A stretch of 64,000 bases of DNA from Mailhella sp. (GTDB lineage Bacteria > Desulfobacterota > Desulfovibrionia > Desulfovibrionales > Desulfovibrionaceae). Every line of letters begins with the position of its first letter. Within the stretch, counting starts at the first letter, position 1. Positions 1 through 64,000 of this stretch are shown here, piece by piece. The notes beneath the pieces are model-generated. The model was not told the origin of the DNA and made no database searches. It saw only the letters and a program-made list of their open reading frames with translations. Position numbers and translations under genes: made by a program. The stretch lies in contig JAFQTU010000016.1 of NCBI GenBank assembly GCA_017408905.1, positions 520 through 64,519 of the forward strand. The letters run 5' to 3'.

Positions 1-1
1 C

Positions 2-289
2 ATCTTTGTCGGGTCGGGCTATGCTGTCACGTCCAACCGCGAGAGCGGGCGCGGCAGGGCCGATATCATTGTCAAGGACCAGCGCAATTCCCGTTCCGCC
101 GTCATCGAGGTGAAGCACGCCAGCGCCAGCGCAGAGCTTATTCCCCTCGCCGAAGCCGCTCTTCAGCAGATAGACGAGAAGGAATACGACGCCCCCCTGC
201 GCGACAATTACGAGACCGTTATCCACTGGGGCATGGCGTTCTTCGAGAAGCGATGCATAGCGAAGTTCAAGATGGCTGTATCCCAATAA
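2..289 (+). CDS. C-terminal part (5' truncated by window edge) of an AAA-ATPase-associated PD-(D/E)XK nuclease-domain protein
   Basis: Manual translation of frame 2: ...VTSNRESGRGRADIIVKD...AVIEVKH...ALQQIDEKEY...WGMAF, stop TAA at 287-289. The SNRESG-G-R-D...IE-K...AL-QI...Y pattern is typical of this family. Confidence 0.75.
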   Translation: MFVGSGYAVTSNRESGRGRADIIVKDQRNSRSAVIEVKHASASAELIPLAEAALQQIDEKEYDAPLRDNYETVIHWGMAFFEKRCIAKFKMAVSQ

Positions 290-333
290 CGGGCAAAGGG
301 CTGACCTGAGGTGTTCAGGCCAGCCCCTTTTCG

Positions 334-588
334 TCAGTCGGGGGGGGATTCACGCGGCGTCAGCTCATAGCCCATGAGATGCGCCATTTCCCGCAACGGC
401 TCCACATTTCTGGTGAAGCTCATGATCTCGAAAAGTGTCATAGCGCCCAGCTTCGCCCCCTTGTCGTAGGGATTGCATTCCCGCATCAGCGTGGAATACG
501 GCTTCCTGATACCCCGGGCTATCTCATTGGCGGTATAGCCGCTTTGAAAGAGCGCCTCTTGAAACACGGAAAGCAACCTGTTCTCCAT
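334..588 (-). CDS. Phage regulatory CII-family protein (84 aa)
   Basis: Contains EIARGIRKPYSTLMRECNPYDKGAKLG, which resembles the CII-family small regulators seen in Desulfovibrionaceae. SD-like GGGAG precedes the ATG. Confidence 0.65.
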   Translation of the reverse strand: MENRLLSVFQEALFQSGYTANEIARGIRKPYSTLMRECNPYDKGAKLGAMTLFEIMSFTRNVEPLREMAHLMGYELTPRESPPD

Positions 589-624
589 ACCTAAACTCCC
601 CTTTTGGCTGATTTTGATATCATC

Positions 625-642
625 TGATACTCATGAGTATCA
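625..642. promoter_or_regulatory. Perfect 18-bp palindrome TGATACTCATGAGTATCA, candidate repressor operator
   Basis: Direct inspection. It lies in an AT-rich region upstream of the CII-like gene, among related TGATA/TATCA half-sites at about 615-705. Confidence 0.55.
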
Positions 643-967
643 CTCTTTTCTCATTCCGTGGTGTTGTAGAGATGTGATACTAACGCGATATCAATGATTA
701 TCACCATAGCCTATAGGCGAAGTTGGGCAGATTGCCTCTATCGGTATGCCGTTGGCAGGTCTATTGCCCCTTCCATTACAGAATCTTCGTCAACGCCTCC
801 TTCACGCGCCACACGGGCAGCAAGTCAAAGAGTTTCCACTTTGTTTCGCGGAACGTCTGTTCTTTGGTGAGCACAACCAGCTCGAAGAGGCGGTAACGCC
901 ACGTGCGTGTGATGTGCGCCTGAGCCATACCCAGAGTTCCGGGTTGTCGCGGCGCATGAAGGTATGG

Positions 968-1093
968 ATGCCGCAGTCGTACGTTTCGAAGTATGAAAGC
1001 GGGGAACGCAGGCTCGATGTTGTCGAGTTCATTGCCGTGGCTACGGCGCTGGGCGAAGACCCCCTTGAGCTTCTGCGGCAGGTCATCGAATAA
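968..1093 (+). pseudogene. Truncated XRE-family HTH regulator (C-terminal half only)
   Basis: PQSYVSKYESGERRLDVVEFIAVATALGEDP is a classic XRE C-terminal half. The upstream frame lacks a recognisable first helix and start. Confidence 0.6.
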
Positions 1094-1155
1094 AAAAAAG
1101 AGGCAGAGCCCCCCTGCCCTTCTCTGCCTGCCCACGTACATACGTTTTAAACGCC

Positions 1156-1184
1156 AAAGGCTCCACCGGAAAACCGATGGAGCC
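1156..1184 (-). terminator. Intrinsic terminator downstream of tRNA-Pro
   Basis: Minus strand GGCTCCATCGG-TTTT-CCGGTGGAGCC followed by TTT. Confidence 0.65.
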
Positions 1185-1192
1185 CTTTGACA

Positions 1193-1267
1193 TGGTCGGG
1201 GCGACTGGGATCGAACCAGCGACATCCTGCTCCCAAAGCAGGCGCGCTACCGCTGCGCTACGCCCCG
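1193..1267 (-). tRNA. tRNA-Pro (TGG)
   Basis: Cloverleaf with acceptor stem CGGGGCG/CGCCCCG, anticodon arm CCTGC-TTTGGGA-GCAGG, T-loop TTCGATC and encoded 3' ACCA. Confidence 0.97.
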
Positions 1268-1314
1268 CACAAGAAAAGGCCGCACGCCAAGAGCATACGG
1301 CCTTTCCTTATGAA

Positions 1315-1791
1315 TTAGTAAGCCATGATGGTGAAGTTGTCGCGGCGGTTCTTGGCCCACACTTCTTCGCCAGTGCCCTGAGCGGCAGGACGGTCTTCAC
1401 CGAAGGAGATGACGTCGAGCTGTTCGGCAGGCACGCCGAGGCGGATCATGTAGTCGTACACAGCGCGGGCGCGGCGTTCGCCGAGAGCCTGGTTGTATTC
1501 GGCAGTGCCGCGTTCGTCGCAGTTGCCGGCGATGAGCACCACGATGGAGGGGTACTGCTTCAGGGTGTCGGCCATGCCCTGCAGCATGTCGCGGTATTCA
1601 GCCTTGATGTCGTACTTGTTGAAATCGAAGTAAACGACGTTCTTGGTGAGCTTCTTGCTGATAGCCTTGGTGGAAACGGCGGGAGCAGCGGGAGCGGCAA
1701 CTTCTTCCACGTTCTTCTTGGCGCAGCCGGCGCCCATGGCGAGGCCGAGACCGAGGACGGTGACCATAGCGAGAGTCTTGAGAGACTTCAT
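1315..1791 (-). CDS. pal: Peptidoglycan-associated lipoprotein Pal (OmpA family)
   Basis: Lipobox-like GAGC, VYFDFNKYDI, GNCDERGTAEYNQALGERRA and NRR motifs; adjacent to tolB. Confidence 0.92.
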   Translation of the reverse strand: MKSLKTLAMVTVLGLGLAMGAGCAKKNVEEVAAPAAPAVSTKAISKKLTKNVVYFDFNKYDIKAEYRDMLQGMADTLKQYPSIVVLIAGNCDERGTAEYNQALGERRARAVYDYMIRLGVPAEQLDVISFGEDRPAAQGTGEEVWAKNRRDNFTIMAY

Positions 1792-1926
1792 GTTTAACTC
1801 CTCCTGAGAGTTGACCTGATATTTCTCTTTCCCGGCGGCCCCTCGGCTGCCGTAAAAGAAAGAACTTTATAGATGGACCAAGTTCGGATAATGCTCCGGG
1901 CCTCGGGCATTGTCAAGATTTAATTG

Positions 1927-3240
1927 CTACTTGCCCCAGCGCGGGAAGGCGGCATTGCCCGGGCCGGTGGGCATATGCTTGGCCGGGCCGCCGTGGCGCG
2001 TGGTAAGGTATATCTGCTGTTTGCCGCTTCTGGTGGAGGTGAAGGCCACAAAGTAGCTGTCGGGCGCGAAGGCGGGCTGTTCATCGCTTCCCGGGCCGTA
2101 GGAAACCTGCTGGTCGAAGCCCGTTACCATGTCGTACACGAAAATGCGGAAGCCCTGCGGCGTTCCCTTGGTGTAGGCGATGAGCGTACCGTCCGGGCTG
2201 ATGCAGGGTTCGGAATTGTACGAACCTTCCTTGCTTACGCGGGTGACGGCGCCGGTGTTCAAGTCCTTCAGGAACACCTGCGGCCCGCCGAGGCGGCTGG
2301 ACGTGAAGGCCATCTTGGTTCCCGTGGAGTCGAACGAGGGAGAGACGTTGATGGCCGAGCTCTGTTCAAGGGCGCGTTCACGCTTGAACTGGCGGTCGAG
2401 CAGGAAGATGTCGGGGTAGCGCCCCGTGGAAAGGCTCACGGCCACGCGGTTGTCGGGCAGGAAGCAGGGGCCGATGACGGTGTTGCCGGGGAAGCGGATG
2501 CGCGTCACCTTGTTGGCAAGGCGATCCCACACGCCAAGGGCGTAGGTGCGTTCGTCGCGGTGGCTGAACACGATGTAGCGCCCGTCAGGCGACCACGAGG
2601 GCGAAAGCGCCGAGCCGGGCAGATTGGTGACCTGCCGCAGGTCGCGCCCGGTGGGGCGCACCAGCCACACGTCGCGCTTCTTGCCGTCGCCCTTCACAAA
2701 GGCCACCGTACTGCTGAAGAAGCCGCGCCCGCCGGTAAGGGCATACATGAGGTCGTCGCAGAAGCGGTCGGCTACGTTGGCCACCTCCTGCTTGGTCACG
2801 CCGGAATAGGCGTTGCCGAACACGAACTTGCCCGAGAAGGTCTCGAAAACGCGAAGCTCCACCGTGGAATTCTCGCTGTCGCCAGCGGGCCAGTAGGCCG
2901 TGACCACAAGGTCCGCCCCGGCTATCTGGAAGCGGCGGAAGTCGATGCCCTCGCTCTGCCAGCCGGAAAGCACCGTGCCGCCGAGGATAGCCCCGGAGGG
3001 GACCAGCTTCATGAAGGGCAGGAAGTTGAGGTTCTTGTCGATCTCCTTATGGAGGTCGGCCCCAAGTTCCTTTGCTTCCGCCTCAGGCCCGGTGAGCGGG
3101 GAAGCCATGGAAAGGTTGATCTGGTTCTGGCCGGGGCCGTAGATATCGATGAGCGTGGCGGCCTGCGCCTGCATGGCGAAGACCAGCACGAAAACAGCGG
3201 CGAACAGCGAGCGAAGGCCGTGGAAAAAGCGTATGTCCAT
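1927..3240 (-). CDS. tolB: Tol-Pal system beta-propeller protein TolB
   Basis: Signal peptide, TolB N-domain and repeated PSWSPDG/PD40 motifs. Start placed at the ATG at 3240 with an upstream AAGGA. Confidence 0.9.
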   Translation of the reverse strand: MDIRFFHGLRSLFAAVFVLVFAMQAQAATLIDIYGPGQNQINLSMASPLTGPEAEAKELGADLHKEIDKNLNFLPFMKLVPSGAILGGTVLSGWQSEGIDFRRFQIAGADLVVTAYWPAGDSENSTVELRVFETFSGKFVFGNAYSGVTKQEVANVADRFCDDLMYALTGGRGFFSSTVAFVKGDGKKRDVWLVRPTGRDLRQVTNLPGSALSPSWSPDGRYIVFSHRDERTYALGVWDRLANKVTRIRFPGNTVIGPCFLPDNRVAVSLSTGRYPDIFLLDRQFKRERALEQSSAINVSPSFDSTGTKMAFTSSRLGGPQVFLKDLNTGAVTRVSKEGSYNSEPCISPDGTLIAYTKGTPQGFRIFVYDMVTGFDQQVSYGPGSDEQPAFAPDSYFVAFTSTRSGKQQIYLTTRHGGPAKHMPTGPGNAAFPRWGK

Positions 3241-3375
3241 TTCATGCACATCCTTCAAGGATTTTGAAAAACAGAGCATATTCCGGCCCGCTGGGATGGT
3301 CAAGAGCCGCCTTCCCGCACCCGGACAAGGAAAAGGCCGAAGCGCGGTGCGTTCCGCATCTCCAGCCTTCCCAAG

Positions 3376-3675
3376 CTAGGCTTCGCGCGGCGGCGACAGC
3401 AGGGCCGCCTTCGCGTTCCGGGGCGCTTTCTTCACCCGCGCTTCAAGGCGGAGCGCCTCCCCCTGCGTCAGGCCCTGCGTGAAGGCCGTCAGGGTCACGG
3501 GACGGCGTCCGCGCGTGTATCTGGCCCCGCCCGCCCTCCTGCCGTTGTGCATATCGAGGCGGCGTGGCAGGTCCTTGGTCACGCCGCAATACAGAGTGCC
3601 GTCGGCGCAGGTAAGCAGATAGACGCACCAGTCGCGGGCCGGGGCGTCGCCCTTCGCTTCTTCCTCAGTATTCAT
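3376..3675 (-). CDS. GIY-YIG nuclease family protein (about 99 aa)
   Basis: WCVYLLTCADGTLYCGVTKDLPRRLDMHN...GARYTRGRRP...ALRLEARVK. The start overlaps the crcB stop (ATGA). Confidence 0.88.
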   Translation of the reverse strand: MNTEEEAKGDAPARDWCVYLLTCADGTLYCGVTKDLPRRLDMHNGRRAGGARYTRGRRPVTLTAFTQGLTQGEALRLEARVKKAPRNAKAALLSPPREA

Positions 3676-4079
3676 GCGCGTTCCTCGTGCGGCGCGGCAA
3701 GAAGCCAGCCAAGGCCGGCCAGCGCCACGCAGAGCGCCGTGTTGAGGCCGATATTCAGCAGGGCGAAGCTCATGTGCCCGCCCTGCCAGAGCTTCACCGT
3801 GTCCAGCGCGAAGGACGAAAACGTGGTGAAGCCGCCAAGGAAGCCCGTCCCAAGAAAGGCGTTCAGCCACGGGGCGGCAGGGCAGGCCTGCCCCATGCGG
3901 GCGAGCAGGCCCATAAGCAGACCCATGACGAAAGACCCCGCCATGTTGACGCACAGTATGCCCAGCGGGAAATGACCGCCCATAGCCGCCATGACAGCGA
4001 CGTTCCCGTGGACGCGGCAGAGCGCCCCCAGCGCACCGCCCAGAAGGACAGGCAGAGAAAGCAGGATATTGCGTTGCAT
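3672..4079 (-). CDS. crcB: Fluoride channel Fluc/CrcB (copy 2)
   Basis: GGALGALCR, NMAGSF and GFLGGFTTFSSF signature motifs. Confidence 0.92.
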   Translation of the reverse strand: MQRNILLSLPVLLGGALGALCRVHGNVAVMAAMGGHFPLGILCVNMAGSFVMGLLMGLLARMGQACPAAPWLNAFLGTGFLGGFTTFSSFALDTVKLWQGGHMSFALLNIGLNTALCVALAGLGWLLAAPHEERA

Positions 4080-4088
4080 GGTTCCTCC

Positions 4089-4481
4089 TCAGGGATGTGC
4101 GGGAACGGCGGCGGGCGTGAGCAGGGAAAGGCCGAGAGCGGCGGCGCTCAGGCAAAGCGCCATACTGAGCAGGAGGTTCGCCCACGCACACGCCATGCGG
4201 CCTTCGCGGAAAAGGCGGAAGCTGTCCATGGAAAAGGTCGAGAAGGTCGTGAGCGCCCCGCAGAAGCCCTGCATGACAAGATCGTCCCACGGGCTGGGGG
4301 CAAGGCGGCCAAGCGCTATGGCCGACGCAGTGAGGCCGATGAGGAAAGAACCCGCCACATTGACCGCGAGCGTTCCCACAGGGAAGCGCCCGCCGAACAG
4401 CGCCGTGGCGGCCAGCCCTGACCAGAAGCGGCCCAATGCGCCCAGCGCGCCGCCAAGTGCGATGAAAAGAAGGGATTCCAT
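4089..4481 (-). CDS. crcB: Fluoride channel Fluc/CrcB (copy 1)
   Basis: GGALGALGR, FPVGTLAVNVAGS and GFCGALTTFSTF. ATG at 4481 with GGAG SD. Confidence 0.9.
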   Translation of the reverse strand: MESLLFIALGGALGALGRFWSGLAATALFGGRFPVGTLAVNVAGSFLIGLTASAIALGRLAPSPWDDLVMQGFCGALTTFSTFSMDSFRLFREGRMACAWANLLLSMALCLSAAALGLSLLTPAAVPAHP

Positions 4482-4564
4482 GCTGTTCTCCAGAGGGAAA
4501 GGATCCTGTGTTTTCGCCCTGCTGTCAATGCGGGGCGGAAGGACGTGCCCCCGCCCCTCCCGCA

Positions 4565-5779
4565 TCAGAGCTTGTAGGCCGACTCGCCGTGCAGGGCCTC
4601 GTCAAGGCCGGTGAGCTCCTGTTCCCGGCTCACGCGGATGGGGCCGAAACGGCTGATGAACTTCAGGATGAACCAGCTCACGCCGAAAGACCAGATGGCC
4701 ACCACGAGGATGCCGAGGAGCTGGAGGAAGAACTGCTCCAGCCCGGCTTCCACATGGTTGATGCCCGACGAGGCGAAGACGCCGATGAGCAATGCGCCGG
4801 TCACGCCGCCCATGCCGTGCGCACGCCAGACTTCGAGGGCGTCGTCGAAGCGGAGCTTTTCCTGCACGCAGCGGGAGAAGTAGCAGACCACCGCGCCCGC
4901 CGCACCGATGACAATAGCGGCCCACGGCGGCACGTAGCCCGCCGCCGGGGTGATGGTGGCAAGGCCCGCCACCGCGCCCACGAGCACGCCGGAGAACGAC
5001 GGCCTGCGCTCATGCCGCCAGTCCAGCAGCATCCAGACCAGCATGGCGATAGAGCCGGAAATGGTGGTGTTGGTGAAGGCGTAGGAAGCGAGGTCGTCCG
5101 CGGCATAGGCACCGCCCGCATTGAAGCCGAACCAGCCGAACCACAGAAGGCCCGCCCCCACGGCCACAAGGGGCAGGTTGTTGGGCTCGGCCTTCTCGCC
5201 CGGGGCGATATCGTCGCGCGGGCCCATGAACATCACCGTGGCAAGGGCCGCAAAGCCTGCGCTCACATGGATCACGATGCCGCCTGCGAAGTCCACCACG
5301 CCAAGGCGGGCAAGGAAGCCGCCGCCCCATATCCAGTGGCAGGCCGGGAGATAGACGAGTATCATCCAGAGCACGAGGAACTGCAGGTAGCCCCGGAAGT
5401 TGAAGCGCCCCGCAAACGCGCCGGTGATGAGCGCGGGCGTGATGATGGCGAACATGAGCTGGTAGGCGAAGAAGAGGATGAAGGGAACGGTGCTGGCGTA
5501 GTCCGGGCTGGGGGCCGCACCTACCTTGTCCAGAGCGAAGTGATAGCTGATATCCCCGATGATGCCGTTCACGCTGGGCCCGAAGGCAAGGCTGAAGCCG
5601 CCGAATATCCAGATCACGGCAATGACGCCCATGGAAATGAAGCTCTGCATCATAATGGTCAGCACGTTCTTGCGCCGCACAAGGCCGCCGTAGAAGAAGG
5701 CCAGCCCCGGCGTCATCAGGCAGACCAGAGCCGTGCAGAACAGGATGAAGGCGGTATCGCCGGTATTGGCCACAGGCAT
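4565..5779 (-). CDS. amt: Ammonium transporter (Amt family)
   Basis: LMTPGLAFFYGGLVRRKN, DFAGGIVIH, WFGWFGFNAG and a second conserved His (RAHG). Confidence 0.95.
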   Translation of the reverse strand: MPVANTGDTAFILFCTALVCLMTPGLAFFYGGLVRRKNVLTIMMQSFISMGVIAVIWIFGGFSLAFGPSVNGIIGDISYHFALDKVGAAPSPDYASTVPFILFFAYQLMFAIITPALITGAFAGRFNFRGYLQFLVLWMILVYLPACHWIWGGGFLARLGVVDFAGGIVIHVSAGFAALATVMFMGPRDDIAPGEKAEPNNLPLVAVGAGLLWFGWFGFNAGGAYAADDLASYAFTNTTISGSIAMLVWMLLDWRHERRPSFSGVLVGAVAGLATITPAAGYVPPWAAIVIGAAGAVVCYFSRCVQEKLRFDDALEVWRAHGMGGVTGALLIGVFASSGINHVEAGLEQFFLQLLGILVVAIWSFGVSWFILKFISRFGPIRVSREQELTGLDEALHGESAYKL

Positions 5780-5792
5780 GGGAAACCTCCTG

Positions 5793-6797
5793 TCAGGCTG
5801 AAGGTGAAGGCGTGCGATGGCTTTCCGGCATGAACTGGATGTTCGGAAGCAGGAAGAGCCATGCGGCTATGACAAAGGGGAAGGTGAGCGTGGGGATGCC
5901 CAGCGGGGCCAGCGCCACGTTGAGCGCCCCCTGCGCCACGACCGTGAACACCGTTCCCAGCAGGGCGTAAAGGATGACGCGCCAGTTGGGGCTGTAGAAG
6001 GCGGAACCGAGGCCTATGGCCGTGAGGACGGCGCTGAACTGGTAAAGCCCCTCGGCCACGGCTCTCTCATCCGCGCCAAGGAAAGCCGCCGTGGCAATGG
6101 CCACCGCCGAACCGCACCATGCAAAGATGGAAGCCGGAAGCGAAGCCCCGGCAAGCCCCACAAGGAAGAGCAGGCCCGTGACTTCGTTCCCGATGAGAAA
6201 GACCTGCGACACCCCCTTGAGCACGGCCCGGGCCAGCACTTCGACATCGGGGAGCATGGCCATAGCCTCGGAAGGCTGGGCTGGCAGGGAAGGATGGGGC
6301 AGGCCCGTGATCTTGAAGTGGGCGAAATTGTACGAGGCCAGCAGGATGAACCATGTGGTGAAGACAAAGGGCCCTGTCATGGCCGAGACCTTCCACGTCC
6401 GCAGGAAGCGCGAGACCGCCAGCATGACGACCGTGGAAAAGAAGGAGCCTGCCACCACCAGCACCCAGCACACCGCCGTGCTCCCGAAGAAGGTGGGGAG
6501 CGCACAGCCCACAAGGATGCCGTTGTAGCCGTGCAGACCCTTGCGGATATCTTCCCCCGGCGCGCCGAGGATGCAGGCGGCCAGCGTTCCCACGACAAGG
6601 CCGACCAGCGCCCCCAGCGCCACTTCCGGGATGCCTTCCGCCCATGCGCCCCAGGCGATACCCAGCAGGAAGAAGAGGCCGCACCATGCGGAATCCTGAA
6701 ACATGACCTGCGCCGCCCCGCGCAGAAGCGTATCCACCCAGCGCAGGAAATGGCAGTTCCCGGCCATGCGCGCCCATGCGTTCTTTCGTTCTGTCAT
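5793..6797 (-). CDS. yut: Urea transporter (UT/Yut family)
   Basis: LRGAAQVMFQ and LKGVSQVFL repeats, GLHGYNGILVG, PTLTFPF; sits inside the urease cluster. Confidence 0.9.
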   Translation of the reverse strand: MTERKNAWARMAGNCHFLRWVDTLLRGAAQVMFQDSAWCGLFFLLGIAWGAWAEGIPEVALGALVGLVVGTLAACILGAPGEDIRKGLHGYNGILVGCALPTFFGSTAVCWVLVVAGSFFSTVVMLAVSRFLRTWKVSAMTGPFVFTTWFILLASYNFAHFKITGLPHPSLPAQPSEAMAMLPDVEVLARAVLKGVSQVFLIGNEVTGLLFLVGLAGASLPASIFAWCGSAVAIATAAFLGADERAVAEGLYQFSAVLTAIGLGSAFYSPNWRVILYALLGTVFTVVAQGALNVALAPLGIPTLTFPFVIAAWLFLLPNIQFMPESHRTPSPSA

Positions 6798-6820
6798 AGT
6801 CCGTCCTTTCGGCTGAAGGT

Positions 6821-7819
6821 TCAACGCCAGAGGAATTCTGGGGGAAGCGGCCTGCCCAGCACGGCCTTGCGCACAAGGGAATGGAATTCGCGCATCTTGC
6901 CGCGCACCTTTCCCACGTCATGCCCCAGTACGCGCAGGGCCAGCCCCGCGCCGTTCGGCAGTACGGATGCGCCCCATGCCAGTTCGCCGGAAACCTCGGA
7001 GCCGACGGCGTTCTTGAGCGAGGCCGTGTGGCGTTCCGGCACAAAGGCATAGACCGAGCCCAGGACCTCGAACGCGCCCATGACGCCGACATTGCGGAAA
7101 TCCATGTCGTCCGGCTCGAGCACAAGGCGCTCCTCGAAGAGGATATCGCCCTCTTTCCCGCCCGGGCGCGAGACGTTCAGGCCTGCGGAATAGATGTCGA
7201 AGCCGAAAAGCTCCTCCTCGTGATGCCAGCGCCGCCCGGGAACGAGAAGCTCGCCGTACACGAAGGAAGCCGAGGCAGGAAGCGTGACGAAGCTGTCCTG
7301 AAGGTAGCGGGAACGGCGGTGCAGGATGAGCGGGTCGGGCATATATTCAAGGTACGCCCCTTCGCCAAGGCAGAAGCGCTGTATCTGCGCGGCATAGCTG
7401 TGATCCATGCTGTGCACCTTGGCGGCGCTCTGCGTGGTCACAAGGGCGCAGGACGCAGGCCCGGCGTTCACGTCCAGCGCAAGGCGGTCGCCCTGCACCA
7501 CGCAGCCTGAGGAGGCTATCACGATGACGCAGGCCATGCCGGGCTGGGATTCCTCCCAGTACAGAGCCTTCTGGGCAAGGAGCGGGGCGCGGCGCTCCAT
7601 ATCGGCAAGCACGGTGCGCCCGCGCGCCTCGTCGTGGCGGAAGTCGAGCCGCAGATATCCGGCCTTGCCCACACTGCCGCTGGCCATCTGCGGCGGTTCG
7701 TCCTGAAAGGGGGAAAGTTCCGAAGCCTGCGCCCCCATGCCTGCCACACTGCGGCGTGCGGCTTCGAAGCTGGAACAGTCCGGGCAGAACGCCGCTTCCT
7801 GCGAAAAAAGCCCCGGCAT
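6821..7819 (-). CDS. ureD: Urease accessory protein UreD
   Basis: GCVVQGDRL, LVTTQSAAKVH, LEYMPDPLI; position after ureG. Confidence 0.9.
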   Translation of the reverse strand: MPGLFSQEAAFCPDCSSFEAARRSVAGMGAQASELSPFQDEPPQMASGSVGKAGYLRLDFRHDEARGRTVLADMERRAPLLAQKALYWEESQPGMACVIVIASSGCVVQGDRLALDVNAGPASCALVTTQSAAKVHSMDHSYAAQIQRFCLGEGAYLEYMPDPLILHRRSRYLQDSFVTLPASASFVYGELLVPGRRWHHEEELFGFDIYSAGLNVSRPGGKEGDILFEERLVLEPDDMDFRNVGVMGAFEVLGSVYAFVPERHTASLKNAVGSEVSGELAWGASVLPNGAGLALRVLGHDVGKVRGKMREFHSLVRKAVLGRPLPPEFLWR

Positions 7820-7821
7820 GG

Positions 7822-8463
7822 TCAGGCTCCCCTGCCGGAGCGGCAAGGCACGTCGAAGAGCGCGTCGCGCCGGATCCACGCGGCAAGTGTGTCGATATTG
7901 CGGCCCGTCATGCAGTTGGTGAAGAGGAAGGGCCGGTCGCCTCGCATGAGTCTGGCGTCGCGCTCCATGACCTCGAGGCTTGCCCCCACGTAGGGCGCAA
8001 GGTCTTCCTTGTTGATGACAAGGATGTCCGACTGGCAGATGCCCGGCCCGCTTTTGCGCGGTATCTTGTCACCGGCGGCCACGTCGATGACATAGATGAA
8101 AAAGTCGGCCAGCGCCGGACTGAAGGTAAGGGTCAGGTTGTCGCCGCCGCTCTCGATGAAAATGACATCGCTGTCCGGGAAGCGCTCTTCAAGCTCTTCC
8201 ACGGCGGCAAGGTTCATGCTCGGGTCTTCGCGTATGGCGGTATGGGGGCAGGCCCCGGTCTCCACGCCCACGATGCGTTCCGGCTCCAGCACACCGGCAA
8301 GGGCGCGGCGCACGTGCTGGGCGTCTTCGGTGGTCACCACGTCATTGGTTATGATGAGCGGGCGCACCCCTTCGCGCATGAGCAGGGGCACAACGGCCTC
8401 GATGACCGCCGTTTTGCCGGAGCCCACCGGGCCGCCCACGCCTATCCTCGTGATCTTCTTCAT
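7822..8463 (-). CDS. ureG: Urease accessory GTPase UreG
   Basis: [35 protein letters not shown]. Confidence 0.97.
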
Positions 8464-8474
8464 ACAATATCCTT

Positions 8475-9263
8475 TCAGCTCATAAAGAGCCGCACCCGGC
8501 CCTGCGAGTGTACGGCGGCCAGGATATCCGTCATGGGCGCATAGCCCGTCATACGGCTCAGGGGAGTCTCGAAGGTGCGGCGGCAGAGCTCGGGGAAGAG
8601 TTCGGAACTGCGGTACATGATGCCCTGCACGTCGTAATGGGTAACGCGCATGAGCCTGAGCGCCGCGTTGAGCAGGCCCATAGCCACACCGTAGAAATAG
8701 ACCGTGAGCCCCTCCTGCGCGAGGGCTTCCACCTCGGCGTTCCCTTCCTCCGTTCCCTCGGCATGGCGCAGAGGGCGCTGGGCAAAGGCGGACGCCGCAA
8801 GGAGCACCGCCAGCGACACAGGGTAGCACCCCGGAGAAGAGCCCATGCGGAGCTGTCTCATCCAGCGGTCGGCCAGCGGGGAACAGGTCATGGAAGCGGA
8901 AAGCTCGGCCAGCTTGCGGCCCGTGCGCGTCATCATGTCGCGGAACTCCTCGGGGAGTTTGCGGCGGTAGAGCGCAAGGTCGATGGTGCGCAGGCGGGTA
9001 AGGGCCGCTTCGCTCACCGGGCCTCCCATGCTCACCGGGTCGGCACAGAGGCGGCGAAGGGCGTGGTCCAGCCCCACGGCATCGCCGGTGGCGCATTGCC
9101 GCAGGGCCGTGACCACGTACTGCTGGAGCGTAGCCGCATCGTGCACGGCGCCCTTCTGCACGGCGGCTTCCAGCGCCCCGGAAAACGCGAAGGCGCCCGT
9201 GGGCAGCATGGAATCGCCGAACTGCAGGAGGCGTACCAAGGAAAGGATGCCCGCCGCTTCCAT
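8475..9263 (-). CDS. ureF: Urease accessory protein UreF
   Basis: [21 protein letters not shown] at the N-terminus; H...RLFMS at the C-terminus. Confidence 0.92.
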
Positions 9264-9270
9264 GCCAGCC

Positions 9271-9948
9271 TCACAATTCCTTATGGTGGCCATGCCGCCG
9301 ACCCCTGTGCCGCCGCCCATGCGGGCCGCACGGATGCTCGTGATGACCGCCGCCGTGCCTGTGCTCGCGCCCGAAGCCATGACTGAGCAGGGCCTCGTGC
9401 TCATGGCTATGCCCGCCCTGCTCCGCTCCGCCGAAAAGGCGGCGTGCCTCGTGCTCGTCCAGAAGGTCGAGCACGTCTTCCCCGGCGGCGAAGACATAGC
9501 TCACACCGGGCACGGCATGGGTGTCCATGACGGAAGCCGCCACGTTCTTGTCGGTGGAGACCGGCACGAAGACCGTGCTCCCCTTGACCACGGCGGGCCA
9601 GTGCTGGTTGCCCAGCGCGTGGCCGAGGCGCACGGAGGAAGCGAGCGCATCTTCCGCAGGCAGGGAGGCAAGGCCGGACATATCGAGCAGCATGACGGGG
9701 CAGAGCCTGATGCGGCAGACCACGGCACAGCGCTCTTCTTCGTTCCAGTCGAGGATATCGCCGTTTCGCAGGCTGTGGCCGCGCTCCAGAGCCACCGCCA
9801 TAGGCCGTCCGCCTGCGGTCGCCTTGCGGAAACGATTCTTCTGCGCATCCCACTGACTGAGCTCCAGCCAGTCTATCCGCGCCCCTTCCAGCCGCCTCTT
9901 CCAGTCCGCATCGGCGGCATTGCCAAGAACAGAATCGAAAATCTCCAT
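9271..9948 (-). CDS. ureE: Urease nickel chaperone UreE with His-rich C-terminal tail
   Basis: KNRFRK, LRNGDIL, GHALGNQHWP; His-rich tail. Confidence 0.92.
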   Translation of the reverse strand: MEIFDSVLGNAADADWKRRLEGARIDWLELSQWDAQKNRFRKATAGGRPMAVALERGHSLRNGDILDWNEEERCAVVCRIRLCPVMLLDMSGLASLPAEDALASSVRLGHALGNQHWPAVVKGSTVFVPVSTDKNVAASVMDTHAVPGVSYVFAAGEDVLDLLDEHEARRLFGGAEQGGHSHEHEALLSHGFGREHRHGGGHHEHPCGPHGRRHRGRRHGHHKEL

Positions 9949-9959
9949 CGAAAAACCGC

Positions 9960-11678
9960 CTAGCTGAAGAAGTAGAGCTGACCGAGCGCCACGCTCCTGG
10001 CCGGGGGAACAGTGGCGTGCACACCGTCCACGGTAACGGCAAAGGTCTCGGGATCGACCTCCACCTTGGGCAGGAAGGCGTTACGCACCATGCAGTGCTT
10101 GGAAAGCGTGCGCATACCGCGCACGGCTTCCACACGGCTCCGAAGGCCCAGCTTCTCGCCAACGCCCAGTTCCTTGGCCGCCTGCGACACGAAGATGATG
10201 CGCCCGGTCTGCCGCCTGAGGCCGATGCCGCCGAACATGGGGCGGTAGATGACCGGCTGGGGCGTAGGCAGGGAGGCGTTGGGGTCGCCCATGACGGACC
10301 ATGCTATCATGCCGCCCTTAAGCACCATCTGGGGTTTGGCTCCGAAGAAGCGCGGATCCCAGAGCACGAGGTCGGCCACCTTGCCCTTCTCCACCGAACC
10401 GATGAGATGGGACACGCCCTGAATAATGGCCGGGTTGATGGTCACCTTGGCCACGTAGCGGAGCACGCGGAAATTGTCGTGCCTATCGCAGTCTTCCGGC
10501 AGAGGGCCGCGAGCCGCCTTCATGGCGCTGGCCGTCTGCACGGCGCGGAGCCAGTTCTCGCCCACGCGGCCCATAGCCTGCGAATCGCTGGAGAAGCAGG
10601 AGATAGCGCCCATGTCGTGCAGGACGTTCTCGGCGGCAATGGTCTCGGCCCTCACGCGGCTCTCGGCAAAGGAGACGTCCGAAGGGACATTGTGGTTCAG
10701 GTTATGGCAGACCATGATCATGTCGAAGAGCTCGGCCTGCGAATTGACGCCGAAGGGCAGGGTCGGGTTGGTGGAGCTGGGCAGGACGTTGGGGTAGGAA
10801 ACAGCCTTGATGATATCCGGGGCATGGCCGCCGCCCGCGCCTTCGGTGTGATAGGTGTGGATGACGCGGCCTTCCATAGCGGCGATGGTGTCTTCCACGT
10901 AGCCCGCTTCGTTCAGGGTATCGGTATGAATGGAGACCTGCACGTCCATCTCGTCGGCCACGGCAAGGGCATGGCGTATCATGGAAGGCATGGCGCCCCA
11001 GTCTTCATGGATCTTGAAGCCGCAGGCCCCGGCCTCTATCTGCTCGCGCAGGGGCAGGGGGGCGCTGGCATGGCCCTTGGCCAGAAGGCCCACGTTCACG
11101 GGCATGGCTTCCACGGCTTCGAGCATACGGTGTATGTTCCATTCCCCGGGGGTGATGGTCGTGCCGTTCGTGCCGTCCGTAGGGCCTACGCCGCCGCCGA
11201 AGAACGTGGTCACGCCGTTGGAAATGGCGGCCTCGCCCTGCTGGGGGGAAATGAAGTGGACGTGCGAATCGATGCCGCCGGCCGTAAGGATGAGGTGCTC
11301 GCCGGAAATGGCGTCCGTGGCGTTGCCCACTACGAGTTCCGGGCTCACGCCGTCCATGACGGCAGGATTGCCCGCCTTGCCTATGCCCGCTATCATGCCG
11401 TCGCGTATGCCCACGTCGGCCTTGATGACGCCCTGCACGGCGTCCACGATGGTCACGTTGGTGATGACGATATCCAGCACGCCGCTGTCGCGCCCGGTGC
11501 GGGAATCGCCGCCCATACCGGCGCGAAGGGTCTTGCCGCCGCCGTAGATGGACTCGTCGCCGTAGCCGCGCAGGTCCTTTTCGATTTCCACGTAAAGGTC
11601 GGTGTCGCCAAGGCGGATGCGGTCCCCCACGGTGGGGCCGAACAGCGAAGAGTATTCTTTTCTTGAGATCTGCGCCAT
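9960..11678 (-). CDS. ureC: Urease subunit alpha
   Basis: Nickel ligands are intact: [40 protein letters not shown]; flap MVCHNL. Confidence 0.99.
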
Positions 11679-11687
11679 GCGCCCTCC

Positions 11688-12080
11688 CTAGTGACGGACG
11701 TTCTTGAAGCCGAGAGCGTCGGCTCTGGCAATGTTGATGGAGCGGGCATGCCTGTCACCCGTCCACGAATCCACGAGGTCGTTGAAGCCGTACGCGGCGC
11801 GAAGGCCGCCGAACGGCACGAGCTCCACGCTCTTCTCGTCGCCGGGTTCGAAGCGCACCGCCGTGGTGGAGGCGATGTTCAGGCGCATACCGTAGGCCGC
11901 GGCCCGATCGAACTCCAGAGCACGGTTCACCTCGAAGAAATGGAAATGGGAACCTACCTGAATGGGCCTGTCGCCGGTATTGCGCACCTTGATGGTCGTC
12001 ACAGGCCTGCCTTCGTTGAACGAAACCGGGGCTTCGGCATAGATGACGCCGCCCACGGGTATCTTGTCTTTCGTGTCCAA
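11688..12080 (-). CDS. ureB: Urease subunit beta
   Basis: [28 protein letters not shown]...AVRFEPG; TTG start. Confidence 0.97.
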
Positions 12081-12142
12081 GCGCGTTTCCTTTTCGCCGC
12101 AGGGTACGGCCTGCGGGCTGATTATGAGGAAGGGGAAAAACG

Positions 12143-12445
12143 TCAGCGTATGGGGTCGTGCACGGTGACAAGGCGGCTGCCGTCCGTGAACACGGCTTCG
12201 AGCTGGACGAAGGGTATCATCTCGGGCACGCCTTCCATGACATCGGCACGGGTGAGCACGCTTCCGGCCAGATGCATGACCTCTTCCACGCTCTTCCCGG
12301 CCCTGGCTTCTTCCAGAGCTTCCGAAGTGATGTAGGCCACGGCCTCGGGGTGATTGAGCCTGAGCCCGCGCCCTTTGCGGCGGCGGGCCACTTCGCCCAG
12401 CGCCAGCACGAGCAGCTTGTCCTTTTCTCGCGGGGTAAGATGCAT
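12143..12445 (-). CDS. ureA: Urease subunit gamma
   Basis: [11 protein letters not shown]...LNHPEA...[15 protein letters not shown]; AAGGAGG SD. Confidence 0.98.
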
Positions 12446-12655
12446 GATGCCTCCTTTTCTCTGGCGGCCCTGCCGAACCGCCCTGATATGAAGGAAGCCT
12501 AGCCCCGCTCGCATGAGAGGGAAATTGTAATGATGACGGGCACTTTGATAATCATAGCAAAAGCCCCTCCGCCGCTTTTCCCGGCAGAGAGGCTTCGCAG
12601 TTGACGCTTCTGCCCTGCGGACGTAAAACAGGGGCAAACGCAAAGGCAGGTAGAT

Positions 12656-13684
12656 ATGGCAAGGTATTCAGCCACGATCAGCAACGAGCACATGGTTGCC
12701 GTACGCTTCAGCTCCATGGGCGACGTCGCGCTCACCACGGGCGTCCTCCTCGACTGGCACAAGAAGCACGGGACCATGTTCACGGTCGTCACCAAGGAAG
12801 CGTTCGAGCCGCTTTTCGAGAACCACCCGGCGGTGCAGAACGTCATCGGCTGTGACGACAACGACCTGCGCGGTCAGGCCCAGCCCATACTTTTCCGCCG
12901 CATCATGGAGCTGTACAAGGATTCGCCCCTGCTCGACCTGCACCGCAATCTCCGCACCGGCATGATGGCCCGCATCTGGCGCGACGCTATCCTTATCTAT
13001 AAGAAGATGTCCTTTGCCCGGAGGATATTCCTGTGGAGCAAGGGGCGCTTTTTCGGCGAAGCCCTGCGCAGGTACAACGTGCCCCAGCGCTATGCCATCG
13101 GGCTGTATGACGAGGCCGACGTGCCCGGCCCGGAAGAACTGCGGCCCTGCGTCTTCCTTTCCGAGGCGGAAAAAAGCTGGGCGGCGGAACAGGTAGCGGC
13201 GTTGCGCGAGGCCGGGAAGCCCTTTGTGGCCCTTCACCCCTTTGCCACGCACAGCGCCAAAAGCTGGCCTATGGACGTGTGGATGGAATTTGCCGCCCTG
13301 CTCCGTGAAAACGGCATCCGCTATTTCTGGGTGGGGCGTGGCGAAGGCCTGCCGGAAGGCGAAGCGGAACGCTCCTTCGTGAACGCCACCAGCCTGCGCC
13401 AGCTCTGCGCCCTTCTCGATGCGGCCGACGTGCTCGTCACGGGCGATTCCGGCCCCATGCACCTCGCCACCGCCGTACAGACGCCCGCCCTTGCCATGTT
13501 CGGCCCTACCTGCCGCGAATGGGGCTTCTTCCCCTCCGGCGAAAAGGATCGCGTCATCCAGCTCGATATGCCCTGCCGCCCCTGCTCGCTCCACGGTTCC
13601 GGCGTATGCCCCAAGGGCAACGCCTGCATCACCGGGATAGCGCCCGAGCGCATCCTTGCCGAACTGCAGGATATGCTTGCCTGA
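12656..13684 (+). CDS. Glycosyltransferase family 9 (LPS heptosyltransferase-like)
   Basis: [27 protein letters not shown] and FGPT motifs. Confidence 0.88.
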
Positions 13685-13726
13685 TCACGATACCATGCCT
13701 TCTCCGCTCAACGGGGAAGGCATTTT

Positions 13727-16420
13727 TCATGGGCCGGGCCGCTCCATGGCATAGCGCCCGCGTTCAAACTTCCAGTGCATGCTGAACGTGCCGAGTTCGG
13801 ACGTGCTCAACAGAGGTATGGAGTTCCGCGCCATCTCCTCGCGCACGATGCGGCTGGGAAAGCCGAAATGGCTGAACGGCGCGGCGGACGCCAGCGCCAC
13901 ACGAGGGGCCACCTTGCGGTAAAACGCCTTCTGGAAGCTGGAGGCCGCGCCATGATGCGGCAGGACCAGCACCTCCGCCGCCAGCTCCTGACCGCTGTGG
14001 GCAAGCTCCTTCAAGGAGGCGGAAAGCATATCGCCGCAAAGAAGCGCCAGCCCCTGCCCCTTATGCGAAAGGCGCAGAGCTAGAGACGCACTGTTGGACG
14101 AAAGGTCTTTTTCCGAAGGGAGGGGCAGGCCCTCCGGCAAGGCTGGGGCCAGCACTTCCAGCTTCAGGCCCTCGTTCAGTTCCAGAGTCTCGCCCTGCCG
14201 CAGTATCCGTTCCGGGATGCCGCGTGCTCTGGCCCGTTCGCGCAGGGCCAGGCCCTCTCCGCTGTCGGCCCGATGCGCCGAAATAGCCGACCAGTACAGC
14301 GCTCCCACCTGAAAATGCTCCAGTATCCAGCGAAGGCCGCGGGCATGGTCCACATCGCAGTGGCTGACGATGACGGCATCGAGGCGGGGCAGGCGCCCTT
14401 CTGTCAGCCTTGGCGCAACGATGCTCCTGCCGCAATCGAAAAACGGGGACGTACTGCCGCCGCCATCCACAAGGATGCGGCCTCCCGGGTATTCCAGCAG
14501 AACGGCCTGCCCCGCGCCGACATCTATCATGGTGAGCGAAACGCGCTTCTCCAGCCACGCGCGCCCGTCATCGAAACAGCGCGGCACGAATCCCAGCAGG
14601 AAGATGGCCGCACCGAAGGCAAGGAGGCGCTTCAGCGATGCGCCCACCGCCCTGCCGTCCAGACGAGCCTGCGCCATGAACGCCGCTGCGGCAAGAACAG
14701 CACCATAGCCCAGTGCGCTGAGAGGGGAAGGACGGAAGCTCTGCACGAAGGGCAGGCCGCCTATAGAGTCCAGCTTTTCCAGCAGGGCAAGCATCAGGTC
14801 GGCAGGCCACGCGGCGAGCGTGAACAAGAGGGACGCCAGAGACGGAACGTCCATGACGGCCAGCAGAAGACCGCAGGCGGCCAGAGGCAGAGTGAGGAAC
14901 GTCAGCGGCGGAAGCCAGACAAGGTTCAGCCAGAACTGCGGGCTCACCACGCCGAAATTCATGACAAGGATGGGAAGGACGGCGGCCTGTGCGGCAAGGG
15001 AAACGAGGAGGAGCGATGCGGCCGCGCGGAGCAGTTTCTTCGCGGCCCAGCGCCAGAACGCTTCCGTACGGCCGACGGCGAGGCGCGCATCAAGGGCCGA
15101 CAATAGCGGCATACTGCCCATGATGCCGGCCACGGCCAGCACGGAAAGCTGGACGGAGAGCTCAAACACGGCTGGCGGCCATGCAAGGAAGAGCAGGAAA
15201 ACGGCGGCGAAAAGGGCGTCGAGCGGGGCGGACGCCCTGCGCAGGCAAAGGAAAACAGCTCCCGCCAGCATCATGAGGGCGGCCCGTACCAGCGAAAACG
15301 GCGCTCCGCCAAGGAAGAGGTAGGCCAGCGCAAAGGGCAGGCTGGCATAGGCAAGGAGCGTCCGGCGCGGACAGCGCTGGAAAACGCGGGGAGCGAACAG
15401 CGACAGCACGGCCACGCTGAACACGGCGAACAGGGCCGCCAAAGCCAGATGCTGGCCGGAAAGCGCCAGAGAATGGACGAGCCCGGCCCGGGTGAAAAGG
15501 TCGATGGTATGCGGGCTGAGTACGGAGCGATCCCCGAATAGCAGTGCCGCAAGCATCGCCGCGCCCTGCGAAAACGCCGCGCCAGCCCCTTGGGCCGAGG
15601 CCATGCCTTCAGCGCATCCTTGGTGCGAAGACAGCCCCTTCCCAAGAAGGGCCATCATGGCACTGCGCCACGACTCCCGCATGGCGGCAGAGGCATAAGT
15701 CCAGCCTTTTCCCGCCTCAAAGCGCAGAAAAAGTACCTCGCCCCTGCTTCACACGAGGCGGGCGTTATGCCACACTTCCCTTGCGGCCCAGTACCTTCCG
15801 AAGCCGTTTTCCCCGGCATTCCTGCTCCCGCCCGAGGGAAACAGCCTCAGGAGCGCCGTCACCTTCTGCCCGGGAAGAGGTCTTCCGCAGTGCTCCATCT
15901 GCCGGGAGTCCAAGGTCAGCGACACAAGGCCCGGAAGAACGGCCCTGTCGTCGCGGAACAGGCCTCCGGCGTAGCTCTTCTTCCCGCTTTCCGCATGGGC
16001 GAAGCGCGGCGCGGCCATAGCCTTGCGCATCCTTTCCCGGCGCTCCGGGGCCACATCCGCCGGGATATCGGCCTGTTTCAGCCCACGGAGGAGAAGACGC
16101 ACCCTGCCGCCGGGAAGCCCCGAGGCCGAGTCCACCAGCCCTTCGACGAGCAGAGCCTGCCGAGGCACGGCGGCCCACGAAGGCTTGTCCGGGACTTCCG
16201 GCAGGGCAAGAACGACGGCGACCGCGCCGACAAGGAAGGCCGCCAGCAGTTTCAGCCCGCGCCGGACAGCATCCCCGCCCCTTCCCCTTTCAGGAACGAA
16301 CACGAGCAGGACGAGAAGCGCCGCGCCCACGGAAGGAGCGCGCACGGCGCAGGCCCCTGCGATGAGGGACAGTATCAGCGTCTGCCGGAAAAGGAGGGAA
16401 GGGAGATAGCGGCGGGGCAT
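13727..16420 (-). pseudogene. comEC: ComEC/Rec2 competence channel interrupted by an in-frame TGA at 15751-15749
   Basis: ORFs 15749-16420 and 13727-15682 share one frame, separated only by the TGA. ComEC motifs: GLVHSLALSGQH, DVGAGQA, SHCDVDHARG, PHHG. Confidence 0.85.
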
Positions 16421-16462
16421 ACCAACGAAAAGGCGCCGGTACGTTTCGCACCGGCGCGGTCA

Positions 16463-17725
16463 TCAGTCGTCTTCCTTGATGCGCTTGATCTTCGCGCCCA
16501 CAGCGGAAAGCTTTTCCGCAAGGTGCTCGTAGCCTCTGTCCACATGGTAGATGCGCTGGACGCGCGTCTCGCCTTCGGCGGCAAGGGCGGCCAGCACCAG
16601 AGCCGCACCGGCGCGAAGGTCGGAAGCCATGACGGGCGCACCCGTCAGCCTGCGCCCGCCGCGCACCATGGCGGAAGAGCCGCTCACATGGATATCGGCC
16701 CCCATGCGGACAAGTTCCTGAACGTGCATGAAGCGGTTCTCGAAGATATTTTCCTGCATGAGGCTGCTGCCCTCGGCACAGCACATGAGCACCATGAACT
16801 GCGCCTGCATATCCGTGGGGAAGCCCGGATGCGGGCGGGTGTTCACGTCCACGCCCTTGAGGCCGCTCCCGCCGCAGCGGGCCAGAACGCCTTCGGGCGT
16901 CTCTTCGATGACCATGCCAGCCGAGCGGAGCTTGTCCACCACGGCGGACATATCGTCCACAGGGCAGTTCTTGAGGAGCAGTTCACCGCCGGTAACGCCA
17001 GCCGCGATGAGGAACGTCCCGGCCTCGATACGGTCGGGCATGACGGCATATTCACAGCCATGCAGGCGCTCCACGCCCTGCACGCGGATGACCGTCGTGC
17101 CCTGCCCTTCGATGCGCGCCCCGCAGGCATTGAGGAAATTGGCAAGGTCCACGATCTCCGGCTCACGGGCCACGTTCTCAAGCACGGTCTCGCCTTCGGC
17201 AAGGCAGGCCGCCATAAGCACGTTCTCCGTACCGCCCACGGTGGGGAAATCGAAGCGAATATGCGCGCCCTTCAGGCCTTCCGGGCACTGGCCGTAAATA
17301 TAGCCGTGGTCGAGGTCGAACTTCGCGCCCATCTTTTCCAAGGCGGAAAGGTGCTGGTCCACCGGGCGCGCACCAATGGCGCATCCGCCCGGAAGGGAGA
17401 CCTTGGCCTTGCGCTTGCGGGCCAGCAGAGGACCGAGGCAGAGCACGGAAGCGCGCATGGTCTTCACAAGGTCGTACGGGGCTTCGATGCCCATGTCGCC
17501 GTTCTTCACCGCAACGCGGCCTTCTTCGAACACGGCTTCGCGCCCCAGTATGTTGAGCAGCTTGATGGTGGTCTTCACGTCCCTGAGGTCGGGCACGTTG
17601 GTGAACACCACGTCATCGTCCACGGCGATGGCCGCCATGATGATAGGCAGGGCGGCGTTCTTGGAACCGCTAACCGTGATACTGCCTTTAAGGGGCGTGC
17701 CGCCTTCTATGAGAAAACTGTCCAA
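16463..17725 (-). CDS. murA: UDP-N-acetylglucosamine 1-carboxyvinyltransferase
   Basis: [46 protein letters not shown] start at 17725 with GGAGG SD. Confidence 0.98.
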
Positions 17726-17821
17726 ATCTTCCTCCAGACTGCCGTATCGGCAGAAAATCGAGGGTGCCTGCAAAAAATGCTTGACCATTCCCTCGGAATA
17801 GACTAATTACCACTCCTGCGT

Positions 17822-17898
17822 GGCGAATGTAGCTCAGTTGGCAGAGCACCTGGTTGTGGCCCAGGGGGTCGTCGGTTCAACCCCGGTCATTCGCCCCA
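17822..17898 (+). tRNA. tRNA-His (GTG), with encoded G-1
   Basis: G-GCGAATG...CATTCGC-C-CCA; anticodon arm CCTGG-TTGTGGC-CCAGG. Confidence 0.97.
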
Positions 17899-17906
17899 TA
17901 TTTCCT

Positions 17907-17934
17907 GCCCCGGTATTGCACCGGGGCTTTTTTT
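17907..17934 (+). terminator. Intrinsic terminator after tRNA-His
   Basis: GCCCCGGT-ATTGC-ACCGGGGC followed by T7. Confidence 0.85.
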
Positions 17935-17991
17935 GTACCCTTTTTCCAGAGCGGGAAAAACAAGCCGCATTGCGCTTCCCCTTCCCCGCTT

Positions 17992-18783
17992 CTACAGTTC
18001 CAGCAGAAGCCCGACAGGGCAGTGGTCGGAACCATAGACATCGTTCTCTATCCACGCATCGCGGATATTGTTCCGCAGTTCCGCCGAGGCGAAGAAATAG
18101 TCCAGTCGCCAGCCGATGTTCCTCTCGCGCGCCCGGGTCTTGTACGACCACCAGCTATAGGCTCCCGTCACGTCGCCGTGCACATGGCGGAAGGTATCCA
18201 CGTAGCCAGCATCCACAAAGCGGTCCATCCACGCGCGCTCTTCCGGCAGAAAGCCCGTGTTGAACCCGTTTTCCTTCGGGCGCGCAAGGTCTATCTCCCG
18301 GTGCGAGATATTGAAGTCGCCGCAGACCACGATGGGCTTCTCGGCCCTGAGCTCTTCGGCGTATTCCAGAAACGCGTCGAAAAAGCCCATCTTGTAGGGC
18401 ACGCGCTTGAACACGCCCTTGGAAAGCTCTTCGCCGCCGTTGGGGAAATAGATGTTGAAGAAGTGCAGTTCGGGGAACTCAAGGTGCACCACACGGCCTT
18501 CGCCGTGGAAGTCCGGGTCGGGCAGTTCATGCTCCACATTCAGGGGCTGGATGCGGCTGAACACGGCCGTGCCGGAATAGCCCTTCTTCACCGTGGAGGC
18601 CGACCACCACGAATGCCAGCCTTCAGGCTCGCGCTGTTCCGCAGGTATCTGGTCGGGCGAGGCCTTGGTTTCCTGAAGGCCCACCACGTCGGCCTGAGTT
18701 CGGGCGAACCACTCCCAGTCCCCTTTCCTGCTCACGGCGCGGAAGCCGTTCACGTTCCACGAGGCAAATCGCATAAGTGCCAT
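17992..18783 (-). CDS. xth: Exodeoxyribonuclease III
   Basis: SWNVNGFR, LQETK, GDFNI, WRLDY, SDHCP. Confidence 0.96.
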   Translation of the reverse strand: MALMRFASWNVNGFRAVSRKGDWEWFARTQADVVGLQETKASPDQIPAEQREPEGWHSWWSASTVKKGYSGTAVFSRIQPLNVEHELPDPDFHGEGRVVHLEFPELHFFNIYFPNGGEELSKGVFKRVPYKMGFFDAFLEYAEELRAEKPIVVCGDFNISHREIDLARPKENGFNTGFLPEERAWMDRFVDAGYVDTFRHVHGDVTGAYSWWSYKTRARERNIGWRLDYFFASAELRNNIRDAWIENDVYGSDHCPVGLLLEL

Positions 18784-18902
18784 AGCTTACATCCTTCTTT
18801 CTGCCCAGAATCTACACCGCCGGGCCTGCAATCTCAAGGGGAAGGAGGCATAAAAAAAAGGCAGACCGCCAGGCCTGCCCTCTTGCTTTCGAAAACGAAC
18901 GA

Positions 18903-19178
18903 TCAGTCGTTGAGATATTCCTTGAGTTCCTTGCCTGCACGGAAGAAGGGCAGGCGCTTAGGGCTGACTTCCACACGGTCGCCAGTGCGGGGGTTACGGC
19001 CTGCGTAGGAACCGTATTCCTTCACCTTGAAACTGCCGAAGCCGCGAATCTCCACACGGTCGCCTTCAAGAAGAGCATTTTTCATGCAGTCCACAAAGGT
19101 ATTGACCACAAGGGTGGCTTCATCGAGAGAAATATTGGACTGCTCTGCGAGGTTCTTGATCAGTTCGCTCTTATTCAT
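18903..19178 (-). CDS. ihfB: Integration host factor subunit beta
   Basis: MNKSELI...RVEIRGFGSF...GRNPRTG...PFFRAGKELKE. Confidence 0.88.
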   Translation of the reverse strand: MNKSELIKNLAEQSNISLDEATLVVNTFVDCMKNALLEGDRVEIRGFGSFKVKEYGSYAGRNPRTGDRVEVSPKRLPFFRAGKELKEYLND

Positions 19179-19316
19179 GACTTCTCCGAAATTCGAGTGC
19201 CCGCCTGAACACTGCGGGAACACGTTGTATGTTCTGTTCAGTACTCGCCGAACAGCACCGCAGGGGTGATAAGCCTGTATAACGCTATTTCCCCTGCGTT
19301 GCAAGGCGCAAAGCCG

Positions 19317-20429
19317 CTATTTCTGCGCCTGTTCGTGCCGGTAAAGCAGGTGATCGCGCAGGAAGGCGTCGATGCGGCCATCGAGCACGGCATCGACATC
19401 TCCCGCTTCACAGCCGGTGCGATGGTCCTTCACCAGACGGTAGGGCTGGAGCGTGTAGGTGCGGATCTGGCTGCCGAAGGCAATGGCGTCCTTGCCAGCA
19501 TAGTCGGCCTGGCGGGCGGCGTCGCGCTTGCTCTGCTCGTAGGCGTAGAGGCGGGCCTTGAGCACGCGCATGGCGCTGTCGCGGTTGCTCTGCTGGGAGC
19601 GCTGGTTCTGGCACTGGGCCACGATGCCCGTGGGGATGTGGGTGATGCGCACGGCGGATTCCGTCTTGTTGACGTGCTGGCCGCCAGCGCCGGAAGCGCG
19701 GTACACGTCGATACGCAGGTCGGCTTCCTTGATCTCGATGCCCTGTATCTCACCGGCATCGGGGATGATATCGACCGACACGAAGGAAGTCTGGCGGCGG
19801 CCGGAAGCGTCGAAGGGAGAAATGCGGATGAGGCGGTGCACTCCCTTTTCGCCGCGCAGGAGGCCGTAGGCGTTGTCGCCCTGGATACGGATGGTCACGG
19901 ACTTGATACCGGCTTCGTCGCCGGGCAGAAGGTCGACGATCTCGGCCTTATAGCCCTGCGATTCGGCCCAGCGCAGGTACATGCGTTCCAGCATCTCGGC
20001 CCAGTCCTGCGCTTCCGTTCCGCCAGCGCCGGGATGGATATCCATGAGGGCGTCCATGTGGTCGGCCTCGCCGCTCAGAAGCACCGTCATTTCCGTCTGC
20101 GTGAGGAGTTTTTCCAGAAGATCGGCCTGCTCGTTCAGGGTCTCAAGGGCATCGTCTTCGCCTTCGCTCACAAAGCCCAGCCATTCCTGCGTTTCCTCGT
20201 AGGCGGTCTGCAGCTCGCGGTAGCGGGCCACTTCCGCTTCCACGCGGCTCTTTTCCTTGAGCACGGGCGTCATCTTTTCCTGGTCGTTCCACGCATCGGG
20301 GCTGGAAATGATCTTTTCGATCTCGTCGAGGCGGGCCTCCTTGGAAGGCAGGTCGAGCCGCCCCCAGAGGGAGTTGAACTGCTCGGCAAGGGCATTGCAG
20401 CGAGCGCGGAGTTCAGCAAGCTGTATCAT
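19317..20429 (-). CDS. prfB: Peptide chain release factor 2, uninterrupted ORF
   Basis: SPF tripeptide (ISPFD), GGQ motif, FGSQIRTY; a single open frame of 370 aa. Confidence 0.97.
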   Translation of the reverse strand: MIQLAELRARCNALAEQFNSLWGRLDLPSKEARLDEIEKIISSPDAWNDQEKMTPVLKEKSRVEAEVARYRELQTAYEETQEWLGFVSEGEDDALETLNEQADLLEKLLTQTEMTVLLSGEADHMDALMDIHPGAGGTEAQDWAEMLERMYLRWAESQGYKAEIVDLLPGDEAGIKSVTIRIQGDNAYGLLRGEKGVHRLIRISPFDASGRRQTSFVSVDIIPDAGEIQGIEIKEADLRIDVYRASGAGGQHVNKTESAVRITHIPTGIVAQCQNQRSQQSNRDSAMRVLKARLYAYEQSKRDAARQADYAGKDAIAFGSQIRTYTLQPYRLVKDHRTGCEAGDVDAVLDGRIDAFLRDHLLYRHEQAQK

Positions 20430-22147
20430 AACGGATTCCTTTTTTCCTTTTCTCTTTCTTCAGGCCGGAAGGGGCGGGACTGTCTCAGAAGCGGCAAGCA
20501 TAACGCGGCAAGCAGTATGCCCGCAAGTGCCGGAAGCCACGGATGGGCATGGAAATACAGGGTATGCTCTCGCAAGGCAAGCACTGTTCCCGTGAGCGCC
20601 CCGTCCTGGAACAGCGCCCAGCCGTCGGAAGCCTCGCCCAAGGCATGAACGCCCCCGAGCGGGTCAAGGAAGGCTGTTATGCCGCTGTTGGTGGCCCGGA
20701 CGACAAAGCGCCCCTGTTCCACGGCACGCATGAGGGAAAGGTGCATATGCTGCATGGGGGCCGAGGTGAAGTCGTACCATGCGTCGTTGCTGATGTTCAG
20801 CAGTATCTGTGCGCCCGCCTTGACGCGCTGGCGCGAAAGTTCGGGGAAAATGGCCTCATAGCAGATGAGCATCCCCATCGGCACGGCAGGCCTGCCTTTC
20901 GGTGCAAGATGGAAAAGCGTATCGCCCTTCCCTGCCGTGAAGCCGCCCAGCCCCTGAAGCAGGGGCTCGAATATCTTCCACTCGAGCACCGGGGGCAGGT
21001 ACTCGCCAAAGGGAACGAGATGCTCCTTGTCGTAGTATCCGGCATCCCCTTCGGGCAGGAGCAGGAAGGAACGGTTGAACAGCGCCCTCCCTTCGGGGCG
21101 GTATTCCAGCCCCGGCGCACAGAACACGAGCGGTATGCCCAGCGTCTGCACGAAGCGGCGTATCTCCCCGCTGTTGCGACTGCCCGGATAGGCAAAGGGC
21201 ATGGCCGTCTCGGGCCAGAGCAGGAAATCCGGCAGGACAGGCTTCAGCAGGGCGTCGTCCCTGCTCCCGATGGGAAGGCCCAGCGCTCCGGCCGCATCGG
21301 CAGAGGAAGGCGCAAGGCCCGCCCCCTCGCGGGAGGCGGCTTCTACATTCCTGCGCACGGCGTCCGTGCTGAGGCGCAGGTATTTTTCCAGCGTGGCAAG
21401 CTGATATTCCGGCGACCACTTCACGTTCTGCTTCACGTTGCCCTGCACGAGCAGCGCCGCCACAGGTACGCCGCGCTCCGCCAGCTTTCCCGGGAGAGCC
21501 TCCAAGCGCCAGACGCCGAAGCCGACCGACAGCACCAGAAGCCCTGCTCCCACAGCCCCTGCCGCGAGGCGCACACGGCGGCACGCTCCCGCCACACCCA
21601 ACATCTCGCAGAAAAGGCAGGCCAGAGCCGCCAGCAGGCCGGAATAGCCATAGGCCCCTATCACGCTCAAAGGCTGGAGCAGGACAGGCCATGCCGCCAG
21701 CCCGGAGGACAGGGTAAGCCACGGAAAGCCCGTGCAGAACCAGCCGCGCGCCCACTCGAAGAGCCACCAGAGGAGCCCTGCCGCCGCCACGCGTCGCCAC
21801 ACGGGCAAGGCGCGCATACGGGAAACGCCATACGCGAAAAGCCCGCCCCACAGGCTCACGTACAAGCCCAGCAGTATGGAGCAGGGGGCCGCCAGCATCC
21901 ACGGGAAGCCGCCGTACTTGTGCGCCGCCACGGCTATCCAGTACAGGCAGGCCGAAGCTCCCGGCACACCTGCACAGCAGCCGAGGCGGAAAGGCGAAGG
22001 AGAACGCAGGCCGATGACGTACAGGGCCGCCGGGTACAGGAGCACGGCATACGGCATATGCAGGACCGTATTGGCCATGCCGAAGAAAAGGCCGAGAGAC
22101 GCCGCGCCTGTCAGGGCGGCAGCAGAGTACAGGGAAAGAGGGGTCAT
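20426..22147 (-). CDS. lnt: Apolipoprotein N-acyltransferase
   Basis: Catalytic triad motifs WPETA, YDKEHLVPFGEY and ICYE; VRATNSG. Confidence 0.95.
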   Translation of the reverse strand: MTPLSLYSAAALTGAASLGLFFGMANTVLHMPYAVLLYPAALYVIGLRSPSPFRLGCCAGVPGASACLYWIAVAAHKYGGFPWMLAAPCSILLGLYVSLWGGLFAYGVSRMRALPVWRRVAAAGLLWWLFEWARGWFCTGFPWLTLSSGLAAWPVLLQPLSVIGAYGYSGLLAALACLFCEMLGVAGACRRVRLAAGAVGAGLLVLSVGFGVWRLEALPGKLAERGVPVAALLVQGNVKQNVKWSPEYQLATLEKYLRLSTDAVRRNVEAASREGAGLAPSSADAAGALGLPIGSRDDALLKPVLPDFLLWPETAMPFAYPGSRNSGEIRRFVQTLGIPLVFCAPGLEYRPEGRALFNRSFLLLPEGDAGYYDKEHLVPFGEYLPPVLEWKIFEPLLQGLGGFTAGKGDTLFHLAPKGRPAVPMGMLICYEAIFPELSRQRVKAGAQILLNISNDAWYDFTSAPMQHMHLSLMRAVEQGRFVVRATNSGITAFLDPLGGVHALGEASDGWALFQDGALTGTVLALREHTLYFHAHPWLPALAGILLAALCLPLLRQSRPFRPEEREKEKRNPL

Positions 22148-23664
22148 GCCTGCTCCCTGTCGAGCATACGGCAGCTCAGGGCTTCCGCGATATGCGGCAA
22201 GGCAATGTCGCGCAGGCCTTCGAGGTCGGCAATGGTGCGCGCCACGCGCAGGATACGCGTATAGGCTCTGGCGGAAAGCGCCAGATTCCTCACGGCCGCA
22301 CCGAGGAAATCGTGCTCGGCAGAACCGAGGCGGCAATGCTCTTCCAGAAGAGAGCCGGAAAGGTCGGCGTTGGTGCGGCAGTTCGTGCCGCGATAGCGCC
22401 CGGCCTGTATCTCGCGCGCCCGGAGCACCCTTTCCCGTATCTCGCTGGAGCTTGGGCCGGAACGCGCCGCCCGCAGGTCTTCATAGGATACGGCAGGAAC
22501 TTCCACATGAAGGTCTATGCGGTCCAGCAGAGGGCCGGAAAGACGGGCCCGGTAGCGGGCAACGGCCTGAGCCGAGCAGGTGCAGGCATGGCGGGGGTCG
22601 GTACTGTAGCCGCAGGGGCAGGGATTCATGGCCGCGACCAGCATGAAGTCCGCAGGATAGGTGATGGAGTAGGTCGAACGGGAGATGGACACCGTGCCCT
22701 GCTCCAGAGGCTGGCGCAGGACTTCAAGCGCCTGCCGCTGGAATTCGGGAAGCTCGTCCAGAAACAGCACGCCATGATGGGCAAGGCTCACCTCCCCGGG
22801 ATGCGGAGGCACACCGCCGCCGATGATGGACACGCTGGAATCGCTGTGATGGGGCGTGCGGAACGGCCTCTGCGTCATGAGCCCATGCCCGTGGAGCAGG
22901 CGCGCCACACTGTAGATCTTGGTGACTTCCAGAGCCTCTTCGAAACTGAGGGGAGGAAGTATGCCGGGCATACGCTGGGCCAGCATGGTCTTGCCGCTTC
23001 CGGGCGGCCCGATGAGCAGAAGGTTGTGCGCCCCCGAAGCCGCTATCTCCATAGCTCTCTTGGCGCGCTCCTGCCCCTTCACGTCGGCAAAGTCCAGCGG
23101 GAAGCTCGAGAACGCCTGCGGGGCGTCCGGCTGGCTGGGGGAAAGCTGTGCCTGCCCCATCAGGAAGGCCACGGCCTCGCCCAGCGTCTGCGCGGCAAAC
23201 ACGGGAAGCCCTTCCACAACGGCGGCCTCCCCGGCATTCTCGGGGGCCGTGATGAGCCCGCGGGCCTTCTCGCTTCGGGCAAGGAGCGCAAGGGGAAGCA
23301 TACCGGGAACAGGCTTCAGCCTGCCGTCCAGAGAAAGTTCGGCTGCCGTGAACCAGCCTTCCAGCACATCCGCCGGAATAATGCCGGATGCCGCCAGCAG
23401 GCCGAGGGCCAGAGGCAGATCGTAGGCAGAGCCTTCCTTGCGGCGGTCGGCCGGGGCAAGGTTCACCGTGATGCGGGCTGCCGGAAGCTTGAAGCCGGAA
23501 TTCTGCAAGGCCTTGAGCACACGCTCCCGGGATTCGCGCACCGCGCCTTCGGCAAGGCCCACCATCACGAAGGACGGCATGCCCTGCCGACTGCAATCGA
23601 CCTCGAGATCGACCCGGTAGGCGTCAACGCCGTGGAGTGCGCCGCTGGCTAGCTGAACGACCAT
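22144..23664 (-). CDS. comM: YifB/ComM Mg-chelatase-like AAA+ ATPase
   Basis: VNLAPAD..KEG, GPPGSGKT, FRTPHH, GVLFLDELPEF, AAMNPCPCG, SGPLLDRID, ARTIADL. Confidence 0.93.
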   Translation of the reverse strand: MVVQLASGALHGVDAYRVDLEVDCSRQGMPSFVMVGLAEGAVRESRERVLKALQNSGFKLPAARITVNLAPADRRKEGSAYDLPLALGLLAASGIIPADVLEGWFTAAELSLDGRLKPVPGMLPLALLARSEKARGLITAPENAGEAAVVEGLPVFAAQTLGEAVAFLMGQAQLSPSQPDAPQAFSSFPLDFADVKGQERAKRAMEIAASGAHNLLLIGPPGSGKTMLAQRMPGILPPLSFEEALEVTKIYSVARLLHGHGLMTQRPFRTPHHSDSSVSIIGGGVPPHPGEVSLAHHGVLFLDELPEFQRQALEVLRQPLEQGTVSISRSTYSITYPADFMLVAAMNPCPCGYSTDPRHACTCSAQAVARYRARLSGPLLDRIDLHVEVPAVSYEDLRAARSGPSSSEIRERVLRAREIQAGRYRGTNCRTNADLSGSLLEEHCRLGSAEHDFLGAAVRNLALSARAYTRILRVARTIADLEGLRDIALPHIAEALSCRMLDREQA

Positions 23665-23671
23665 AGATGCC

Positions 23672-26038
23672 TCATATATTGAAGCCGGGGAACTGCAGGA
23701 GCACACGGAACGAGGTGTCGCCGCCGTCCCTCTCGATAGCGCCGAGCAGGTGGAAGCACTGGTGGCGGTAGCCGAGTATGCTTTCCCAGGCAAGGGTCTG
23801 GCCGCTGATGATATCGTTCTCCGCTCTGAAATACAGGTCGAATCCCCTGGTCAGATTCACGTTCAGGGTATTGGTGACGAGGCGCTGGGAGCCCTTGTTC
23901 ACCCACGGTTCGATGTCGGAACGCTCATCGCGCTTCATTTCGTCGCGGTAGGTATAGTATTTGTTGCGAACGTCATACGAAATGCTCCACGAGCCCCAGC
24001 GCTTATTCCGGAAGGTAGCGCCGCTGTCGCTCCGGGTAACGCCGTCGCCGTACATGGAGATATACATCTTGTTGTACAGCGAGAACCAGTCCAGAGGGCT
24101 GAACACGAGGTAGGAATACGTGTCCATGATGGGCTTGCGTTCGAATTCGTCGCGGTAGTTCCTGCGCCCGTCTTCCTCGAAGTCGTAGCCGGTAGCGAGT
24201 TCCCAGCGGATAGGATCGGAGAAGCTTTCCTTCAGGGTGTAGCCTTCCTTGTCCTTGCTCACCGTGGCCGTTTTCGAAGTCAGGATATTGGTCACGCTGA
24301 AGCGCATCTGCTGCGAGGGCTTGATGCGGTCCATCGCTTCATAGATAGGATTCTCGCTCTGGTCGCGTTCCGGAATCCAGCCATAGGTGAAGCGGGGCTG
24401 TACGCGATGCTTGACGCCGACCCACGAACTCTTGCCCAGATTTTCTTCCACGGCGTCCAGTGCCCGTTCAGGCATCTGCCAGATGCGGGAAAGCTGGGTG
24501 TAGGCCGTAGCGCTGGCTTCGGGGATGAGGCGGTCCTTCGTTCCGCCGCCGCGCGTAGCCTGATCGTCCGTATGCTTATAGTAATGCGTGCTGTTGTACC
24601 AGGTCTGGCGAAGGGCGCCGTTCAGCACCAGAGACAGGCCCGGCAGGCTCACAGGCAGGCTGACTTCAGGGCGGAGTTCGGTGCGCAGGCCGCGCACGCC
24701 CGCATTGCGGTATTCGTAAGTCGTCGAAAGTTCGCCCTGGAATTCAAGGGGCAGGTCTTCCACGATGCGCTGTTTGAACAGGAAGGCGTTCAGGGGGATG
24801 CGCTGTACCGTGGTATCGTCGCGGTGCTTCTTGTTGCCGTGGCCGAGGTAGGGAATTTCTTCGTAGCGGAAACCGGCCGAGACCATGAAGCGGTCCCACT
24901 CGCGGAAGATGAAGCCCTCGCTCACGCGATTCTTGTCCACTTCGGCGATATCGCGGCCGAACATATCGTACATGGCGTCGCGGGAACGGTTGAAGCCGTT
25001 CAGCATACTGCGGAATTCGCGCAGATAGTTCTGATCGGACACGTAGTCGAGGTTATAGCGGTAGCGCCACGGAGAGTCGCCTATATAGCCGTCGCCCATA
25101 CCGCGAATCCAGAAGCGCTCTTCGTTGGTGTTTACCATGCCGTCTCCCGCGCTCACACGGTCGTCGGCTTCGCTGGAGAAGCGATGCTTGTCGTGCAGGA
25201 TGTCCAGGGCCAGCCACGTCTTGTCCTGCTTGCGGGTATGGGCACGGTACTCGATGCCGGGCATGAAGCCGACGCGCCCCATGTAGGTGGCATAGAAGGT
25301 CAGGTCGCGGCTTTTGTCGATAACATGGAAATAGGGCTGGGAATAGAAGCCGCCAAGCTTGCTGCTGTAGCCGCCATCGGGAATGAGCAGGCCGCTCTGG
25401 CGGGTCGTCTTGGCGGGCAGCATCATGAAGGGAGCGTCCATGACGGGGACATCAAGGATGTTCAGCGTCGAATGGTGAAGCGTGGCATAGCCGTCGATCT
25501 CCACCTCGGCTTCCTTGGCGGAAAGAGACCACGCCGGGCGTTCTCCGTCGCAGAGCGTGACCTTGGCGTTCTTGAAGGCGTAGCGGTCGCCGAAAAGCTT
25601 ATCGACCTGCGTGCCGGAAACGTACATATGCGGCCCGGCCATGAAGATAGTGCCGTGCCTGAGCCAGCCGGTACGGCTGTTGAGGTCGAACTCCGCCTCC
25701 TTGGCGTTCAGAAGGTCGCGCCCCATGCGCACTTCCACATTGCCCTGCACGAAGATCCAGTTCGTCGCCGTGTAGTAGCGGGCGAAATCGGCCTTCATGT
25801 AATCGTCGCCGCGCTGGAGGAGCACGCCGCCGGAAGCTTCCACGATGACGCCGTCATCAATGCTCACAAGCTTGTCGGATTTCAGCGTCCACGGGGCCTC
25901 GCCCTTGGTGTTCATGGACTTCTGCGTATCGAGCATGGCATACGCATCCAGAGGAGCGGAGCACAGGCATATCAGCACGGCGCAGGCGGCCGCTGCGGCC
26001 CGCCAGAGCGCGGAAGAAAAAAATATGGAAAAAAACAC
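23672..26038 (-). CDS. lptD: LPS assembly outer-membrane protein LptD (start uncertain)
   Basis: Signal peptide, N-terminal jellyroll (C...PAWSL.A), RQSGLLIP, C-terminal beta-barrel with RHQC. Confidence 0.85.
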   Translation of the reverse strand: MFFSIFFSSALWRAAAAACAVLICLCSAPLDAYAMLDTQKSMNTKGEAPWTLKSDKLVSIDDGVIVEASGGVLLQRGDDYMKADFARYYTATNWIFVQGNVEVRMGRDLLNAKEAEFDLNSRTGWLRHGTIFMAGPHMYVSGTQVDKLFGDRYAFKNAKVTLCDGERPAWSLSAKEAEVEIDGYATLHHSTLNILDVPVMDAPFMMLPAKTTRQSGLLIPDGGYSSKLGGFYSQPYFHVIDKSRDLTFYATYMGRVGFMPGIEYRAHTRKQDKTWLALDILHDKHRFSSEADDRVSAGDGMVNTNEERFWIRGMGDGYIGDSPWRYRYNLDYVSDQNYLREFRSMLNGFNRSRDAMYDMFGRDIAEVDKNRVSEGFIFREWDRFMVSAGFRYEEIPYLGHGNKKHRDDTTVQRIPLNAFLFKQRIVEDLPLEFQGELSTTYEYRNAGVRGLRTELRPEVSLPVSLPGLSLVLNGALRQTWYNSTHYYKHTDDQATRGGGTKDRLIPEASATAYTQLSRIWQMPERALDAVEENLGKSSWVGVKHRVQPRFTYGWIPERDQSENPIYEAMDRIKPSQQMRFSVTNILTSKTATVSKDKEGYTLKESFSDPIRWELATGYDFEEDGRRNYRDEFERKPIMDTYSYLVFSPLDWFSLYNKMYISMYGDGVTRSDSGATFRNKRWGSWSISYDVRNKYYTYRDEMKRDERSDIEPWVNKGSQRLVTNTLNVNLTRGFDLYFRAENDIISGQTLAWESILGYRHQCFHLLGAIERDGGDTSFRVLLQFPGFNI

Positions 26039-26217
26039 GGCAGTTCCCGGTTGCAAGTCGGAGAAAGAGAAGGTAGAGCCAAAGGGAAGGAAATAAAAAC
26101 AGAGGCTCCCTGCGGGCATCGCCCGAATCCTTTGTTTCCATAGCATACAATGTTCTTGAAAAAAAGCCCCTGCGGGGCACGTCTGCCGCAAGAATCCGGC
26201 AGCGGCCCGGAGTTGAA

Positions 26218-27333
26218 ATGATACCCTCATCCTGTCACGTCCATATCGACTGGAACCATTTCCGCCACAACCTCTGCCAGCTCATGCGCAAGGGCAAGGC
26301 CCTCATGCCCGTCATCAAGGCCGACGCCTACGGCCATGGCGTTCTCCCTGCATCCGACATCCTTGCCGAACTGGGCATCGAATGGGCGGCCATAGGCACG
26401 CTGGAAGAAGGCAGGCTGGTCCGTGAACACGGCTACGGCGGCAATATCGTTTCGCTCCTCAGCTTCACGCTCAGCCCCGAAGACGTACGCCTTGCCCGGG
26501 AAAAGCGTATCATCCCCCTGATACACGACTGGGCCGGGCTCCGCGCCCTCGATGCCGCGCTCCGGGCTGAAAACAGCGAACCCTTCGACATCGCCGTCAA
26601 GGTCGATACCGGCATGGCCCGCCTTGGCTTCCCCGTCGAGGAAATGGAAGACGTGGCCGCCTTCCTGAACGCCAATGCCGCCCTGCGCCCTGTGCTCCTC
26701 ATCTCGCATCTGGCTGTGGCCGACGAGCCCGAACACGACGCCTATACGGAACGTCAGGCCGAAAATTTCTCCAAGGCGGCCGCCATCCTGCACCGCAGCT
26801 ACCCCGATGTGCTCTGCTCGCTGGGCAATACCGCCGGGCTCGCAAGCCATACCGCCAGCGCTGGCGATGTCTGCCGCCCCGGCCTTGCCGTCTATGGCTA
26901 TAATCCGCAGTTCGGCACTTCGCGCGAAGGCGACTGCGAAGGCCTCCTGCCCGTCATGAGCGTTTCCGTCCCGCTCATCAGCGTCCATCCCCTGCGCAAG
27001 GGCGAGAGCCTCGGCTACGGCCTCGCCTACACGGCAGAATCCGACAGGCTGGTCGGCTGGGCCGCCATTGGCTATGCCGACGGCTACCGGCGCAATCCCG
27101 CCGAGGGAACCTGCATGTGCGTGAACGGGATACGCGTTCCCGTCATAGGCCGCGTTGCCATGCAGACCACCTGCCTCGACCTCACCGACCTGCCCTTCAC
27201 GCCGCAGTCCGGCGACATCGTCCACGTCATGGGCGGCCCGGGCCATGCCGTCACCGCGCAGGAGCTGGCCGACTGGTGGGGCACTATTCCCTACGAGGTG
27301 CTCTGCCTTCTGGGCAAGAACAGCCGGGATTAA
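26218..27333 (+). CDS. alr: Alanine racemase
   Basis: VIKADAYGHG (PLP Lys), KVDTGMARLG, RPGLAVYG, LGYG, GYADG, TIPYE. Confidence 0.96.
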   Translation: MIPSSCHVHIDWNHFRHNLCQLMRKGKALMPVIKADAYGHGVLPASDILAELGIEWAAIGTLEEGRLVREHGYGGNIVSLLSFTLSPEDVRLAREKRIIPLIHDWAGLRALDAALRAENSEPFDIAVKVDTGMARLGFPVEEMEDVAAFLNANAALRPVLLISHLAVADEPEHDAYTERQAENFSKAAAILHRSYPDVLCSLGNTAGLASHTASAGDVCRPGLAVYGYNPQFGTSREGDCEGLLPVMSVSVPLISVHPLRKGESLGYGLAYTAESDRLVGWAAIGYADGYRRNPAEGTCMCVNGIRVPVIGRVAMQTTCLDLTDLPFTPQSGDIVHVMGGPGHAVTAQELADWWGTIPYEVLCLLGKNSRD

Positions 27334-27336
27334 ACA

Positions 27337-27365
27337 AAGAAGGGGCGCAAGGCCCCTTTCTTTTT
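27337..27365. terminator. Bidirectional terminator between alr and pyrD
   Basis: AAGAAGGGGC-GCAAG-GCCCCTTTCTTTTT between convergent genes. Confidence 0.75.
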
Positions 27366-27381
27366 GTCTGAATTTCCGCGC

Positions 27382-28299
27382 CTAGCCCTGCAAAGAGCCC
27401 CGGAACGCGTCCAGATCGCTGACGCCGTATTCCTCGCACACGGCGGGCAGTTCACGCACGATGCGGAAAATGGCCTCAGGATCGCTGAAGCTGGCAGAGC
27501 CGACGGCCACGGCATGGGCGCCCACCAGCATGAATTCCAGCACGTCCTGCGCGGTACGGATGCCGCCCACGCCGATGACGGGGATATCCACGGCATGGGA
27601 TATCTGCCAGACACAGCGCAGGGCCAGCGGCTTCACGGCAGGGCCGGAAAGTCCGCCCGTGATACTGCCGAGCATGGCGCGGCGTTCCCGCACGTCCACG
27701 GCAAGCCCCTGCACCGTACCGATACAGGAAATGACATCGGCACCGGCGGCCTCCACGGAGCGGGCCACTTCCACGATATCCATGATCTGCGGCGAGAGCT
27801 TGGCGATGACGGGCTTGCTCCCGGCGGCCTTCTTCACGGCGCTGACGGCGCGGGCGGCCGTCACCGTGTTCTGGTTGAAGCGCTGGCCGGAGCGGTTGTC
27901 GTTGCGGCAGGAAAGGTTGACTTCCAGCGCGGCGATGCCGGGTTCGGCTGCGAGTATCCCCGCCAGTTCGCTGAAGTCTTCCACGAAATTCGCGTTGAGA
28001 TTGGGGATGATGGGCACATCCTGCCACGGGAGCTGGGGCAGGACGTGGCGGACGAAATGCTCCACGCCGTCGTTCTGCGTACCGATGGAGGTGAGCAGGC
28101 CCGAAGGGGTCTCGGCCACGCGCGGCATGGGGGAGCCCATGCAGGGGCGGAGCGTGAGACCGTTGGTTATGATGCCGCCAAGCTGGGTGATATCGCCGTA
28201 GGGGCTGTATTCAAGGCCGCTGCCGAAAGTTCCGGCGGCGCTCATGATGGGATTCTTCAGCTCAAGCAGGCCGGGAACGAGAGTAGCGCGAAGATCCAT
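27382..28299 (-). CDS. pyrD: Dihydroorotate dehydrogenase class 1B catalytic subunit-like protein with atypical active site
   Basis: LKNPIMSAAGTFG, PRVAETPSG, EVNLSC, KLSP, GGLSGPAVKP; adjacent to pyrK. Several invariant residues are substituted. Confidence 0.85.
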   Translation of the reverse strand: MDLRATLVPGLLELKNPIMSAAGTFGSGLEYSPYGDITQLGGIITNGLTLRPCMGSPMPRVAETPSGLLTSIGTQNDGVEHFVRHVLPQLPWQDVPIIPNLNANFVEDFSELAGILAAEPGIAALEVNLSCRNDNRSGQRFNQNTVTAARAVSAVKKAAGSKPVIAKLSPQIMDIVEVARSVEAAGADVISCIGTVQGLAVDVRERRAMLGSITGGLSGPAVKPLALRCVWQISHAVDIPVIGVGGIRTAQDVLEFMLVGAHAVAVGSASFSDPEAIFRIVRELPAVCEEYGVSDLDAFRGSLQG

Positions 28300-29144
28300 C
28301 AGTCCCTCCTTTCCGAAAGAGAAGCGTCAAGGTCCAGTTCCTTGGCCCAGAACACCGGCCCGCTGGTGCAGGTCTGCACGGGGAGCCCCGCCTTCACGGG
28401 GTCGGGCCAGTGCTTCGAGGTCACGGCGGAACAGCCGAGGCAGGCCCCGGTGCCGCAGCTCATGCGCTCTTCAAGAAGGAGCTGGGTGGGCAGGTCTATC
28501 TCGTTGGCGAAGCGCCACACCTTTTTCAGGAAGGGCATAGGGCCGCAGGCAAGGCATATGCCGCCCCTCTCCTTGTATTCCGTCATGCGAAGGCGCGCGA
28601 CCCTGTGGAATTCTTCCAGCTCCTCGGGGGTACGGTCATGCAGGCTCTCCACTTCGATGCGGGCGGCCATAGCATCCGTGGGATAGTTGCTGCTAGGCAG
28701 GGAATGGCCGAACAGCATGGAAAGGCTGGAAGGGTCGGGGTGCATATCCGCGTAGCCCGCGAAGGGGGCTATGCCCACGCCCCGGGCAAGGAGGAGGGTA
28801 GGCGTGTCCGGCCTCATGTCGAAGCCCGTACCGAGCGGCCCCCAGACGATGACCTTGTCCCCGCTTTTCAGGCGGGAGAAGCGATCGGTGGCAGAGCCTA
28901 CCACGCGGATGAACAGCACAAGGCTCTGCGAAGTCACACGGCAGATGGACATGGGGCGAGCCCACACGCATTCTTCCCCCGACAGCGGCCTCAGCATGAT
29001 GAACTGCCCGGGCTGCCAGCTCTTCCATTCCGGCCTTTCCAGAGTGAGGGCATAGAAGCGGCGCTGGCCGTCAGGCCAGAATACCGGCTGCCCGAAGGGG
29101 ACGTTGTCCGTCACGGTGAGCTCGGCTCGTATGGGAGTTATCAT
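28299..29144 (-). CDS. pyrK: Dihydroorotate dehydrogenase electron transfer subunit
   Basis: PGQFIML, RPMSI, GPLG, CGP and the 2Fe-2S motif ERMSCGTGACLGC...C.SGPVF. Confidence 0.88.
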   Translation of the reverse strand: MITPIRAELTVTDNVPFGQPVFWPDGQRRFYALTLERPEWKSWQPGQFIMLRPLSGEECVWARPMSICRVTSQSLVLFIRVVGSATDRFSRLKSGDKVIVWGPLGTGFDMRPDTPTLLLARGVGIAPFAGYADMHPDPSSLSMLFGHSLPSSNYPTDAMAARIEVESLHDRTPEELEEFHRVARLRMTEYKERGGICLACGPMPFLKKVWRFANEIDLPTQLLLEERMSCGTGACLGCSAVTSKHWPDPVKAGLPVQTCTSGPVFWAKELDLDASLSERRD

Positions 29145-29237
29145 AAGGCCTCCGCGGCTTTTTTCTTTTCTTTGTGCGCCTCAAAACATTTCAGGTCAAG
29201 TGAACGGCGGCACAATTCATCGAAAGTTAACAATTTT

Positions 29238-29807
29238 TCAGAAGACTCCATGCTCGTGCAGGATGTTCACGCCGATGCCGATGAGCACGAAAGCCCCCAG
29301 CAGGGCTGCCTTGCCCCCCAGCAGTTCCGAACGCCCCAGAGCCGTTCCCAGCCTGATGCCCAGCGCCGTGAGCGCCGCGCAGACAAGGCCGATGACGGCA
29401 GACGGCATCCATACGGAAATGCCCGCCATGGAAAAGGAAAGCCCCACGGCCAGCGCGTCGATGCTGGTGGCCACGGCAAGGAGCAGGAGCGTGACGCCCC
29501 GCGAAGGGTCGCCGGAGCATTCCCCTTCCTCCTCGCAGAAAAAGGCCTCGCGCAGCATATTCAGGCCCACGGCAAGGAGCAGGGCAAAGGCTATCCAGTG
29601 ATCCCACGCCTCGATCCAGCTCCGCACGGAAAGCCCCAGCGCCCAGCCGATGACGGGCATGGCGAACTGGAAGAAGCCGAAGGCGAAGGACATACGCACA
29701 TAATGGCCGATATCCACACGCCCCAGAGAGACGGAGGACGACAGCGCCACAGCGAAGGCATCCATAGCCAGAGCAAGGGCCACGGCAAAAGAGGAAAGCA
29801 GGGACAT
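29238..29807 (-). CDS. mntP: Manganese efflux pump MntP
   Basis: LALAMDAFAV, FGFFQFAMP, ATSIDALAVG. Confidence 0.92.
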   Translation of the reverse strand: MSLLSSFAVALALAMDAFAVALSSSVSLGRVDIGHYVRMSFAFGFFQFAMPVIGWALGLSVRSWIEAWDHWIAFALLLAVGLNMLREAFFCEEEGECSGDPSRGVTLLLLAVATSIDALAVGLSFSMAGISVWMPSAVIGLVCAALTALGIRLGTALGRSELLGGKAALLGAFVLIGIGVNILHEHGVF

Positions 29808-29927
29808 GAGGCACTCCTGAACAGAAAACTCCGCGCATTATACATAGACGCGATTCCGTTACAAGTAGCTTGTGCTCTACCCCGGCATGAGGTACAACTG
29901 TCCCGACGAAAAAAGGAAGCTCTGTAT

Positions 29928-31598
29928 ATGTCTGAACCCTATCTGACCATAACACCGCTGGGAGGCCACGGCGAGATCGGCATGAACTGCCAGAAATGGC
30001 AGACCGATCAGGGCGTGGTGCTGGTCGACTGCGGCCTCATGTTCCCGGATGATTCTCTCCTCGGCATCGACGTGGTCATCCCCCGCCTGGAATCCGTGTT
30101 CACGGAAGAAGAAAAGGTGCTGGGCATCGTCCTCACGCATGGCCATGAAGACCATATCGGCGCCCTGCCCTGGCTTCTCCACCAATATAAGAGCCTGCGC
30201 GGCCTGCGCATCTACGGTTCGCCCTTCACGCTGGCCCTCGTCGGGCACAAGCTCGAAGAGCACGGCGTGCTGGAGCGCGTGGAGCTCATCCCCATGCCTG
30301 CCTACGCCTCGGTGACGCTGGGCAGCCTGACCTTCCACTTCATCCCGGTTTACCACTCCATACCGCAGTGCTACGCCCTTGCCGTGGAAACGCCCGTGGG
30401 CAAGGTCATCCACACCGGGGACTTCAAGCTCGACCCTACCCCGCTGGGAGAAAACGCCCACGACCCCTGCGCCGATTTCGCAAGCTTTGCCCAGAACGGC
30501 GGCGTGCGCCTGCTCATGGCCGACTCTACCAACGTGGAGCACGAAGGGCGTTCCCAGCCGGAACGCAAGGTGCGCGACGACCTCGACCTCATCTTCGGCG
30601 AAGCCAAGGGGCGCATCGTCATCGCCCTGTTCTCCAGCCATATCCGCCGCATCAAGACCGTTATCGAACTGGCGCAGAAATACGGCCGCAGTGTTCTGGT
30701 GAGCGGGCGCAGCCTTTCCACCAATATCGAGAAGGCCGTGGAACTCGGGCTTATCGAGCGCCCGCACAACGTCTATAGCGAAGCCCTCGGCTTCCCGGAA
30801 CTGGACCCGGCGCAGACCGTCATCCTCGCCACGGGAACGCAGGGCGAAGCCCTTTCGGCCCTTGCCCGCATCGCCCGCGGCGAACACCGCCACATCTCCC
30901 TGCGCGAAGGCGATACCGTCATCATGTCGTCCCGCGTCATCCCGGGCAACGCGCGCGCCGTTTCCAAGGTACACGACCAGATATACCGCCTCGGGGCCAG
31001 CGTCTATCACGACCGCAGCCGTACCGTGCACGCCACGGGCCACGCCCAGCGCGAAGAGCTCATCGACATCATCCAGGCCGCCCGGCCGGAATACTTCATC
31101 CCGGTGCATGGCGAATACCGCCACCTTGCCCTGCACGCCCAGCTTGCCGAGGAATGCGGCGTCGATCCGCAGAAGATACGCATCATCGAGGACGGCCAGC
31201 CCATCACCCTCCTGCCCGAAGGCATACGCCTCGAAGCCCCCGTGCCGGTGGAATCCGTCATGGTGGACGGCAAGGGCGTGGGCGACGTGGGCCGCGTCGT
31301 CCTCAAGGAGCGGCGCATACTCGGCGGCGAAGGCCTTGTGGCCGTGGTACTGGTGCTGGCCGAAGAAACAGGCGAAGTCCTGCACGGGCCGGAAATGATC
31401 TCGCGCGGCTTCGTCTTCGAACAGCAGTACAGCCACCTCCTCGAAGACTCCAAGTGCATCGTGCTCGACCAGATAGAGAACACCCCGCCCAGCGACACGC
31501 AGAAGCTCTGCGAGCGCATCCGCTCCAGCCTGCGCCGCTTCTTCCGCGACGTTCTGGGCCGTGACCCGGTGGTCGTGCCCATCGTCTCCAAGGTCTAG
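29928..31598 (+). CDS. rnj: Ribonuclease J
   Basis: PLGGHGEIGMN, THGHEDHIG, HTGDFK, HATGH, PVHGE, SRGF. Confidence 0.96.
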   Translation: MSEPYLTITPLGGHGEIGMNCQKWQTDQGVVLVDCGLMFPDDSLLGIDVVIPRLESVFTEEEKVLGIVLTHGHEDHIGALPWLLHQYKSLRGLRIYGSPFTLALVGHKLEEHGVLERVELIPMPAYASVTLGSLTFHFIPVYHSIPQCYALAVETPVGKVIHTGDFKLDPTPLGENAHDPCADFASFAQNGGVRLLMADSTNVEHEGRSQPERKVRDDLDLIFGEAKGRIVIALFSSHIRRIKTVIELAQKYGRSVLVSGRSLSTNIEKAVELGLIERPHNVYSEALGFPELDPAQTVILATGTQGEALSALARIARGEHRHISLREGDTVIMSSRVIPGNARAVSKVHDQIYRLGASVYHDRSRTVHATGHAQREELIDIIQAARPEYFIPVHGEYRHLALHAQLAEECGVDPQKIRIIEDGQPITLLPEGIRLEAPVPVESVMVDGKGVGDVGRVVLKERRILGGEGLVAVVLVLAEETGEVLHGPEMISRGFVFEQQYSHLLEDSKCIVLDQIENTPPSDTQKLCERIRSSLRRFFRDVLGRDPVVVPIVSKV

Positions 31599-31614
31599 CG
31601 CATCCTGCCATAGC

Positions 31615-31651
31615 AAAAAGAGCGGCCTCCCGAGGGAGCGCCGCTCTTTTT
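31615..31651. terminator. Bidirectional terminator between rnj and the TRAP SBP gene
   Basis: AAAAAGAGCGGC...GCCGCTCTTTTT. Confidence 0.75.
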
Positions 31652-31701
31652 CTATGGAAAAGGCAGGGCCGAAGTCCTGCCTTTCCTGCGTATGATTCAC
31701 A

Positions 31702-32763
31702 TCAGTCGCTGTACTTCCCGGCCTTCCAGGCCTTTGTGTGGAAGTCGGCACGACAGCGGGCGTAGCCGAGAAGCTTGTCCAGAAGCACGGGGTCAAGGCC
31801 TTCGCAGTATTCCTTCCAGAGTTCGCTCATGGACGCCATCACCTTGTCGAACTCGGCCTTGTCCGCCTCGGGAACGCGGCAGAACTTATGGTCCATGGTC
31901 TCCATCACGGCTATCTCGGCCTGCACCCTTTCCTCAAGGGCCTGCGCGATATCGAGGGCCATTCCAGCCCCGCCTTCAGCCTTGAGCCACTTCCGCATAT
32001 CCGCAGGCATGGCGTTCCACTGCTTGTGGCTGGCTTCCATGATAAAGCCCTGCACCATAGCGTCGAGCATGAGGTGATGCTTCACAAGGCCGGTCAGGCG
32101 ATAGGCCTTGAGGGGGGCCAGCGGGCAGAGGATACCGTCGGCAAGGCCGCGCTGAAGCGTCCAGTACGTATCGGGAGGGCTTACCATAACAGGGTTGGCT
32201 CCCATTTCCCGCACCATAGTATGGCTCACGGCATCCCACACCACGATGTTCTTCCCCTGAAGCTCCTTGAGGGAATGGACGGGGCTCTTGGTGTGCATCT
32301 GGTAGGAGGCACTGGTCCACGAGGTGAAGTGCTCGGTATTCTTGGGGAACTCGGCACGGACGGCGGGGAAATGGTCAATGATGTCGGCCAGCACCAGAGA
32401 GCCGACTACAGCGTTGGGCACAAGGCCCGGGATATTGATGACACCGAGCAGGCGGAATTCGTTGGGGTGCACGGAAGGCCGGATGGTGCCGAAGGCGGCG
32501 CGCCCGTCGGAAACGCCCTGCATGGCTTCGGCCTGGTTGGAATAGAGCATATTTTCAGCGAAGTAGCTGAACTTGATCTTCCCTGCGAATCTGGCTTCCG
32601 CCTTATCGAAGAAAGGCTTCCACACCGAAGCCACAACGGGATGTTCTTCCACGTAGCCTCCCATGAAGGGAAGCTCGACGGGCTTTTCGGCGGCAAGGGC
32701 CGGAACAGAAACGAGTACGCCAAAGGCAAGCCCGGCGGCAAGGCTTTTGATACGATGGATCAC
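31702..32763 (-). CDS. dctP: TRAP transporter substrate-binding protein (DctP family)
   Basis: Signal peptide, ELQGKNI, LQRGLADG. GTG start with GGAG SD. Confidence 0.75.
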   Translation of the reverse strand: MIHRIKSLAAGLAFGVLVSVPALAAEKPVELPFMGGYVEEHPVVASVWKPFFDKAEARFAGKIKFSYFAENMLYSNQAEAMQGVSDGRAAFGTIRPSVHPNEFRLLGVINIPGLVPNAVVGSLVLADIIDHFPAVRAEFPKNTEHFTSWTSASYQMHTKSPVHSLKELQGKNIVVWDAVSHTMVREMGANPVMVSPPDTYWTLQRGLADGILCPLAPLKAYRLTGLVKHHLMLDAMVQGFIMEASHKQWNAMPADMRKWLKAEGGAGMALDIAQALEERVQAEIAVMETMDHKFCRVPEADKAEFDKVMASMSELWKEYCEGLDPVLLDKLLGYARCRADFHTKAWKAGKYSD

Positions 32764-32956
32764 GTTGGACTCCTTGAACAGAAAGACGCCCGTTCCAGAG
32801 AAGGGCAAGGGCCCACAGAGGGGCAACGCGTGAACATATATCATAAAAACCGAAAGGGGGAAGATGTCAACCGCCAGTGACGCCTTCCGCGGGCAGAAAA
32901 AAAAGACCGGCAGGACGATGCCGGTCTTCAGGGGACTTTTCGTGACAGGGGCGGGC

Positions 32957-33133
32957 TTATTCAGCCACAGGCTCGTAATAGCAGCGCTTGGGGGAGTGGA
33001 TCTTGCCGGCCTTCTTGAGCTCGGCACAGGCCTTGGAGACTTCCTTGGAATCCACGCCCAGAGCCTTGGCGATATCGCCAGGACGAACGGGCTTGCCAGC
33101 TTCTTTCATAGCGTTGAGGACCTTATCTTCCAT
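32957..33133 (-). CDS. Small winged-helix protein (58 aa), absent from the ORF track
   Basis: Manual translation: MEDKVLNAMKEAGKPVRPGDIAKALGVDSKEVSKACAELKKAGKIHSPKRCYYEPVAE. It has a GGAG SD, biased codons and a downstream hairpin terminator (about 32934-32955). Confidence 0.8.
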   Translation of the reverse strand: MEDKVLNAMKEAGKPVRPGDIAKALGVDSKEVSKACAELKKAGKIHSPKRCYYEPVAE

Positions 33134-33231
33134 GGTGAACTCCTTATGTGCGGTTTGAGGTGGCTTTGAGGAAGGGAGGCGCTTTCCTGCGCCGTTGAGA
33201 TAGATATACAGGAAAGCGCGGACTTTGGCAA

Positions 33232-33250
33232 GAATTATTAGTAATAATTC
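33232..33250. promoter_or_regulatory. Perfect 9-1-9 AT-rich palindrome GAATTATTA-G-TAATAATTC
   Basis: Direct inspection; lies in the divergent intergenic region between the small wHTH gene and the ArnT-like gene. Confidence 0.55.
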
Positions 33251-33492
33251 CTAATAAATTTTCTATCGCTATTTTTTAGCTTTGTTTTCAACAAGTTACA
33301 AAGTATTATCCAACCAACCCTCTCTTATTCTCAGTGCAAAGCTCCCGTCTGCTCCGGCCCTCCAGTTCCGCTCTCCCTATTTTAAATGGAACAAGTCGCC
33401 GTACAGGGCTTGCGCCGGGCCGCGTATTCTGGGATACTCCGACATGATTCTCGGAATCGCGAGCCACCCTACTTTGACAAGCGGAGCATGAA

Positions 33493-35514
33493 ATGGACGA
33501 AACCATAGAACGCAACGAACTCAAGAAAGAAAACCCTGCCCCCCTCGCGGAAGAAAACGCTGTCGAGGCTGTGGACAGCACCCCTGAAAGCACGCCCGAA
33601 ACCGTACCTGCCGAAGCGCCCGCCGATAAGCCCGCCGATGATCGCGCCGATACTCCCGAAGACGCGGCAGAGGAAAACGGCATAGACGCTGACGCCGCCG
33701 CGCCGGAAGGCGAGGAAGACGCTCAGGAAGCGGACGCGGAAAAGGCCGAAGAAAAGGCAGGGGAAGATGCCGATGCGCCTCTCGTCATGCCTGCTCCGAC
33801 CGATATCCCCGAAGCCATGGCCATGCCTGAAAAGCCCGCTCCTGCCCCCGTCCCTGCCGGGCCTGCGGAAAAGCTGTTCAACGGCCTTTCCTACATCGGC
33901 CTGCCCGTCCTGCTCCTCTTCGCCGCGGCCATGAGCTTCCTCGAAGTCTGGCAGGTGCGCGAACTCTGGTTCTCCGGCGAAGCCCGCCTTGCCGATGTCC
34001 TTGCGGGCGTGAAGGGCGGCGACTGGCTTATGCTCACGCTGAACGGCGCACCCTATCCTGACGAGCCGCCGCTGTACTTCTGGTTCATGGACGCCCTCAC
34101 CAAGATACCGGGCTTCCCTGTTTCCGTGCCTATGGCGCTGTTCCTTGCCGTTGCCATTTCCCATGCGCTGTTCGTCGGCTCCATCTGGGCTCTGGCCCGC
34201 GGCACCGGCTTCGACCGCAGCGTGGCCTTCGCTTCCGGCCTCGTGGCCCTGTCCTGCGTCTTCATCAGCGGTGCGGCCACCTGCCCCGGCGTGGATCTGC
34301 TCTTCGCCGCTTTCGTGACGCTGGGCATGACCTGCCTGTATCGCGGCTGGATAAAGAGCTTCGCGCCCTTCTGGCTGGCCTGCGGCTGGCTTCTCATGGC
34401 CGCCGCCACGCTCACCAAGGGCCCGCTGGGCATTGCCTTCGCCATTGTCACCAGCGTCTTCTTCCTGTTCTGGCGCTGGACTCCCGGCCGCCTCAACAGC
34501 CGCGACGGCCTGCCCGGCTTCTTCCTCATGCTCCTTGCTCTGGCGGCATGGTTCGGCGCGCTCTATCTTGGCGGCCATACCGATTACATCCGCGCCATGG
34601 TGGCAGATCAGCTCGTCGGCCACGCCTACACAGGCGCTCCCCTTGAGCAGGACTGGTGGTTCTACCTCGCCGCCCTGCCTGTCATCTGGATGCCGTGGAT
34701 ACTGCTCCCGCTCTTCGTGAACTGGTTTGCCGCCCTGCGCGGTATCCCCGCCTATTTCCGCAATCGCAAGACCGAAGGCGGTTCGAGCTGGCTCTGGATA
34801 TGGCTGGTCACGGGCGTGGCCATGCTCACCCTCGTCCAGACCAAGAACCCCATCTACGTCCTGCCCCTGCTGGCGCCGCTGGCCGTGCTCACCGCGCGTT
34901 CCCTGCTCAAGCTCAGCGCAGGCGGCAGCCGCTGTTTCTTCGGCCTTTCCGCCGCCATCCTCGCCGTGGCCGGTCTGGCCCTCGTGCTCTTCGACGTCTA
35001 TCCCTTCATCCGTGAATACGTCCCGGCCGAATGGCAGGCCTATATCCCTGCCGCTCTGCTCCCGTGGGTCGAAGCCATCGACGGAACCATGTACATGGGC
35101 GCGATCCTCATCGTGACCGCCGTTGTCCTGCTTTCCCTCACCCGCCTCGCCCTGCCCGGCGGCTCCCTGCTCATCATGGCGCTTGGCATGATGCTCCTGA
35201 TCCAGCCCTATCACTGGTTCGTGACGCCTTCCATGGGCAAGATCCTCAGCCCCGGCACTCAGGCCGCTGCCACGGCTGACCAGCCGAAGGAAGCTCTCGC
35301 CCCCGCCGCCCCTGCTGTGGACGAGAAGCCTGCCGAAGCCGCCCCCGCAGAACAGCCTCAGGCCGCACCGGCTGAAGCTCCTGCCGCCGAGGCCCAGCCC
35401 GCCCCGACCGAAGAGCCTGCCAAGGCTGAACCCGCCGCCCCGGCGGCCCCTGCCGACAGCGCACCGGAAGCCCAGCCTGAAGCGCCTGCCGCCCCGGCTG
35501 AACCTCAGGCCTGA
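33493..35514 (+). CDS. ArnT/PMT-like (GT39/GT83) membrane glycosyltransferase with acidic Ala/Pro/Glu-rich termini
   Basis: Y.DEPPLYFW, LTKGPLG, WWFY and multiple transmembrane segments. Confidence 0.72.
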   Translation: MDETIERNELKKENPAPLAEENAVEAVDSTPESTPETVPAEAPADKPADDRADTPEDAAEENGIDADAAAPEGEEDAQEADAEKAEEKAGEDADAPLVMPAPTDIPEAMAMPEKPAPAPVPAGPAEKLFNGLSYIGLPVLLLFAAAMSFLEVWQVRELWFSGEARLADVLAGVKGGDWLMLTLNGAPYPDEPPLYFWFMDALTKIPGFPVSVPMALFLAVAISHALFVGSIWALARGTGFDRSVAFASGLVALSCVFISGAATCPGVDLLFAAFVTLGMTCLYRGWIKSFAPFWLACGWLLMAAATLTKGPLGIAFAIVTSVFFLFWRWTPGRLNSRDGLPGFFLMLLALAAWFGALYLGGHTDYIRAMVADQLVGHAYTGAPLEQDWWFYLAALPVIWMPWILLPLFVNWFAALRGIPAYFRNRKTEGGSSWLWIWLVTGVAMLTLVQTKNPIYVLPLLAPLAVLTARSLLKLSAGGSRCFFGLSAAILAVAGLALVLFDVYPFIREYVPAEWQAYIPAALLPWVEAIDGTMYMGAILIVTAVVLLSLTRLALPGGSLLIMALGMMLLIQPYHWFVTPSMGKILSPGTQAAATADQPKEALAPAAPAVDEKPAEAAPAEQPQAAPAEAPAAEAQPAPTEEPAKAEPAAPAAPADSAPEAQPEAPAAPAEPQA

Positions 35515-35561
35515 CAGCGTGCCCCGCACCAGCCATCCTTAACAGAGAAAGGTTCCTTCCC

Positions 35562-36158
35562 ATGACCTGCTTCTATCTTCTCTTCGGCATGACCTTTGCC
35601 TTCCTGCTCGGCGCCGTTCCCTTCGGCCTCGTCGTTGCCAAGACCTTCAAGGGCATCGACCCCCGCAAGGCCGGCAGCGGCAATATCGGCTCGACCAATG
35701 TGGCCCGCCTCTGCGGCTGGCCCTGCGGCCTGCTCACCCTGTTCTGCGACATCATGAAGGGCACTCTGCCCGTGCTCATCGCCGTATATCTGCTCCCCGA
35801 CCAGTTCATGCAGAGCCTTGTGGCGCTGGCCGCCGTTCTGGGCCATATCAAGTCGCCCTTCCTCGGCTTCAAGGGCGGCAAGGGCGTGGCCACCACCATC
35901 GGCGCGCTCATCCCTCTGGCCTTCCTGCCCCTGCTCTGCGCCGTGGCCTGCTTCTTCGTGGTGGTCTTCATCACCCGCTACGTGTCGCTGAGTTCCATGA
36001 CCATGTCCGTGGCGCTGGTGGTCTTCTACGCCGTGTTCGGGCATTGGCAACTCCTGCCGCTGGGCGTGGTGCTCGCCGCCATGATCATCTGGGCCCACCG
36101 CAGCAACATCAGCCGCCTCCTGCGCGGGGAAGAAAGCAAATTCGTTCTGAAAAAATGA
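35562..36158 (+). CDS. plsY: Glycerol-3-phosphate acyltransferase PlsY
   Basis: GSGNIGSTN, DIMKG, GH..PFLGFKGGKGVAT, HRSNI. Confidence 0.96.
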   Translation: MTCFYLLFGMTFAFLLGAVPFGLVVAKTFKGIDPRKAGSGNIGSTNVARLCGWPCGLLTLFCDIMKGTLPVLIAVYLLPDQFMQSLVALAAVLGHIKSPFLGFKGGKGVATTIGALIPLAFLPLLCAVACFFVVVFITRYVSLSSMTMSVALVVFYAVFGHWQLLPLGVVLAAMIIWAHRSNISRLLRGEESKFVLKK

Positions 36159-36291
36159 AGCGGCAGGCATAGACCTTTTTCCTGTTCCATGCTAGGTTAT
36201 CTTCAAGAGCAGGAACCTACCGTCTCCGCTCAATGCGTCCCATAACGCGGGTTCGCCCCGCATCCCGGTTTTCCCGGGGAAGGATCAGCTT

Positions 36292-36618
36292 ATGCAGATA
36301 GAAGTCGTTTTCCGCAATCTTACCCCTTCCGATCCCCTGAAGAACTATGCCCTGAAGCGCTTCCAGAAGGTCGAGCGCATGGTCGAAGACGAGGAAGCCA
36401 AGCTCCTTGCCACGCTTTCCATGGAAAGCGGCCGCCCCCGTGTGGACATCCAGCTCACCGGGCAGGACGTGAACTTCGTTGCCAGCGAAAAGAACGACGA
36501 CATGTATGCCGCCATCGACCTCTGCAATGACCGCCTTGGCCAGCAGCTCCGCAAGGCCAGCGAACGCCGCAGCCAGATCAACCGCGATACTATCGGCGAT
36601 TCCCTCGGCGACGCATAG
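36292..36618 (+). CDS. hpf: Ribosome hibernation promoting factor (HPF/RaiA family)
   Basis: MQIEVVFRNL..SDPLKNYA..RF.K, DMYAAIDL..DRL..QLRK. Confidence 0.8.
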   Translation: MQIEVVFRNLTPSDPLKNYALKRFQKVERMVEDEEAKLLATLSMESGRPRVDIQLTGQDVNFVASEKNDDMYAAIDLCNDRLGQQLRKASERRSQINRDTIGDSLGDA

Positions 36619-36779
36619 CAGATAACGGCCTTCACGGCCTCCACGCACCATCCTGCGGCCGCTCCCTGTGAGCGGCCGTTTTTTGTTCCCGTCGCCCCGC
36701 GAGGCAGGGAAATTTTTCGCGTGACATTCAGGGGCAAAAGCCGTATTCTTTTCGTTTCCGAAAAAATTGGAGGCTGTGA

Positions 36780-38063
36780 ATGGCTCAACAGATAGATACG
36801 ACTATTATGACGGTGGGCAAGGCGAAGATCGACAACCCCGCCATCGGCCCTTACGTGACCGACAGTCCTGTTCCCTTCTACCTTGATGTGGAACACGCCG
36901 GAGAAGACGCCAAGGGGCTCGACGCTCCGCTCTTCCTTGAACAGGCCGGCCCCCGCTCCCATGTTTACTACGACCCCGGCAAGACCAAGGCTGCCGTCGT
37001 CACCTGCGGCGGCCTCTGCCCCGGCCTGAACGACGTTATCCGCGCCATCGTGCTCGAATCCTACTACGGCTACGGCGTGCGTTCCATCCTTGGCATCCGC
37101 TACGGCCTTGAGGGCTTCATCCCCAAGTACCACCACGATGTCATGGAGCTCACGCCCCGCAACGTCTCCGAGATCCATTCCTTCGGCGGCACCATCCTCG
37201 GCTCTTCCCGCGGCCCGCAGAGCTCGGAAGAGATCGTGGACGCCCTTGAGCGCATGAACGTCAACATGCTCTACATCATCGGCGGCGACGGTACTATGAA
37301 GGCCGCTTCCGCCATTCAGGAAGAGATCGCCCGCCGCCGCCTGCACATCGCCGTGGTCGGCATCCCCAAGACTATCGACAACGATATCAACTTCGTGCCC
37401 AAGTCCTTCGGCTTCGATACCGCTGTGGACGTGGCCACCAACGCCCTGCGCTGTGCCCATACCGAAGCTATCGGCGCCCCCTACGGCGTGGGCCTCGTCA
37501 AGCTCATGGGCCGCGAATCCGGCTTCATCGCCGCTTCGTCCACGCTCTCCCTGAACGTGGTCAACTTCGTGCTCGTGCCTGAAGCCCCCTTTAAGCTGGA
37601 AGGGGAAGGCGGCCTGCTCCCCGCCCTGGAAAAGCGCCTGCTCGAACGCTCCCACGCCGTTATCGTGGCGGCCGAAGGCGCCGGACAGGACCTGCTCACC
37701 GCTTCCGGCAAGACCGACGCTTCCGGCAACCTCGTCCTCGGCGATATCGGCTCCTTCCTCCAGAAGGCCATCAAGAACTATTTCGCGGCGAAGGACATGA
37801 ACGTCACGGTCAAGTACATCGACCCCTCCTACATCGTGCGCTCCATGCCCGCCAACACGAACGACCGCGTTTACTGCGGCCAGCTCGGCCGCAACGCCGT
37901 GCACGCCGCCATGGCCGGCAAGACCAACATGGTCGTGGCCCGTATGCAGGACCGCTTCGTGCACCTGCCCCTGCAGCTCGTGACGCGCCGCCGCCGCAAG
38001 ATCGACATCACGTCCAACTACTGGCGCTCCGTCATTGCGACGACCGGCCAGAAGCTGGCCTAA
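36780..38063 (+). CDS. pfkA: ATP-dependent 6-phosphofructokinase
   Basis: GGLCPGLNDVI, GTILGSSRG, IGGDGT, PKTIDND, MGRESGFIA. Confidence 0.93.
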   Translation: MAQQIDTTIMTVGKAKIDNPAIGPYVTDSPVPFYLDVEHAGEDAKGLDAPLFLEQAGPRSHVYYDPGKTKAAVVTCGGLCPGLNDVIRAIVLESYYGYGVRSILGIRYGLEGFIPKYHHDVMELTPRNVSEIHSFGGTILGSSRGPQSSEEIVDALERMNVNMLYIIGGDGTMKAASAIQEEIARRRLHIAVVGIPKTIDNDINFVPKSFGFDTAVDVATNALRCAHTEAIGAPYGVGLVKLMGRESGFIAASSTLSLNVVNFVLVPEAPFKLEGEGGLLPALEKRLLERSHAVIVAAEGAGQDLLTASGKTDASGNLVLGDIGSFLQKAIKNYFAAKDMNVTVKYIDPSYIVRSMPANTNDRVYCGQLGRNAVHAAMAGKTNMVVARMQDRFVHLPLQLVTRRRRKIDITSNYWRSVIATTGQKLA

Positions 38064-38173
38064 GACTGTTCGGAGAAGCCCTCTCCTCCAAGCCCCGTCA
38101 GGATTTCCCGGCGGGGCTTCTTCTTGCCCTGTTTCCCCTTGCGGAAGCGCCTGTTATAGCGGATGATGGCCGC

Positions 38174-41100
38174 ATGAACGAATTCCGCCAGATAAAAGCC
38201 TCGGCCGGTTCCGGCAAGACCTACACCCTTACCAGCTCCTTCCTTTCCCTGCTGGCGGGGGCTTCCGGCGCTTCGTGGAAAAAAACGCCTTCCGGCTGTG
38301 CCCTGCCCGAGGCCGACGGAGCCTACGGCTGGCAGGAGATCCTGGCCATCACCTTCACCAACAAGGCCGCCGCCGAAATGCGCGAGCGCGTGCTTTCCCG
38401 CCTCAAGGATCATGCCCTCGCCCCCGCAGGCAGGCGGCACGGCTCGCCGGAGCAGAAGTTCTGGACGCCGCCCCGGGCCAAGGCGGCTGTGGACGCCCTC
38501 ATCCGCAGTTACAGCGCCCTCAATATCCGCACCATCGACAGCCTGCTCCATCTCATGGTCCGCCTTTGCGCGCTGGACTTCGACCTTTCGCCCGACTTCG
38601 AGCCCCGCTTCAGCGAAAGCGATATCTCCGGCCCTGTTTTCGACGCTATGGCCGAACAGGCCCGCGACGGGGACGACGAGCTTGCCGAACTCTTCCGCAG
38701 GGCCTGCGAACAGCTTCTGCGTTCGGAAAATATGCGCGGCTTCCTTGCCGGGGAACGCATCCGGGAACGCGTGACGGGCATGGTCTCCCTCCTGCTCAAT
38801 GCCGACGGATGGTCCCTGCGCGACCTTGCCACGCCGGAAGAAGCCGAAGCGCATCTTTGCTCCATGGTCAGCGGCATCGAACAGCACGCGCGGGAGCTGG
38901 CCCAGCGCCTCGCCTCCGAAAAGCTCGACGCCAACAAGCGCTTCCTCAAAGCCCTCACGGACTGCGCCGAATGCGGCGGCTCCGCTTCCCGCCTCCCGGA
39001 TTCCGCCTATTTCAGAAAGGAAAGCCTTGACGAGTGCCTGAACAAAGCCTCCAAGGGCGCGGCCAGCCTTGCATCCTATGCCCTTTACGAGGCCCTGCGC
39101 GACGACCTGAACGAAGTGCGCATCCTCGTCAAGGCCCGCCGCCTCATGCCCTTTGCGGAACTGGCGCAGGCCGTGTTCGAAAGGCTGGAAGCCTTCGAAC
39201 GGCGCAGCGGCCTTATTGCCGCTTCGCAGATACCGCGCCTTGCCATACGCGCCGCCGACGATTCCGACGGCGTGAACAGCCTGTTCTGCCGCATGGGTTC
39301 GCGCATCAGCCATATCCTCATCGACGAATTTCAGGACACCAGCCGCGACCAGTGGTTCGCCATCCAGCCGCTTGCGGAAGAAGCCCTTTCCCGCAGTGGA
39401 ACGCTCACCATCGTGGGCGACGTGAAGCAGGCCATCTACGGCTGGCGCGGCGGCGACGCCGCCCTTTTCGACAGGCTGGTCAAGGCCGGTTCCCCTCTCC
39501 GCGACCTTGTGGAAGAGCCGCGGCTCGAGACCCTGCCCTGCAACTGGCGCAGCAGGGAACGCATCGTGGCGTGGAACAACGCGCTTTTCTCCCCCATCGG
39601 CGAGGAAGGCACGGCCGCAAGCCTTCTGCGCGAACTCTCTGAAGGCCACAGCGCCCTGCTCGAAGAACAGGCCGCCCTTCTGCACGGCGCCTTTGTCCGC
39701 GCCTCGCAAAGCGCGGAGCAGTGCCGCCCCGGCGGACTCGTGCATCTGCGCTGGATGGACAAGGGGCAGGAGAACGCCATCCTCCTCCAGCAGATACCCG
39801 ACCTTGTGGAGAAGCTGGGCCGCTCGCATAGCTGGGGCGACATCTGCATCCTCACCCGGAGCAACGAACAGGCTTCTCAGGCGGCTTCATGGCTCATGGC
39901 GCGGCATATCCCCGTGGTGACGCAGGGCAGTCTGCGCCTTGCCGAACAGCCAGCCGTGGCCGAACTCACGGCCCTTCTCCGCTTCCTGAACACCCCGGAA
40001 GACGACCTTGCCTTCTGGGACGTGCTCACGGGCGAACATCTCCTGCCGCCGCTCCTCGATGCGGAAGGAAGGCCGCTCGACCTGCGCCGCCTTGCGGACT
40101 GGGCCTGCACGCGCCCCCGCAGTCACAGCCTGTTCCGGCAGTTCTCCGCCGACTTTCCCGAAGCGTGGGAAGCCGTGTTCGCGCCGCTCCACGAAGAGGC
40201 CGGACTGCTCACGCCCTACGACGCGGCAATGGAGGTGCTCCAGCGCTGGAACGTGGTCGAACGCCTGCCCGAAGCCGAGGGCTTCCTGCGCCGCTTCCTC
40301 GAGGTGCTGTTCAGCATGGAGGAACAGGGCGTTTCCGACCTTTCCGGCTTCCTCGACTGGTGGGACGAAAACGGCGACAAGGAAAAAGCCCCTCTCCCGG
40401 AAAGCATGGATGCCGTACGCATCATGACCATGCACAAGGCCAAGGGGCTGGAATTCGACGTGGTCATCCTGCCGTGGATGGACTTCCCGCTGGGCCGCGC
40501 CTCGGACGACAAGGCCGTATTCTGGAACAGCCGCGGCACGGGCCTGCTGGCCCCGCTCTGCAGGGAAATGGGAGAGCCGTGGCTGAGGCATCGCATGGAA
40601 ACGGCCCGCGAAGCCCTGCATCTGGCCTACGTGGCCATGACGCGCGCCGTCTCCGAACTCTACTGCTTCCTGCCTTCCCCCGAATGCGGCCCTGTTCCGG
40701 CCATGCTGGACGAACTGCTCTCCCGCCTGCATCCGCAGATGAAGGAAAGCGGGCAGACGGCCCTCTGGGGAGAAGGCGCACCGGCGGAAGGCATCCATGA
40801 GGAAAGCCTGCCGCCCTCCCTGCCGGAAGCGCACGCCGGAAGCCGACGCCCCGAAGAGACAACACCTTCCTGCCGCGAGCCCGAACCCTCAGAAGAGAGG
40901 GAAGAGGACTGGCGGCCTATGGGCTGGCTCCCGCGCCTGCGCATGTTCCGTTCCCCGCTGGAAGACTGGACCTTCACGGCGCGGCGGCGCGGTACGCTGG
41001 TGCACCATTGCCTCGAATGTATGCAGGTATCGGGCCTTGGCCGGGATTCGGCCCGCCGCGATGCCGAACTGGCCGCCGCACGCGGCCTTTCCACCTTCCC

Positions 41101-41464
41101 CCTGCCCGTGCCGGACAAGGAAGCCGTGCTGGCCGACATCGTGGAAGACCTGACATGGTACGCCTCCCTGCCCGAAACGCCGCACTGGCTGGCCTGCGGC
41201 ACGCCCGAACACGCCATGCTGGATGCGGACGGGCGGCAGTTCCGCGTGGACCTGCTCGTCGATGACGGGCGCGAACTGGTGGCCGTGGAATACAAGACCG
41301 GTACGCCCGGCGACCTGCCCGCCCCCGCACACGTCGAACAGCTTTCCCGCTATCTGCGCCTGCTGGCCGAAGCTTCCGACCTGCCCGTGCGCGGCGTGCT
41401 CGTCTATCTCGACAGGCGCGCCCTCATCACGCTGGATTCCCCTGACGGAGCCTGCCATGCCTGA
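38174..41464 (+). CDS. addA: AddA-like UvrD helicase/nuclease
   Basis: ASAGSGKT, ITFTNKAAAEM, IDEFQDTS, VGDVKQAIY.WRG, MTMHKAKGLEF, YVAMTRA and a C-terminal RVDLL...EYKTG. Confidence 0.9.
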   Translation: MNEFRQIKASAGSGKTYTLTSSFLSLLAGASGASWKKTPSGCALPEADGAYGWQEILAITFTNKAAAEMRERVLSRLKDHALAPAGRRHGSPEQKFWTPPRAKAAVDALIRSYSALNIRTIDSLLHLMVRLCALDFDLSPDFEPRFSESDISGPVFDAMAEQARDGDDELAELFRRACEQLLRSENMRGFLAGERIRERVTGMVSLLLNADGWSLRDLATPEEAEAHLCSMVSGIEQHARELAQRLASEKLDANKRFLKALTDCAECGGSASRLPDSAYFRKESLDECLNKASKGAASLASYALYEALRDDLNEVRILVKARRLMPFAELAQAVFERLEAFERRSGLIAASQIPRLAIRAADDSDGVNSLFCRMGSRISHILIDEFQDTSRDQWFAIQPLAEEALSRSGTLTIVGDVKQAIYGWRGGDAALFDRLVKAGSPLRDLVEEPRLETLPCNWRSRERIVAWNNALFSPIGEEGTAASLLRELSEGHSALLEEQAALLHGAFVRASQSAEQCRPGGLVHLRWMDKGQENAILLQQIPDLVEKLGRSHSWGDICILTRSNEQASQAASWLMARHIPVVTQGSLRLAEQPAVAELTALLRFLNTPEDDLAFWDVLTGEHLLPPLLDAEGRPLDLRRLADWACTRPRSHSLFRQFSADFPEAWEAVFAPLHEEAGLLTPYDAAMEVLQRWNVVERLPEAEGFLRRFLEVLFSMEEQGVSDLSGFLDWWDENGDKEKAPLPESMDAVRIMTMHKAKGLEFDVVILPWMDFPLGRASDDKAVFWNSRGTGLLAPLCREMGEPWLRHRMETAREALHLAYVAMTRAVSELYCFLPSPECGPVPAMLDELLSRLHPQMKESGQTALWGEGAPAEGIHEESLPPSLPEAHAGSRRPEETTPSCREPEPSEEREEDWRPMGWLPRLRMFRSPLEDWTFTARRRGTLVHHCLECMQVSGLGRDSARRDAELAAARGLSTFPLPVPDKEAVLADIVEDLTWYASLPETPHWLACGTPEHAMLDADGRQFRVDLLVDDGRELVAVEYKTGTPGDLPAPAHVEQLSRYLRLLAEASDLPVRGVLVYLDRRALITLDSPDGACHA

Positions 41465-44400
41465 TCTTTCCCTCCTCGGTTCCGGCCACTCCCCCCGCAG
41501 GGGGCGCACCTCGCGTTCCGCCCAGCCGAAAGGGCGGCCGCCCTTCCGCATCGTCCCGTGGGACGACGATTTCCTTCTGCGCATCCACGCCCTTGCCGAT
41601 GAACTGACCGGCGGAAGGCCCGGCAAGGCCGTCATCGTGTTCCCGCTGAACCGCCCGCGCCGCTACCTTCTCGACATCTACAGGAAACATGCCGACCGGC
41701 CCACCATGCTCCCGCATATCGTGAACGCTGGCCAGCTCATCCAGCTCTGTCTGGAAAGCTGGACGCGCACCGTCCCGCGCATGGCGGGAACGCTGGATCA
41801 GGTGGCGCTGGTCAAGGAAAGCGTGCAGGCCGTGGCCTCGTCCGCGCCTGCCGGAAGCCCGCTCGCTCGTCTGGCCCGCGACCTTGAGGCCGAAGACGGC
41901 ATGGCCCGCTTCTTCCCGTGGGGCGTGCGCCTTGCCCGCCTGCTCGACGAATGTGCCGGGCACATGGTGGACGCCAGCGATCTTCTCCATGTGGAAGACA
42001 TGGTGTCCGACTACGCCGCGGCCCTTCTCGGCTCCCTGCGGAGCATCCAGGAAGACTACCGCGCCCGCATCGTGGGCAGGGGCATGAGCACGCCGGGCCT
42101 TGAATCCCAGCGGGCGGCCCTCATGGCAGGAGCTTCCCCCGACCTGCCGCTCAAGCTTCAGGGCAGAAAGGTCATCATCGCCGGTTTCGTGCGGCTCACC
42201 GCCTCGGAAGACAGGCTGTTCCGCTACCTCTGGGAACAGGGGGCCGAGATCTGCCTGCATACCGACCCGGGCATACTGGAAAATGCCGGGCACTGGAGCT
42301 GCGGAGAACATCGCGCATGGCTCAAGCGCTGGAAGGCGCACGGCCTGCTCATGGGCGAGAGCCGGAACATGGAGCAGGAGATGCACTTCTTCGCCGGGTA
42401 CGACCTCCATTCCCAGCTCCGCGAACTGCAGAAGGAGCTGGAACGCGCCCCGCACGAGGGGGAAAGCCGGGCCGTGGTCATTTCCCACGATTCCCTGCTC
42501 ATGCCTACCCTGCACCACATCCCCGAAAAAAACATCAATATCTCTCTGGGCTATCCCTTGGAGCGCTCCCTGCTGGCCCGCCTTGTGGAGCGCATCCTTC
42601 AGGTTCGGGAAAGCATGGACGGGCAGGGCCGGGTGCGCTGGAAGCCGCTCATGGACCTTATGCGGCATCCCTATGTGCGTATGCTCTGCACTGCCGGGGA
42701 GAGCGCCGACGGCACACAAAAGTTAGGCGCGCAAAACACCGGTCTCAACACTCATCCCCTTCGCCCCTTCCTCATGCACATGGAATATGCGCTGAGAAAA
42801 GGGAAGCGCATGGTCGATGCCGCCGCCCTCACGGCCGACCTGCTCGACGACGTGCTCGGCGACCTGGACAGGGAAGCCAAGGGCCTGCCGCCCCTCGACG
42901 GCGTGAACGAAACGAACGGGGCCCTGCTGGCCGATGTGGTGGATATCCTTGTCTCCCGCTGGCGCGAAGTGAAGACGCTGGGCGACCTTGCCGACAGTCT
43001 GCGCGCCCTGTGCCAGCTCCTTCTCGAGCATGGCCGCCACATCTGGCCGAATTTCCCGCTGGACGCCGAATGTCTGGCGCGCCTCATGCAGAACGTCATC
43101 CCCGAACTGGCGGACAATGCCCTGTGCCGCGAAACCCTGTCGCTGGAATCGCTGTTCTCCATCCTGCGCCAGAGCATAGCGGAACAGCGCGTCCCCTTCG
43201 AAGCGGACCCTCTCACCGGCCTGCAAATACTCGGCACGCTGGAAACGCGCCTCCTGCGCTTCGACCGCGTCTATCTGCTCGACCTTACCGAAGACGCCCT
43301 GCCCGGCTCACCGGCACGCGACCCTCTCCTGCCGGACAGCCTGCGCGATATGCTCGGCCTGCCCGACAGCGACCGGCGCGATATGCTGGCCGCGCATACC
43401 TTCCACCGCCTGCTTGCCGGTGCGAAGGAAGTCTTCCTCTACTGGCAGGAAGGCGTGCAGAGTTCCGGCGTCATGGATGCCAAGAAACAGCGTTCGCGTT
43501 TTGTGGAAGAAGCCGTCTGGCGCGTGGAACAGCGCGAAGGCAGGCGGCTTCAGGCTGGTGAAGGGCCGCTCCGCTCCGCCGCCTTCCCGGTTTCGCCGCC
43601 CCCTGCCGCAGACGAGCGCGCCATCCCGCGCACGGCGGATATCGACCGCCGCATGGAAGAACTGCTGAAAAAAACGCTCTCGCCTTCCCGGCTGGACGAG
43701 TATCTCTCCTGCCCGGTGCGCTTCTTCCACCGGTATGTCTGCTCCCTCAAGGACATGGACGACGTTCCCGAAGGCGACGATTACCCCGCCGTGGGCACGA
43801 TGCTCCACCGCGTCCTGTACCGGGCCTTCGAACCCTATCTGGGGCGCTTCCTGCACGCAGGCGACATCTCGGAAGAAAGGCTCGACGCCCTGTTCCGCGA
43901 AGAGCTTCTGGCCAGCGGCCTTTGCGACAGCCTGCCCGCGCAGAGCCGCTTCATGCTCGAAGCGGCAGGCCCGCACCGCCTGCACGATTTCCTTGCGCAT
44001 CAGCCGGAACTCACGGAAGTGCTCCAGCTCGAACAGGACAGTTCGGCCGAGCTCATGGCCGGGGAAAGGCGCTTCGTTCTGGGCGGGCAGATAGACAGAC
44101 TGGACCGCCGGGAACAGGGGCTTGTCATCCTCGACTACAAGAGCGGCCGCACCAGCAGAAGCCCGCGCCGCGAATTCTGGAACGACGAGCCCTTGTGGCA
44201 GGCCATGCGTGAATGGCAGCCGGGCATGGCCGACCCTCTGCCCGACCTTGCCGACAGCCTGCCCAGCCTTCAGCTCCCCTGCTATCTCTACATCTGCGGC
44301 CACGACCCGAAAAACGCCGCGCTCCTTCGCCTGTCCCCGCTGGCCGATGCCGCATGGGTACAGCTTGCCGACGGCGGGGAAGAGCTTTCCCTCATGGGAA

Positions 44401-44558
44401 CAGCCGTGGACGAGGAGGAACGCAGGAGCATCATAGAGGAACGCATCCCCGAACTTCTGAACTTCGTTCTGCGCCATATGGCAGAAGCCCGCGAGTTCCG
44501 CCCAAGGCGCACGCCCTCCTGCGAGCGATGCCCCTATCGGAAGACCTGCGGAAGATAG
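41457..44558 (+). CDS. addB: AddB-like PD-(D/E)XK nuclease with 4-Cys Fe-S motif
   Basis: Overlaps the addA stop. Motifs: LGTLETR, SRF, YLSCP...IDRLD...DYKSG...CERCPYRKTC. Confidence 0.85.
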   Translation: MPDLSLLGSGHSPRRGRTSRSAQPKGRPPFRIVPWDDDFLLRIHALADELTGGRPGKAVIVFPLNRPRRYLLDIYRKHADRPTMLPHIVNAGQLIQLCLESWTRTVPRMAGTLDQVALVKESVQAVASSAPAGSPLARLARDLEAEDGMARFFPWGVRLARLLDECAGHMVDASDLLHVEDMVSDYAAALLGSLRSIQEDYRARIVGRGMSTPGLESQRAALMAGASPDLPLKLQGRKVIIAGFVRLTASEDRLFRYLWEQGAEICLHTDPGILENAGHWSCGEHRAWLKRWKAHGLLMGESRNMEQEMHFFAGYDLHSQLRELQKELERAPHEGESRAVVISHDSLLMPTLHHIPEKNINISLGYPLERSLLARLVERILQVRESMDGQGRVRWKPLMDLMRHPYVRMLCTAGESADGTQKLGAQNTGLNTHPLRPFLMHMEYALRKGKRMVDAAALTADLLDDVLGDLDREAKGLPPLDGVNETNGALLADVVDILVSRWREVKTLGDLADSLRALCQLLLEHGRHIWPNFPLDAECLARLMQNVIPELADNALCRETLSLESLFSILRQSIAEQRVPFEADPLTGLQILGTLETRLLRFDRVYLLDLTEDALPGSPARDPLLPDSLRDMLGLPDSDRRDMLAAHTFHRLLAGAKEVFLYWQEGVQSSGVMDAKKQRSRFVEEAVWRVEQREGRRLQAGEGPLRSAAFPVSPPPAADERAIPRTADIDRRMEELLKKTLSPSRLDEYLSCPVRFFHRYVCSLKDMDDVPEGDDYPAVGTMLHRVLYRAFEPYLGRFLHAGDISEERLDALFREELLASGLCDSLPAQSRFMLEAAGPHRLHDFLAHQPELTEVLQLEQDSSAELMAGERRFVLGGQIDRLDRREQGLVILDYKSGRTSRSPRREFWNDEPLWQAMREWQPGMADPLPDLADSLPSLQLPCYLYICGHDPKNAALLRLSPLADAAWVQLADGGEELSLMGTAVDEEERRSIIEERIPELLNFVLRHMAEAREFRPRRTPSCERCPYRKTCGR

Positions 44559-44562
44559 CACT

Positions 44563-44600
44563 GAAGACCGCCTGCCGGATATCCAGCGGGCGGTCTTTCT
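44563..44600 (+). terminator. Intrinsic terminator after addB
   Basis: GAAGACCGCCTGCCGG-ATAT-CCAGCGGGCGGTCTTTCT. Confidence 0.75.
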
Positions 44601-45322
44601 GTATGCGCGTGCAGTGCAGGAGTGAGGAGTTCGCAGCATTCGCAGTTCGGCATGGCGGAATCTGCCGTCGTCTCCGCCGTACCTTGGCCAGAACACGCCC
44701 TTCGCGTCATGAAGAAGGGCATGGCAGGACAGAAATGGGGGCCGGACGTCATGGCGCATCCGGCTGAGGAGTTCTCCGAAAGTTCGGAGCGGGGGAAATT
44801 TTGCCAGCATGCATGGCGGGCATACTGGCAATGCGGAGGAGTTCTTCCGAAAGGGGACCTGAATCCTTCGGAAGCCTATGGCGAAAATATCATGGATCTG
44901 CAGTCCATCTCCTTCCGCATGGGCAGAGAAATTTTGCCGGACATCCAGACAAATGCCCGGCGGAAGCGCTTCCTCGGAACAAAGCGCTTGGTGGAATCAG
45001 CGGAACGCTCGGATCATCCCGCTGCTGTTATGGCGAACAAGCGAAGACTTGGTGCTTTCGGGCCGCCCTCCACTATGGAGGGCGGCCCTCGCCGCACCAG
45101 GAGACTGAGGCATGGCCTCAGCACGGAACACGGAACGCCCGTGTTCCAATACCTGCGAGAGCTGGGCTCTCGCGAAATTTTGCCGCCTGACGTCCTCCGA
45201 AGGTCGGAGTCAAGCCGTCGTCAGACGGCGGAGGGGGGAGGTCATATGTTGCCCTGGGCCTTTGCGAACACTCTGCGATTGTCAAATGAGCGGCTTCTGC
45301 GTTGGAGCTTCCCGCTCTCGTT
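44601..45322 (-). ncRNA. Candidate large structured non-coding RNA of unknown family
   Basis: About 14 hairpins, repeated motifs, G-U wobble asymmetry favouring the minus strand, and an upstream promoter-like sequence (see findings). Boundaries are approximate. Confidence 0.55.
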
Positions 45323-45328
45323 GATTTA

Positions 45329-45380
45329 GTAGTAATGAATTCTATTTTCAAAGTCAACACTTTTTTTCCTTCTCTCTAAA
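45329..45380 (-). promoter_or_regulatory. Putative sigma70 promoter firing into the hairpin-rich region
   Basis: Minus strand A-tracts, then GTG-TTGACT (45357-45352)-N17-TACTAC. The -35 and UP-like tract are good; the -10 is only a partial match. Confidence 0.45.
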
Positions 45381-45539
45381 AAATTTTTTTCGAGGGGCAT
45401 TTATCGCTTTTCATCGAAAAGACAATCACATATAACTGTTCAGGCACGGGTAGCGATGGGCTGGGCTTCGAAGCCTTGCCGGAACGCCCCGGGCCATGCA
45501 TCAGAACTTGAGTATTCCAACACATAGAAGGGTTCACGC

Positions 45540-47183
45540 ATGAAAACCAAATTTATCTTCGTCACCGGCGGTGTCCTTTCCTCTCTTGGCAAAGGCCTTG
45601 CGGTAGCCTCCCTCGGCGCTCTCCTGAAGGCTCGCGGCCTTTCCGTGACCGTGCAGAAGCTCGACCCCTACCTCAATATCGACCCTGGTACGCTGAACCC
45701 CCTCGAGCACGGTGAAGTGTTCGTTACCGACGACGGCGCCGAAGCCGACCTCGATCTCGGCCATTACGAGCGCTACCTCGACGTTTCCCTCTCCCAGCTC
45801 AACACCATCACCTCGGGCCGCATCTACTGGCGCGTTCTCAACAAGGAACGCCGCGGCGAGTACAAGGGCGGCACTATCCAGGTGATCCCCAACATCACCG
45901 ACGAGATCAAGCACACCCTGCTGCGGATAGGCGAATCGGAAAACGCCCCCGACGTTGCCCTTGTGGAAATCGGCGGCACTGTGGGCGATATCGAAGGCCT
46001 GCCCTTCCTCGAAGCCATCCGCCAGCTCCGTTCCGAGCTTGGCCGCCAGAACTGCCTGAACATCCACCTTTCCTACGTTCCCTACATCCAGGCCGCCGGC
46101 GAATACAAGACCAAGCCCACCCAGCACAGCACCAAGGCCCTCCTGGCCATCGGCATCCAGCCCGACATCATCCTCTGCCGCTGTGAAAAGCCGCTTCCTG
46201 CCGACCTCAAGAAGAAGATCGCCCTGTTCTGCAACGTGGATCAGGACGCTGTGTTCACTTCCGTGGACGTGAAGAACGTGTACGAAGTGCCGCTCAAGTT
46301 CTACGACGAAGGCCTCGACCTCAAGGTGTCCATGCTCCTCACCCTGCCTGCCCGCCGCGCCCACCTCGACGGCTGGCGCAAGCTCATGGACGACTTCGAG
46401 GAAAGCGCCAAGCGCAAGATCGTCATCGGCATCGTGGGCAAGTATGTCGAGCTCAAGGAAGCCTACAAGAGCCTGCACGAAGCCCTTGTCCATGCCGGTG
46501 TGGCCAATCTCACCAGCCTTGACCTGCGCTATATCAACTCCGAGGACATCACCGCCAAAACGGCCGACGCCCTCCTCAAGGACTGCGACGGCATCCTCGT
46601 TCCCGACGGCTTCGGCTACCGCGGCGTGGAAGGCAAGATCGAAGCCATCCGCTACGCCCGCGAAAAGAAGATCCCCTTCTTCGGCGAAAGCCTCGGCCTG
46701 CAGTGCGCCGTCATCGAATTCGCCCGCAACGTGGCCGGCCTCGACCACGCCAACTCCGCTGAATTCGCCCCCGAGAACGACCAGAACGTCATCTACACCA
46801 TGGAAGGCGTGGACTACCGCCAGAAGGCCAAGGAATTCCAGAACGAAACCAGCGACAAGAGCGCCGATTTCCGCCTTGGCGCCTATCCCTGCGTCATCGC
46901 TCCCGATACCCTCGCCGCCGCCGCGTACCAGCTCGAAGAGACCTCCGAGCGCCATCGCCACAGCTACGAGTTCAACAACGCCTTCCGCGACATTCTTGTG
47001 GAAAAGGGCCTTATCATCTCCGGCACGTCCCCTGACGGCAAGCTCGTGGAAATCGTGGAACTGGCCGACCATCCCTGGTTCCTGGCCTGCCACTTCCACC
47101 CCGAATTCAAGTCCCGCCCCATGAAGGCCCACCCCCTGCTCAAGGACTTCGTGGCCGCCGCCCTGAAGAAGTCCGGCAAGTAA
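45540..47183 (+). CDS. pyrG: CTP synthase with degenerate glutaminase domain
   Basis: [36 protein letters not shown] and HPEF are present. The catalytic GICLG motif reads GESLG. Confidence 0.95.
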
Positions 47184-47202
47184 GACCAATCTAACATAAC
47201 AG

Positions 47203-47244
47203 CAAAGCCCTGCAAGTCTCCACGACTCGCAGGGCTTTTGTTTT
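47203..47244 (+). terminator. Intrinsic terminator after pyrG
   Basis: CAAAGCCCTGC...GCAGGGCTTTTGTTTT. Confidence 0.75.
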
Positions 47245-47355
47245 CTGCCTGACTGACAGATCTCCGATCTCAGCTCCCCCAAAACTCTCCCACGAAAAAG
47301 CGGCTCCGTTCCTCGTTGGAGGAGCGGAGCCGCCCAGTGATGCTTTCGCTTCAGC

Positions 47356-50049
<2,694 letters not shown>

Positions 50050-50241
50050 CGTTATCTCCAGAAAAAAACATTGGAACGAAGCAGAGAATAAGTCATGCCT
50101 TCGGGTTTGGCAAATGTTCTCAGTGGCTTTTTTGCGCTGAAATATCCATTATGTGCCATGAAACGGCATGGGCTGGACAAATTTTCCCGGAAAATCTACG
50201 CTTGCCGATATCCCTTCCCCCTGCGCTCCTGCCGAGGTTCC

Positions 50242-50979
50242 ATGCTGCCTCCCAAGCTTTCCCTGCCCCTGCTCCTTCTTGCACTGCTCTTCAGCCTTGT
50301 GCTGGGGGGCTGTTCTTCCAAGGAAGATTCTGTGGGCTACATGGGCGGCCGGTATCGCGGCACGAAATCCTACACGGTGCGGGGCAAGACCTATCACCCC
50401 TACAAAACCGCACGCGGCTACCGGGAAACCGGCGTGGCCTCGTGGTACGGCCCGGGCTTCCACGGCAAGAAGACCTCCAACGGCGAACGCTACGACCAGA
50501 ACGCCATGACGGCGGCCCACAAGCTCCTGCCCTTCAATACCCGCCTGCGCGTGACCAACCTGCACAACGGCCGTTCCGTCATCGTGCGCATCAACGACCG
50601 CGGCCCCTTCGTGGGCAGCCGCATCATCGACCTTTCCAAGGAAGCCGCCCGCCAGCTCCACATGATAGGGAGCGGCACGGCGCGGGTGAGCCTTGTGGCG
50701 CTGGACGCAGGCAACCGCGAGGCCGCCATCCTCACGCCCGAAGGCGATATGCTCGGCCTCTTCTATCTCCAGATCGGCGCTTTCACGGATATCTACAGGG
50801 CCGACAGGCTGGCCACCATGATGCGTTCCAAGGGCTACGGATGCCGCATCGTCCGCCACGAACGAAAGATGCAGGACTACTATGTCCACCTTGGCCCGTA
50901 CCTTTCACGCTCGGCCGCCGAAAAAGTAGGGCGCACCCTGCGCAGGGCCTTCAAGGACCTGTTCGTCATCGCGGAATAG
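50242..50979 (+). CDS. rlpA: Septal ring lytic transglycosylase RlpA family lipoprotein (SPOR domain)
   Basis: Lipobox LGGC, GVASWYG, TAAHKLLPF, VRINDRGPF, C-terminal SPOR domain. Confidence 0.93.
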   Translation: MLPPKLSLPLLLLALLFSLVLGGCSSKEDSVGYMGGRYRGTKSYTVRGKTYHPYKTARGYRETGVASWYGPGFHGKKTSNGERYDQNAMTAAHKLLPFNTRLRVTNLHNGRSVIVRINDRGPFVGSRIIDLSKEAARQLHMIGSGTARVSLVALDAGNREAAILTPEGDMLGLFYLQIGAFTDIYRADRLATMMRSKGYGCRIVRHERKMQDYYVHLGPYLSRSAAEKVGRTLRRAFKDLFVIAE

Positions 50980-50999
50980 CGCCGAAAGTTCAACAGGTC

Positions 51000-52244
51000 T
51001 TACTTTTTCAGCGCCTGCGCTTCGGCCCGTTCCGCCTGCACGGCCGCCTGCTCCCTGTCGCTTTCGCCCTGCGGCTCGAAAAGCCTGCCGCGTACCACGG
51101 CGTCTCGCCCGTAGCGCTCGCGCAGGGCATCCACGGCCCTGTCCAGCCTGCCGCGCCTTTTCTCCTCGCTCTGCGGCTTCGGCTCGGGCATCAGGGAAAG
51201 CTGGCTCGGCCCTCCCTCCTCGAAGCCGGACACGCCCACGCCGATGAGCCGCACCCGGTCGGCCAGCTCCACCCCGTCAAGGATGGCACACGCCGTATCG
51301 TAGATCGTCTCGGTACTGCTGATGCGGTGCGCAAGCGTGGTCTGCCGCGTTATCTGCCTAAAATCCGCGTATTTTATCTTCACGGTAACGGTGCGCCCGG
51401 CCAGCCCGTGCCTGCGAAGAGACGCCCCTACCCTCTCGGCATGGCGCATCAGCCATGTGCGCAGCACGTCCCTGTCTCGGGTATCCTCGTCCAGCGTCAC
51501 TTCCGCGCTTTCCGACTTGGGCGGCGTCCACGGGACGACCTCGCGCGGGTCGATGCCCTGCGCCCTCTGCCACAGGGCCGCCCCGGCCTTGCCGAATTTC
51601 CTTTTCCAGAACTCCTCGCTGTAGCGCGAGACCTCGCCGCAGGTCTTCACGCCGAGCTGGGCAAGGTCGGCGGCGAAATGCCTGCCCACGCCGGGCACGG
51701 CCCGCACCGGCAGGACAGCGAGAAAAGCCGGGACGTCTTCCGGCCTCAGCATGAAAAGCCCGTCCGGCTTGCGCTGTTCCGACGCTATCTTGGCAAGGAA
51801 TTTCACCGGGGCAATGCCCACGGAACAGGTCAGGCCGCCCGTGGCTTCGCGCACGGCTTCCTTGAGCTGGCGGCCCAGCGATTCCACAGGGCCGAAAAGC
51901 CGCTCCAGCCCGGTGGCGTCCAGATAGGCTTCATCTACGGAGGCCATCTCCACCAGCGGGGAAAAGCGGGAAATGGCCTCGCGCACGAGGGCCGACATCT
52001 CGGCGTAGCGGCGCATCCTCGGCCTGATATAGACACCGTGGGGGCAACGCCTGCGGGCCTCGGCTATGGGCATGGCGGAATGGACGCCGAACTTCCGCGC
52101 CTCGTACGAACAGGTGCTCACCACGCCGCGATGCTCGCCGCCCACGATGACGGCCTTCCCCCGCAGGGAGGGATCGTCGAGCTGTTCGATGGACGCGAAG
52201 AAGGCGTCCATGTCCATATGCATTATCCAGCGCGGATGCGGCAA
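51000..52244 (-). CDS. dinB: DNA polymerase IV
   Basis: HMDMDAFFASIE, STCSYEAR.FGV, SVDEAYLD, LAKIAS...KPDG. Confidence 0.96.
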   Translation of the reverse strand: MPHPRWIMHMDMDAFFASIEQLDDPSLRGKAVIVGGEHRGVVSTCSYEARKFGVHSAMPIAEARRRCPHGVYIRPRMRRYAEMSALVREAISRFSPLVEMASVDEAYLDATGLERLFGPVESLGRQLKEAVREATGGLTCSVGIAPVKFLAKIASEQRKPDGLFMLRPEDVPAFLAVLPVRAVPGVGRHFAADLAQLGVKTCGEVSRYSEEFWKRKFGKAGAALWQRAQGIDPREVVPWTPPKSESAEVTLDEDTRDRDVLRTWLMRHAERVGASLRRHGLAGRTVTVKIKYADFRQITRQTTLAHRISSTETIYDTACAILDGVELADRVRLIGVGVSGFEEGGPSQLSLMPEPKPQSEEKRRGRLDRAVDALRERYGRDAVVRGRLFEPQGESDREQAAVQAERAEAQALKK

Positions 52245-52439
52245 GGCGTACCTCTTGTTTTTCCTGCATGAAGCGCCCTTGGGAGCGGATTGTCCTTGAC
52301 ATTGCGGAAGGGGCTATCTAATGAAAAAGTACCTGTCTTTTACCATGCCTTGCCGCAAAGCGGAAGAGCATGGAGAGGCCATGGAGCATGCCGCGGCGGC
52401 CGGAGCCGCCACATTTCCACCGTCAAGGAGTCAGGATAG

Positions 52440-54359
52440 TTGGCCAGAAAGAAATCTATGCAGCAGTGGTCTGTGGAAGATTCCGTCGATTTGTACGGCA
52501 TCCGCAGCTGGAGCACCGGTTACTTCGATATTTCTCCCAAGGGCGAAGTCGTCATCAGGCCCTTCGGCCGCGAGGGCGGCCCCGAAGTCAGCGTGCTTGA
52601 GATCATCAACGAGCTCAAGGATCGCGGCTACGACCTGCCCGTCCTGCTCCGCATCGAGAACATCCTCGATTCCCAGATATCGCTCCTGCATCAGACCTTC
52701 CGGGCCGCCATTGCCGAACTCGGCTACAAGGGCCAGTATCGCGGCGTCTTCCCCATCAAGGTCAACCAGCAGCAGCAGGTCGTCTCCAAGATCGCCCAGT
52801 ACGGCGCGGCCTACCATCACGGCCTCGAAGTCGGTTCCAAGGCCGAACTCATCGCCGCCATCAGCCAGCTCAAGAGCCGCGAAGCCTGCCTTATCTGCAA
52901 CGGCTACAAGGACGAAGAGTTCATCGACCTCGGCCTCCACGCCCTGAGCATGGGCTTCAACGTCATCTTCGTGCTCGAAATGCCCGGCGAGCTGGATTTC
53001 ATCCTGAACGAATCCAAGCGCATGGGCATCCGCCCCCAGATCGGCGTGCGCGTCAAGCTCAGCACCAAGGCCAGCGGCCACTGGGCCGAATCCGGCGGCG
53101 AACGCTCCGCCTTCGGTCTCACCTCCGCCCAGATCATGGATATCGTGGACGCCCTGAAGGAACAGGGCATGCTCGATACCCTGAAGCTCATGCACTACCA
53201 TCTCGGCTCTCAGGTCCCGAATATCCGCGACATCCGTTCCGCCGTCATGGAAGCCACGCGCATCTATGCCAGCCTTGTGCAGGAAGGCGCGGCTATGGGC
53301 TACCTCGACCTTGGCGGCGGCCTTGCCGTGGACTACGACGGCTCCCACACCAACTACGTCAGCTCCCGCAACTACACGGTACGCGAGTACTGCACCGACG
53401 TGGTGGAAGCCGTTATGACCATCCTTGACGCGCAGGGCATCGAACACCCGCATATCGTCACCGAATCCGGCCGCGCCACCGTGGCCTACTACTCCATCCT
53501 GCTCTTCAACGTGCTGGACGTGAGCCTTATCGAAGTGGGAAGCCTGCCCGAAGAACTGCCCGAAGATACGCCCGAACCCGTGCGCAACCTCAAGGAAGCC
53601 TTCCAGAACATCAATCCGCGCAACCTGCAGGAAGCCTACAACGACGCCATCTACTACTACGACGAGATGCGCCAACTCTTCATTGCCGGGCGCGTCACCC
53701 TGCGCGAACGCACTCTGGCCGAACGCTTCTTCTGGGCCATCATGCGCCAGCTTTCCGAAGAGAAGCACCGCGTGAAGTACATCCCCAAGGAACTGAACGA
53801 GATCGACTCCATGCTGGCAGATATCTATTACTGCAATTTCAGCGTGTTCCAGTCCCTCCCGGACAGCTGGGCCATCGATCAGCTCTTCCCCATCATGCCC
53901 ATACACCGCCTGAACGAATTCCCCTCGCGCGCGGGCATCCTCTCCGACCTTACCTGCGACTCCGACGGACGCATCTCGCACTTCATCGACCCGCAGGGAC
54001 ACAAGTCCACCCTTGAACTGCATCCGCTCAAGGAGAACGAAGAGTATTACCTCGGCACCTTCCTCGTGGGCGCGTATCAGGAAACGCTGGGCGACCTGCA
54101 CAACCTGCTGGGCGACACCAACGTGGTGTCCGTGCGCATCCAGGAAGACGGCACCTATGACTTCGTGCGCGAGATCGACGGCGACTCCGTTTCCGACATC
54201 CTCGCCTATGTCGAATACGACCCGCGCCGCGTTCTCGTGGGCATCCGCAAATCCGCCGAACGCGCCGTGCGCGAAGGCCGCATCAGCCCCACCCAGCGCC
54301 ACCGCCTCATGCAGGCCTTCGAAGACGGCCTGCGCGGCTACACCTATTTCGAGAAGTAG
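52440..54359 (+). CDS. speA: Biosynthetic arginine decarboxylase
   Basis: FPIKVNQ, GLEVGSKAEL, CNGYKD, HLGSQ, DLGGGL, ESGR, CDSDG, GAYQE. Confidence 0.96.
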   Translation: MARKKSMQQWSVEDSVDLYGIRSWSTGYFDISPKGEVVIRPFGREGGPEVSVLEIINELKDRGYDLPVLLRIENILDSQISLLHQTFRAAIAELGYKGQYRGVFPIKVNQQQQVVSKIAQYGAAYHHGLEVGSKAELIAAISQLKSREACLICNGYKDEEFIDLGLHALSMGFNVIFVLEMPGELDFILNESKRMGIRPQIGVRVKLSTKASGHWAESGGERSAFGLTSAQIMDIVDALKEQGMLDTLKLMHYHLGSQVPNIRDIRSAVMEATRIYASLVQEGAAMGYLDLGGGLAVDYDGSHTNYVSSRNYTVREYCTDVVEAVMTILDAQGIEHPHIVTESGRATVAYYSILLFNVLDVSLIEVGSLPEELPEDTPEPVRNLKEAFQNINPRNLQEAYNDAIYYYDEMRQLFIAGRVTLRERTLAERFFWAIMRQLSEEKHRVKYIPKELNEIDSMLADIYYCNFSVFQSLPDSWAIDQLFPIMPIHRLNEFPSRAGILSDLTCDSDGRISHFIDPQGHKSTLELHPLKENEEYYLGTFLVGAYQETLGDLHNLLGDTNVVSVRIQEDGTYDFVREIDGDSVSDILAYVEYDPRRVLVGIRKSAERAVREGRISPTQRHRLMQAFEDGLRGYTYFEK

Positions 54360-54371
54360 GAAACGTGTTTT

Positions 54372-54451
54372 TGTGGAGGGGAAGGGGGAAACTTTTGAAA
54401 AAGTTTCCCCCTTCCCCTCCACACCTCCCCTTCCCTCTTCAAAACTTTTTA
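54372..54451. repeat. REP-like intergenic palindrome (25-2-25 perfect inverted repeat plus purine/pyrimidine tail)
   Basis: TGTGGAGGGGAAGGGGGAAACTTTT-GA-AAAAGTTTCCCCCTTCCCCTCCACA. A related, truncated copy lies at 63254-63315. Confidence 0.8.
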
Positions 54452-54539
54452 ATTAAGCTTGGATGAAGTCATCGCTTCATTCGTGATGTGACCAACACTT
54501 ATCGTCCCTGAAACGTTTCAGGCTTCAAGGAGCAGGAAT

Positions 54540-55736
54540 ATGGCTAAAGTGCTGATCATCGGCGCAGGCGGCGTGAGCTCTGTCGCCACCCACAAGTGTG
54601 CGCAGGCCGCCCACATCTTCTCTGAAATCGTGCTCGCCAGCCGCACCAAGTCCAAGTGCGACGCCATTGCCGCCAGCGTGAAGGAACGCTATGGCCGCGA
54701 CATCGAGACCGCCCAGGTCGATGCCGACAACGTGCCCGAACTCGTGGCCCTCATCAAGAAGGTCCAGCCCGATCTTGTGATGAACATCGCCCTGCCCTAT
54801 CAGGACCTGCACATCATGGACGCCTGCCTTGAAGCCGGTGTGAACTACCTCGACACCGCCAACTACGAACCCCTTGACGACGCCCACTTCGAATACAAGT
54901 GGCAGTGGGCCTACAAGGAAAAGTTCGAGAAGGCTGGCCTCTGCGCCCTTCTCGGCTCCGGCTTCGACCCCGGCGTTACCAACGTGTTCTGCGCCTACGC
55001 CCAGAAGCACCTCTTCGACGAGATCCACGTCCTCGATATCATCGACGCCAACGCCGGCGACCACGGCCTGCCCTTCGCCACCAACTTCAACCCCGAGATC
55101 AACCTGCGCGAAGTGTCCGCCCCCGGCCGCTACTGGGAACGCGGCGAATGGGTGGAGACCGATCCCCTCGCCTGGAAGATGAACTTCGACTTCCCCGAAG
55201 GCATAGGCAAGAAGAACTGCTACCTCATGTACCATGAAGAGCTGGAATCTCTGGTGCAGAACCTCAAGGGCATCCGCCGCGCCCGCTTCTGGATGACCTT
55301 TGGCGACGCCTACCTGAACCACCTGCAGGTGTTCAAGAACGTCGGCCTCATCGGCATCGATCCCATCAAGTTCCAGGGTCAGGACATCGTGCCCATCCAG
55401 TTCCTTGCCAAGCTCCTGCCCGATCCTGCCTCCCTCGGCCCCCGCACCGTGGGCAAGACCTGCATCGGCTGCCTTATGAAGGGCGTGAAGGACGGCGAGG
55501 AAAAGACCTACTACATCTACAATATCTGCGACCATCAGGCCTGCTACCGCGAACTCGGCTCTCAGGCCATTTCCTACACCACCGGCGTGCCTGCTATGGT
55601 CGGCGCCATGATGATGATCACCGGCAAGTGGAACAAGCCCGGCGTGTGGAACATGGAACAGATGGACCCCGATCCCTTCCTTGAAGAGCTGGCCAAGTAC
55701 GGCCTGCCCTGGACCGTGATCGAACCCGTTCTGTAA
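54540..55736 (+). CDS. Carboxy(nor)spermidine dehydrogenase (saccharopine dehydrogenase family)
   Basis: IIGAGGV, NYLDTANYE, GSGFDPGVTN, TNFNPEINLRE, YHEELESL; cluster with speA and nspC. Confidence 0.9.
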   Translation: MAKVLIIGAGGVSSVATHKCAQAAHIFSEIVLASRTKSKCDAIAASVKERYGRDIETAQVDADNVPELVALIKKVQPDLVMNIALPYQDLHIMDACLEAGVNYLDTANYEPLDDAHFEYKWQWAYKEKFEKAGLCALLGSGFDPGVTNVFCAYAQKHLFDEIHVLDIIDANAGDHGLPFATNFNPEINLREVSAPGRYWERGEWVETDPLAWKMNFDFPEGIGKKNCYLMYHEELESLVQNLKGIRRARFWMTFGDAYLNHLQVFKNVGLIGIDPIKFQGQDIVPIQFLAKLLPDPASLGPRTVGKTCIGCLMKGVKDGEEKTYYIYNICDHQACYRELGSQAISYTTGVPAMVGAMMMITGKWNKPGVWNMEQMDPDPFLEELAKYGLPWTVIEPVL

Positions 55737-55827
55737 TACCGCAACTCAGAATGGAGCGGACAGGGGATTCCCTGCCCGCTCTTTTCGTCTGTTCTGGCGG
55801 CCGAAGCCAGACACCGGAAGAACGCCC

Positions 55828-56052
55828 ATGACGTTGGAAGAACAGATAGCCCGCCTTGAAGAGCAGGCGTATTTTCAGGAAAAACTGCTCGCACAGCTCA
55901 ACGAAGCGCTCACCTTCCAGCAGGGCCAGATAGACGTTCTGGAAAAGCGCATCGCCGAACTTGAGCAGAACGTGACCAGCCTGCTCGAATCCTCGCCGCA
56001 GGACGCCCCCGCCAACACCCTGCCGCCCCACTACATGCCCGAGAGATATTAG
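55828..56052 (+). CDS. slyX: SlyX family protein
   Basis: LEEQIARLEEQAYFQEKLLAQLNEAL..QQ.QID...PPHY. Confidence 0.85.
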   Translation: MTLEEQIARLEEQAYFQEKLLAQLNEALTFQQGQIDVLEKRIAELEQNVTSLLESSPQDAPANTLPPHYMPERY

Positions 56053-56053
56053 A

Positions 56054-57247
56054 ATGCTCGAATATCTGAACAAGCTGAAGCCTGAAACGTGGCCTTCCCC
56101 CTGCTTCGTCACCGACCTTGCCCTGCTTCGGAAAAACGTCGATATCCTCGACAGCGTCCAGCTCCGCACCGGCGCCAAGATCATGCTGGCTCTCAAATGC
56201 TTTTCGCAGTGGATGACCTTCCCCGTGCTTTCCCGGGCCATGCGCGGCCCGCTCTACGGCTGCTGTGCCAGCTCGCCCGACGAAGCCCGCCTTGCCAAGG
56301 AAGACTTCTGTGGTGAAGTCCACGCCTTTGCCGCCGCATGGAGCGAAGACGAACTGGCCGAGACCCTGCGCTACGCCGACCATATCGTGTTCAATTCCTT
56401 CGCCCAGTGGAAGCGTTTCAAGCCGCTGGTAAAGCAGGCCGAAGCGGAACGCGGCATTGAGATAGAATGCGGCCTGCGCCTCAACCCCGAGCATTCCGAA
56501 GGTGCTGTGCCCATCTACGACCCCTGCTCGCCCGGTTCGCGCCTCGGCATACGCCCTGCCGCCTTCGAAGCCGCCCTTGCCGAAGACCCCAGCGCTCTCG
56601 ACGGTATCTCCGGCCTGCATTTCCACACGCTCTGCGAACAGAATTCCGACTGCCTCGCCCGTACCCTTGAAGCCGTGGAAAAGCATTTCGGCAAGTATTT
56701 CCACCAGATGAAGTGGATCAACTTCGGCGGCGGCCACCATATCAGCCGCGACGACTACGATATCGAACTGCTTTGCCAGTGCATCGAACACGTGCGCGAC
56801 ACCTACAAGGTGCAGGTCTATCTCGAACCCGGCGAGGCCGTGGCCCTCAACGCCGGCGTTCTTGTGGCGACCGTGCTCGACGTGGTTCAGGCCGATATGC
56901 CCATCGCCATTCTCGACACTTCCGCCGCCTGCCATATGCCCGACGTTATGGAAATGCCCTACCGCCCCAACATCATCGGCTCCGGCGAAGCGGGCGAAAA
57001 GGCCTTCACCTGCCGCCTTGCGGGCAAGTCCTGCCTTGCGGGCGATGTCATCGGGGAATATTCCTTCGACAAGGCCCTTGAACCGGGGGATAAGCTGGTC
57101 TTCCTCGACATGGCCATCTACAGCATGGTGAAGACCACCACCTTCAACGGCCTGCGCCTGCCCAGCATCGCCATCTGGGATTCCGAGACCGACCAGCGCC
57201 GCGTGACGCGCACCTTCGGCTACGAAGATTTCAGAGGCCGCCTGTAA
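56054..57247 (+). CDS. nspC: Carboxy(nor)spermidine decarboxylase
   Basis: PSPCF, ALKCFS, YDPC.PGSRLG, GLHFHTLCEQ, NFGGGH, EPGEA, CLAGD, FNG..LP. Confidence 0.94.
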   Translation: MLEYLNKLKPETWPSPCFVTDLALLRKNVDILDSVQLRTGAKIMLALKCFSQWMTFPVLSRAMRGPLYGCCASSPDEARLAKEDFCGEVHAFAAAWSEDELAETLRYADHIVFNSFAQWKRFKPLVKQAEAERGIEIECGLRLNPEHSEGAVPIYDPCSPGSRLGIRPAAFEAALAEDPSALDGISGLHFHTLCEQNSDCLARTLEAVEKHFGKYFHQMKWINFGGGHHISRDDYDIELLCQCIEHVRDTYKVQVYLEPGEAVALNAGVLVATVLDVVQADMPIAILDTSAACHMPDVMEMPYRPNIIGSGEAGEKAFTCRLAGKSCLAGDVIGEYSFDKALEPGDKLVFLDMAIYSMVKTTTFNGLRLPSIAIWDSETDQRRVTRTFGYEDFRGRL

Positions 57248-57550
57248 AACACAAACCCTATTCAGCATAGAAACGCCTGTCATCGACGGGCGTTTTCTTT
57301 TATTCACCAATACAAATACACGAATCCTCTTTTATAAAAACAAACTAACCACGTTATACTGCACCATGCTACTATAATGTGCAAAAAACTGAACCTTATA
57401 ACAGCTCTAATATTGTTATTAAGCAATCAAAAAATTTATACCTTCACACAAGATGCCATTCGGCGTCCCTATACGACCTTGCGTCTTTATCTACTCATCC
57501 TGTGGAAAAGTTTCGGCAGGAGGCGCAAGACAAAAGTGGGAAGGTATGGA

Positions 57551-59035
57551 ATGAAAAAACTTCTTACGCTCTTTCTGGCCGCAGGTATGACCCTGTCGGC
57601 GGCCCACAGCGCCTCCGCTGTGGAACTCAAGGTCAGCGGCATGTACGACTTCTCCTTTACCGGCACGTCGAACATGAGCGGCAGCCGCTCCTTCATGGAT
57701 TCCTCGGACCATCGCCATAACCTGAAGCGCGACCTCAACGGCAGGCATTTCGACGCCCTCCAGCGTCTGCGCCTCGGCCTGGAATTCGTGATGGGCGAAC
57801 AGCTTTCGGCCTTCTATCAGGCCCAGATCGGCACGTTCGCCTGGGGCGGCCCGTACAAGGGCGCTTCGAAGGCGGAAGCCGATGGCGGCGCCCTTGCCAC
57901 CCGTGCGGCCAACGTGGCCACCCGCCTTGCCTACCTCGACTGGATGGTTCCCAATACCAGCGTCCATGTGCGCATGGGCCAGCAGCCCTTCGCCCTTCCG
58001 GCCTTCGTTGCGGGAAGCCCCATCCTTGACGACCCCGCCACCGGCGTGACCATCACCGCCCCTGTCTGCGACTGGCTCGACCTTTCCGGCTTCTGGATCC
58101 GCGCCATTTCCGACCCGTGGAAGAACAGCAGCGGCGAATACGACTACCGCAGTGCCGATGTCGATCTCTTCGGCCTTGTGGCTGACGCGAAGTTCGAAAG
58201 CTTCCGCGTTGCCCCTTGGGCCGTCGTAGGCCACGGCGGCAAGCATTTTTCCGAGGTAGGCAGCACCGGCTCCACGACGTCCGGCATCCTTCCCTTCAAC
58301 GGCATGAACCGCCTGCGCTGGAATAACGGCGAACTGGAAAAGAGCCTCGATCCTTCCTCTTCCACCATCTGGTTTGCCGGTATCAGCGGCGAATACCGGC
58401 CCTTCGATCCCCTGCGCCTCGCCCTGGACTTCTACTACAGCGCCACGGAAAACTCCCACGCTTCCACCGAGCGCAATGGCTGGTATGTGGCCGGCCTTGC
58501 CGAATACAAGATGCCCTGGTTCGTACCTACCCTTGTTGCCTGGTATGCCAGCGGCGACGACAGCAACCCCACCAACGGCTCCGAACAGCCCCTCACCCTT
58601 TCCGGCGGCTTTGACCCCGGCGCGCGTGCCTACTTCGACGGCCGCTACAGCATCGCCAACACCATCGACAAGTGCGATGCCGGCGGCACCTGGGGCGTGA
58701 GCGCCCAGCTCAACAAGATCACCTTCCTCAAGGACCTGTACCACGACCTTGCCGTTACCTATTTCCAGGGCACGAACAACAAGGATATGCCCTACGACAT
58801 CAACAAGCGCTACGGCGGTTCGGTCTCCCCGGCTGATTATCTGACCTCTAAGGACAATATCATTGAAGTGGACTTCAACTCCTCGTATCACATCTACAAG
58901 AACCTGATAGCCGTTCTGGAACTCAGCTACCTGTTCCAGGATATCGACGGCCATGTGTGGCGCAGTGCCACGAATGAAAAGGCCGACTTCTCCGATGCGT
59001 GGAGCGCTTCCTTGAACTTCCGCTATATGTTCTAA
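57551..59035 (+). CDS. Outer-membrane homotrimeric porin (Desulfovibrionaceae type)
   Basis: Signal peptide ending ASA, QRLR...F, AYLDW, WYASGDD, terminal Phe (YMF). Confidence 0.82.
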   Translation: MKKLLTLFLAAGMTLSAAHSASAVELKVSGMYDFSFTGTSNMSGSRSFMDSSDHRHNLKRDLNGRHFDALQRLRLGLEFVMGEQLSAFYQAQIGTFAWGGPYKGASKAEADGGALATRAANVATRLAYLDWMVPNTSVHVRMGQQPFALPAFVAGSPILDDPATGVTITAPVCDWLDLSGFWIRAISDPWKNSSGEYDYRSADVDLFGLVADAKFESFRVAPWAVVGHGGKHFSEVGSTGSTTSGILPFNGMNRLRWNNGELEKSLDPSSSTIWFAGISGEYRPFDPLRLALDFYYSATENSHASTERNGWYVAGLAEYKMPWFVPTLVAWYASGDDSNPTNGSEQPLTLSGGFDPGARAYFDGRYSIANTIDKCDAGGTWGVSAQLNKITFLKDLYHDLAVTYFQGTNNKDMPYDINKRYGGSVSPADYLTSKDNIIEVDFNSSYHIYKNLIAVLELSYLFQDIDGHVWRSATNEKADFSDAWSASLNFRYMF

Positions 59036-59110
59036 CCTTTGCCCTGCCGTCGTCTGCCGCTCTTCTCATCATTCCGGGAGCGGCCAGACTCCCTTGACGG
59101 CACAAGGCTC

Positions 59111-59144
59111 AAGGCCGGTTCCTGAGGGAGGGGACCGGCCTTTT
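59111..59144 (+). terminator. Intrinsic terminator after the porin gene
   Basis: AAGGCCGGTTCC...GGGACCGGCCTTTT. Confidence 0.7.
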
Positions 59145-59224
59145 CGCTTAACCAGAAAGCCCCTCCTTTCAGAGGGGCCTCGTATAACAGTGGCATGAGC
59201 AGTACGCCTGCCGGAGCGGTACGC

Positions 59225-59935
59225 CTAAACCGTTTCGGCAGGATTCTCTTCCGGCAGTTCTGCCGCCGAGGGAAGTTCGCCCTTCCTGTAGCGTTCCGCA
59301 AAGGCATGGAGGCCGCTGAAGATGAGCTCCTTGAAATACACGTTCATGTCTTCGCCGCGGTAATGGAAGATGGGGGCCAGCGTACGGGCCATGTCGCGCT
59401 GGACGCAGAGCATGATGAGGTACGGCCCCATGACGGTGATGACACAGCAGTTCAGGGCGGGGTCGCCCACGGGAATGCCGGTTATCTCGGACAGGAGCGC
59501 CGAAATGGTGCGCTCCTTGGTGAGCGTGCCCTGAAGGAAGGAAAGCCCGCCAAGGGCCGACGGGGCGATAAGCTCGTGCGCCCAGATGCGGGAATGCCAG
59601 CTCTGCGAATTGTAGATGTTGGCGATGTAGGCATCGAGTATCATGCCAAGCCTTTCTTCCGCCGAGCGGCCCTCATTCATGATGGCTTCCATCTGCCTCT
59701 CGTTGACGATGTGCTCGTGCACGTCTTCGAGAACGGCGCGGTACAGGTCGTCGCGGCTGCCGAAATAGTAGTTCACCGCCGCGATGTTCACCCCGGCTTC
59801 CTTGCAGATCATCTTGCTTGTGGTGTCGGCGTAGCCATGTTCGGCAAAAAGGCGGACAGCGGTCTCGAGGATATGGCGGCGGGTGACTTCGCCATCTTCT
59901 CGGACATGCTTCTTACGGGAAAAAAGAGAAATCAT
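59225..59935 (-). CDS. TetR/AcrR family regulator (CecR/CerR-like C-terminal domain)
   Basis: TRRHILETAVRLFAEHGY...ICKEAGVNIAAVNYYFGSRDDLY. Confidence 0.9.
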   Translation of the reverse strand: MISLFSRKKHVREDGEVTRRHILETAVRLFAEHGYADTTSKMICKEAGVNIAAVNYYFGSRDDLYRAVLEDVHEHIVNERQMEAIMNEGRSAEERLGMILDAYIANIYNSQSWHSRIWAHELIAPSALGGLSFLQGTLTKERTISALLSEITGIPVGDPALNCCVITVMGPYLIMLCVQRDMARTLAPIFHYRGEDMNVYFKELIFSGLHAFAERYRKGELPSAAELPEENPAETV

Positions 59936-60224
59936 GGGAAGGGTCCTTCTTGGAAAAGCAACGGACCCAATATAAAGCAAGAAAGGCCGAGCCGCAATGC
60001 GGCTCAGCCTGACCATACTGCTTTAAATCGAAAGCCGGGGCATCACGGACGGTCATGCCCCGGAACTTCCATAACCAGCTCTGAGGGCAGGCAGGCGTTA
60101 CGCGTATCTCTTTCATAACGACTGCACCGTCCGTCCCGCAGAACGGTTTGCGCAACTTTGAAATGGAGAGGTGTATTCCAAAGTACGCCACGAGCGAAAT
60201 TCGTTCCCGAAGGAAAGCATCGAA

Positions 60225-60252
60225 TCAAATTCAAATGCGAATTTGAATTTGA
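60225..60252. promoter_or_regulatory. 12-4-12 perfect inverted repeat TCAAATTCAAAT-GCGA-ATTTGAATTTGA, candidate operator
   Basis: Direct inspection. It overlaps the -10/+1 region of a minus-strand TTGACA (60274-60269)-N17-CAAATT promoter candidate. Confidence 0.65.
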
Positions 60253-60389
60253 ACTAATCGGGCCTCGTTGTCAACTGAAAAATCATACGCCGTGCAAAAT
60301 CCCTGCCCCCGCTCTTGCCTCGCCGCCCTTTCCCTGACAAAAGAACGGAAGAGGCCCATGCCTGAACCGCTTTTCTTCCGAGGTCTGCC

Positions 60390-61289
60390 TTGTTCCCCGC
60401 CTACAGCCTGCATACCAAAGCCACCTTCATCGGCCTCAGCGCCCCGCTGTGCTGGGGTATGTCCATAGGCCTGACCCGCTGCATCACGGAATCCTTCGGC
60501 ATGGCGGCCGGGCTGGCCGTGTTCAACTGGGTGACGTGCGCCTTCCTCTTCCTTGTCCTCGGCCTGCCCGACCTCAGGAAATTCCCGAAGAAATTCCTCT
60601 TCCTCGGCGTGCCTATGGGCAATATCTACACCATCTGCTACTGCCTGTCGCTCTACCTTGCCGACGGCCCCCAGCAGACCGTGGAAGTGGGCATGGTGAA
60701 CTACCTCTGGCCCTGCCTCGTGGTGCTTTTTGCCGTGCTCTTCAACGGGCAGAAGGCCCGCTGGTGGCTCTGGCCCGGCGTTGCCGCCTGTTTTGCAGGC
60801 CTCGTCATGGTGCTTGGCGGAGAACAGGGCTTCAGCCTGCGCGAATTTCAGGAGCATATCCTCTCCAACCCGTGGAGCTACGGGCTGGCCTTTGCCGGAG
60901 CCGTAACATGGGGCGCGTATTCCAATGTGGTGCGGGCATGGTCCAACGGGCAGAACCCGGCCTTCATCGTGTTCTCTATCGACGCCCTCATGTTCACCGC
61001 GCTCTGGGCGGCTGGCTACGGCGACCTTTCCGGCGGGACTTTCCAAGGCTGGGTAAGCATAGTGCTGGGCGGGATAACCGTGGGCGGCGCCTATGCCGCG
61101 TGGAACTACGGCGTGACGCACGGCAACATCACGCTCATCGGCATAGCGTCCTACTTCACGCCGGTGCTCTCCTGCATCTTCTCTTCCCTGTGGCTGGGGG
61201 CCAGCATCTCCGGCCCGTTCTGGCTGGGCGTGGCCGTCCTCGTGGCCGGTTCGCTGGTCTGCTGGCATTCGACCCGGCACTCGGCATAA
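60390..61289 (+). CDS. yddG: EamA/DMT transporter, YddG-like aromatic amino acid exporter
   Basis: KATFIG..LCWG, EVGMVNYLWP, SYFTPVLS; about 10 transmembrane segments; TTG start with GAGG. Confidence 0.82.
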   Translation: MFPAYSLHTKATFIGLSAPLCWGMSIGLTRCITESFGMAAGLAVFNWVTCAFLFLVLGLPDLRKFPKKFLFLGVPMGNIYTICYCLSLYLADGPQQTVEVGMVNYLWPCLVVLFAVLFNGQKARWWLWPGVAACFAGLVMVLGGEQGFSLREFQEHILSNPWSYGLAFAGAVTWGAYSNVVRAWSNGQNPAFIVFSIDALMFTALWAAGYGDLSGGTFQGWVSIVLGGITVGGAYAAWNYGVTHGNITLIGIASYFTPVLSCIFSSLWLGASISGPFWLGVAVLVAGSLVCWHSTRHSA

Positions 61290-61314
61290 CCGTTCCTCCA
61301 AGCCCGCAGACAAG

Positions 61315-61350
61315 AAAAGCCCCGTTCCACAAAACATGGAGCGGGGCTTC
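61315..61350. terminator. Hairpin between convergent yddG and adk
   Basis: AAGCCCCGTTCCA...TGGAGCGGGGCTT. Confidence 0.65.
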
Positions 61351-61370
61351 CGTTGCGTTTGCTATGCCGC

Positions 61371-62042
61371 TTACTTCAGCTTGGCGAGCAGGTCTTCGCG
61401 GATGGCGTCGATAGTGCCGGAGCCGTCAAGGGCGATGTAGCAGGTCTCGCCCTTTTCAGCGAGGGCCTTGAAGTAGTAGGCCGCGGCAAGAGTGCCGTTG
61501 TTTTCATCATAGTAGATGTCGTGGCGCTTGTTGATGGCGGCTTCGTCCTGGTCGTCGGCGCGGGTCTTCAGAGCGCCGCCGCACACGCGGCAGACATCGC
61601 CGTTGGGCTTGATGGCGTCGATGAAAATATTGTTGGGGTGATTGTTGTTGTTCACGCAGAGGCGGCGGCCCATGATGCGGTCGCGGGCGGTGCTGCGGGG
61701 CAGGAGGATCTCGACCACGTAATCGAGCTTCATGCCTTCGGCCTTGAGGGCTTCGTCGAGCTTGCGGGCCTGTTCCATGTTGCGGGGGAAGCCGTCGAGC
61801 AGCCAGCCCTGATCGCCCTGATTCTTGAGGATGTCGAGCACCATGGGGATGGTGATTTCGTCGGGCACGAGTTCGCCCTTGTCGATATAGGCCTTGGCCT
61901 TCATGCCCAGTTCGGTGCCGCCGCCGATATGCTTACGGAAAATAGCACCGGACTCGATGTGGGCGATGCCGTACTTTTCCATGAGAAGAGCGCCCTGGGT
62001 GCCCTTGCCGCTGCCATTGGGGCCAAAAATCAGAATATTCAT
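61371..62042 (-). CDS. adk: Adenylate kinase with metal-binding LID (C..H..CxxC)
   Basis: GPNGSGKGTQ, GELVPD, LDGFPR, GRRLC.....H...CRVCGG, RADD. Confidence 0.97.
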   Translation of the reverse strand: MNILIFGPNGSGKGTQGALLMEKYGIAHIESGAIFRKHIGGGTELGMKAKAYIDKGELVPDEITIPMVLDILKNQGDQGWLLDGFPRNMEQARKLDEALKAEGMKLDYVVEILLPRSTARDRIMGRRLCVNNNNHPNNIFIDAIKPNGDVCRVCGGALKTRADDQDEAAINKRHDIYYDENNGTLAAAYYFKALAEKGETCYIALDGSGTIDAIREDLLAKLK

Positions 62043-62244
62043 CGTATCCTCTTGCGCAGATCACGCTTTCGCCGCGCATATCGCTATGCCCGGCTTCGAG
62101 GCGCAGGCCGCAAGCCTGCGCAGAACGGCTTTCACCGCCCTCAAGGTTAGAAACACCGTCACCGGACTTTCCGGCGGCGTCCTCTTCCGTGCCGCATCTG
62201 CGGCGTCCTCCCCTCGCGGAGAGGGAAATTCCTCTGCTCCGCCC

Positions 62245-63123
62245 TTACAGGGGCGGAAGCTCATGTTCCTCCACGATAACGGCCCGGCCTTCGGTGCGGA
62301 TATCATGGCAGCGCAGTTTATAGTCTTCCAAGTAGCGGAAACCCTCGTGCGCGAACTGGGCGTGGCTGGCCTCGCGGCGTATGCCCGGGCAGTCCTCCCG
62401 AGCCATTTCGAAGCTCACCTCGTCGATGAGGTTGCCGCGGAAGAAAGGCCACGCGCGGCAGACCGAGGGGCGGGCCGGATGGATGGTACAGCCCCGCCCT
62501 TCCTTGAAGAACATGCAGAAGCCGTCATCCCCGACTTTCAGCGTGGGCTTGCCGCCCATCATCTCGGCATAGCGGGCCAGCACTTCTTCCCCGGAAAGGC
62601 CGAAATGCACCGAAAGGCGCGTCAGGTCGCGCGGCCCGACAACGATGCCGCCGCGCCCTTCACAGCATTTGCCGCATCGCTGGCAGGCGAAGGTCTCGGT
62701 CTTGTCCCGGAAGAGCTGTTCGTGCACCGTTTTGATGCAGAGGTCTTCCACTACCTTGACCCCGGCCTCGAACATCAGCTTTCCGGCTTCGGGGCTCCGT
62801 ATGCCTTCCTGCATCCAGAAGACTTTCGGCATCTTGGGGAGCTGGAGCACTTCGCGGGCATGGCCTTCGCAGTACATGGAGTTCCTGAACAGGCAGACGA
62901 TATCCGGCTCGAAGCCCCATTCCGGCAGTTCGGTGATATTGTGCGCCGTGGGAAGCCCCCACGTCGTATCCCGCACCACATGGACGGGCATCACGTCGAA
63001 ACCGGCGTTGATCAGATAGCGGCCCACACGATCCGCAGGGGAACCGACATTGTCCTTAGCGCCGATGATGGCAATACGGCGCACCCGGCCCAGCAAGTCA
63101 CGAAGCTGATCGGTAAAAAGCAT
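62245..63123 (-). CDS. CoA-binding domain fused to a YkgJ-family cysteine-cluster domain
   Basis: N-half: IAIIGA...PADRVGRYL...FWMQEGI...VVEDLCIK. C-half: FACQRCGKCC...CMFF...CTIHPARPSVCRAWPF. Confidence 0.8.
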   Translation of the reverse strand: MLFTDQLRDLLGRVRRIAIIGAKDNVGSPADRVGRYLINAGFDVMPVHVVRDTTWGLPTAHNITELPEWGFEPDIVCLFRNSMYCEGHAREVLQLPKMPKVFWMQEGIRSPEAGKLMFEAGVKVVEDLCIKTVHEQLFRDKTETFACQRCGKCCEGRGGIVVGPRDLTRLSVHFGLSGEEVLARYAEMMGGKPTLKVGDDGFCMFFKEGRGCTIHPARPSVCRAWPFFRGNLIDEVSFEMAREDCPGIRREASHAQFAHEGFRYLEDYKLRCHDIRTEGRAVIVEEHELPPL

Positions 63124-63253
63124 GAAAACTCCAGAATTTTATCACGGGACAAGAGTACCCTAGCCCTACCAGCGGCTTTTTGCAACGGTTTGAAGCTCCT
63201 CCTGCAAGAAAAGCCGCCCCTGCCAAAGAAAAAGCCCGGGGACACCGGGCTCT

Positions 63254-63315
63254 ATTAAAAGTCTTTGGAAGATGGGGTGGGGTTCGGGGAGGGGAAGAAA
63301 GCTTTTCTCCAGAAA
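63254..63315. repeat. Truncated REP-like element (one arm only)
   Basis: ATTAAAAGTCTTTGGAAGA...GGGGAGGGGAAGAAAGCTTTTCTCCAGAAA resembles the reverse complement of 54372-54451, but the complementary arm is missing. Confidence 0.6.
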
Positions 63316-63414
63316 TCATACGTCGAGTATGAATACGTCCGATAATATCCATAACTAGCACGAATTATAGACTTTTATTTTGAAGAACGTCTTTCCAAGT
63401 CCTGTAAGATCCGC

Positions 63415-63442
63415 TTGAATCCCTAAAAATTGTGAGTATAAT
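63415..63442 (+). promoter_or_regulatory. Putative integrase promoter TTGAAT-N16-TATAAT overlapped by TG(T/A)GAGTAT direct repeats
   Basis: Repeats at 63431-63439 and 63443-63451, and an inverted GATACTC at 63462-63468. Confidence 0.6.
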
Positions 63443-63552
63443 TGAGAGTATCGAAAAACACGATACTCGCACCTAGCCGAGGATGAGCCGGGCCTATTGT
63501 CCGGCTACGTCCAAGGGGTATCATGATACGAGGTGCAGGACAAGGAGCTCAC

Positions 63553-64000
63553 ATGCCTCTTACCGATGTATTTATCCGCAGTCTGAAACCGCTCGAAAAG
63601 CCGTATAAGCATTTCGACGGTGGAGGGCTTCATATCCATGTCACGCCGAACGGAAGCAAGCTCTGGCGTATGTCCTATCGCTTTGACGGTAAGGGCAAGC
63701 TTCTGAGTTTCGGTGAATATCCGACCGTATCTTTAAAGGATGCTCGCGAGAAGCGCGAGGAGGCCAAGAAACTTCTGGCGCAGGGCATCGACCCATCCGT
63801 CTGGAAAAAGCAGGAGAAAGCCGCGAGACGCATAGCTCAGCGAGACACCTTCGAGAACATAGCACGAGAGTGGTACGACACACGAACCGTACATCTCACG
63901 GAGCGATATCGGCACAATCTTCTTAGGCGCTTCGAGAATCATGTATTCCCCAGAATCGGCAAGACGCCCATAACGCAGCTGGAAATATCGGACATCCTGG
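63553..64000 (+). CDS. P4-like tyrosine integrase, N-terminal part (arm-binding domain), 3' truncated by window edge; absent from the ORF track
   Basis: Manual translation: MPLTDVFIRSLKPLEKPYKHFDGGGLHIHVTPNGSKLWRMSYRFDGKGKLLSFGEYPTVSLKDAREKREEAKKLLAQGIDP...TFENIAREW...FENHVFPRIGKTPI; AAGGAG SD. Confidence 0.93.
   Translation, partial: MPLTDVFIRSLKPLEKPYKHFDGGGLHIHVTPNGSKLWRMSYRFDGKGKLLSFGEYPTVSLKDAREKREEAKKLLAQGIDPSVWKKQEKAARRIAQRDTFENIAREWYDTRTVHLTERYRHNLLRRFENHVFPRIGKTPITQLEISDIL

Follow-up and report, generated by a model that had tools for sequence, protein, structure and literature searches.

A type-A urease island of the Desulfovibrionaceae with a predicted, co-inherited two-gene fluoride channel

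The window, the 64,000-nucleotide stretch analysed here, is from a contig of Mailhella sp., a gut sulfate-reducer relative. It carries on its minus strand, in this order, ureABCEFGD, the gene for a UT-family urea channel, amt, an 83-nt spacer, crcB1, crcB2, a small GIY-YIG gene and then tolB-pal (Table 1). A sequence-only reading of the window had proposed this gene set with all genes in the same orientation, and both the ORFs and the Pfam matches bear this out; the 83 bp that it gave for the gap between amt and crcB1 is also exact (amt, stop codon included, runs to 4565, and crcB1 has its ATG at 4481). The nickel-urease gene set is complete, with Pfam matches for the gamma subunit, UreE, UreF, UreG and UreD, and with ureB and ureC recognized from ORFs and orthologues. 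The UT family (PF03253) is the family of Yut.

Table 1. Genes and predicted regulatory features of the urease island and its flanks in the Mailhella sp. window.
Feature	Position	Strand	Evidence or remark
Candidate sigma-70-like promoter upstream of ureA, TTATCA-16-TACAAT	12524..12551	-	consensus scan and sequence; prediction
ureA, urease gamma subunit	12143..12445	-	PF00547 (Urease_gamma), 1e-41
ureB, urease beta subunit	11688..12080	-	ORF; orthologues in relatives 65-92% identity
ureC, urease alpha subunit, 572 aa, type-A lineage	9960..11678	-	ORF
ureE, His-rich C-terminal tail	9271..9948	-	PF02814 and PF05194
ureF	8475..9263	-	PF01730; start picked is the ATG 7 nt past the ureE stop
ureG, GTPase	7822..8445	-	PF02492, 3e-33
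ureD	6821..7819	-	PF01774, 5e-42; start picked right behind the ureG stop
UT-family urea channel (yut-like)	5793..6797	-	PF03253, 3e-89
amt, ammonium channel	4565..5779	-	PF00909, 6e-114
GC-rich stem-loop just past the amt stop, without U-run	4532..4557	-	RNA fold
Predicted sigma-70-like promoter of crcB1	4500..4528	-	TTGACA 4528-4523, 17-nt spacer, GATCCT 4505-4500
crcB1, Fluc subunit 1, 130 aa	4089..4481	-	PF02537, 9e-26
crcB2, Fluc subunit 2, 135 aa	3672..4079	-	PF02537, 6e-24; in a distinct urease-linked clade
Small GIY-YIG protein	3376..3675	-	PF01541, 4e-13; start overlaps the crcB2 stop (ATGA)
tolB (1927-3303) and pal (1315-1791)	1315..3303	-	tblastn; context, outside the island

The start codons of ureB, ureD, ureF and the UT gene are the best choices within longer ORFs. 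Members of the main Mailhella clade, as well as two further genomes (G098 and G017), have the GIY-YIG gene directly 3' of crcB2; tolB-pal as downstream flank is confined to that clade. The ureC of the window is 76-95% identical to that of its type-A relatives and 53-60% and 44-46% identical to those of the other Desulfovibrionaceae urease lineages. As read from its genes, the locus is a type-A Desulfovibrionaceae urease island in which ureABCEFGD are joined by a predicted UT channel, Amt and a two-subunit Fluc of putative heterodimer type.

Both Fluc subunits match PF02537 over the whole domain of about 125 residues, with scores of 90.6 bits for crcB1 and 84.7 bits for crcB2 against a cut-off of 32.9. 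The alignments place a TM1 Arg, a TM2 Asn (the VN motif), the TTFS(T/S)F Phe box and the acidic residue that follows it in both subunits. The crcB1 protein aligns over its full length with the solved Fluc-Ec2 (5a43), with the Arg, TM2 Asn, TTFSTF and acidic residue kept, and crcB2 aligns with the solved Fluc-Bpe (5a40), also with the motifs kept. With 45% identity between them, crcB1 and crcB2 are adjacent, diverged paralogues that occur as a pair throughout the clade (24 of 24 members) and fall into separate subtrees. The Mailhella sp. genome encodes no other Fluc, and so the pair would be needed with or without urease.

We predict that fluoride is the substrate of the pair. One could also imagine a Fluc-like channel for some other small anion tied to urea metabolism, in which case the substrate would explain the linkage to urease. 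The pair does branch as a clade of its own, with a long stem, and no fluoride riboswitch precedes it, even though relatives use such riboswitches at other loci. However, the fluoride-selective Fluc residues are kept in both subunits, the genome has no other Fluc, and we know of no Fluc with a substrate other than fluoride. We consider this explanation very improbable.

The spacer between amt and crcB1 bears on how the pair is expressed. The stem-loop just past amt has a 10-bp stem and is found at the same position in every lineage examined, although the whole spacer, at -36 kcal/mol, reaches a z of only -1.2. The predicted crcB1 promoter conforms to TTGACA-N17-GATNYT, and by phylogenetic footprinting this motif occurs at -43 to -48 relative to the crcB1 ATG in 14 of the 17 Mailhella genomes, including the urease-negative G020. 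The SD sequence of crcB1 (GGAG) is at 4491-4488, and the predicted 5' leader is only about 20 nt long. A fluoride riboswitch (RF01734) before crcB was looked for and rejected: there was no match at E<=1 in positions 1-16000 of the window, nor any at the pair in 41 genomes. Genuine fluoride riboswitches do occur at other loci in some Mailhella, and in one genome (G026) such a riboswitch stands immediately in front of crcB. A sigma-54 promoter for ureA or crcB1 was likewise dropped, the whole window having three one-mismatch matches, below chance expectation and none of them near either gene; no -24/-12 motif was found in the ureA upstream region. The consensus scan also picked out a promoter-like site before tolB, at 3303-3275.

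The GC hairpin and the conserved sigma-70-like promoter weigh against a simple operon running from urease into crcB. Most likely, the crcB pair and the small GIY-YIG gene are transcribed from their own constitutive sigma-70-type promoter, and read-through from the urease operon past the hairpin, which lacks a U-run, may add to this. The same two features favour a rival explanation, namely historical hitch-hiking, in which a housekeeping Fluc pair adjoined the ancestral type-A cluster and has since been a passenger with its own promoter and no functional tie to urease. That the pair is the sole Fluc of this genome also fits such a history. However, the amt-crcB1 spacer is only 47-60 nt long in other genera (g74 and g81), too short to hold the Mailhella promoter, and this suggests co-transcription of amt and crcB1 there. 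For the island as a whole, we infer the transcript structure from these signals.

A survey of ure-amt-crcB neighbourhoods, proposed in the sequence-only reading, found the crcB pair directly downstream in 20 of 20 assessable type-A urease clusters of the Desulfovibrionaceae, which come from at least three GTDB genera and 'Ca. Bilophila faecipullorum', and in none of the 23 other urease loci of the order (crcB within about 9 kb). The pair directly follows amt, except in G186, which has no amt and in which the pair follows the UT gene; five more metagenome contigs have amt and then the pair. Elsewhere, crcB was near urease in none of 40 Pseudomonadota loci (±9 kb) and near ureC in none of 30 Actinomycetota loci (±1.5 kb only); the Actinomycetota sample includes an unpublished genome (G326), counted only in the tally of genomes with ureC. 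Looking from the other side, none of the closest crcB relatives outside the family (79 loci, mostly from Gammaproteobacteria) had a urease gene within 10 kb. Among urease clusters from outside the family, the closest (G595, ureC 71% identical) includes amt and UT and lacks crcB, and this, like the type-B and type-C clusters without crcB, is what hitch-hiking would lead one to expect.

The history of the flanks is harder to reconcile with a passenger. The adjacency has survived between lineages that share only 33-49% identity in UreD and about 50% in crcB1, while the outer flanks on both sides have been reshuffled at least five times. Depending on the lineage, the downstream flank is GIY-tolB-pal, an esterase followed by GIY, an MFS gene, an SNF symporter, or a hypothetical gene with TctC. 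The urease-linked pair branches separately from the single crcB genes native to the family, with an SH-aLRT support of 100 for the clade of crcB2, and the tree of crcB1 and crcB2 recovers the same groups as the UreABCG tree. These results come from a quick IQ-TREE tree and from FastTree trees. The 20 type-A cases are one ancestral fusion followed by retention and transfer, not 20 independent events.

Copy numbers tell a similar story. Desulfovibrio sp. ZJ369 (G211) has a native crcB as well as the urease-linked pair, and the pair sits in a segment that is absent from four congeners, each of which has one crcB only; here the pair came in along with the urease genes and added to the native crcB. 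Claims of transfer between genera are based on GTDB genus labels and on this synteny break. The pair is present in addition to another crcB copy in three more genomes (G019, G017 and G227). That G211, G019 and G017 retain an extra pair beside urease despite a native crcB speaks against hitch-hiking.

Losses complete the picture. Three urease-negative Mailhella (G020, G149 and G013) keep the pair, which in G149 and G013 has long branches in the tree; the second pair copy of G227 has no adjacent urease, and two metagenome loci carry the pair without urease. The G020/G014 indel is a clean loss of 8.4 kb from G020, ureA through amt, that leaves both the pair and its promoter intact, again as expected of an independent housekeeping gene. 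The sequence-only reading had named an independently transcribed crcB next to tolB/GIY-YIG in urease-negative relatives, with the urease block simply inserted beside it, as the case that would speak against its proposal. Such relatives do exist, but the trees show a secondary deletion of ureA-amt rather than an insertion of urease. The indel had suggested that the pair was a mere neighbour; as the sole explanation, this was dropped in view of the family survey, the copy numbers and the trees.

The tie between Fluc and urease that the earlier reading proposed thus holds as a physical link that is real, old and co-inherited, and not a chance adjacency, given the 20 of 20 clusters, the matching trees, the differing flanks and the co-acquisition in G211; the hairpin and conserved promoter in the spacer speak against reading urease and the pair as one simple operon. 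On these genome comparisons, the predicted Fluc pair has long been inherited together with the type-A island as its accessory. Hitch-hiking without a functional tie is nonetheless a real possibility, though we would give it clearly less than an even chance.

We lean, if only slightly, towards a type-A island in which the co-inherited Fluc pair, driven mostly by its own promoter, would let F- out so that urease stays active. The retention of the pair beside type-A urease across several genera points to a putative link between urea breakdown and fluoride export. In the mechanism that we propose, ureolysis fed by the urea channel would hold the cytoplasm more alkaline than its surroundings; HF would diffuse in and be trapped as F-, the amount scaling with the pH difference (the weak-acid accumulation effect), and this F- would bind the dinickel centre of urease and inhibit other enzymes. 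Fluc would then release F- down the membrane potential, and urease would remain active. The Ni-Ni site of urease is known to bind fluoride (PMC7433671), and F- accumulation driven by a pH gradient is countered by Fluc (PMC4144673). Protection of urease from fluoride by the pair is plausible, and a role in acid resistance, which the sequence-only reading had raised, is possible. It is conceivable, although we would be hesitant to argue for it, that channel-fed ureases in general have been under selection to have fluoride export as an accessory function: an active urease would itself raise the pH gradient that traps fluoride, and a dedicated Fluc would for this reason have been recruited into urease clusters, here once, in the ancestor of the type-A island. 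Most urease clusters elsewhere, in the samples from the order, Actinomycetota and Pseudomonadota, do without a linked crcB.

For gut bacteria, urease is a major means of controlling nitrogen and pH, and it has been linked to dysbiosis; fluoride, a classic urease inhibitor, is common in diet and water. If the proposed link is true, the island would provide the first indication from genomes that ureolysis in nature is limited by fluoride, as well as a new, riboswitch-independent context for Fluc biology, and without the pair one would expect urease activity or acid survival to be sensitive to fluoride. Were the link purely historical, the locus would be an ordinary urease cluster beside a housekeeping gene. 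Our literature search found no paper that describes Fluc in a urease cluster. The ureABCEF genes have been reported for D. desulfuricans and D. legallii, with mention of neither crcB nor fluoride (PMC13653922).

Several known systems resemble parts of this island. Like heterodimeric Fluc channels from adjacent gene pairs, crcB1 and crcB2 are adjacent paralogous subunits of about 130 aa with full-length PF02537 matches and conserved pore motifs, whereas the solved Fluc-Ec2 and Fluc-Bpe structures are homodimeric. The pair differs from the single crcB genes native to the Desulfovibrionaceae, and it is tied to one urease lineage; the full motif set is present in both subunits. It shares crcB as the exporter with the RF01734 regulon (crcB, CLC-F and associated genes), but no riboswitch precedes it in the window or in the genus members searched, and a sigma-70-type promoter is conserved in its place. 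The type-B and type-C ureases (ureC 53-60% and 44-46% identical, respectively) are the same enzyme in the same family of organisms as type A; unlike with type A, neither UT nor amt nor crcB was detected in their surroundings of about 9 kb. Other channel-fed urease clusters include ureABCEFGD-yut of Yersinia and ureAB-ureI-EFGH of Helicobacter pylori. The Mailhella island is like them in having a full nickel-urease structural and accessory set followed by a co-oriented, dedicated urea channel, and to this it adds Amt and a two-gene Fluc.

The urease genes of the window belong to one co-oriented series on the minus strand, ureA-ureB-ureC-ureE-ureF-ureG-ureD-UT urea channel-amt-crcB-crcB-small GIY-YIG, followed on its 3' side by tolB, pal and a tRNA gene. 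Between the end of the amt stop codon (4565) and the crcB1 ATG (4481) is a spacer of 83 nt. The series, its common orientation and this gap had been described in a sequence-only reading, and Pfam and the sequence coordinates agree with it. Upstream of ureA are a divergent GT9 heptosyltransferase gene and a ComEC gene. The genome, assigned to Mailhella (family Desulfovibrionaceae) by the names that its close homologues bear, is a 1.96 Mb assembly in 80 contigs, and because the window is GC-rich (about 0.60-0.68 over its first 17 kb), six-frame ORF lists are crowded. The UreE tail is typical of nickel-storing UreE variants. An Rfam match to 5_ureB_sRNA (RF02514; 65.9 bits, gathering score 40) runs antisense to the 5' part of ureC; since many of its predicted pairs are non-canonical, it most likely stems from conservation of the urease coding sequence rather than from an antisense sRNA of the Helicobacter type.

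Coordinates of features in the window and in the comparison loci
Feature	Sequence	Position	Strand	Remark
GIY-YIG, small	window	3376-3675	-	start overlaps crcB2 stop (ATGA, 3672-3675)
crcB2	window	3672-4079	-	
crcB1	window	4089-4481	-	
ureE	window	9271-9948	-	long His-rich C-terminal tail, ~45 residues, many His/Gly/Arg
5_ureB_sRNA match	window	11228-11528	+	
Fluoride riboswitch	L052 (G024:C8)	1501-1575	-	
Fluoride riboswitch	G002:C170	22837-22911		
Sigma-54 activator (GAF-PAS)	L039 (G014)	1-1582		
Sigma-54 activator	L031 (G020)	7142-9130		
Type-A island without amt	L138 (G186)	3629-5588		
Extra-family urease cluster	L325 (G595)	188-7614		

Another 14 Mailhella genomes have amt and, 3' of it on one contig, the crcB pair. 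Among 200 genomes sampled from 72 genera of the family Desulfovibrionaceae, 28 have ureC, which falls into three identity classes; type A is the class of the window (76-95% identical). Every complete type-A cluster in this sample has the pair after it, namely those of G098, G227, G186 (genus g74) and G211 (genus g81), and a genome labelled Ca. Bilophila faecipullorum has the same order of urease and then pair. In total, the pair is directly downstream in all 20 assessable type-A clusters; four more, cut by contig ends, are outside this count. From metagenomes came five more contigs on which the pair follows amt, and two loci where the pair stands without urease. By comparison, none of the 23 type-B and type-C urease loci has crcB, UT or amt in its flanks. 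In G186, where the island has no amt, the pair comes directly after the UT gene, which ties the pair to the urease/urea-channel part and not to amt. What comes after crcB2 differs by lineage: GIY-tolB-pal, an esterase with GIY behind it, an MFS transporter, an SNF symporter in convergent orientation, or a hypothetical gene plus TctC. The small GIY-YIG gene is 3' of the pair in all of the main Mailhella clade, as well as in G098 and G017.

One crcB per genome is the usual number in Desulfovibrionaceae. A tree of 78 CrcB sequences places the crcB2 genes of all urease-linked pairs, together with those of G020, G149, G013 and the second pair of G227, in one clade (100% SH-aLRT), separate from the native crcB genes that occur singly, those of urease-negative Mailhella species among them. 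The same groups appear in a concatenated crcB1+crcB2 tree and in a UreA+B+C+G tree. The pair is present besides another crcB copy in G019, G017 and G227, and Desulfovibrio sp. ZJ369 (G211) has the urease-linked pair in addition to one native crcB, three crcB genes in all. Four congeners have one crcB each, and three of the four have a type-B urease. The left flank of the ZJ369 island is syntenic with these congeners to a point about 0.6 kb upstream of ureA, and the single-crcB genomes have nothing that corresponds to the ureA-crcB2 segment; therefore, the pair arrived together with the urease genes. Taken with the neighborhood survey and the concordant trees, this co-acquisition bears out the physical link that the first reading had proposed, and, as judged from these genomes, the linkage is conserved.

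That reading had also named an observation that would speak against it, an independently transcribed pair beside GIY-YIG and tolB in a urease-negative relative, and the corresponding gene arrangement exists. G020, a 98%-complete Mailhella genome without ureC, has crcB1-crcB2-GIY-tolB-pal with the same putative promoter as the window. However, in the trees G020 nests beside its close relative G014 within urease-positive lineages, so on phylogenetic grounds it is a secondary loss of the urease genes. The two genomes share flanks at 93-94% nucleotide identity, between which G014 has 8.4 kb, exactly ureA to amt; on the right, this difference ends just 5' of the hairpin of the amt-crcB spacer. Two further Mailhella without urease, G149 and G013, retain the pair, which in G149 is followed 3' by a tolB-type beta-propeller gene. 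Pairs no longer beside urease (G149, G013 and the second pair of G227) have long terminal branches (about 1.0-1.2 versus a median of 0.2), which could reflect changed constraint after urease loss or simply divergent species.

The spacer has a GC-rich stem-loop directly 3' of amt without a U-run; against the GC-rich background here, the z-score of the fold is only -1.2. A stem-loop occurs at this place in every lineage examined, and in G014 and G020 it resembles a proper terminator. Beyond it come TTGACA, 17 nt, GATCCT, a GGAG Shine-Dalgarno sequence and the crcB1 ATG. The pattern TTGACA-N17-GATNYT is present in 14 of the 17 Mailhella genomes, in each case with 17 nt between the two boxes and positioned -43 to -48 relative to the start codon, and the sequence around it varies. 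We predict that it is a conserved sigma-70-type promoter of crcB1, seen as a footprint rather than a mapped start site; its leader would be too short for a riboswitch. Rfam gave no fluoride riboswitch in the window (positions 1-16000, E<=1), in the window's own genome or 5' of the pair in 41 related genomes; G026, from a neighboring family, has one directly 5' of its crcB. Two Mailhella species have one (47 bits) far from the pair, and in G024 an unannotated 237-aa ORF and the gene of a GGGtGRT protein (PF14057) lie 3' of it. The amt-crcB1 spacer of two other genera is only 47-60 nt and lacks the Mailhella-type promoter, which fits co-transcription there. GAF-PAS sigma-54 activator genes lie directly 5' of ureA and co-oriented with it in G014, and upstream of crcB in G020. 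Upstream of ureA the window has heptosyltransferase and ComEC instead, and no sigma-54 promoter motif was found near ureA in the window.

Outside the family, the closest crcB1 relatives are about 50% identical, mostly gammaproteobacterial single genes, and none of 79 such loci has a urease gene within 10 kb. Likewise, 30 Actinomycetota ureC loci examined to 1.5 kb on either side and 40 Pseudomonadota loci examined to about 9 kb had no crcB. The closest urease cluster, in the pseudomonadotal genome G595 (ureC 71% identical), has the order amt-ureABCEFG...UT and no crcB in the flanks retrieved. It may be a relative of the ancestral island as it was before gaining Fluc, and the pair seems to have joined the island within Desulfovibrionaceae. 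On these data, the linkage is to be counted as a single origin, after which it was retained and transferred.

Aligned over their full length with solved Fluc channels, both subunits retain the Arg of TM1, the Asn of TM2, the TTFS(T/S)F box and the acidic residue after it, which makes fluoride the expected substrate. Apart from the pair, no crcB is present in the genome, which has one CLC gene, of a long form, in a 964-aa open frame. In the dinickel center of urease, fluoride occupies the bridging position and the Ni(1) position (PMC7433671), and in vitro it is reported to inhibit both the growth and the ureolysis of Klebsiella pneumoniae (PMC11141357). Fluc channels guard against the build-up of F- in a cytoplasm that is less acidic than its surroundings (PMC4144673). 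With a urea channel to feed it, a urease would maintain just such a gradient, and a linked Fluc would then keep urease, and the cell, free of trapped fluoride. The putative promoter, and the fact that the pair can persist without urease, are consistent with a gene useful in general and especially so beside urease. They fit equally well a pair that hitch-hiked as a historical passenger of the urease cluster, an explanation that we consider a serious though somewhat doubtful one. The original idea, a Fluc pair linked to the cluster so as to protect urease under acid conditions, is partly supported: the linkage holds (adjacency, trees and co-acquisition) and the protective function remains a proposal.

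The first reading knew of no description of this linkage, and full-text searches of the literature on urease together with Fluc (CrcB) or fluoride channels turned up no such paper either. A 2026 survey of Desulfovibrio genomes treats urease with no mention of crcB or fluoride (PMC13653922). The components are all known, and it is their combination that is new.

Follow-up and report, generated by a model that had tools for sequence, protein, structure and literature searches.

A resident PyrK-PyrD pair of Mailhella with a rebuilt substrate pocket, a candidate for a new flavoenzyme activity

The gene pair and its surroundings

The window analysed here is a stretch of 64,000 nucleotides from Mailhella sp. 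(GenBank assembly GCA_017408905.1, contig JAFQTU010000016.1). It carries a pyrK-like and a pyrD-like gene whose junction reads TGATG, a one-base overlap. The genes, the signals that flank them and the residues discussed below are listed in Table 1. In the clade of genomes that share this variant pair, the neighbourhood is rnj-(mntP)-pyrK-pyrD-alr-lptD, and in Mailhella with canonical genes pyrKD lie at other sites with unrelated neighbours (LysO exporter, topoisomerase, adenine deaminase, amidohydrolase). Inspection of mntP, rnj, alr and lptD and comparison with the canonical loci gave no functional clue, no candidate substrate and no partner gene nearby. A search for Rfam families near both pyr loci of the genome, including PyrR attenuators and a Mn riboswitch before mntP, yielded no match.

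Table 1. Features of the pyrK-like/pyrD-like locus (positions within the window)
Feature	Position	Strand	Remarks
pyrK-like	28299..29144	-	281 aa, P0002; electron-transfer subunit, FNR-like FAD module and C-terminal 2Fe-2S domain
pyrD-like	27382..28299	-	305 aa, P0001; FMN subunit, DHODB-type TIM barrel, remodelled substrate pocket
Shine-Dalgarno GGAGG	29149..29153	-	4 nt 5' of the pyrK-like ATG, read from the sequence
Hairpin terminator, bidirectional	27339..27359	both	3' of pyrD-like, between the convergent pyrD-like and alr
PyrD Asn46, codon AAC	28162..28164	-	in place of Lys48 (L. lactis DHODB numbering)
PyrD Ser56, codon TCC	28132..28134	-	in place of Asn58, GNP loop
PyrD Thr70, codon ACC	28090..28092	-	in place of orotate-binding Asn72
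PyrD active-site loop C131-R132-N133-D134-N135-R136	27892..27909	-	Cys retained; Pro to Arg, Val to Asp, new conserved Arg136
PyrD Gly194, codon GGT	27718..27720	-	in place of orotate-binding Asn197 (INT motif)
PyrK dinucleotide-binding motif R121-G-V-G-I-A-P127	28764..28784	-	canonical form G-G-I-G-I-A-P
PyrK 2Fe-2S ligand region, Cys230-Cys259	28368..28457	-	contains the Mailhella-type insertion SKHWPDPVKAGLP

Profile scores and predicted fold

The PyrD-like protein scores 210.5 bits against PF01180 and 280.6 against TIGR01037 (cut-off 270), above the class 1B DHOD equivalog threshold. Against NF005574 it reaches 326.8 bits with a cut-off of 269, which is 70-110 bits under the canonical sister copy (398.4) and the foreign copy (437.9) described below. 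PreA/PreT, the NAD-dependent dihydropyrimidine dehydrogenase, and PRK07565 belong to the same FMN-barrel superfamily and have Fe-S/flavin partners and related substrates, but the PyrD-like protein stays far under their cut-offs (104 bits with a cut-off of 335 for NF006183, 69 bits with a cut-off of 303 for NF005741), and the partner subunit differs. The AF2 model (pLDDT 89.6, pTM 0.90) superimposes in Foldseek on 5ksw, 5ue9 and 1ep1 with a TM-score of 0.93 and an rmsd of 1.6 A, and this prediction confirms a DHOD-type FMN TIM-barrel fold.

For the pyrK-like gene product, PF10418 is matched at 42.7 bits, and among PDB sequences 1ep1_B (PyrK) matches best. The best score among NF000796-NF000799 is 105.8 with a cut-off of 219, and the canonical Mailhella PyrK also falls below it (121.7 versus 219); these profiles therefore do not cover the Desulfovibrionales type, which is the resident type to which the PyrK-like subunit belongs.

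Substitutions in the PyrD-like subunit

Residues of the PyrD-like protein were compared by alignment to L. lactis DHODB (1ep1/5ue9), whose numbering is used for substitutions such as K48N; residues numbered after the window protein itself are marked as such. Both systems consist of two genes that adjoin and overlap. Their FMN subunits are TIM barrels (44% identity) that have the catalytic Cys within the SCxN loop, the KLSP Lys for binding FMN, GGLSG and GxGG; their partners combine an FNR-like FAD module with a 2Fe-2S domain of four Cys (PDB 1EP1/1EP2/5UE9). The two systems differ in the active-site loop, SCRNDNRSGQ in Mailhella versus SCPNVKHGGQ, and in the PyrK, which in Mailhella is 281 aa long, has Arg for the first Gly of GGGIG and carries an insertion in its Fe-S domain.

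Six substitutions named in a preliminary description of this DNA are borne out by the alignment: ITNG for VKA (K48N), LLTSIG for MLNAIG (N72T), SCRN for SCPN (P136R, beside the retained catalytic Cys), CIGT for MINT (N197G), KLSPQ for KLSPN, and GSAS for GTAN. The catalytic Cys (Cys131; Cys135 in L. lactis) and the KLSP Lys are kept, as that description also said, and the GGLSG and GVGG motifs are present. Its list lacks N58S, which lies in the nearly universal GNP loop, and the newly fixed R55C, L76T, V138D and an Arg at residue 136 of the window protein. Among the four orotate-binding Asn (72, 132, 137 and 197), 132 and 137 are retained, 72 is Thr and 197 is Gly. We take K48 to be the Lys that touches both FMN and the carboxylate of orotate and that stabilises FMN in its reduced form, and the four Asn to hold the pyrimidine ring.

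The literature on related enzymes covers the same residues. Lys-D48 is the subject of Combe et al. 2006, to judge from the title of that paper (ref. 117 in PMC8097209). In a class 1A enzyme, orotate is hydrogen-bonded by Lys43, Asn67 and Asn194 (PMC4427443), and a class 1A DHODH in which the Lys was mutated to Ala no longer complemented a ura1 deletion (PMC10395836).

Conservation was measured in two sets, namely 150 representatives of 50%-identity clusters, and 136 canonical sequences set against 20 from the variant clade. Across canonical class 1B enzymes, K48, N58, N72, P136 and N197 are 93-100% conserved. K48 occurs in 140 of the 150 representatives, N72 in 140, P136 in 142 and N197 in 143, and the sole representative that combines K48N, N72T, P136R and N197G is that of the Mailhella cluster itself. 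The listed residues had been called invariant, which is an overstatement for two of the six: the KLSPN Asn is found in 107 and the GxAN Asn in 70 of the 150, so that those two substitutions weigh little.

The second set shows how sharply the variant clade departs from the rest. Position 48 is Lys in 136/136 canonical sequences, and Asn (19/20) or His (1/20) in the variants; position 197 is Asn in 136/136 and Gly in 20/20; position 58, Asn in 95% of canonical sequences, is Ala or Ser in all 20; and position 72, always Asn in canonical enzymes, is Ser, Thr or Asn in 15, 2 and 3 variants. Only six sites that are at least 85% conserved in the 136 canonical sequences have been lost in the variants: K48, N58, N72, P136, N197 and I225. 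Conversely, 23 sites bear residues newly fixed in the clade and rare elsewhere, several of them inside active-site motifs. They include Cys53, Thr74, Asp134, Arg136 and Met173 of the window protein; D134 is fixed in 19/20 variants and R136 in 20/20, both being rare in canonical enzymes, and Q139 on the same loop is conserved as well. The catalytic Cys (20/20), Asn132 and Asn137 are invariant within the clade. Other pocket positions vary there (72 S/T/N; 136 R/H/C/P; 171 Q/E/H/L/R; 195 T/K/M/P/S) and look partly like the product of lost constraint rather than of a newly tuned pocket.

The PyrK-like subunit

RPMS (FAD) and GPLG are present in the PyrK-like subunit, as are C230, C235, C238 and C259, the four cysteines for the Fe-S cluster. 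The reported change of AGGIG to ARGVG (R121) is real and the cysteines are indeed intact; the change leaves the FNR-type GxGxxP core G122-V-G124-I-A-P127 undamaged. Each of the 31 PyrK examined for comparison (16 canonical ones of the Desulfovibrionales type and 15 foreign ones) has Gly at position 121, and the variants have Arg (18/20), Tyr (1/20) or His (1/20). The changes specific to the variant clade are G121R, Q80R, W55D and F65L/M.

A foreign pyr block in the same genome

A search of the genome for a canonical pyrD/pyrK and the remaining pathway genes, which had been proposed as a check, found them: contig C17 carries a pyrC-pyrK2-pyrD2-pyrF block with every motif intact, and pyrE and pyrB lie on contig C77. 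The suggestion that de novo pyrimidine synthesis is impaired is thereby refuted, and, judging by these genes, the remodelled PyrD-like protein is not the genome's enzyme for de novo UMP synthesis.

The C17 block differs strongly from the resident genes. For PyrD2, identity is about 43% with the resident copy and 48-52% with other Desulfovibrionales PyrD; PyrK2, at 245 aa, is of a short type and matches resident-type PyrK at 26-31% identity. The pyrF gene shows 89% identity inside the two-copy clade versus 39-42% to the pyrF of one-copy Mailhella, and pyrC 73% versus 34-35%. A single pyrF and a single pyrC are left in the two-copy genome; the resident pyrC and pyrF are gone. We judge the block, which has a Bacillota-like gene order and a short PyrK, to be foreign. 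All of its 120 best database matches are from Mailhella, its GC content is ameliorated (0.62-0.65 versus 0.61), and the tree groups the foreign PyrD with L. lactis DHODB by joining long branches, so we name no donor. A recent duplication within the genome is ruled out by the low identity between the copies, 43% for PyrD and about 27% for PyrK; assembly contamination is likewise ruled out, since the two-locus arrangement recurs in 21 genomes, including the single-contig 3.2 Mb genome G008.

Distribution, phylogeny and selection

The copy-number survey covered 28 Mailhella genomes, of which 21 have two copies, 6 have one canonical copy and 1 yielded the remodelled copy only. The resident copy is remodelled in 21/21 two-copy genomes and canonical in the one-copy genomes, with the sole exception of the last-mentioned genome, which is 84% complete. 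The same rule linking copy number to active site held, as an out-of-sample prediction, in the three of these genomes that were checked afterwards. At residue level, 15 genomes from other families of the order are all canonical, and no second PyrD copy was found in 147 genomes of 71 other genera of the family. The remodelled pyrKD are common to Mailhella genomes of 1.4-3.5 Mb, and their distribution goes with the acquisition of the foreign pyr block and does not follow genome reduction. For these reasons they look independent of the odd PyrG with which the preliminary description had associated them.

In the PyrD tree, the variants form a monophyletic clade (100/100) on a stem of 0.67 substitutions per site, nested within resident Mailhella PyrD beside the canonical sister. 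In a relative-rate comparison with the outgroup G007, identity stands at 77.5% for the canonical sister and at 59-60% for the variants. The pairs of one-copy Mailhella (G017 and G098, of the resident Desulfovibrionales type) are direct orthologues by phylogeny at 62-65% identity, and their PyrK has the same architecture, length and Fe-S-domain insertion. Unlike the variants, they keep VVKGLS, MLNAVG, SCPN, KLSPN, CINT and the PyrK AGGIG, and each is the sole DHOD of its genome. By descent, then, the window's pair is Mailhella's own class 1B dihydroorotate dehydrogenase (pyrK-pyrD), handed down vertically.

Both genes are under purifying selection. Close variant pairs give dN/dS values of 0.04-0.15 for PyrD and 0.03-0.09 for PyrK, about in the range of close canonical pairs (0.07-0.10) and of the foreign copy. 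The open frames are intact in all 22 genomes with a remodelled copy. That the pair is the decaying remains of a native enzyme that was displaced, and is now turning into a pseudogene, is very improbable: the loss of resident pyrC and pyrF once the foreign block had arrived and that of key catalytic residues would fit, but the frames are unbroken, dN/dS is as low as in essential canonical copies over divergences with dS above 1, the 23 clade-specific residues are conserved and the predicted fold is confident.

A probably repurposed DHODB pair and the alternatives

The earlier proposal of an altered substrate specificity thus gains indirect support: the changes fall on ligands of orotate and FMN and on the active-site loop, they are clade-wide, and they are held under purifying selection. 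On the strength of these patterns we consider it probable that the pair is a DHODB-derived FMN/FAD/2Fe-2S oxidoreductase with an altered substrate, and that it performs a different redox job from the one implied by its ordinary pyrimidine-enzyme label in databases. The evidence is about evenly poised on the fuller reading, in which the remodelled PyrK-PyrD would be a previously undescribed oxidoreductase for a non-dihydroorotate substrate (e.g., another cyclic amide or unsaturated acid in the gut) that arose in one Mailhella subclade after horizontally acquired genes took over the original job. We found no published work that deals with pyrimidine genes in Mailhella or with DHODB paralogues remodelled in this way.

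These data show the following course of events. The ancestor of one Mailhella subclade took up the foreign pyrC-pyrK-pyrD-pyrF block, and afterwards the resident pyrC and pyrF disappeared. The resident pyrKD stayed, with a burst of substitutions rebuilding the substrate pocket: PyrD gave up the Lys for the orotate carboxylate and reduced FMN together with two of the four Asn holding the ring, and PyrK exchanged Gly for Arg ahead of the dinucleotide-binding GxG, after which purifying selection acted on both genes. The conserved motifs suggest that the cofactors are retained. The present enzyme would presumably follow DHODB-like chemistry, with hydride passing to or from FMN N5, a proton moving via the retained Cys131 and electrons flowing through the Fe-S cluster to the FAD of the PyrK-like subunit. 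It would act on some compound different from dihydroorotate, and the nucleotide or partner that meets the FAD site may have changed as well. The lost ligands point to a loss of dihydroorotate activity. With the FMN-stabilising Lys gone, the flavin chemistry might also be weaker in general.

A precedent for such a change exists in the fungal dihydrouracil oxidases. Their annotation as class 1A DHODH rests on homology, yet these paralogues, which occur beside a genuine DHODH and retain both FMN and the catalytic Cys, act on another substrate (PMC10395836). They differ from the Mailhella pair in being class 1A, single-subunit, oxygen-dependent and eukaryotic, and their active site is reported to be highly conserved (PMC10395836), whereas three ligands are replaced in Mailhella.

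The pair could instead still be a dihydroorotate dehydrogenase, a second isozyme with unusual orotate binding, in which Arg136 or Arg/His132 (window numbering) stands in for Lys48, and maybe with another electron acceptor reached through the altered PyrK. We regard this as unlikely. Residual dihydroorotate activity could conceivably persist, since the catalytic Cys and two orotate-binding Asn are kept and Arg136 might replace the Lys; the FMN Lys of KLSP and the pairing with PyrK are also retained, both class 1B cut-offs (NF005574 and TIGR01037) are exceeded, and Arg136, which shares a loop with the catalytic Cys, is fixed throughout the variants. Against it, the orotate ligands K48, N72 and N197, each 100% conserved in the 136 canonical sequences, are lost together, and in a class 1A enzyme a mutation at the Lys is by itself enough to abolish complementation (PMC10395836). 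Arg/His132 does not extend to the whole clade. Remodelling is seen only alongside a canonical DHODB, the one 84%-complete genome excepted, which fits release from the original job.

Another possibility, which we hold to be distinctly improbable, is that the substrate site has been dismantled and the pair now works as a substrate-independent electron-transfer module or diaphorase, passing electrons supplied by NAD(P)H or a different donor along FAD, 2Fe-2S and FMN to a small acceptor or partner protein, the orotate pocket having no specific role. The variability of several pocket positions inside the clade suggests relaxed rather than new constraint, conservation of the two subunits and of the cofactor motifs is strong, and PyrK-like modules act as electron-transfer subunits elsewhere, e.g., NfnA (PMC8097209). 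An unused pocket is hard to square with the strictly conserved new loop residues D134, R136 and Q139 (window numbering), however, and it is opposed as well by the invariance of the catalytic Cys, Asn132 and Asn137 in the clade and by the lack of a nearby partner gene.

Significance

Mailhella is a common, little-studied genus of gut sulfate reducers. In this genus the remodelled pair stands out as a strong candidate for a flavoenzyme with a new activity, and its history may be read as a natural experiment, in which a foreign block displaced native genes, two of them were deleted, and pyrKD were kept with a rebuilt active site under purifying selection. The variant clade may also serve as a set of natural variants at residues that have been mutagenised (Lys48 and the Asn ligands), informative on shifts in pocket specificity within the DHOD family. 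Every public copy of the remodelled PyrD is named dihydroorotate dehydrogenase and scores above the curated equivalog cut-off, and metabolic reconstructions count two DHODs where probably one exists.

Substitutions in the PyrK-PyrD pair

The PyrD-like protein of the window, P0001, was aligned residue by residue to the solved Lactococcus lactis class 1B dihydroorotate dehydrogenase (DHODB; 1ep1, 5ue9). It has Asn in place of Lys48 (ITNG), Thr of Asn72 (LLTSIG), Arg of Pro136 (SCRN) and Gly of Asn197 (CIGT; codon GGT), while KLSPN reads KLSPQ and GTAN reads GSAS; the catalytic Cys is retained, as is the Lys of KLSP. Every PyrD substitution in the preliminary description was thereby borne out, as was the change in its PyrK-like partner, P0002, which reads ARGVG where canonical PyrK has AGGIG and keeps the four cluster cysteines. 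Each of the 31 PyrK proteins compared, canonical or foreign, has Gly at the Arg position; P0002 keeps the FNR-type GxGxxP core intact. Because G121R lies next to the dinucleotide site, it is a hint that the nucleotide or the partner may differ.

The claim that these residues are invariant held in part. Of 150 sequences that each represent a 50%-identity cluster in a collection of 1.8 billion proteins, 140 have Lys48, 140 Asn72, 142 Pro136 and 143 Asn197, and among them the window's combination of substitutions occurs in the Mailhella cluster alone. The KLSPN Asn is found in 107/150 and the GxAN Asn in 70/150; neither is invariant, which makes two of the six points weak. When 136 canonical sequences were compared with 20 variants, only six sites were at least 85% conserved in the former and lost in the latter: K48 (N in variants), N58 of the GNP loop (A/S; previously overlooked), N72 (S/T), P136 (R/H), N197 (G) and I225 (V). 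Six other DHODB-like clusters (P0311, P0336, P0343, P0351, P0375 and P0382) also lack Lys48, and in five of the six the catalytic Cys is missing too; these clusters appear to be additional uncharacterised families of paralogues, named from homology.

The AlphaFold2 model of P0001 (pLDDT 89.6, pTM 0.90) superposes on L. lactis PyrD with a TM-score of 0.93 and an rmsd of 1.6 Å. The model is less confident over the pocket elements (residues 51-80, 131-140 and 191-220). Motifs that contact the phosphate and ribityl parts of FMN (GGLSG, GVGG, KLSP Lys) are retained. In class 1A enzymes, the equivalents of Lys48, Asn72 and Asn197 (Lys43, Asn67 and Asn194) hydrogen-bond directly to orotate, reaching its carboxylate, N1/O2 and N3/O4 (PMC4427443), and a Lys-to-Ala mutant fails to complement (PMC10395836). 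Lys-D48 is also the subject of Combe et al. 2006, according to its title as cited in PMC8097209. Since all three residues are lost together, normal dihydroorotate turnover by the window pair seems unlikely.

A second, foreign gene set

A whole-genome search showed that contig C17 carries another DHO_dh gene (297.8 bits, against 210.2 for the window copy), located in a pyrC-pyrK-pyrD-pyrF block. Its motifs are all intact (FKGTT, MINAIG, SCPN, KLSPN, LINT, GAAN; PyrK GGGVG). With pyrE and pyrB found on another contig, C77, de novo pyrimidine synthesis is complete, which refutes the suggestion that it is impaired.

Near-identical proteins carry Mailhella names, which identifies the organism as a member of that genus. 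One DHODB PyrD per genome is the pattern both in the order's other families and across 147 genomes of 71 further genera in the same family. The window PyrD is 51-56% identical to single-copy PyrD from outside the genus and is accompanied by the same long PyrK type; it is the orthologue of the order's single PyrD, that is, the native copy, and the C17 copy is the foreign one. The two PyrD proteins share only ~43% identity, and C17 PyrK is of a short 245-aa type with 26-31% identity to the resident, vertically inherited type. Against L. lactis DHODB, C17 PyrD scores 372-385 bits and the window copy 257-269. The flanking pyrF (89% identity inside the two-copy clade, 39-42% to one-copy Mailhella) and pyrC (73% and 34-35%) are likewise foreign, and the genome retains only one copy of each; therefore, the whole block arrived and the resident pyrC and pyrF were lost. 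In one Mailhella subclade, then, the foreign block has replaced resident pyrC and pyrF, with resident pyrKD kept. The transfer is old, because the block's GC content is ameliorated (0.62-0.65, genome 0.61) and the block is common to the whole subclade.

The hairpin before foreign pyrK could be a terminator, attenuator or repeat element; miRNA-precursor models match it on either strand, but spuriously. In G027, a 1.6-Mb genome from another family of the order, the tree puts the sole PyrD (locus L034) outside the Desulfovibrionales type and together with the foreign Mailhella copies and L. lactis DHODB; this may be an independent replacement without retention of the resident copy.

Coordinates of the window pair, its surroundings and the foreign block (window positions unless a contig or locus is named)
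Feature	Position	Strand	Remarks
pyrK-like ORF	28299-29144	minus	P0002, 281 aa
pyrD-like ORF	27382-28299	minus	P0001, 305 aa
Bidirectional hairpin terminator	27339-27359		3' of pyrD-like; common to convergent alanine racemase gene (alr)
mntP	29238-29807	minus	94 nt upstream of pyrK; gap 29145-29237
Sigma-70-like site	29864-29837		upstream of mntP
Foreign pyrC-pyrK-pyrD-pyrF	G000 (this genome) C17:46053-50185 = L063:3051-7186; locus L001		Bacillota-like gene order
Near-perfect hairpin, ~80 nt	L063:5847-5929 = C17:48846-48928		in 530-nt gap between pyrC and foreign pyrK

Copy number, tempo and selection

In a motif table over 38 genomes, all one-PyrD genomes, 15 outside the genus and five inside, are canonical (VVKGLS, MLNAxG, SCPN, KLSPN, INT; PyrK AGGxG), and all two-PyrD genomes carry the remodelled resident copy. 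The rule has a single exception, an 84%-complete genome that yielded the remodelled copy alone. Three Mailhella genomes identified afterwards served as a test of what the rule predicts: both two-copy genomes show the variant residues (P0001 numbering: N46, S70, T74, C53, D134, R136, G194; PyrK R121, R80), and the one-copy genome is canonical. The remodelled pair is confined to one Mailhella subclade.

In the maximum-likelihood tree, all remodelled copies form one clade (support 100/100) on a stem of 0.67 substitutions per site, nested in resident Mailhella PyrD beside a canonical one-copy sister. Identity to a common outgroup is 77.5% for the sister and 59-60% for the variants in PyrD, and 72.6% and 62-63% in PyrK. 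Reading frames are intact in all copies. Nei-Gojobori dN/dS for close pairs is 0.04-0.15 in variant PyrD and 0.03-0.09 in variant PyrK. Canonical one-copy pairs give about the same values (0.07-0.10), as does the foreign copy (0.04-0.18); the variant genes have been constrained since the substitution burst. Twenty-three positions are newly fixed (residue in at least 90% of the variant clade and below 10% of canonical enzymes), among them S27 (for Tyr), N46, C53 (for Arg55), T74 (for Leu76), P99, N102, D134 (for Val138), R136, Q139, M173 (for Thr176) and G194. Several lie in orotate-pocket loops, and the Cys loop is rebuilt as SC(R/H)ND(N/H)R(S/G)GQ.

Interpretation

Replacement of the pocket ligands, clade-wide and under constraint, indirectly supports the proposal of altered specificity or a new oxidoreductase. 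We consider neofunctionalisation after xenologous displacement the probable explanation: the foreign block would have displaced the resident pathway role, and resident pyrKD would have taken a new function. The complex would still hold FMN, 2Fe-2S and FAD, with its Cys-base/FMN-hydride chemistry acting on a substrate other than dihydroorotate. Fungal "class 1A DHODH-like" genes that proved to be dihydrouracil oxidases provide a published precedent (PMC10395836). A second dihydroorotate dehydrogenase with an unusual binding mode, in which Arg136 or Arg132 stands in for the Lys, is unlikely. Somewhat less likely still is an electron-transfer module in which the old pocket no longer plays a part; some pocket positions do vary inside the variant clade, but the Cys and Asn residues are invariant and loop residues are newly fixed. 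A decaying relic, contradicted by the dN/dS values, is highly improbable. The remodelled pair is at present annotated everywhere as an ordinary dihydroorotate dehydrogenase.

Genomic context of the window pair

The pyrK-like ATG is preceded, 4 nt upstream, by GGAGG, and the two genes meet in a one-base overlap (TGATG). Genes for mntP and RNase J lie upstream, and lptD on the far side of alr; gene neighbours, Rfam and literature gave no clue to the substrate of the pair. As the sole sigma-70-like site precedes mntP, mntP-pyrK-pyrD may be a single transcript. No Mn riboswitch was detected. P0001 scores 210.5 bits against Pfam DHO_dh and 326.8 against NCBIfam NF005574 (cut-off 269), and P0002 contains the DHODB Fe-S domain PF10418. 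Desulfovibrionales-type PyrK, canonical one-copy genomes included, scores 106-122 bits against NCBIfam PyrK cut-offs of at least 219, and Mailhella PyrK carries an insertion of about eight residues (HWPDPVKAGLP region) within the 2Fe-2S domain.

Follow-up and report, generated by a model that had tools for sequence, protein, structure and literature searches.

A large structured RNA with a Fur-box promoter in the genus Mailhella, a candidate iron-sparing riboregulator of ferredoxin

The closest described counterparts of the RNA reported here are the iron-sparing small RNAs RyhB of E. coli (RF00057), PrrF1/2 of Pseudomonas, FsrA of B. subtilis, and IsaR1 of Synechocystis. These RNAs are 70 to 150 nt long, have a Fur box overlapping the promoter, pair over the Shine-Dalgarno sequence or start codon of mRNAs for iron-sulfur proteins, and are tied to the replacement of ferredoxin by flavodoxin. 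B. subtilis has FsrA alongside Fur-regulated flavodoxins. The RNA that we describe from the genus Mailhella is like them in its Fur box, in a predicted pairing of the same kind, and in its coupling to the ferredoxin-to-flavodoxin switch. Like FsrA and IsaR1, it would act without Hfq, which was not found in this genome and is ruled out as a chaperone by its absence. It differs from the known RNAs in being unrelated to them in sequence and structure (no Rfam match), in its ~750 nt and ~16 conserved hairpins, in a predicted seed that is split across a hairpin with the geometry of a three-way junction, in lying within the flavodoxin transcription unit in most species, and in being limited to one genus. 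It is similar to RyhB in logic and about eight times larger, it exceeds the small size with one or two seeds (about 60 to 300 nt) that is expected of an iron-sparing small RNA, and we know of no iron-sparing small RNA that approaches it in size or structure.

Other bacterial RNAs resemble the Mailhella RNA in build. RNAIII of Staphylococcus aureus (514 nt, 14 hairpins) is also large and multi-hairpin and has C-rich sequences resembling anti-Shine-Dalgarno sequences, which in RNAIII occlude the ribosome-binding sites of its targets. However, RNAIII, which is under quorum-sensing control, codes for a peptide and carries UCCC in its hairpin loops, whereas the C-rich and CCAU segments of the Mailhella RNA are linkers between hairpins, no open reading frame (ORF) is conserved in it, and a Fur box lies at its promoter. 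The sponge RNAs CsrB/RsmZ and CrcZ share multiple hairpins and short repeated motifs with it, but the Mailhella RNA has only 3 to 4 conserved modules, its GCCAU motif is not conserved, and it has no evident partner protein. OLE, ROOL, GOLLD, and raiA are, like it, longer than 500 nt, ornate, lineage restricted, and supported by covariation; the Mailhella RNA differs from them in its readable regulatory context (the Fur box) and in having a candidate mRNA target. It constitutes a well-supported new family among the few known bacterial RNAs of more than 500 nt. The metabolism of sulfate reducers relies on unusually many iron-sulfur and heme proteins, and these organisms matter in the gut, where they produce H2S, and in corrosion. 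Our literature search found no Fur-controlled regulatory RNA for Desulfovibrionaceae or other sulfate reducers and no RNA from Mailhella or Desulfovibrio comparable to the one described here.

Mailhella is a genus of sulfate reducers of the gut within the Desulfovibrionaceae. The window, which is the whole 64,000-nt stretch of Mailhella DNA that was analyzed, contains a stand-alone, single-copy, noncoding, highly structured RNA gene on its minus strand. The gene and its promoter are laid out as follows.

45352..45357, minus strand: -35 hexamer TTGACT (TTGACA/T at the same place in all relatives)
45341-45357, minus strand: second, overlapping Fur box, shifted by 6 bp
45335..45351, minus strand: Fur box TTGAAAATAGAATTCAT, which is the 17-nt promoter spacer and matches 13/16 specified positions of WTGAAAATNATTTTCAW
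45329..45334, minus strand: putative -10 element TACTAC (weak; TAGTGT in relatives), 17 nt after the -35 hexamer
44566..45322, minus strand: whole RNA gene, ~750 nt, based on contig coverage, conservation in 24 genomes, covariation, and noncoding tests
44566..44595, minus strand: hairpin common to the RNA and the convergent gene addB, the probable 3' end/terminator in this species

Contigs assembled from gut metatranscriptomes span positions 44590 to 45314 at a depth of 10 to 45, compared with 0 to 8 in the flanks, although these contigs are unstranded and may contain DNA. In two metatranscriptome runs, the RNA contigs end at 44590 to 44592. The RNA level is modest, ~10- to 100-fold lower than that of RNase P RNA in the identical runs. 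We infer that transcription starts at ~45322 and that the 3' end is at the hairpin shared with addB; in this species the RNA extends into the 3' end of addB, and on the minus strand the hairpin is followed by a poor U-run. From the 5' leader through hairpin H16, the conserved length is ~700 to 760 nt.

The RNA was found in 24 of 34 Mailhella species genomes and in none of the ~320 other Desulfobacterota genera sampled (71 in the family and 255 in the phylum). When split BLAST matches and opposite-strand echoes are counted together, there is one locus per relative, and the RNA is likewise single copy in this genome. This rules out a tandem or dispersed repeat, a mobile element, and a repetitive extragenic element of the REP or MITE type. 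A search for tandem arrays found only a 15-nt CACGGAA repeat, and complementarity between the RNA and the rest of the genome amounts to chance-level matches of ≤16 nt. A cmscan search against Rfam 15, run with the gathering scores and again with a cutoff of E ≤ 10, gave no relevant match: the RNA matched neither RyhB RF00057, PrrF, FsrA, IsaR1, NrrF, and ArrF nor the models for OLE, ROOL, GOLLD, HEARO, raiA, RNase P, tmRNA, and 6S RNA. A divergent RNase P RNA, 6S RNA, or tmRNA is ruled out, since the genome has all three at other loci. A sequence-only reading of the window had proposed an undescribed structured RNA of ~720 nt here, had seen no rnpB, tmRNA, or 6S signature in the gap between addB and pyrG, and had named Rfam and related genomes as the places to look. 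The database and genome searches agree with it on each of these points, the actual length being ~750 nt.

That reading had also taken the minus strand to be the folded RNA, and several observations support this. The fold z-score against dinucleotide shuffles is -9.4 for the minus strand and -3.9 for the plus strand, so that the proposed excess stability is real. The alignment contains 343 G:U cells versus 70 A:C cells when read on the minus strand, the consensus energy is -367.7 kcal/mol for the minus strand versus -333.2 kcal/mol for the plus strand, the loops of hairpin H13 in relatives are GNRA tetraloops (GAAA, GCAA, or GUAA) only when read on the minus strand, and the promoter points in the same direction. 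Neither strand is protein coding: 297 of 323 indels (92%) are not multiples of 3, and no 3-periodicity was detected in 12 species pairs (P > 0.3), compared with P < 1e-15 for the control genes pyrG and addB. Conservation of the 235-amino-acid plus-strand ORF at the protein level had been named as an outcome that would contradict an RNA gene; its reading frame is not conserved.

The TTGACT sequence that had been noticed pointing into the region is indeed a -35 hexamer, at 45357 to 45352 of the minus strand. The sequence-only reading made no mention of the Fur box in this promoter or of the linkage to flavodoxin in relatives. The Fur consensus WTGAAAATNATTTTCAW and the double-box feature of Desulfovibrio have been described previously (PMC545781). 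The match to this delta-proteobacterial consensus is 13/16 in this species and 14 to 15/16 in relatives. In all 22 loci examined, the promoter consists of TTGACW, a 17-nt spacer, and a -10 element, with the Fur box forming the spacer and an overlapping box at +6 bp. Such sites are rare: the whole genome has only 25 sites that match the consensus at ≥13/16 and 7 that match at ≥14/16, one of the sites being upstream of feoA, and it encodes two Fur-family proteins. A consensus sigma-70 scan called no promoter in this species, on account of its TACTAC -10 element. The conserved 5' leader (TTGAAAAT…) was also considered as a Fur box and rejected, as it contains by eye a half-site, with a best match of 11/16 in one species, and the real Fur boxes lie 66 to 230 nt upstream of it. 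Upon inspection, sigma-28 and sigma-54 motifs in this leader or in the flavodoxin leader were rejected because of wrong spacing or lack of conservation.

Fur-controlled flavodoxin has been predicted for Desulfovibrio (PMC545781). In 14 Mailhella species, the RNA sits between the Fur-box promoter and a flavodoxin gene directly downstream. No Fur box was found between the RNA and the flavodoxin gene in these linked species, and a long hairpin with a U-run ends ~15 nt ahead of the flavodoxin ribosome-binding site. Where flavodoxin is not linked to the RNA, or where the RNA is absent, flavodoxin carries its own Fur-box promoter. At least 8 species have the RNA without flavodoxin downstream (this one and G001, G006, G023, G005, G027, G030, and G032), and no flavodoxin ortholog was found in this genome.

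The RNA has ~16 hairpins and two long-range closing helices that are maintained by compensatory substitutions. An alignment of 19 species supports 28 helices, the elements of which are as follows.

45262..45285, minus strand: conserved 5' leader UUGACAAUCGCAGAGUGUUCGCAA, with invariant alignment columns
45251..45261, minus strand: 5' strands of the two long-range closing helices (RNAalifold helices 2 and 3; partners at 44684-44689 and 44725-44730), 86 to 87% paired, 2 pairs with double changes
45230..45243, minus strand: C-rich, anti-Shine-Dalgarno-like tract GACCUCCCCCCUCC, predicted to be single stranded and unpaired in the consensus fold
45182..45229, minus strand: branched hairpin H1 (GCC…GGC), helices 4 to 6, 91 to 98% paired, 8 pairs with double changes
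45174-45181, minus strand: linker AAAAUUUC after H1, conserved in 16/19 species
45155-45173, 45125-45147, and 45105-45122, minus strand: hairpins H2, H3, and H4, helices 7 to 9, 89 to 98% paired, 16 pairs with double changes
45089..45104, minus strand: invariant single strand UCUCCUGGUGCGGCGA, with columns invariant in 19 to 20 species
45060..45088, minus strand: perfect 13-bp hairpin H5, helices 12 and 13, 99% and 89% paired, 6 pairs with double changes
45024..45037, minus strand: segment X UUCGCCAUAACAGC, complementary to ferredoxin mRNA over its spacer, AUG, and codon 2
44998..45024, minus strand: hairpin H6 with conserved loop GAUCCGAGCG, spanned by the predicted split pairing site; helix 14, 5 pairs with double changes
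44988..44997, minus strand: segment Y AUUCCACCAA, which in most relatives is GCCUCCA, the complement of ferredoxin UGGAGGC (Shine-Dalgarno region)
44966-44987, 44936-44961, 44909-44927, and 44892-44908, minus strand: hairpins H7, H8, H9, and H10, helices 15 to 18, 12 pairs with double changes
44928-44935, minus strand: linker AAAAUUUC after H8
44830..44891, minus strand: second split module, made up of X2 GAUAUUUUCGCCAUAG, hairpin H11 (44844-44875; 6 pairs with double changes), and Y2 AACUCCUCCGCAUU
44774..44829, minus strand: hairpin H12 (44803-44829), linker AAAAUUUC (44795-44802), and hairpin H13 (44774-44789), helices 21 and 22, 95 to 97% paired, 12 pairs with double changes
44649..44764, minus strand: conserved tail with hairpin H14 (44741-44764), the 3' strands of the closing helices, hairpin H15 (44697-44720), and hairpin H16 (44649-44682), helices 23 to 27, 15 pairs with double changes

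A set of 195 pairs is 90.7% paired across the alignment, compared with 37 to 45% (~41%) in slid controls. Double changes occur at 86 pairs, compared with 29 to 44 in slid controls, and none of 500 shuffles attains the observed value; compensatory changes are abundant. All of the hairpins that had been picked out by eye exist where they were placed. The 13-bp stem is the conserved hairpin H5, while the TGGTGC/GCACCA helix seen around it is specific to this species, not conserved. The invariant strand UCUCCUGGUGCGGCGA has two alternative long-range pairings, neither with covariation. The C-rich tract contains a run of at least 6 C's in 15/19 species, and a search for G-rich targets of this poly-C tract gave nonspecific matches. 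In the second split module, CCAU is present in 16/19 species and CUCCU in 19/19. No convincing target was found for this module (UUCGCCAUA-H11-CUCCUCC); the dsrA start AUGGCGAAA was rejected, being complementary over only 9 nt, which is at chance level.

The single-stranded flanks of H6 (GCCCAUAACAGC…CCUCCA) are complementary to the mRNA for a 2×[4Fe-4S] ferredoxin from its Shine-Dalgarno sequence through the spacer to the start codon, and the form found in relatives is an exact 16- to 17-nt complement of the ferredoxin translation-initiation region. The duplex with segment X is at least 10 bp (10 to 13 bp) in 14/18 species, is likewise 10 bp in G001 when read by eye, and is 8 to 9 bp in G002, G016, and G031. 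The duplexes with segment Y are 5 to 9 bp, with 7 to 9 bp in 13/18 species and 5 bp in this species, in which pairing with ferredoxin mRNA reaches only 10 bp and Y is mismatched at its center. Two lineages show compensation. In G005, mRNA GUUGUCAUGGGA pairs with RNA UCCCAUGGCGGC through two double changes and three wobble-compatible changes, and in G032, mRNA AUGAGC pairs with RNA GCUCAU through one double change, for three compensatory double changes in all. Segment X is accessible (mean P(unpaired) of 0.45 to 0.82), and in 5 species RNAduplex loops H6 out of the pairing. RNAduplex energies at the ferredoxin site are only ~1.5 to 3.5 standard deviations better than those of shuffled initiation regions, and in seven species another RNAduplex site, partly inside H4, equals or beats the ferredoxin site. 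GC-rich, species-specific loops dominated a genome-wide RNAduplex ranking of initiation regions against the unpaired segments and left it uninformative; the ferredoxin ORF was outside the ranked set, as it lies at the end of a contig and is shorter than the length cutoff for ORFs. In Mailhella species that lack the RNA, the spacer of the ferredoxin initiation region differs, although phylogeny alone may account for the correlation of RNA presence with a CUGUU spacer. At the level of sequence, the RNA is thus predicted to base-pair with the initiation region of an iron-protein mRNA, and pairing at the ribosome-binding site appears to stop ferredoxin synthesis. Because a seed of 12 to 17 nt leaves ~750 nt of conserved, ornate structure unexplained, the main function could lie elsewhere.

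Based on the Fur-box promoter, the flavodoxin synteny, and the ferredoxin complementarity, we therefore favor an iron-sparing riboregulator over a protein sponge, and we consider it fairly probable that the Mailhella RNA is repressed by Fur and itself represses ferredoxin. When iron is plentiful, Fur-Fe(II) would occupy the promoter box and block transcription of the RNA. When iron is scarce, the RNA would be made, and in the 14 linked species flavodoxin would be made with it, its gene being directly downstream, behind a presumably leaky terminator, and without its own Fur box. The RNA would then pair with the mRNA for the small 2×[4Fe-4S] ferredoxin at its ribosome-binding region, through the segments on either side of H6, with segment X covering the spacer, the AUG, and codon 2 and segment Y covering the Shine-Dalgarno sequence. 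Ferredoxin translation would be blocked, and iron-free flavodoxin would replace iron-rich ferredoxin. In its logic, such a circuit would spare iron as RyhB, PrrF, FsrA, and IsaR1 do, here by means of an unrelated and much larger RNA in a genome that lacks Hfq. For the stem-GGC-AAAAUUU repeats, the CCUCC and poly-C tracts, and the second CCAUA…CUCCUCC module, a role toward additional targets or partners is probable.

A bolder extension of this proposal, which we offer tentatively and regard as rather doubtful, is that the RNA represents a new, Hfq-independent class of master riboregulator. It would be a ~750-nt prefolded scaffold with several hairpin-bridged split seeds, each forming a three-way junction with an iron-protein mRNA of its own, which it would clamp at the Shine-Dalgarno sequence and start codon. 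The first of these targets would be ferredoxin, the CCAUA-H11-CUCCUCC module and the CCUCC and poly-C tracts would serve others, and the RNA would have originated as an elaborated, Fur-controlled 5' leader of flavodoxin that later became an independent gene. The Fur box, the RNA, ferredoxin, and flavodoxin make the locus a concrete, testable circuit. If the proposed role is true, the principle of the iron-sparing riboregulator extends to a new phylum, and the RNA is both an example of a 5'-leader-derived RNA turned independent gene and a natural split, hairpin-bridged seed that functions without Hfq.

Other functions for the locus have to be weighed against this one. That the functional product is the plus strand, either as the 235-amino-acid ORF (44622-45329) or as an RNA with decoys resembling Shine-Dalgarno and AUG sequences, is highly improbable. 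The plus strand does fold better than its shuffles and several relatives have long plus-strand open frames, but such frames are expected at 61% G+C, and this product is contradicted by the indel lengths and absent codon periodicity, by the G:U excess, by a plus-strand consensus energy that is 34 kcal/mol worse, and by GNRA loops, a promoter, and a Fur box that all face the minus strand. It is also improbable, although less so, that the RNA is a purely cis-acting long 5' leader of flavodoxin mRNA, an attenuator or sensor of terminator read-through without a role in trans. Its position between flavodoxin and the only Fur-box promoter in the 14 linked species, with a hairpin and U-run just before the flavodoxin ribosome-binding site, is what such a leader would look like. 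However, the species in which flavodoxin does not follow the RNA argue against it, as does this genome, which has kept the RNA structure and its own Fur-box promoter without a flavodoxin ortholog and in which the RNA meets the 3' end of convergent addB.

The remaining alternative, a scaffold or sponge in which repeated modules each bind one copy of a protein and so titrate or assemble it, also seems unlikely, if somewhat less so than the cis-acting leader, and it could coexist with regulation by base pairing. The sequence-only reading had proposed it on the basis of GCCAU displayed in loops. Its motif counts are exact and exceed those of 1,000 dinucleotide shuffles of the minus strand (CCAU, 11 versus 3.8 ± 1.7; GCCAU, 7 versus 1.2; CGCCAU, 5 versus 0.4), and GGCAAAAUUUC and GAACUCCUC each occur in 3 copies where 0 are expected. 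A sponge built on GCCAU is nevertheless not supported, because only 2/11 CCAU sites are conserved in at least 16/19 species. Relatives carry 4 to 6 CCAU motifs, the GCCAU excess is largely peculiar to this species, and the best-conserved CCAU (19/19 species) is the single-stranded linker in segment X that is complementary to the ferredoxin AUG. More plausible as protein-binding units are four GC-clamped hairpins with AAAAUUU, since three stem-GGC-AAAAUUU modules are conserved in 15 to 16/19 species and a fourth, weaker one is present; the large size and ornate structure of the RNA are also typical of ribonucleoprotein RNAs. A sponge would be expected to have more than three or four sites, however, as CsrB has about 18 to 22 and CrcZ has 6, no gene for an RNA-binding protein is linked to the RNA in either type of synteny, and Hfq is missing from the genome. 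A scaffold or sponge accounts for neither the Fur box, the flavodoxin linkage, nor the compensated ferredoxin complementarity, all of which fit the iron-sparing riboregulator that we favor. A further observation in keeping with repeated modules is that a covariance model of the 5' domain weakly matches the 3' half, which suggests an internal duplication of the RNA.

The minus strand of the addB-pyrG gap encodes a structured RNA of ~750 nt, in the setting listed here.

41223-44558, plus strand: addB-like ORF
~45322 to ~44566, minus strand: the RNA gene, within the 980-bp gap
45357-45329, minus strand: its predicted promoter, TTGACT, TTGAAAATAGAATTCAT, TACTAC
45540-47183, plus strand: pyrG

All the hairpins named in the sequence-only reading are present in this interval, and the motif counts reported there are exact and exceed those of 1000 dinucleotide shuffles.

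Motif counts compared with 1000 dinucleotide shuffles
CCAU: observed 11, expected 3.8 ± 1.7
GCCAU: observed 7, expected 1.2
CGCCAU: observed 5, expected 0.4
GGCAAAAUUUC: observed 3, expected 0
GAACUCCUC: observed 3, expected 0

When both strands were folded against dinucleotide shuffles, as had been proposed, the minus strand reached -325.8 kcal/mol (z = -9.4), compared with z = -3.9 for the plus strand. The structure tested for covariation was the RNAalifold consensus of a 19-species alignment (A3), with 195 pairs in 28 helices. It pairs 90.7% of cells, compared with 37 to 45% when the 3' partners are slid by 1 to 3 columns, and 86 pairs have changed on both sides, which is above all controls (29 to 44 slid and 44.5 ± 3.9 shuffled; 0 of 500 shuffles equalled the observed values). 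The BLAST-visible core is ~490 nt (44796-45286), but in an anchored alignment conservation extends through the tail (44601-44795), which comprises hairpin H14 (hairpins are numbered 5' to 3'), UUUCUGUCCUGC, H15, CUCCUGGUCGUGC, H16, and then an A-run. Long-range helices (45257-45261 with 44684-44689 and 45251-45256 with 44725-44730) close the structure. The minus strand is favored by G:U cells outnumbering A:C cells (343 versus 70), by consensus energy (-367.7 versus -333.2 kcal/mol), by H13 loops that read as GNRA (GAAA, GCAA, or GUAA) only on this strand, and by promoter orientation. We conclude with high confidence that a new structured RNA is encoded on the minus strand.

According to the sequence-only reading, protein-level conservation of a 235-amino-acid ORF on the plus strand would count against the RNA. 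No reading frame is conserved in the region, 297 of 323 indels in pairwise comparisons are not multiples of three, and in 12 species pairs substitutions lack 3-periodicity (p = 0.34 to 0.93). The same comparison yields p = 2e-16 to 2e-19 for pyrG and addB on either side. Because all these tests indicate a noncoding region, the ORF was discarded. Metatranscriptome contigs from four gut runs, which are unstranded and possibly include DNA, cover 44590-45314 at a word depth of 10 to 45. Since the depth in these runs is 0 to 8 for addB and pyrG and roughly 40 to 1,560 for the part of RNase P RNA that is specific to the species (380 to 1,400 in most X26-X28 bins), the RNA appears to be expressed above its neighboring mRNAs and below top abundance.

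The element is present in one copy in the 1.96-Mb genome, which rules out a repeat element. As the sequence-only reading had anticipated, it belongs to no known family: a scan of Rfam 15 gave no match at gathering scores, relaxing the threshold to E ≤ 10 brought up nothing meaningful, and RNase P RNA, 6S RNA, and tmRNA have ordinary copies elsewhere in the genome. It is a new RNA family, outside every described one. BLASTN detects homologs in 22 of 33 other Mailhella genomes (gut and rumen MAGs, M. massiliensis among them) and in 0 of 27 genomes outside the genus. With a 194-position covariance model of the 5' domain, the count rises to 24 of 34 Mailhella genomes, and there is no true match among 71 further genera of the family or among 255 genera of the phylum. 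The RNA is clearly absent from seven genomes (G007, G015, G017, G019, G022, G026, and G033), whose ferredoxins are the most divergent in the genus (60 to 72% identity), which hints at a separate sublineage. G010, G018, and G028 are incomplete assemblies, and the flavodoxin gene of G028 begins at a contig edge. Variable regions are tolerated within the RNA, in the form of a 136-nt insertion between H5 and the predicted single-stranded segment X in G025 (locus L017) and a 31-nt insertion near H7 in G023. In the divergent members G032 (L046) and G030 (L047), the 5'-domain match spans 272 to 276 nt instead of 194, with an extra structured insert of ~80 nt located 3' of H1.

Upstream of the RNA, we scanned 450 nt at 22 loci for the deltaproteobacterial Fur box WTGAAAATNATTTTCAW derived by Rodionov et al. 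(PMC545781), who reported that Desulfovibrio species typically have two overlapping Fur boxes, offset by 6 bp, and who predicted Fur regulation of flavodoxin. All 22 loci have TTGACA/T followed directly by a box matching at 13 to 15 of 16 specified positions, and in most a TA-initial hexamer follows (typically TTGACA, TTGAAATTCGTTTTCAT, TAGTGT). Because the box sits directly between the -35 and -10 hexamers, it constitutes the 17-nt promoter spacer. In our species, the TTGACT previously seen pointing into the region is the -35 hexamer at 45357, where a second, overlapping Fur box begins. The -10 hexamer lacks the final T, and a generic sigma-70 scan made no call on this promoter. A start at ~45322, ~7 nt after the -10 hexamer, is compatible with the contig edge at 45314. 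The genome has two Fur-family genes and only 25 Fur-box sites that reach 13/16 and 7 that reach 14/16, one of the latter 216 nt upstream of feoA. It is very probable that the RNA promoter carries a Fur box. The sole perfect box (16/16, ATGAAAATCATTTTCAA) is outside the window at C48:4277, with no convincing ORF on either side, and may mark a second Fur-controlled noncoding locus.

In 14 species, an alaX-like gene, the RNA, and flavodoxin lie in this order on one strand. In L009 and other linked loci, a long GC-rich hairpin, GCCCCCGGA…UCUCCGGGGGC, located ~110 nt before the flavodoxin start and followed by a U-run, ends ~15 nt short of the flavodoxin ribosome-binding site and could be a terminator or attenuator choosing between free RNA and RNA-flavodoxin read-through. 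Because linked loci lack a Fur box in the interval from the RNA to flavodoxin (one 12/16 match in one species), the RNA promoter is the only candidate iron control of linked flavodoxin. In our species, G001, G006, G023, G005, G027, and G032, the RNA instead adjoins addB; our genome (97.8% complete) has no ortholog of the linked flavodoxin, and in G005 and G027 flavodoxin is encoded at another locus, under a TTGACA-plus-Fur-box promoter of its own. Flavodoxin of RNA-less Mailhella has Fur boxes (13 to 15/16) 160 to 290 nt upstream. Based on the two synteny types and these flavodoxin Fur boxes, the RNA looks like an elaboration of a Fur-controlled flavodoxin leader. Its retention as an independent gene without linked flavodoxin, or without flavodoxin, argues for a trans-acting function.

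In the conserved linkers of the RNA, CCUCC looks like an anti-Shine-Dalgarno sequence and CAU like the complement of a start codon. When the complement of the relatives' H6 flanks, 5'-GCCCAUAACAGC-[H6]-GCCUCCA-3', was searched in our genome, there was one exact match, UGGAGGCUGUUAUGGGC (C11:13833), for which chance expectation is below 1e-3 by a rough estimate that allows for generic Shine-Dalgarno/AUG content. It covers the translation start of a 2×[4Fe-4S] ferredoxin, from the Shine-Dalgarno through the spacer to the AUG and second codon. The initiation region of this ferredoxin is identical across ~20 RNA-bearing species; spacers of RNA-less species differ (GGAGGAGAAU, GGAGGACAAA, and GGAGGAAAUC). 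Segment X can form a duplex of at least 10 bp with the species' own ferredoxin in 14 of 18 species and of 8 to 9 bp in G002, G016, and G031 (10 bp by eye in G001), and segment Y, on the other flank of H6, can form 5 to 9 bp. Our species reaches 10 bp of pairing, with a central mismatch in Y. Where the mRNA has diverged, the RNA matches it: G005 (mRNA GUUGUCAUGGGA, RNA UCCCAUGGCGGC) has C:G→A:U, U:A→C:G, and three wobble-compatible changes, G032 (mRNA AUGAGC, RNA GCUCAU) has G:C→A:U, and in G030 CUCCAC of the RNA faces GUGGAG of the mRNA. X is predicted to be mostly unpaired (0.45 to 0.82), and RNAduplex loops out H6 and uses both X and Y in five species. Duplex energies are only ~1.5 to 3.5 standard deviations better than those obtained after shuffling the initiation regions, and seven species have a site lying partly within H4 that scores equal to or better than the ferredoxin site. 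On balance, this complementarity favors repression of ferredoxin translation by the RNA through a split X/Y site. The hybrid-cluster protein gene (MSQMFCFQCEQT…, C60:13662), whose initiation region is AGGAGACUGUUAUGAGC, shares CUGUUAUG with the ferredoxin site, an 8-nt match at chance level, and could be a second, weaker target of X.

The sequence-only reading had proposed a sponge or scaffold RNA displaying GCCAU loops. Since conservation of CCAU is limited to two sites (A3 column 318 in 19/19 species and column 515 in 16/19) and relatives carry 4 to 6 CCAU in total, that display is mostly peculiar to our species. What is conserved is three hairpin-GGC-AAAWUUU modules (15 to 16 of 19 species), four CUCCU sites (19, 19, 14, and 15 of 19), two C-runs, and an invariant UCUCCUGGUGCGGCGA stretch. 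No convincing second mRNA target was found for the remaining modules, and the stem-GGC-AAAAUUU modules, C-rich tracts, UCUCCUGGUGCGGCGA, and CCAUA-[H11]-CUCCUCC may have a protein-binding role. In the mechanism that we propose, iron limitation would induce the RNA through its Fur-box promoter, flavodoxin would be cotranscribed with it, and pairing by X and Y would repress ferredoxin translation; combined, these steps would spare iron by switching the cell from ferredoxin to flavodoxin. The RNA would thus resemble RyhB, PrrF, FsrA, and IsaR1 in working mode, as a Fur-controlled iron-sparing riboregulator, but it is 5 to 10 times longer and ornate, with a predicted seed split across a hairpin, and its architecture is reminiscent of RNAIII. 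Hfq is absent from our 97.8% complete genome. Our literature searches found no described Fur-regulated RNA of Desulfovibrio or Mailhella.

Elsewhere in the window, 11228-11528 (plus strand) matches the Rfam family 5_ureB_sRNA (RF02514) at 65.9 bits, compared with a gathering score of 40. In Helicobacter, RNA of this family is antisense to ureB, and the match probably just marks a urease ureB coding region.

Follow-up and report, generated by a model that had tools for sequence, protein, structure and literature searches.

A large structured RNA behind a predicted Fur box in Mailhella, with conserved linkers that may act as anti-Shine-Dalgarno seeds

The gap of 980 nt between addB (stop codon 44558, +) and pyrG (start 45540, +) in a Mailhella genome carries repeats on its minus strand that are complementary to translation-initiation signals. 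What is transcribed from this gap, and what do the repeats do? Mailhella is a gut sulfate-reducer and a member of the Desulfovibrionaceae. The genome analysed here (GCA_017408905.1) has 1.96 Mb, is 97.8% complete and has 61% G+C. The window is the whole stretch of 64,000 nt (JAFQTU010000016.1:520-64519), and positions are counted from its first letter. The product of addB is a PD-(D/E)XK nuclease, and the product of pyrG is CTP synthase. A sequence-only reading of the window had proposed that a candidate RNA in this gap pairs through CUCCU with Shine-Dalgarno (SD) sequences and through GCCAU with AUG-GC start codons in many mRNAs at once. It had further proposed that the plus strand, if transcribed by read-through from addB, offers GAGGAG and AUG decoys.

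Comparison of homologous sequences indicates that the motifs belong to a genuine RNA transcribed from the minus strand. In an alignment of 19 species, 192 base pairs were arranged in 26 helices, with 91% of the cells paired. Pairs changed on both sides numbered 83, against 43±4 in shuffles and 30-41 when the partners were slid by 1-3 columns. At the helix positions, G-U was counted 330 times and A-C 69 times, and this imbalance indicates that the folded transcript is the minus strand. A coding reading of the locus was rejected, since the indels are not multiples of three and the helices covary.

The RNA is ~760 nt long in this genome and has a conserved core of ~660 nt elsewhere (range about 650-760 nt). 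It is a chain of covarying hairpin modules with conserved pyrimidine linkers between them, and the linkers are of the types (A/U)CUCCU(C/G), CCUCC and CCUCCCCCC. Sub-motifs recur beside the covarying hairpins (CAGUCUCCU, CUCCUGGU and CCUCCCCCC twice each, GGCAAAAUUUC three to four times). The motif GGCAAAAUUUC, which the earlier reading had not used, is conserved after a covarying GCCG..CGGC hairpin in each module. An internal duplication of the two halves of the RNA was considered and rejected, as their local alignment scored 41, not significantly above the null of 34±6. The GC-rich palindrome beyond the 3' end of the RNA is likely a two-way terminator with no clear U tract; the terminator scan gave no call at this palindrome. 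The coordinates of all features are collected in Table 1.

The distribution of the RNA was determined with BLAST and a covariance model of its 5' domain. It is present in 24 of 34 Mailhella genomes, with one copy each, and in 15 of the 19 high-quality ones; the same search found it absent from 147 genomes of 71 other Desulfovibrionaceae genera. Similarly, a 19-mer scan of genome contigs gave real homology solely in Mailhella-type records. The matches in Nocardioides and other records were due to chance, and a single 21.7-bit match in a scan of viral contigs, seeded by a 17-mer, was also judged to be chance. At the gathering score, no Rfam 15 family matched the RNA region or six homologous loci, and the matches at E <=10 were of chance level only. 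An RNA of this kind was not found described in the literature on Mailhella or Desulfovibrio. As a separate observation, 11228-11528 (+), within a urease cluster, matches the 5' ureB sRNA of Rfam (65.9 bits), and conservation of the ureB coding sequence may explain this match.

Table 1 Features of the RNA locus and of the separate flavodoxin promoter of genome G005. Positions are those of the window unless another locus is named.
Feature	Position	Strand	Remarks
-35 element TTGACT	45352..45357	-	TTGACA/T in 22/22 homologs
17-nt promoter spacer, matching the delta-proteobacterial Fur box, TTGAAAATAGAATTCAT	45335..45351	-	3 mismatches to WTGAAAATNATTTTCAW
-10 element TACTAC	45329..45334	-	TAnnnT in homologs
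Conserved TCAAC	45324-45320	-	likely transcription start (predicted)
Structured non-coding RNA	44562..45322	-	~760 nt in this genome; both ends predicted
5' C-rich linker GACCUCCCCCCUCC	45230..45243	-	all homologs; unpaired probability 0.71; contains ACCUCC as in the 16S 3' tail
GGCAAAAUUUC module motif	45175..45185, 44929-44939, 44796-44806	-	3 copies against 0.00 expected
CAGUCUCCUGGUGCGGCGAGG, holding CUCCU	45087..45107	-	21-nt stretch, identical in nearly all homologs
UUCGCCAUAACAGC, conserved CCAU site 1	45024..45037	-	GCCAU 10/21, CCCAU 11/21; unpaired probability 0.66
UUCGCCAUA, conserved CCAU site 2	44877..44885	-	GCCAU 18/20; kept in L064 and L065
GAACUCCUCCGC, motif copy 1	44833..44844	-	core CUCCUCCGC conserved; directly 3' of the (A/U)CAGGU-loop hairpin; kept in L064 and L065
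GAACUCCUC, copy 2	44766..44774	-	CAGUCUCCUCCCCCCCC in major clade; CUCCUC(CCC) 15/21; unpaired probability 0.81
GAACUCCUC, copy 3	44624..44632	-	not conserved, this genome only
GC-rich 17+17 palindrome	44564..44597	.	between RNA 3' end and addB stop codon (44558)
fld promoter of G005, TTGACA-TTGAAAGTCACTTTCAC-TATTTT	L111:2030-2059 (contig C74)	-	fld leader ~85 nt

The promoter gives the first indication of when the RNA would be made. All 22 homologs share one layout of TTGACA, a 17-nt spacer, TAnnnT and then TCAAC, and the promoter type is sigma-70 in every homolog. The Fur box of delta-proteobacteria has been described as the 17-bp palindrome WTGAAAATNATTTTCAW (Rodionov et al. 2004, PMC545781). 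In Desulfovibrio, such boxes are often doubled with a 6-bp shift and overlap TTGAC, and the predicted Fur regulon includes feoAB and the flavodoxin gene fld (PMC545781). A Fur box with 1-4 mismatches to WTGAAAATNATTTTCAW was found in the RNA promoter in 22/22 homologs, and the box of this genome has 3. The feoA-feoB promoter of the same genome has the identical layout, TTGACT-TTGAAATCCATTTTCAT-TATCTA. A scan of the genome with WTGAAAATNATTTTCAW gave 25 matches at <=3 mismatches, against 9 in the reversed-genome control, and 7 at <=2 mismatches, against 0. At 3 mismatches, which is the level of the RNA's own box here, about half of the genome matches may be chance; the Fur-box case rests on the orthologous boxes and the shared promoter layout. 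Two FUR-family genes are present in this genome. On sequence evidence, the promoter thus carries a Fur operator as in Fur-repressed iron-sparing riboregulators.

Several further Fur-box sites were recorded during the scan. In L006, L008, L009, L011 and L012, an extra box with 1-2 mismatches lies further upstream of the promoter box. The feoA-feoB promoter is located on contig C64 at ~37356-37480 (L101:57-182), with a second box-like site ~70 nt downstream. Its leader carries AUCCUCCCCCCUUCCCACCUCCUGCC, which resembles the 5' linker of the RNA, and CCTCCCCCC occurs only 19 times in the genome. Other strong sites are found at C48:4277, C19:5567-5613, C80:19987 and C12:1554, and the genes behind them are candidate members of the Mailhella Fur regulon. 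One of them, a perfect 17-mer, precedes the gene of a 637-aa protein whose YhdP-like Pfam match is weak and below threshold. An OsmC-like gene has tandem boxes in front of it, and other sites precede the genes of a 648-aa protein that belongs to no Pfam family and of a C_GCAxxG_C_C redox protein. A third locus with a Fur box followed by CCUCCCCCC (contig C34, between rpmB and a divergent gene) was set aside as probably chance.

The repeats that had drawn attention to the locus are all real, and none of 500 dinucleotide shuffles reached their counts. The minus strand of 45322..44601 holds three copies of GAACUCCUC (44844, 44774, 44632), five of CUCCU (shuffle mean 0.97), seven of GCCAU (45116, 45034, 44882, 44817, 44755, 44725, 44656; shuffle mean 1.2) and five of CGCCAU (shuffle mean 0.4). 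The complements AGGAG and AUGGC are not enriched on this strand. As traits of the family, the CUCC(U)/CCUCC linkers and two CCAU sites stood, whereas exact GAACUCCUC and most copies of GCCAU did not; in the homolog comparison, the exact 9-mer GAACUCCUC was found solely in this genome. The conserved cores are CUCCUC at 44841 (22/22 sequences), CUCCUC(CCC) at 44771 (15/21) and two that are missing from the earlier list, CUCCUGG at 45103 (22/22) and ACCUCCCC at 45243 (all sequences). As whole linkers, UUGACCUCCCCCC at 45243, CAGUCUCCUGGUGCGGCGAGG at 45107 and (N)UCUCCUCCGCAUUGCC at 44841 are kept in nearly all homologs. The major clade has CAGUCUCCUCCCCCCCC where this genome has GAACUCCUC at 44774, and it also has a conserved linker, GUACUCCUGGUCGUGC, near the 3' end of the RNA. 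The same linker set is retained by the most divergent variants (L064, L065).

The CUCC-type linkers are mostly predicted to be single-stranded. Over the homolog alignment, each RNA has a mean of 9.9 CUCC, 7.2 of them in unpaired columns, where 43% of the residues are unpaired overall. CCUCC occurs about four times per RNA and is nearly always unpaired by prediction, and GGAG occurs 3.5 times, of which 0.3 are unpaired. Almost no unpaired GGAG is therefore available inside the RNA to pair with the CUCC linkers. The predicted unpaired probability, as the mean of 19 homologs, is 0.37 overall, 0.71 for ACCUCCCCCC at 45243 and 0.81 for CUCCUC at 44771. The earlier statement that the repeats are single-stranded thus holds for most CUCC linkers (0.7-0.8 unpaired) but not for CUCCUCCGC at 44841, with a 19-homolog mean of 0.45 and 0.00 in this genome's own fold, nor for the helix-embedded GCCAU copies at 44725 (0.29) and 44656 (0.04). 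An alternative pairing of GCGGCAGGAG with CUCCUCCGC was rejected on the evidence of L014, in which covariation supports the local hairpin. By prediction, the RNA has conserved single-stranded C-rich regions complementary to the SD, as do the sRNAs with C-rich seeds.

The ribosomal RNA of the genus supplies the reference for this complementarity. The 16S rRNA 3' end of the genus reads GGAUCACCUCCUUUUA, with the anti-SD CACCUCCUUU; the 16S 3' end was not found in the assembly of this genome. GGAG lies within 22 nt upstream of the start in 44.5% of 1,280 predicted genes of this genome (a crude gene set). The 16S tail and this frequency of GGAG indicate that CUCCU and CCUCC are true anti-SD sequences. 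The preference of the RNA for initiation regions was found to be slight. The 5' C-rich linker S1 reached <= -12 kcal/mol with 476 initiation regions, against 276 gene-interior windows, and a reversed control segment did as well (423 at <= -12 kcal/mol). For the other C/U-rich segments, the difference between initiation regions and interiors was even smaller. Complementarity between the RNA and mRNAs is only of SD level, at most 5-7 nt, and no complement of >=13 nt to any invariant segment of the RNA was found elsewhere in the genome. The longest contiguous matches (a PfkB kinase, an unknown protein, a YchJ-like protein, RnfA/E, a PLP enzyme and a symporter) have no iron theme. A regex search for ferredoxins gave few small ferredoxin-like ORFs, and duplex energies of the whole RNA were meaningless. 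GGAG-UUC spacers, considered as a signal, were not over-represented. At 61% G+C, C-rich seeds discriminate poorly, G-rich sites being common; the converse point was made by the authors of the IsrR study for AT-rich genomes (PMC9410917). Hfq (PF17209), ProQ (PF04352) and CsrA gave no match in this genome, which is 97.8% complete, and the usual sponge or chaperone models accordingly do not apply.

Of the anti-SD pairing proposed earlier, the conserved unpaired CUCC, the match to the 16S anti-SD and the promoter class stood. The preference for initiation regions was only slight and was confined to S1. The Fur-box promoter places the RNA beside known regulators with C-rich anti-SD seeds (IsrR, FsrA; PMC9410917). 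The reading that we put forward, tentatively and with somewhat less than even confidence, is that of a Fur-controlled iron-starvation RNA in which the unpaired CUCC-type linkers act as anti-SD seeds on mRNAs. With plentiful iron, Fur would repress the RNA, and under iron starvation the RNA would accumulate. Several unpaired C/U-rich linkers would then pair with GGAG-type SD regions and lower translation of the mRNAs. The outcome would be an iron-sparing response as in IsrR or FsrA, working without Hfq and on a much larger scaffold with multiple seeds, as in RNAIII.

The same conserved linkers could serve the fold itself. Counting against the anti-SD reading are invariant stretches of 15-21 nt within an elaborate fold of 26 helices. 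In such folds, long invariant stretches are more characteristic of cores that make tertiary contacts or bind a ligand or protein than of plain pairing seeds. It is a serious possibility, though one we would not call probable, that the CUCC, CCAU and GGCAAAAUUUC repeats are junction or linker elements for tertiary contacts or for repeated docking of a small ligand or a protein, so that the RNA would be a sensor, scaffold or sponge. The resemblance to SD and AUG complements would then be incidental, and the RNA may still be controlled by iron. The invariant blocks reach far beyond the CUCCU core, the sub-motifs recur like modules beside the covarying hairpins among the 26 helices, and no specific mRNA target emerged. 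In most species, the conserved fold continues to the fld ribosome-binding site, as it would in a sensing leader. Energy models also offer invariant long-range partners for CUCCUGG, GGUGCGG and UCGCC. However, the proposed long-range helices, including those predicted for CAGUCUCCUGGUGCGGCGAGG at 45087..45107, never vary; being invariant on both sides, those for the three motifs are neither supported nor rejected by covariation. One proposed partner, GGCGA, is altered with no compensation in three species. A docking partner is also lacking among the candidates searched: the global RNA-binding proteins Hfq, CsrA and ProQ gave no match, none of the neighbouring protein genes accompanies the RNA consistently in both genomic contexts, and the poly-C tracts have no unpaired G-rich partner. 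Because of the long invariant blocks, the modular sub-motifs and the proposed invariant partners, it is nearly as likely that the linkers serve the tertiary structure or bind a protein or ligand as that they pair in trans.

The genomic context bears on whether the RNA acts in cis. The RNA lies beside addB in this genome and in seven other species, with pyrG on the other side in four. In at least 15 species, the order on one strand is an alaX-like gene, the Fur-box promoter, the RNA and fld. In the RNA-fld species, the 82-166 nt preceding fld showed neither a second Fur box nor a sigma-70-like promoter, and the conserved structure extends up to the fld ribosome-binding site in most species. At major-clade loci (e.g. 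L007, L042), the last ~40 nt before the fld start contain UUCUCC, which is able to pair with the GGAGAA ribosome-binding site of fld. This pairing points to a local translational switch in the fused leader, as predicted from sequence. In this genome, no fld ortholog was found (best match 38% identity over 62 aa), and the same query found none in four other genomes with a stand-alone RNA. In G005, the RNA and fld lie at separate loci, each with its own Fur-box promoter. G005 thus has the RNA and fld as two distinct members of one predicted regulon; in most species, these predicted members are fused.

It is improbable that the element is simply a long cis-acting 5' leader of the flavodoxin mRNA, which would persist in this genome as a leftover with no function in trans and whose motifs would act in cis, for example as anti-SD strands. 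In most species, the promoter, the RNA and fld follow one another on one strand and no other promoter intervenes; this arrangement, the UUCUCC of the distal leader and the missing fld ortholog in this genome would all fit such a leader. Against this, at least eight species on separate branches keep the RNA with no fld downstream of it (L001-3, L017, L018, L020, L064, L065), and in these lineages the structure and the promoter are preserved and the helices covary. Moreover, the fld of G005 has its own Fur-box promoter and a ~85-nt leader elsewhere, so that the RNA is not needed in cis. As judged from these loci, the RNA is maintained also where cis action on fld is impossible.

The start-codon part of the earlier proposal concerns GCCAU. 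Homologs carry 0-7 copies (mean 2.8), and the maximum is in this genome. GCCAU is conserved at two sites only, 45034 (as G/CCCAU) and 44882 (18/20), and the copy in the loop at 44817 is partly conserved (13/22). The mean predicted unpaired probabilities over 19 homologs are 0.68 for UUCGCCAUA at 44885, 0.66 for SCCAUAAC at 45034 and 0.89 for the GCCAU(G) loop at 44817. Immediately 3' of UUCGCCAUA comes a covarying hairpin, the loop of which, (A/U)CAGGU, is conserved. AUG-GC starts make up 9% of the genes, with the same share among strong-SD genes, and GCN is the second codon in 11.9%, no different from its frequency inside genes (12.1%). GAGGAG and AUGGC are combined in 3 of 1,280 initiation regions, and AUGGCGAA is found in two. 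Segments bearing GCCAU pair slightly worse with initiation regions than with gene interiors. The 12-nt match GCUGUUAUGGCG around an AUG-GCG upstream of the PfkB kinase gene was rejected, as five orthologs lack it and have their conserved start at a more downstream position. For the two conserved CCAU sites, a part in junctions or tertiary structure is more likely than the reading of start codons.

The full model of the earlier reading, in which CUCCU/AGGAG and GCCAU/AUG-GC pairing clamps many initiation regions, confers control by start context and is accompanied by plus-strand decoys, is very improbable: although the motif counts are far above chance, GCCAU lies 5' of CUCCU in four places here, in the order expected for an antisense to SD...AUG, and the conserved UUCGCCAUA-hairpin-(N)UCUCCUCCGC is complementary to an idealised GGAGGAG...AUGGCGAA initiation region, the richness in GCCAU is peculiar to this genome, AUG-GC is neither enriched nor tied to strong SDs, GCCAU segments have no preference for initiation regions, the best start-codon match is unconserved, selection acts on the minus strand, and most loci do not lie downstream of addB. 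On the plus strand, the GC-rich palindrome that follows the addB stop codon also bears on read-through from addB. The start-codon and decoy parts of that model should be dropped.

The Fur box and the flavodoxin linkage, neither of which was part of the sequence-only reading, give this orphan RNA a concrete condition, namely iron starvation. To our knowledge, no iron-sparing riboregulator is known from sulfate-reducing Desulfovibrionaceae, and none was found described in the literature. These sulfate-reducers inhabit the gut, where iron is contested, and are rich in iron-sulfur and heme proteins. If the iron-starvation reading with anti-SD seeds is true, the solution of Fur plus C-rich seeds would have arisen independently once more, on a scaffold 4-8 times the size of IsrR, FsrA or RyhB, and an iron-sparing RNA would be physically joined to flavodoxin, the classic iron-sparing gene. 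Should the pairing idea not hold, an RNA of ~26 helices that is genus-wide and stands behind a Fur box would still be a rare new large bacterial RNA. A bolder version, which we regard as a long shot, is a Fur-controlled multivalent anti-SD hub of 0.7 kb. Its 5-7 copies resembling the 16S tail, presented by a rigid modular scaffold, would bind several mRNAs simultaneously or compete globally with the 30S subunit for SD sites, and it would reprogram translation at low iron while delivering the fld message in cis in most species. Such a hub, if true, would represent a new architecture of iron-sparing control and a new class of large RNA.

Several known systems share parts of this design. FsrA of Bacillus subtilis and RyhB and PrrF of gamma-proteobacteria are riboregulators under Fur repression, and they reduce the synthesis of iron-using proteins. 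In FsrA, a C-rich motif is directed against the SD, as proposed for the Mailhella RNA. In contrast, FsrA, RyhB and PrrF are ~80-150 nt long, depend on the chaperones FbpABC or Hfq, which were not found in the Mailhella genome, and are unrelated in sequence. Iron-sparing riboregulators as a class are small (~80-200 nt) and end in an intrinsic terminator, whereas the Mailhella RNA is far larger and is continuous with fld in most species. RNAIII of Staphylococcus aureus has 514 nt and many hairpins, and its unpaired C-rich motifs pair with the SDs of several mRNAs. Its seeds are in hairpin loops, whereas those of the Mailhella RNA are mostly in linkers between hairpins; RNAIII is also the message for delta-hemolysin, and quorum sensing rather than Fur drives it. 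CsrB/RsmZ and CrcZ are protein-sponge RNAs, and OLE, GOLLD and ROOL are large orphan RNAs. The Mailhella RNA resembles them in its repeated short motif on a structured RNA, its large size and its narrow taxonomic range, but its motif is CUCC and not GGA or A-rich, CsrA and Hfq were not found, and it has no Rfam match. Sponges of the CsrB/RsmZ type present GGA in loops beside a CsrA gene, and here GGAG is almost always paired. Similarly, Hfq- or ProQ-dependent sRNAs go with a chaperone gene, and neither gene was found in this genome.

The predicted Desulfovibrio Fur regulon shares with the Mailhella loci the 17-bp box, its overlap with TTGACA and the membership of flavodoxin (PMC545781). In D. 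vulgaris, ~180 nt separate the box from fld and a large RNA has not been described there, whereas in Mailhella a conserved folded RNA of ~0.8 kb lies between the two or stands alone. IsrR of Staphylococcus is a Fur-repressed iron-sparing sRNA of 174 nt with three hairpins and a terminator (PMC9410917). Like IsrR, the Mailhella RNA has one or more promoter Fur boxes and several conserved, predicted-unpaired C-rich regions against the SD, would work without Hfq and is confined to one genus. Unlike IsrR, it is ~650-760 nt long with ~26 helices here, has no relation to IsrR in sequence or synteny, and is set in a host of 61% G+C, in which C-rich seeds are less selective. The targets and the iron response of IsrR are proven, whereas the Mailhella RNA is known from its sequence alone. 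Because of its size, and because no extended or conserved target emerged, the RNA is not filed as a member of the IsrR/FsrA class. By analogy, its working principle would be closest to that of IsrR and FsrA, and its size is closest to that of RNAIII.
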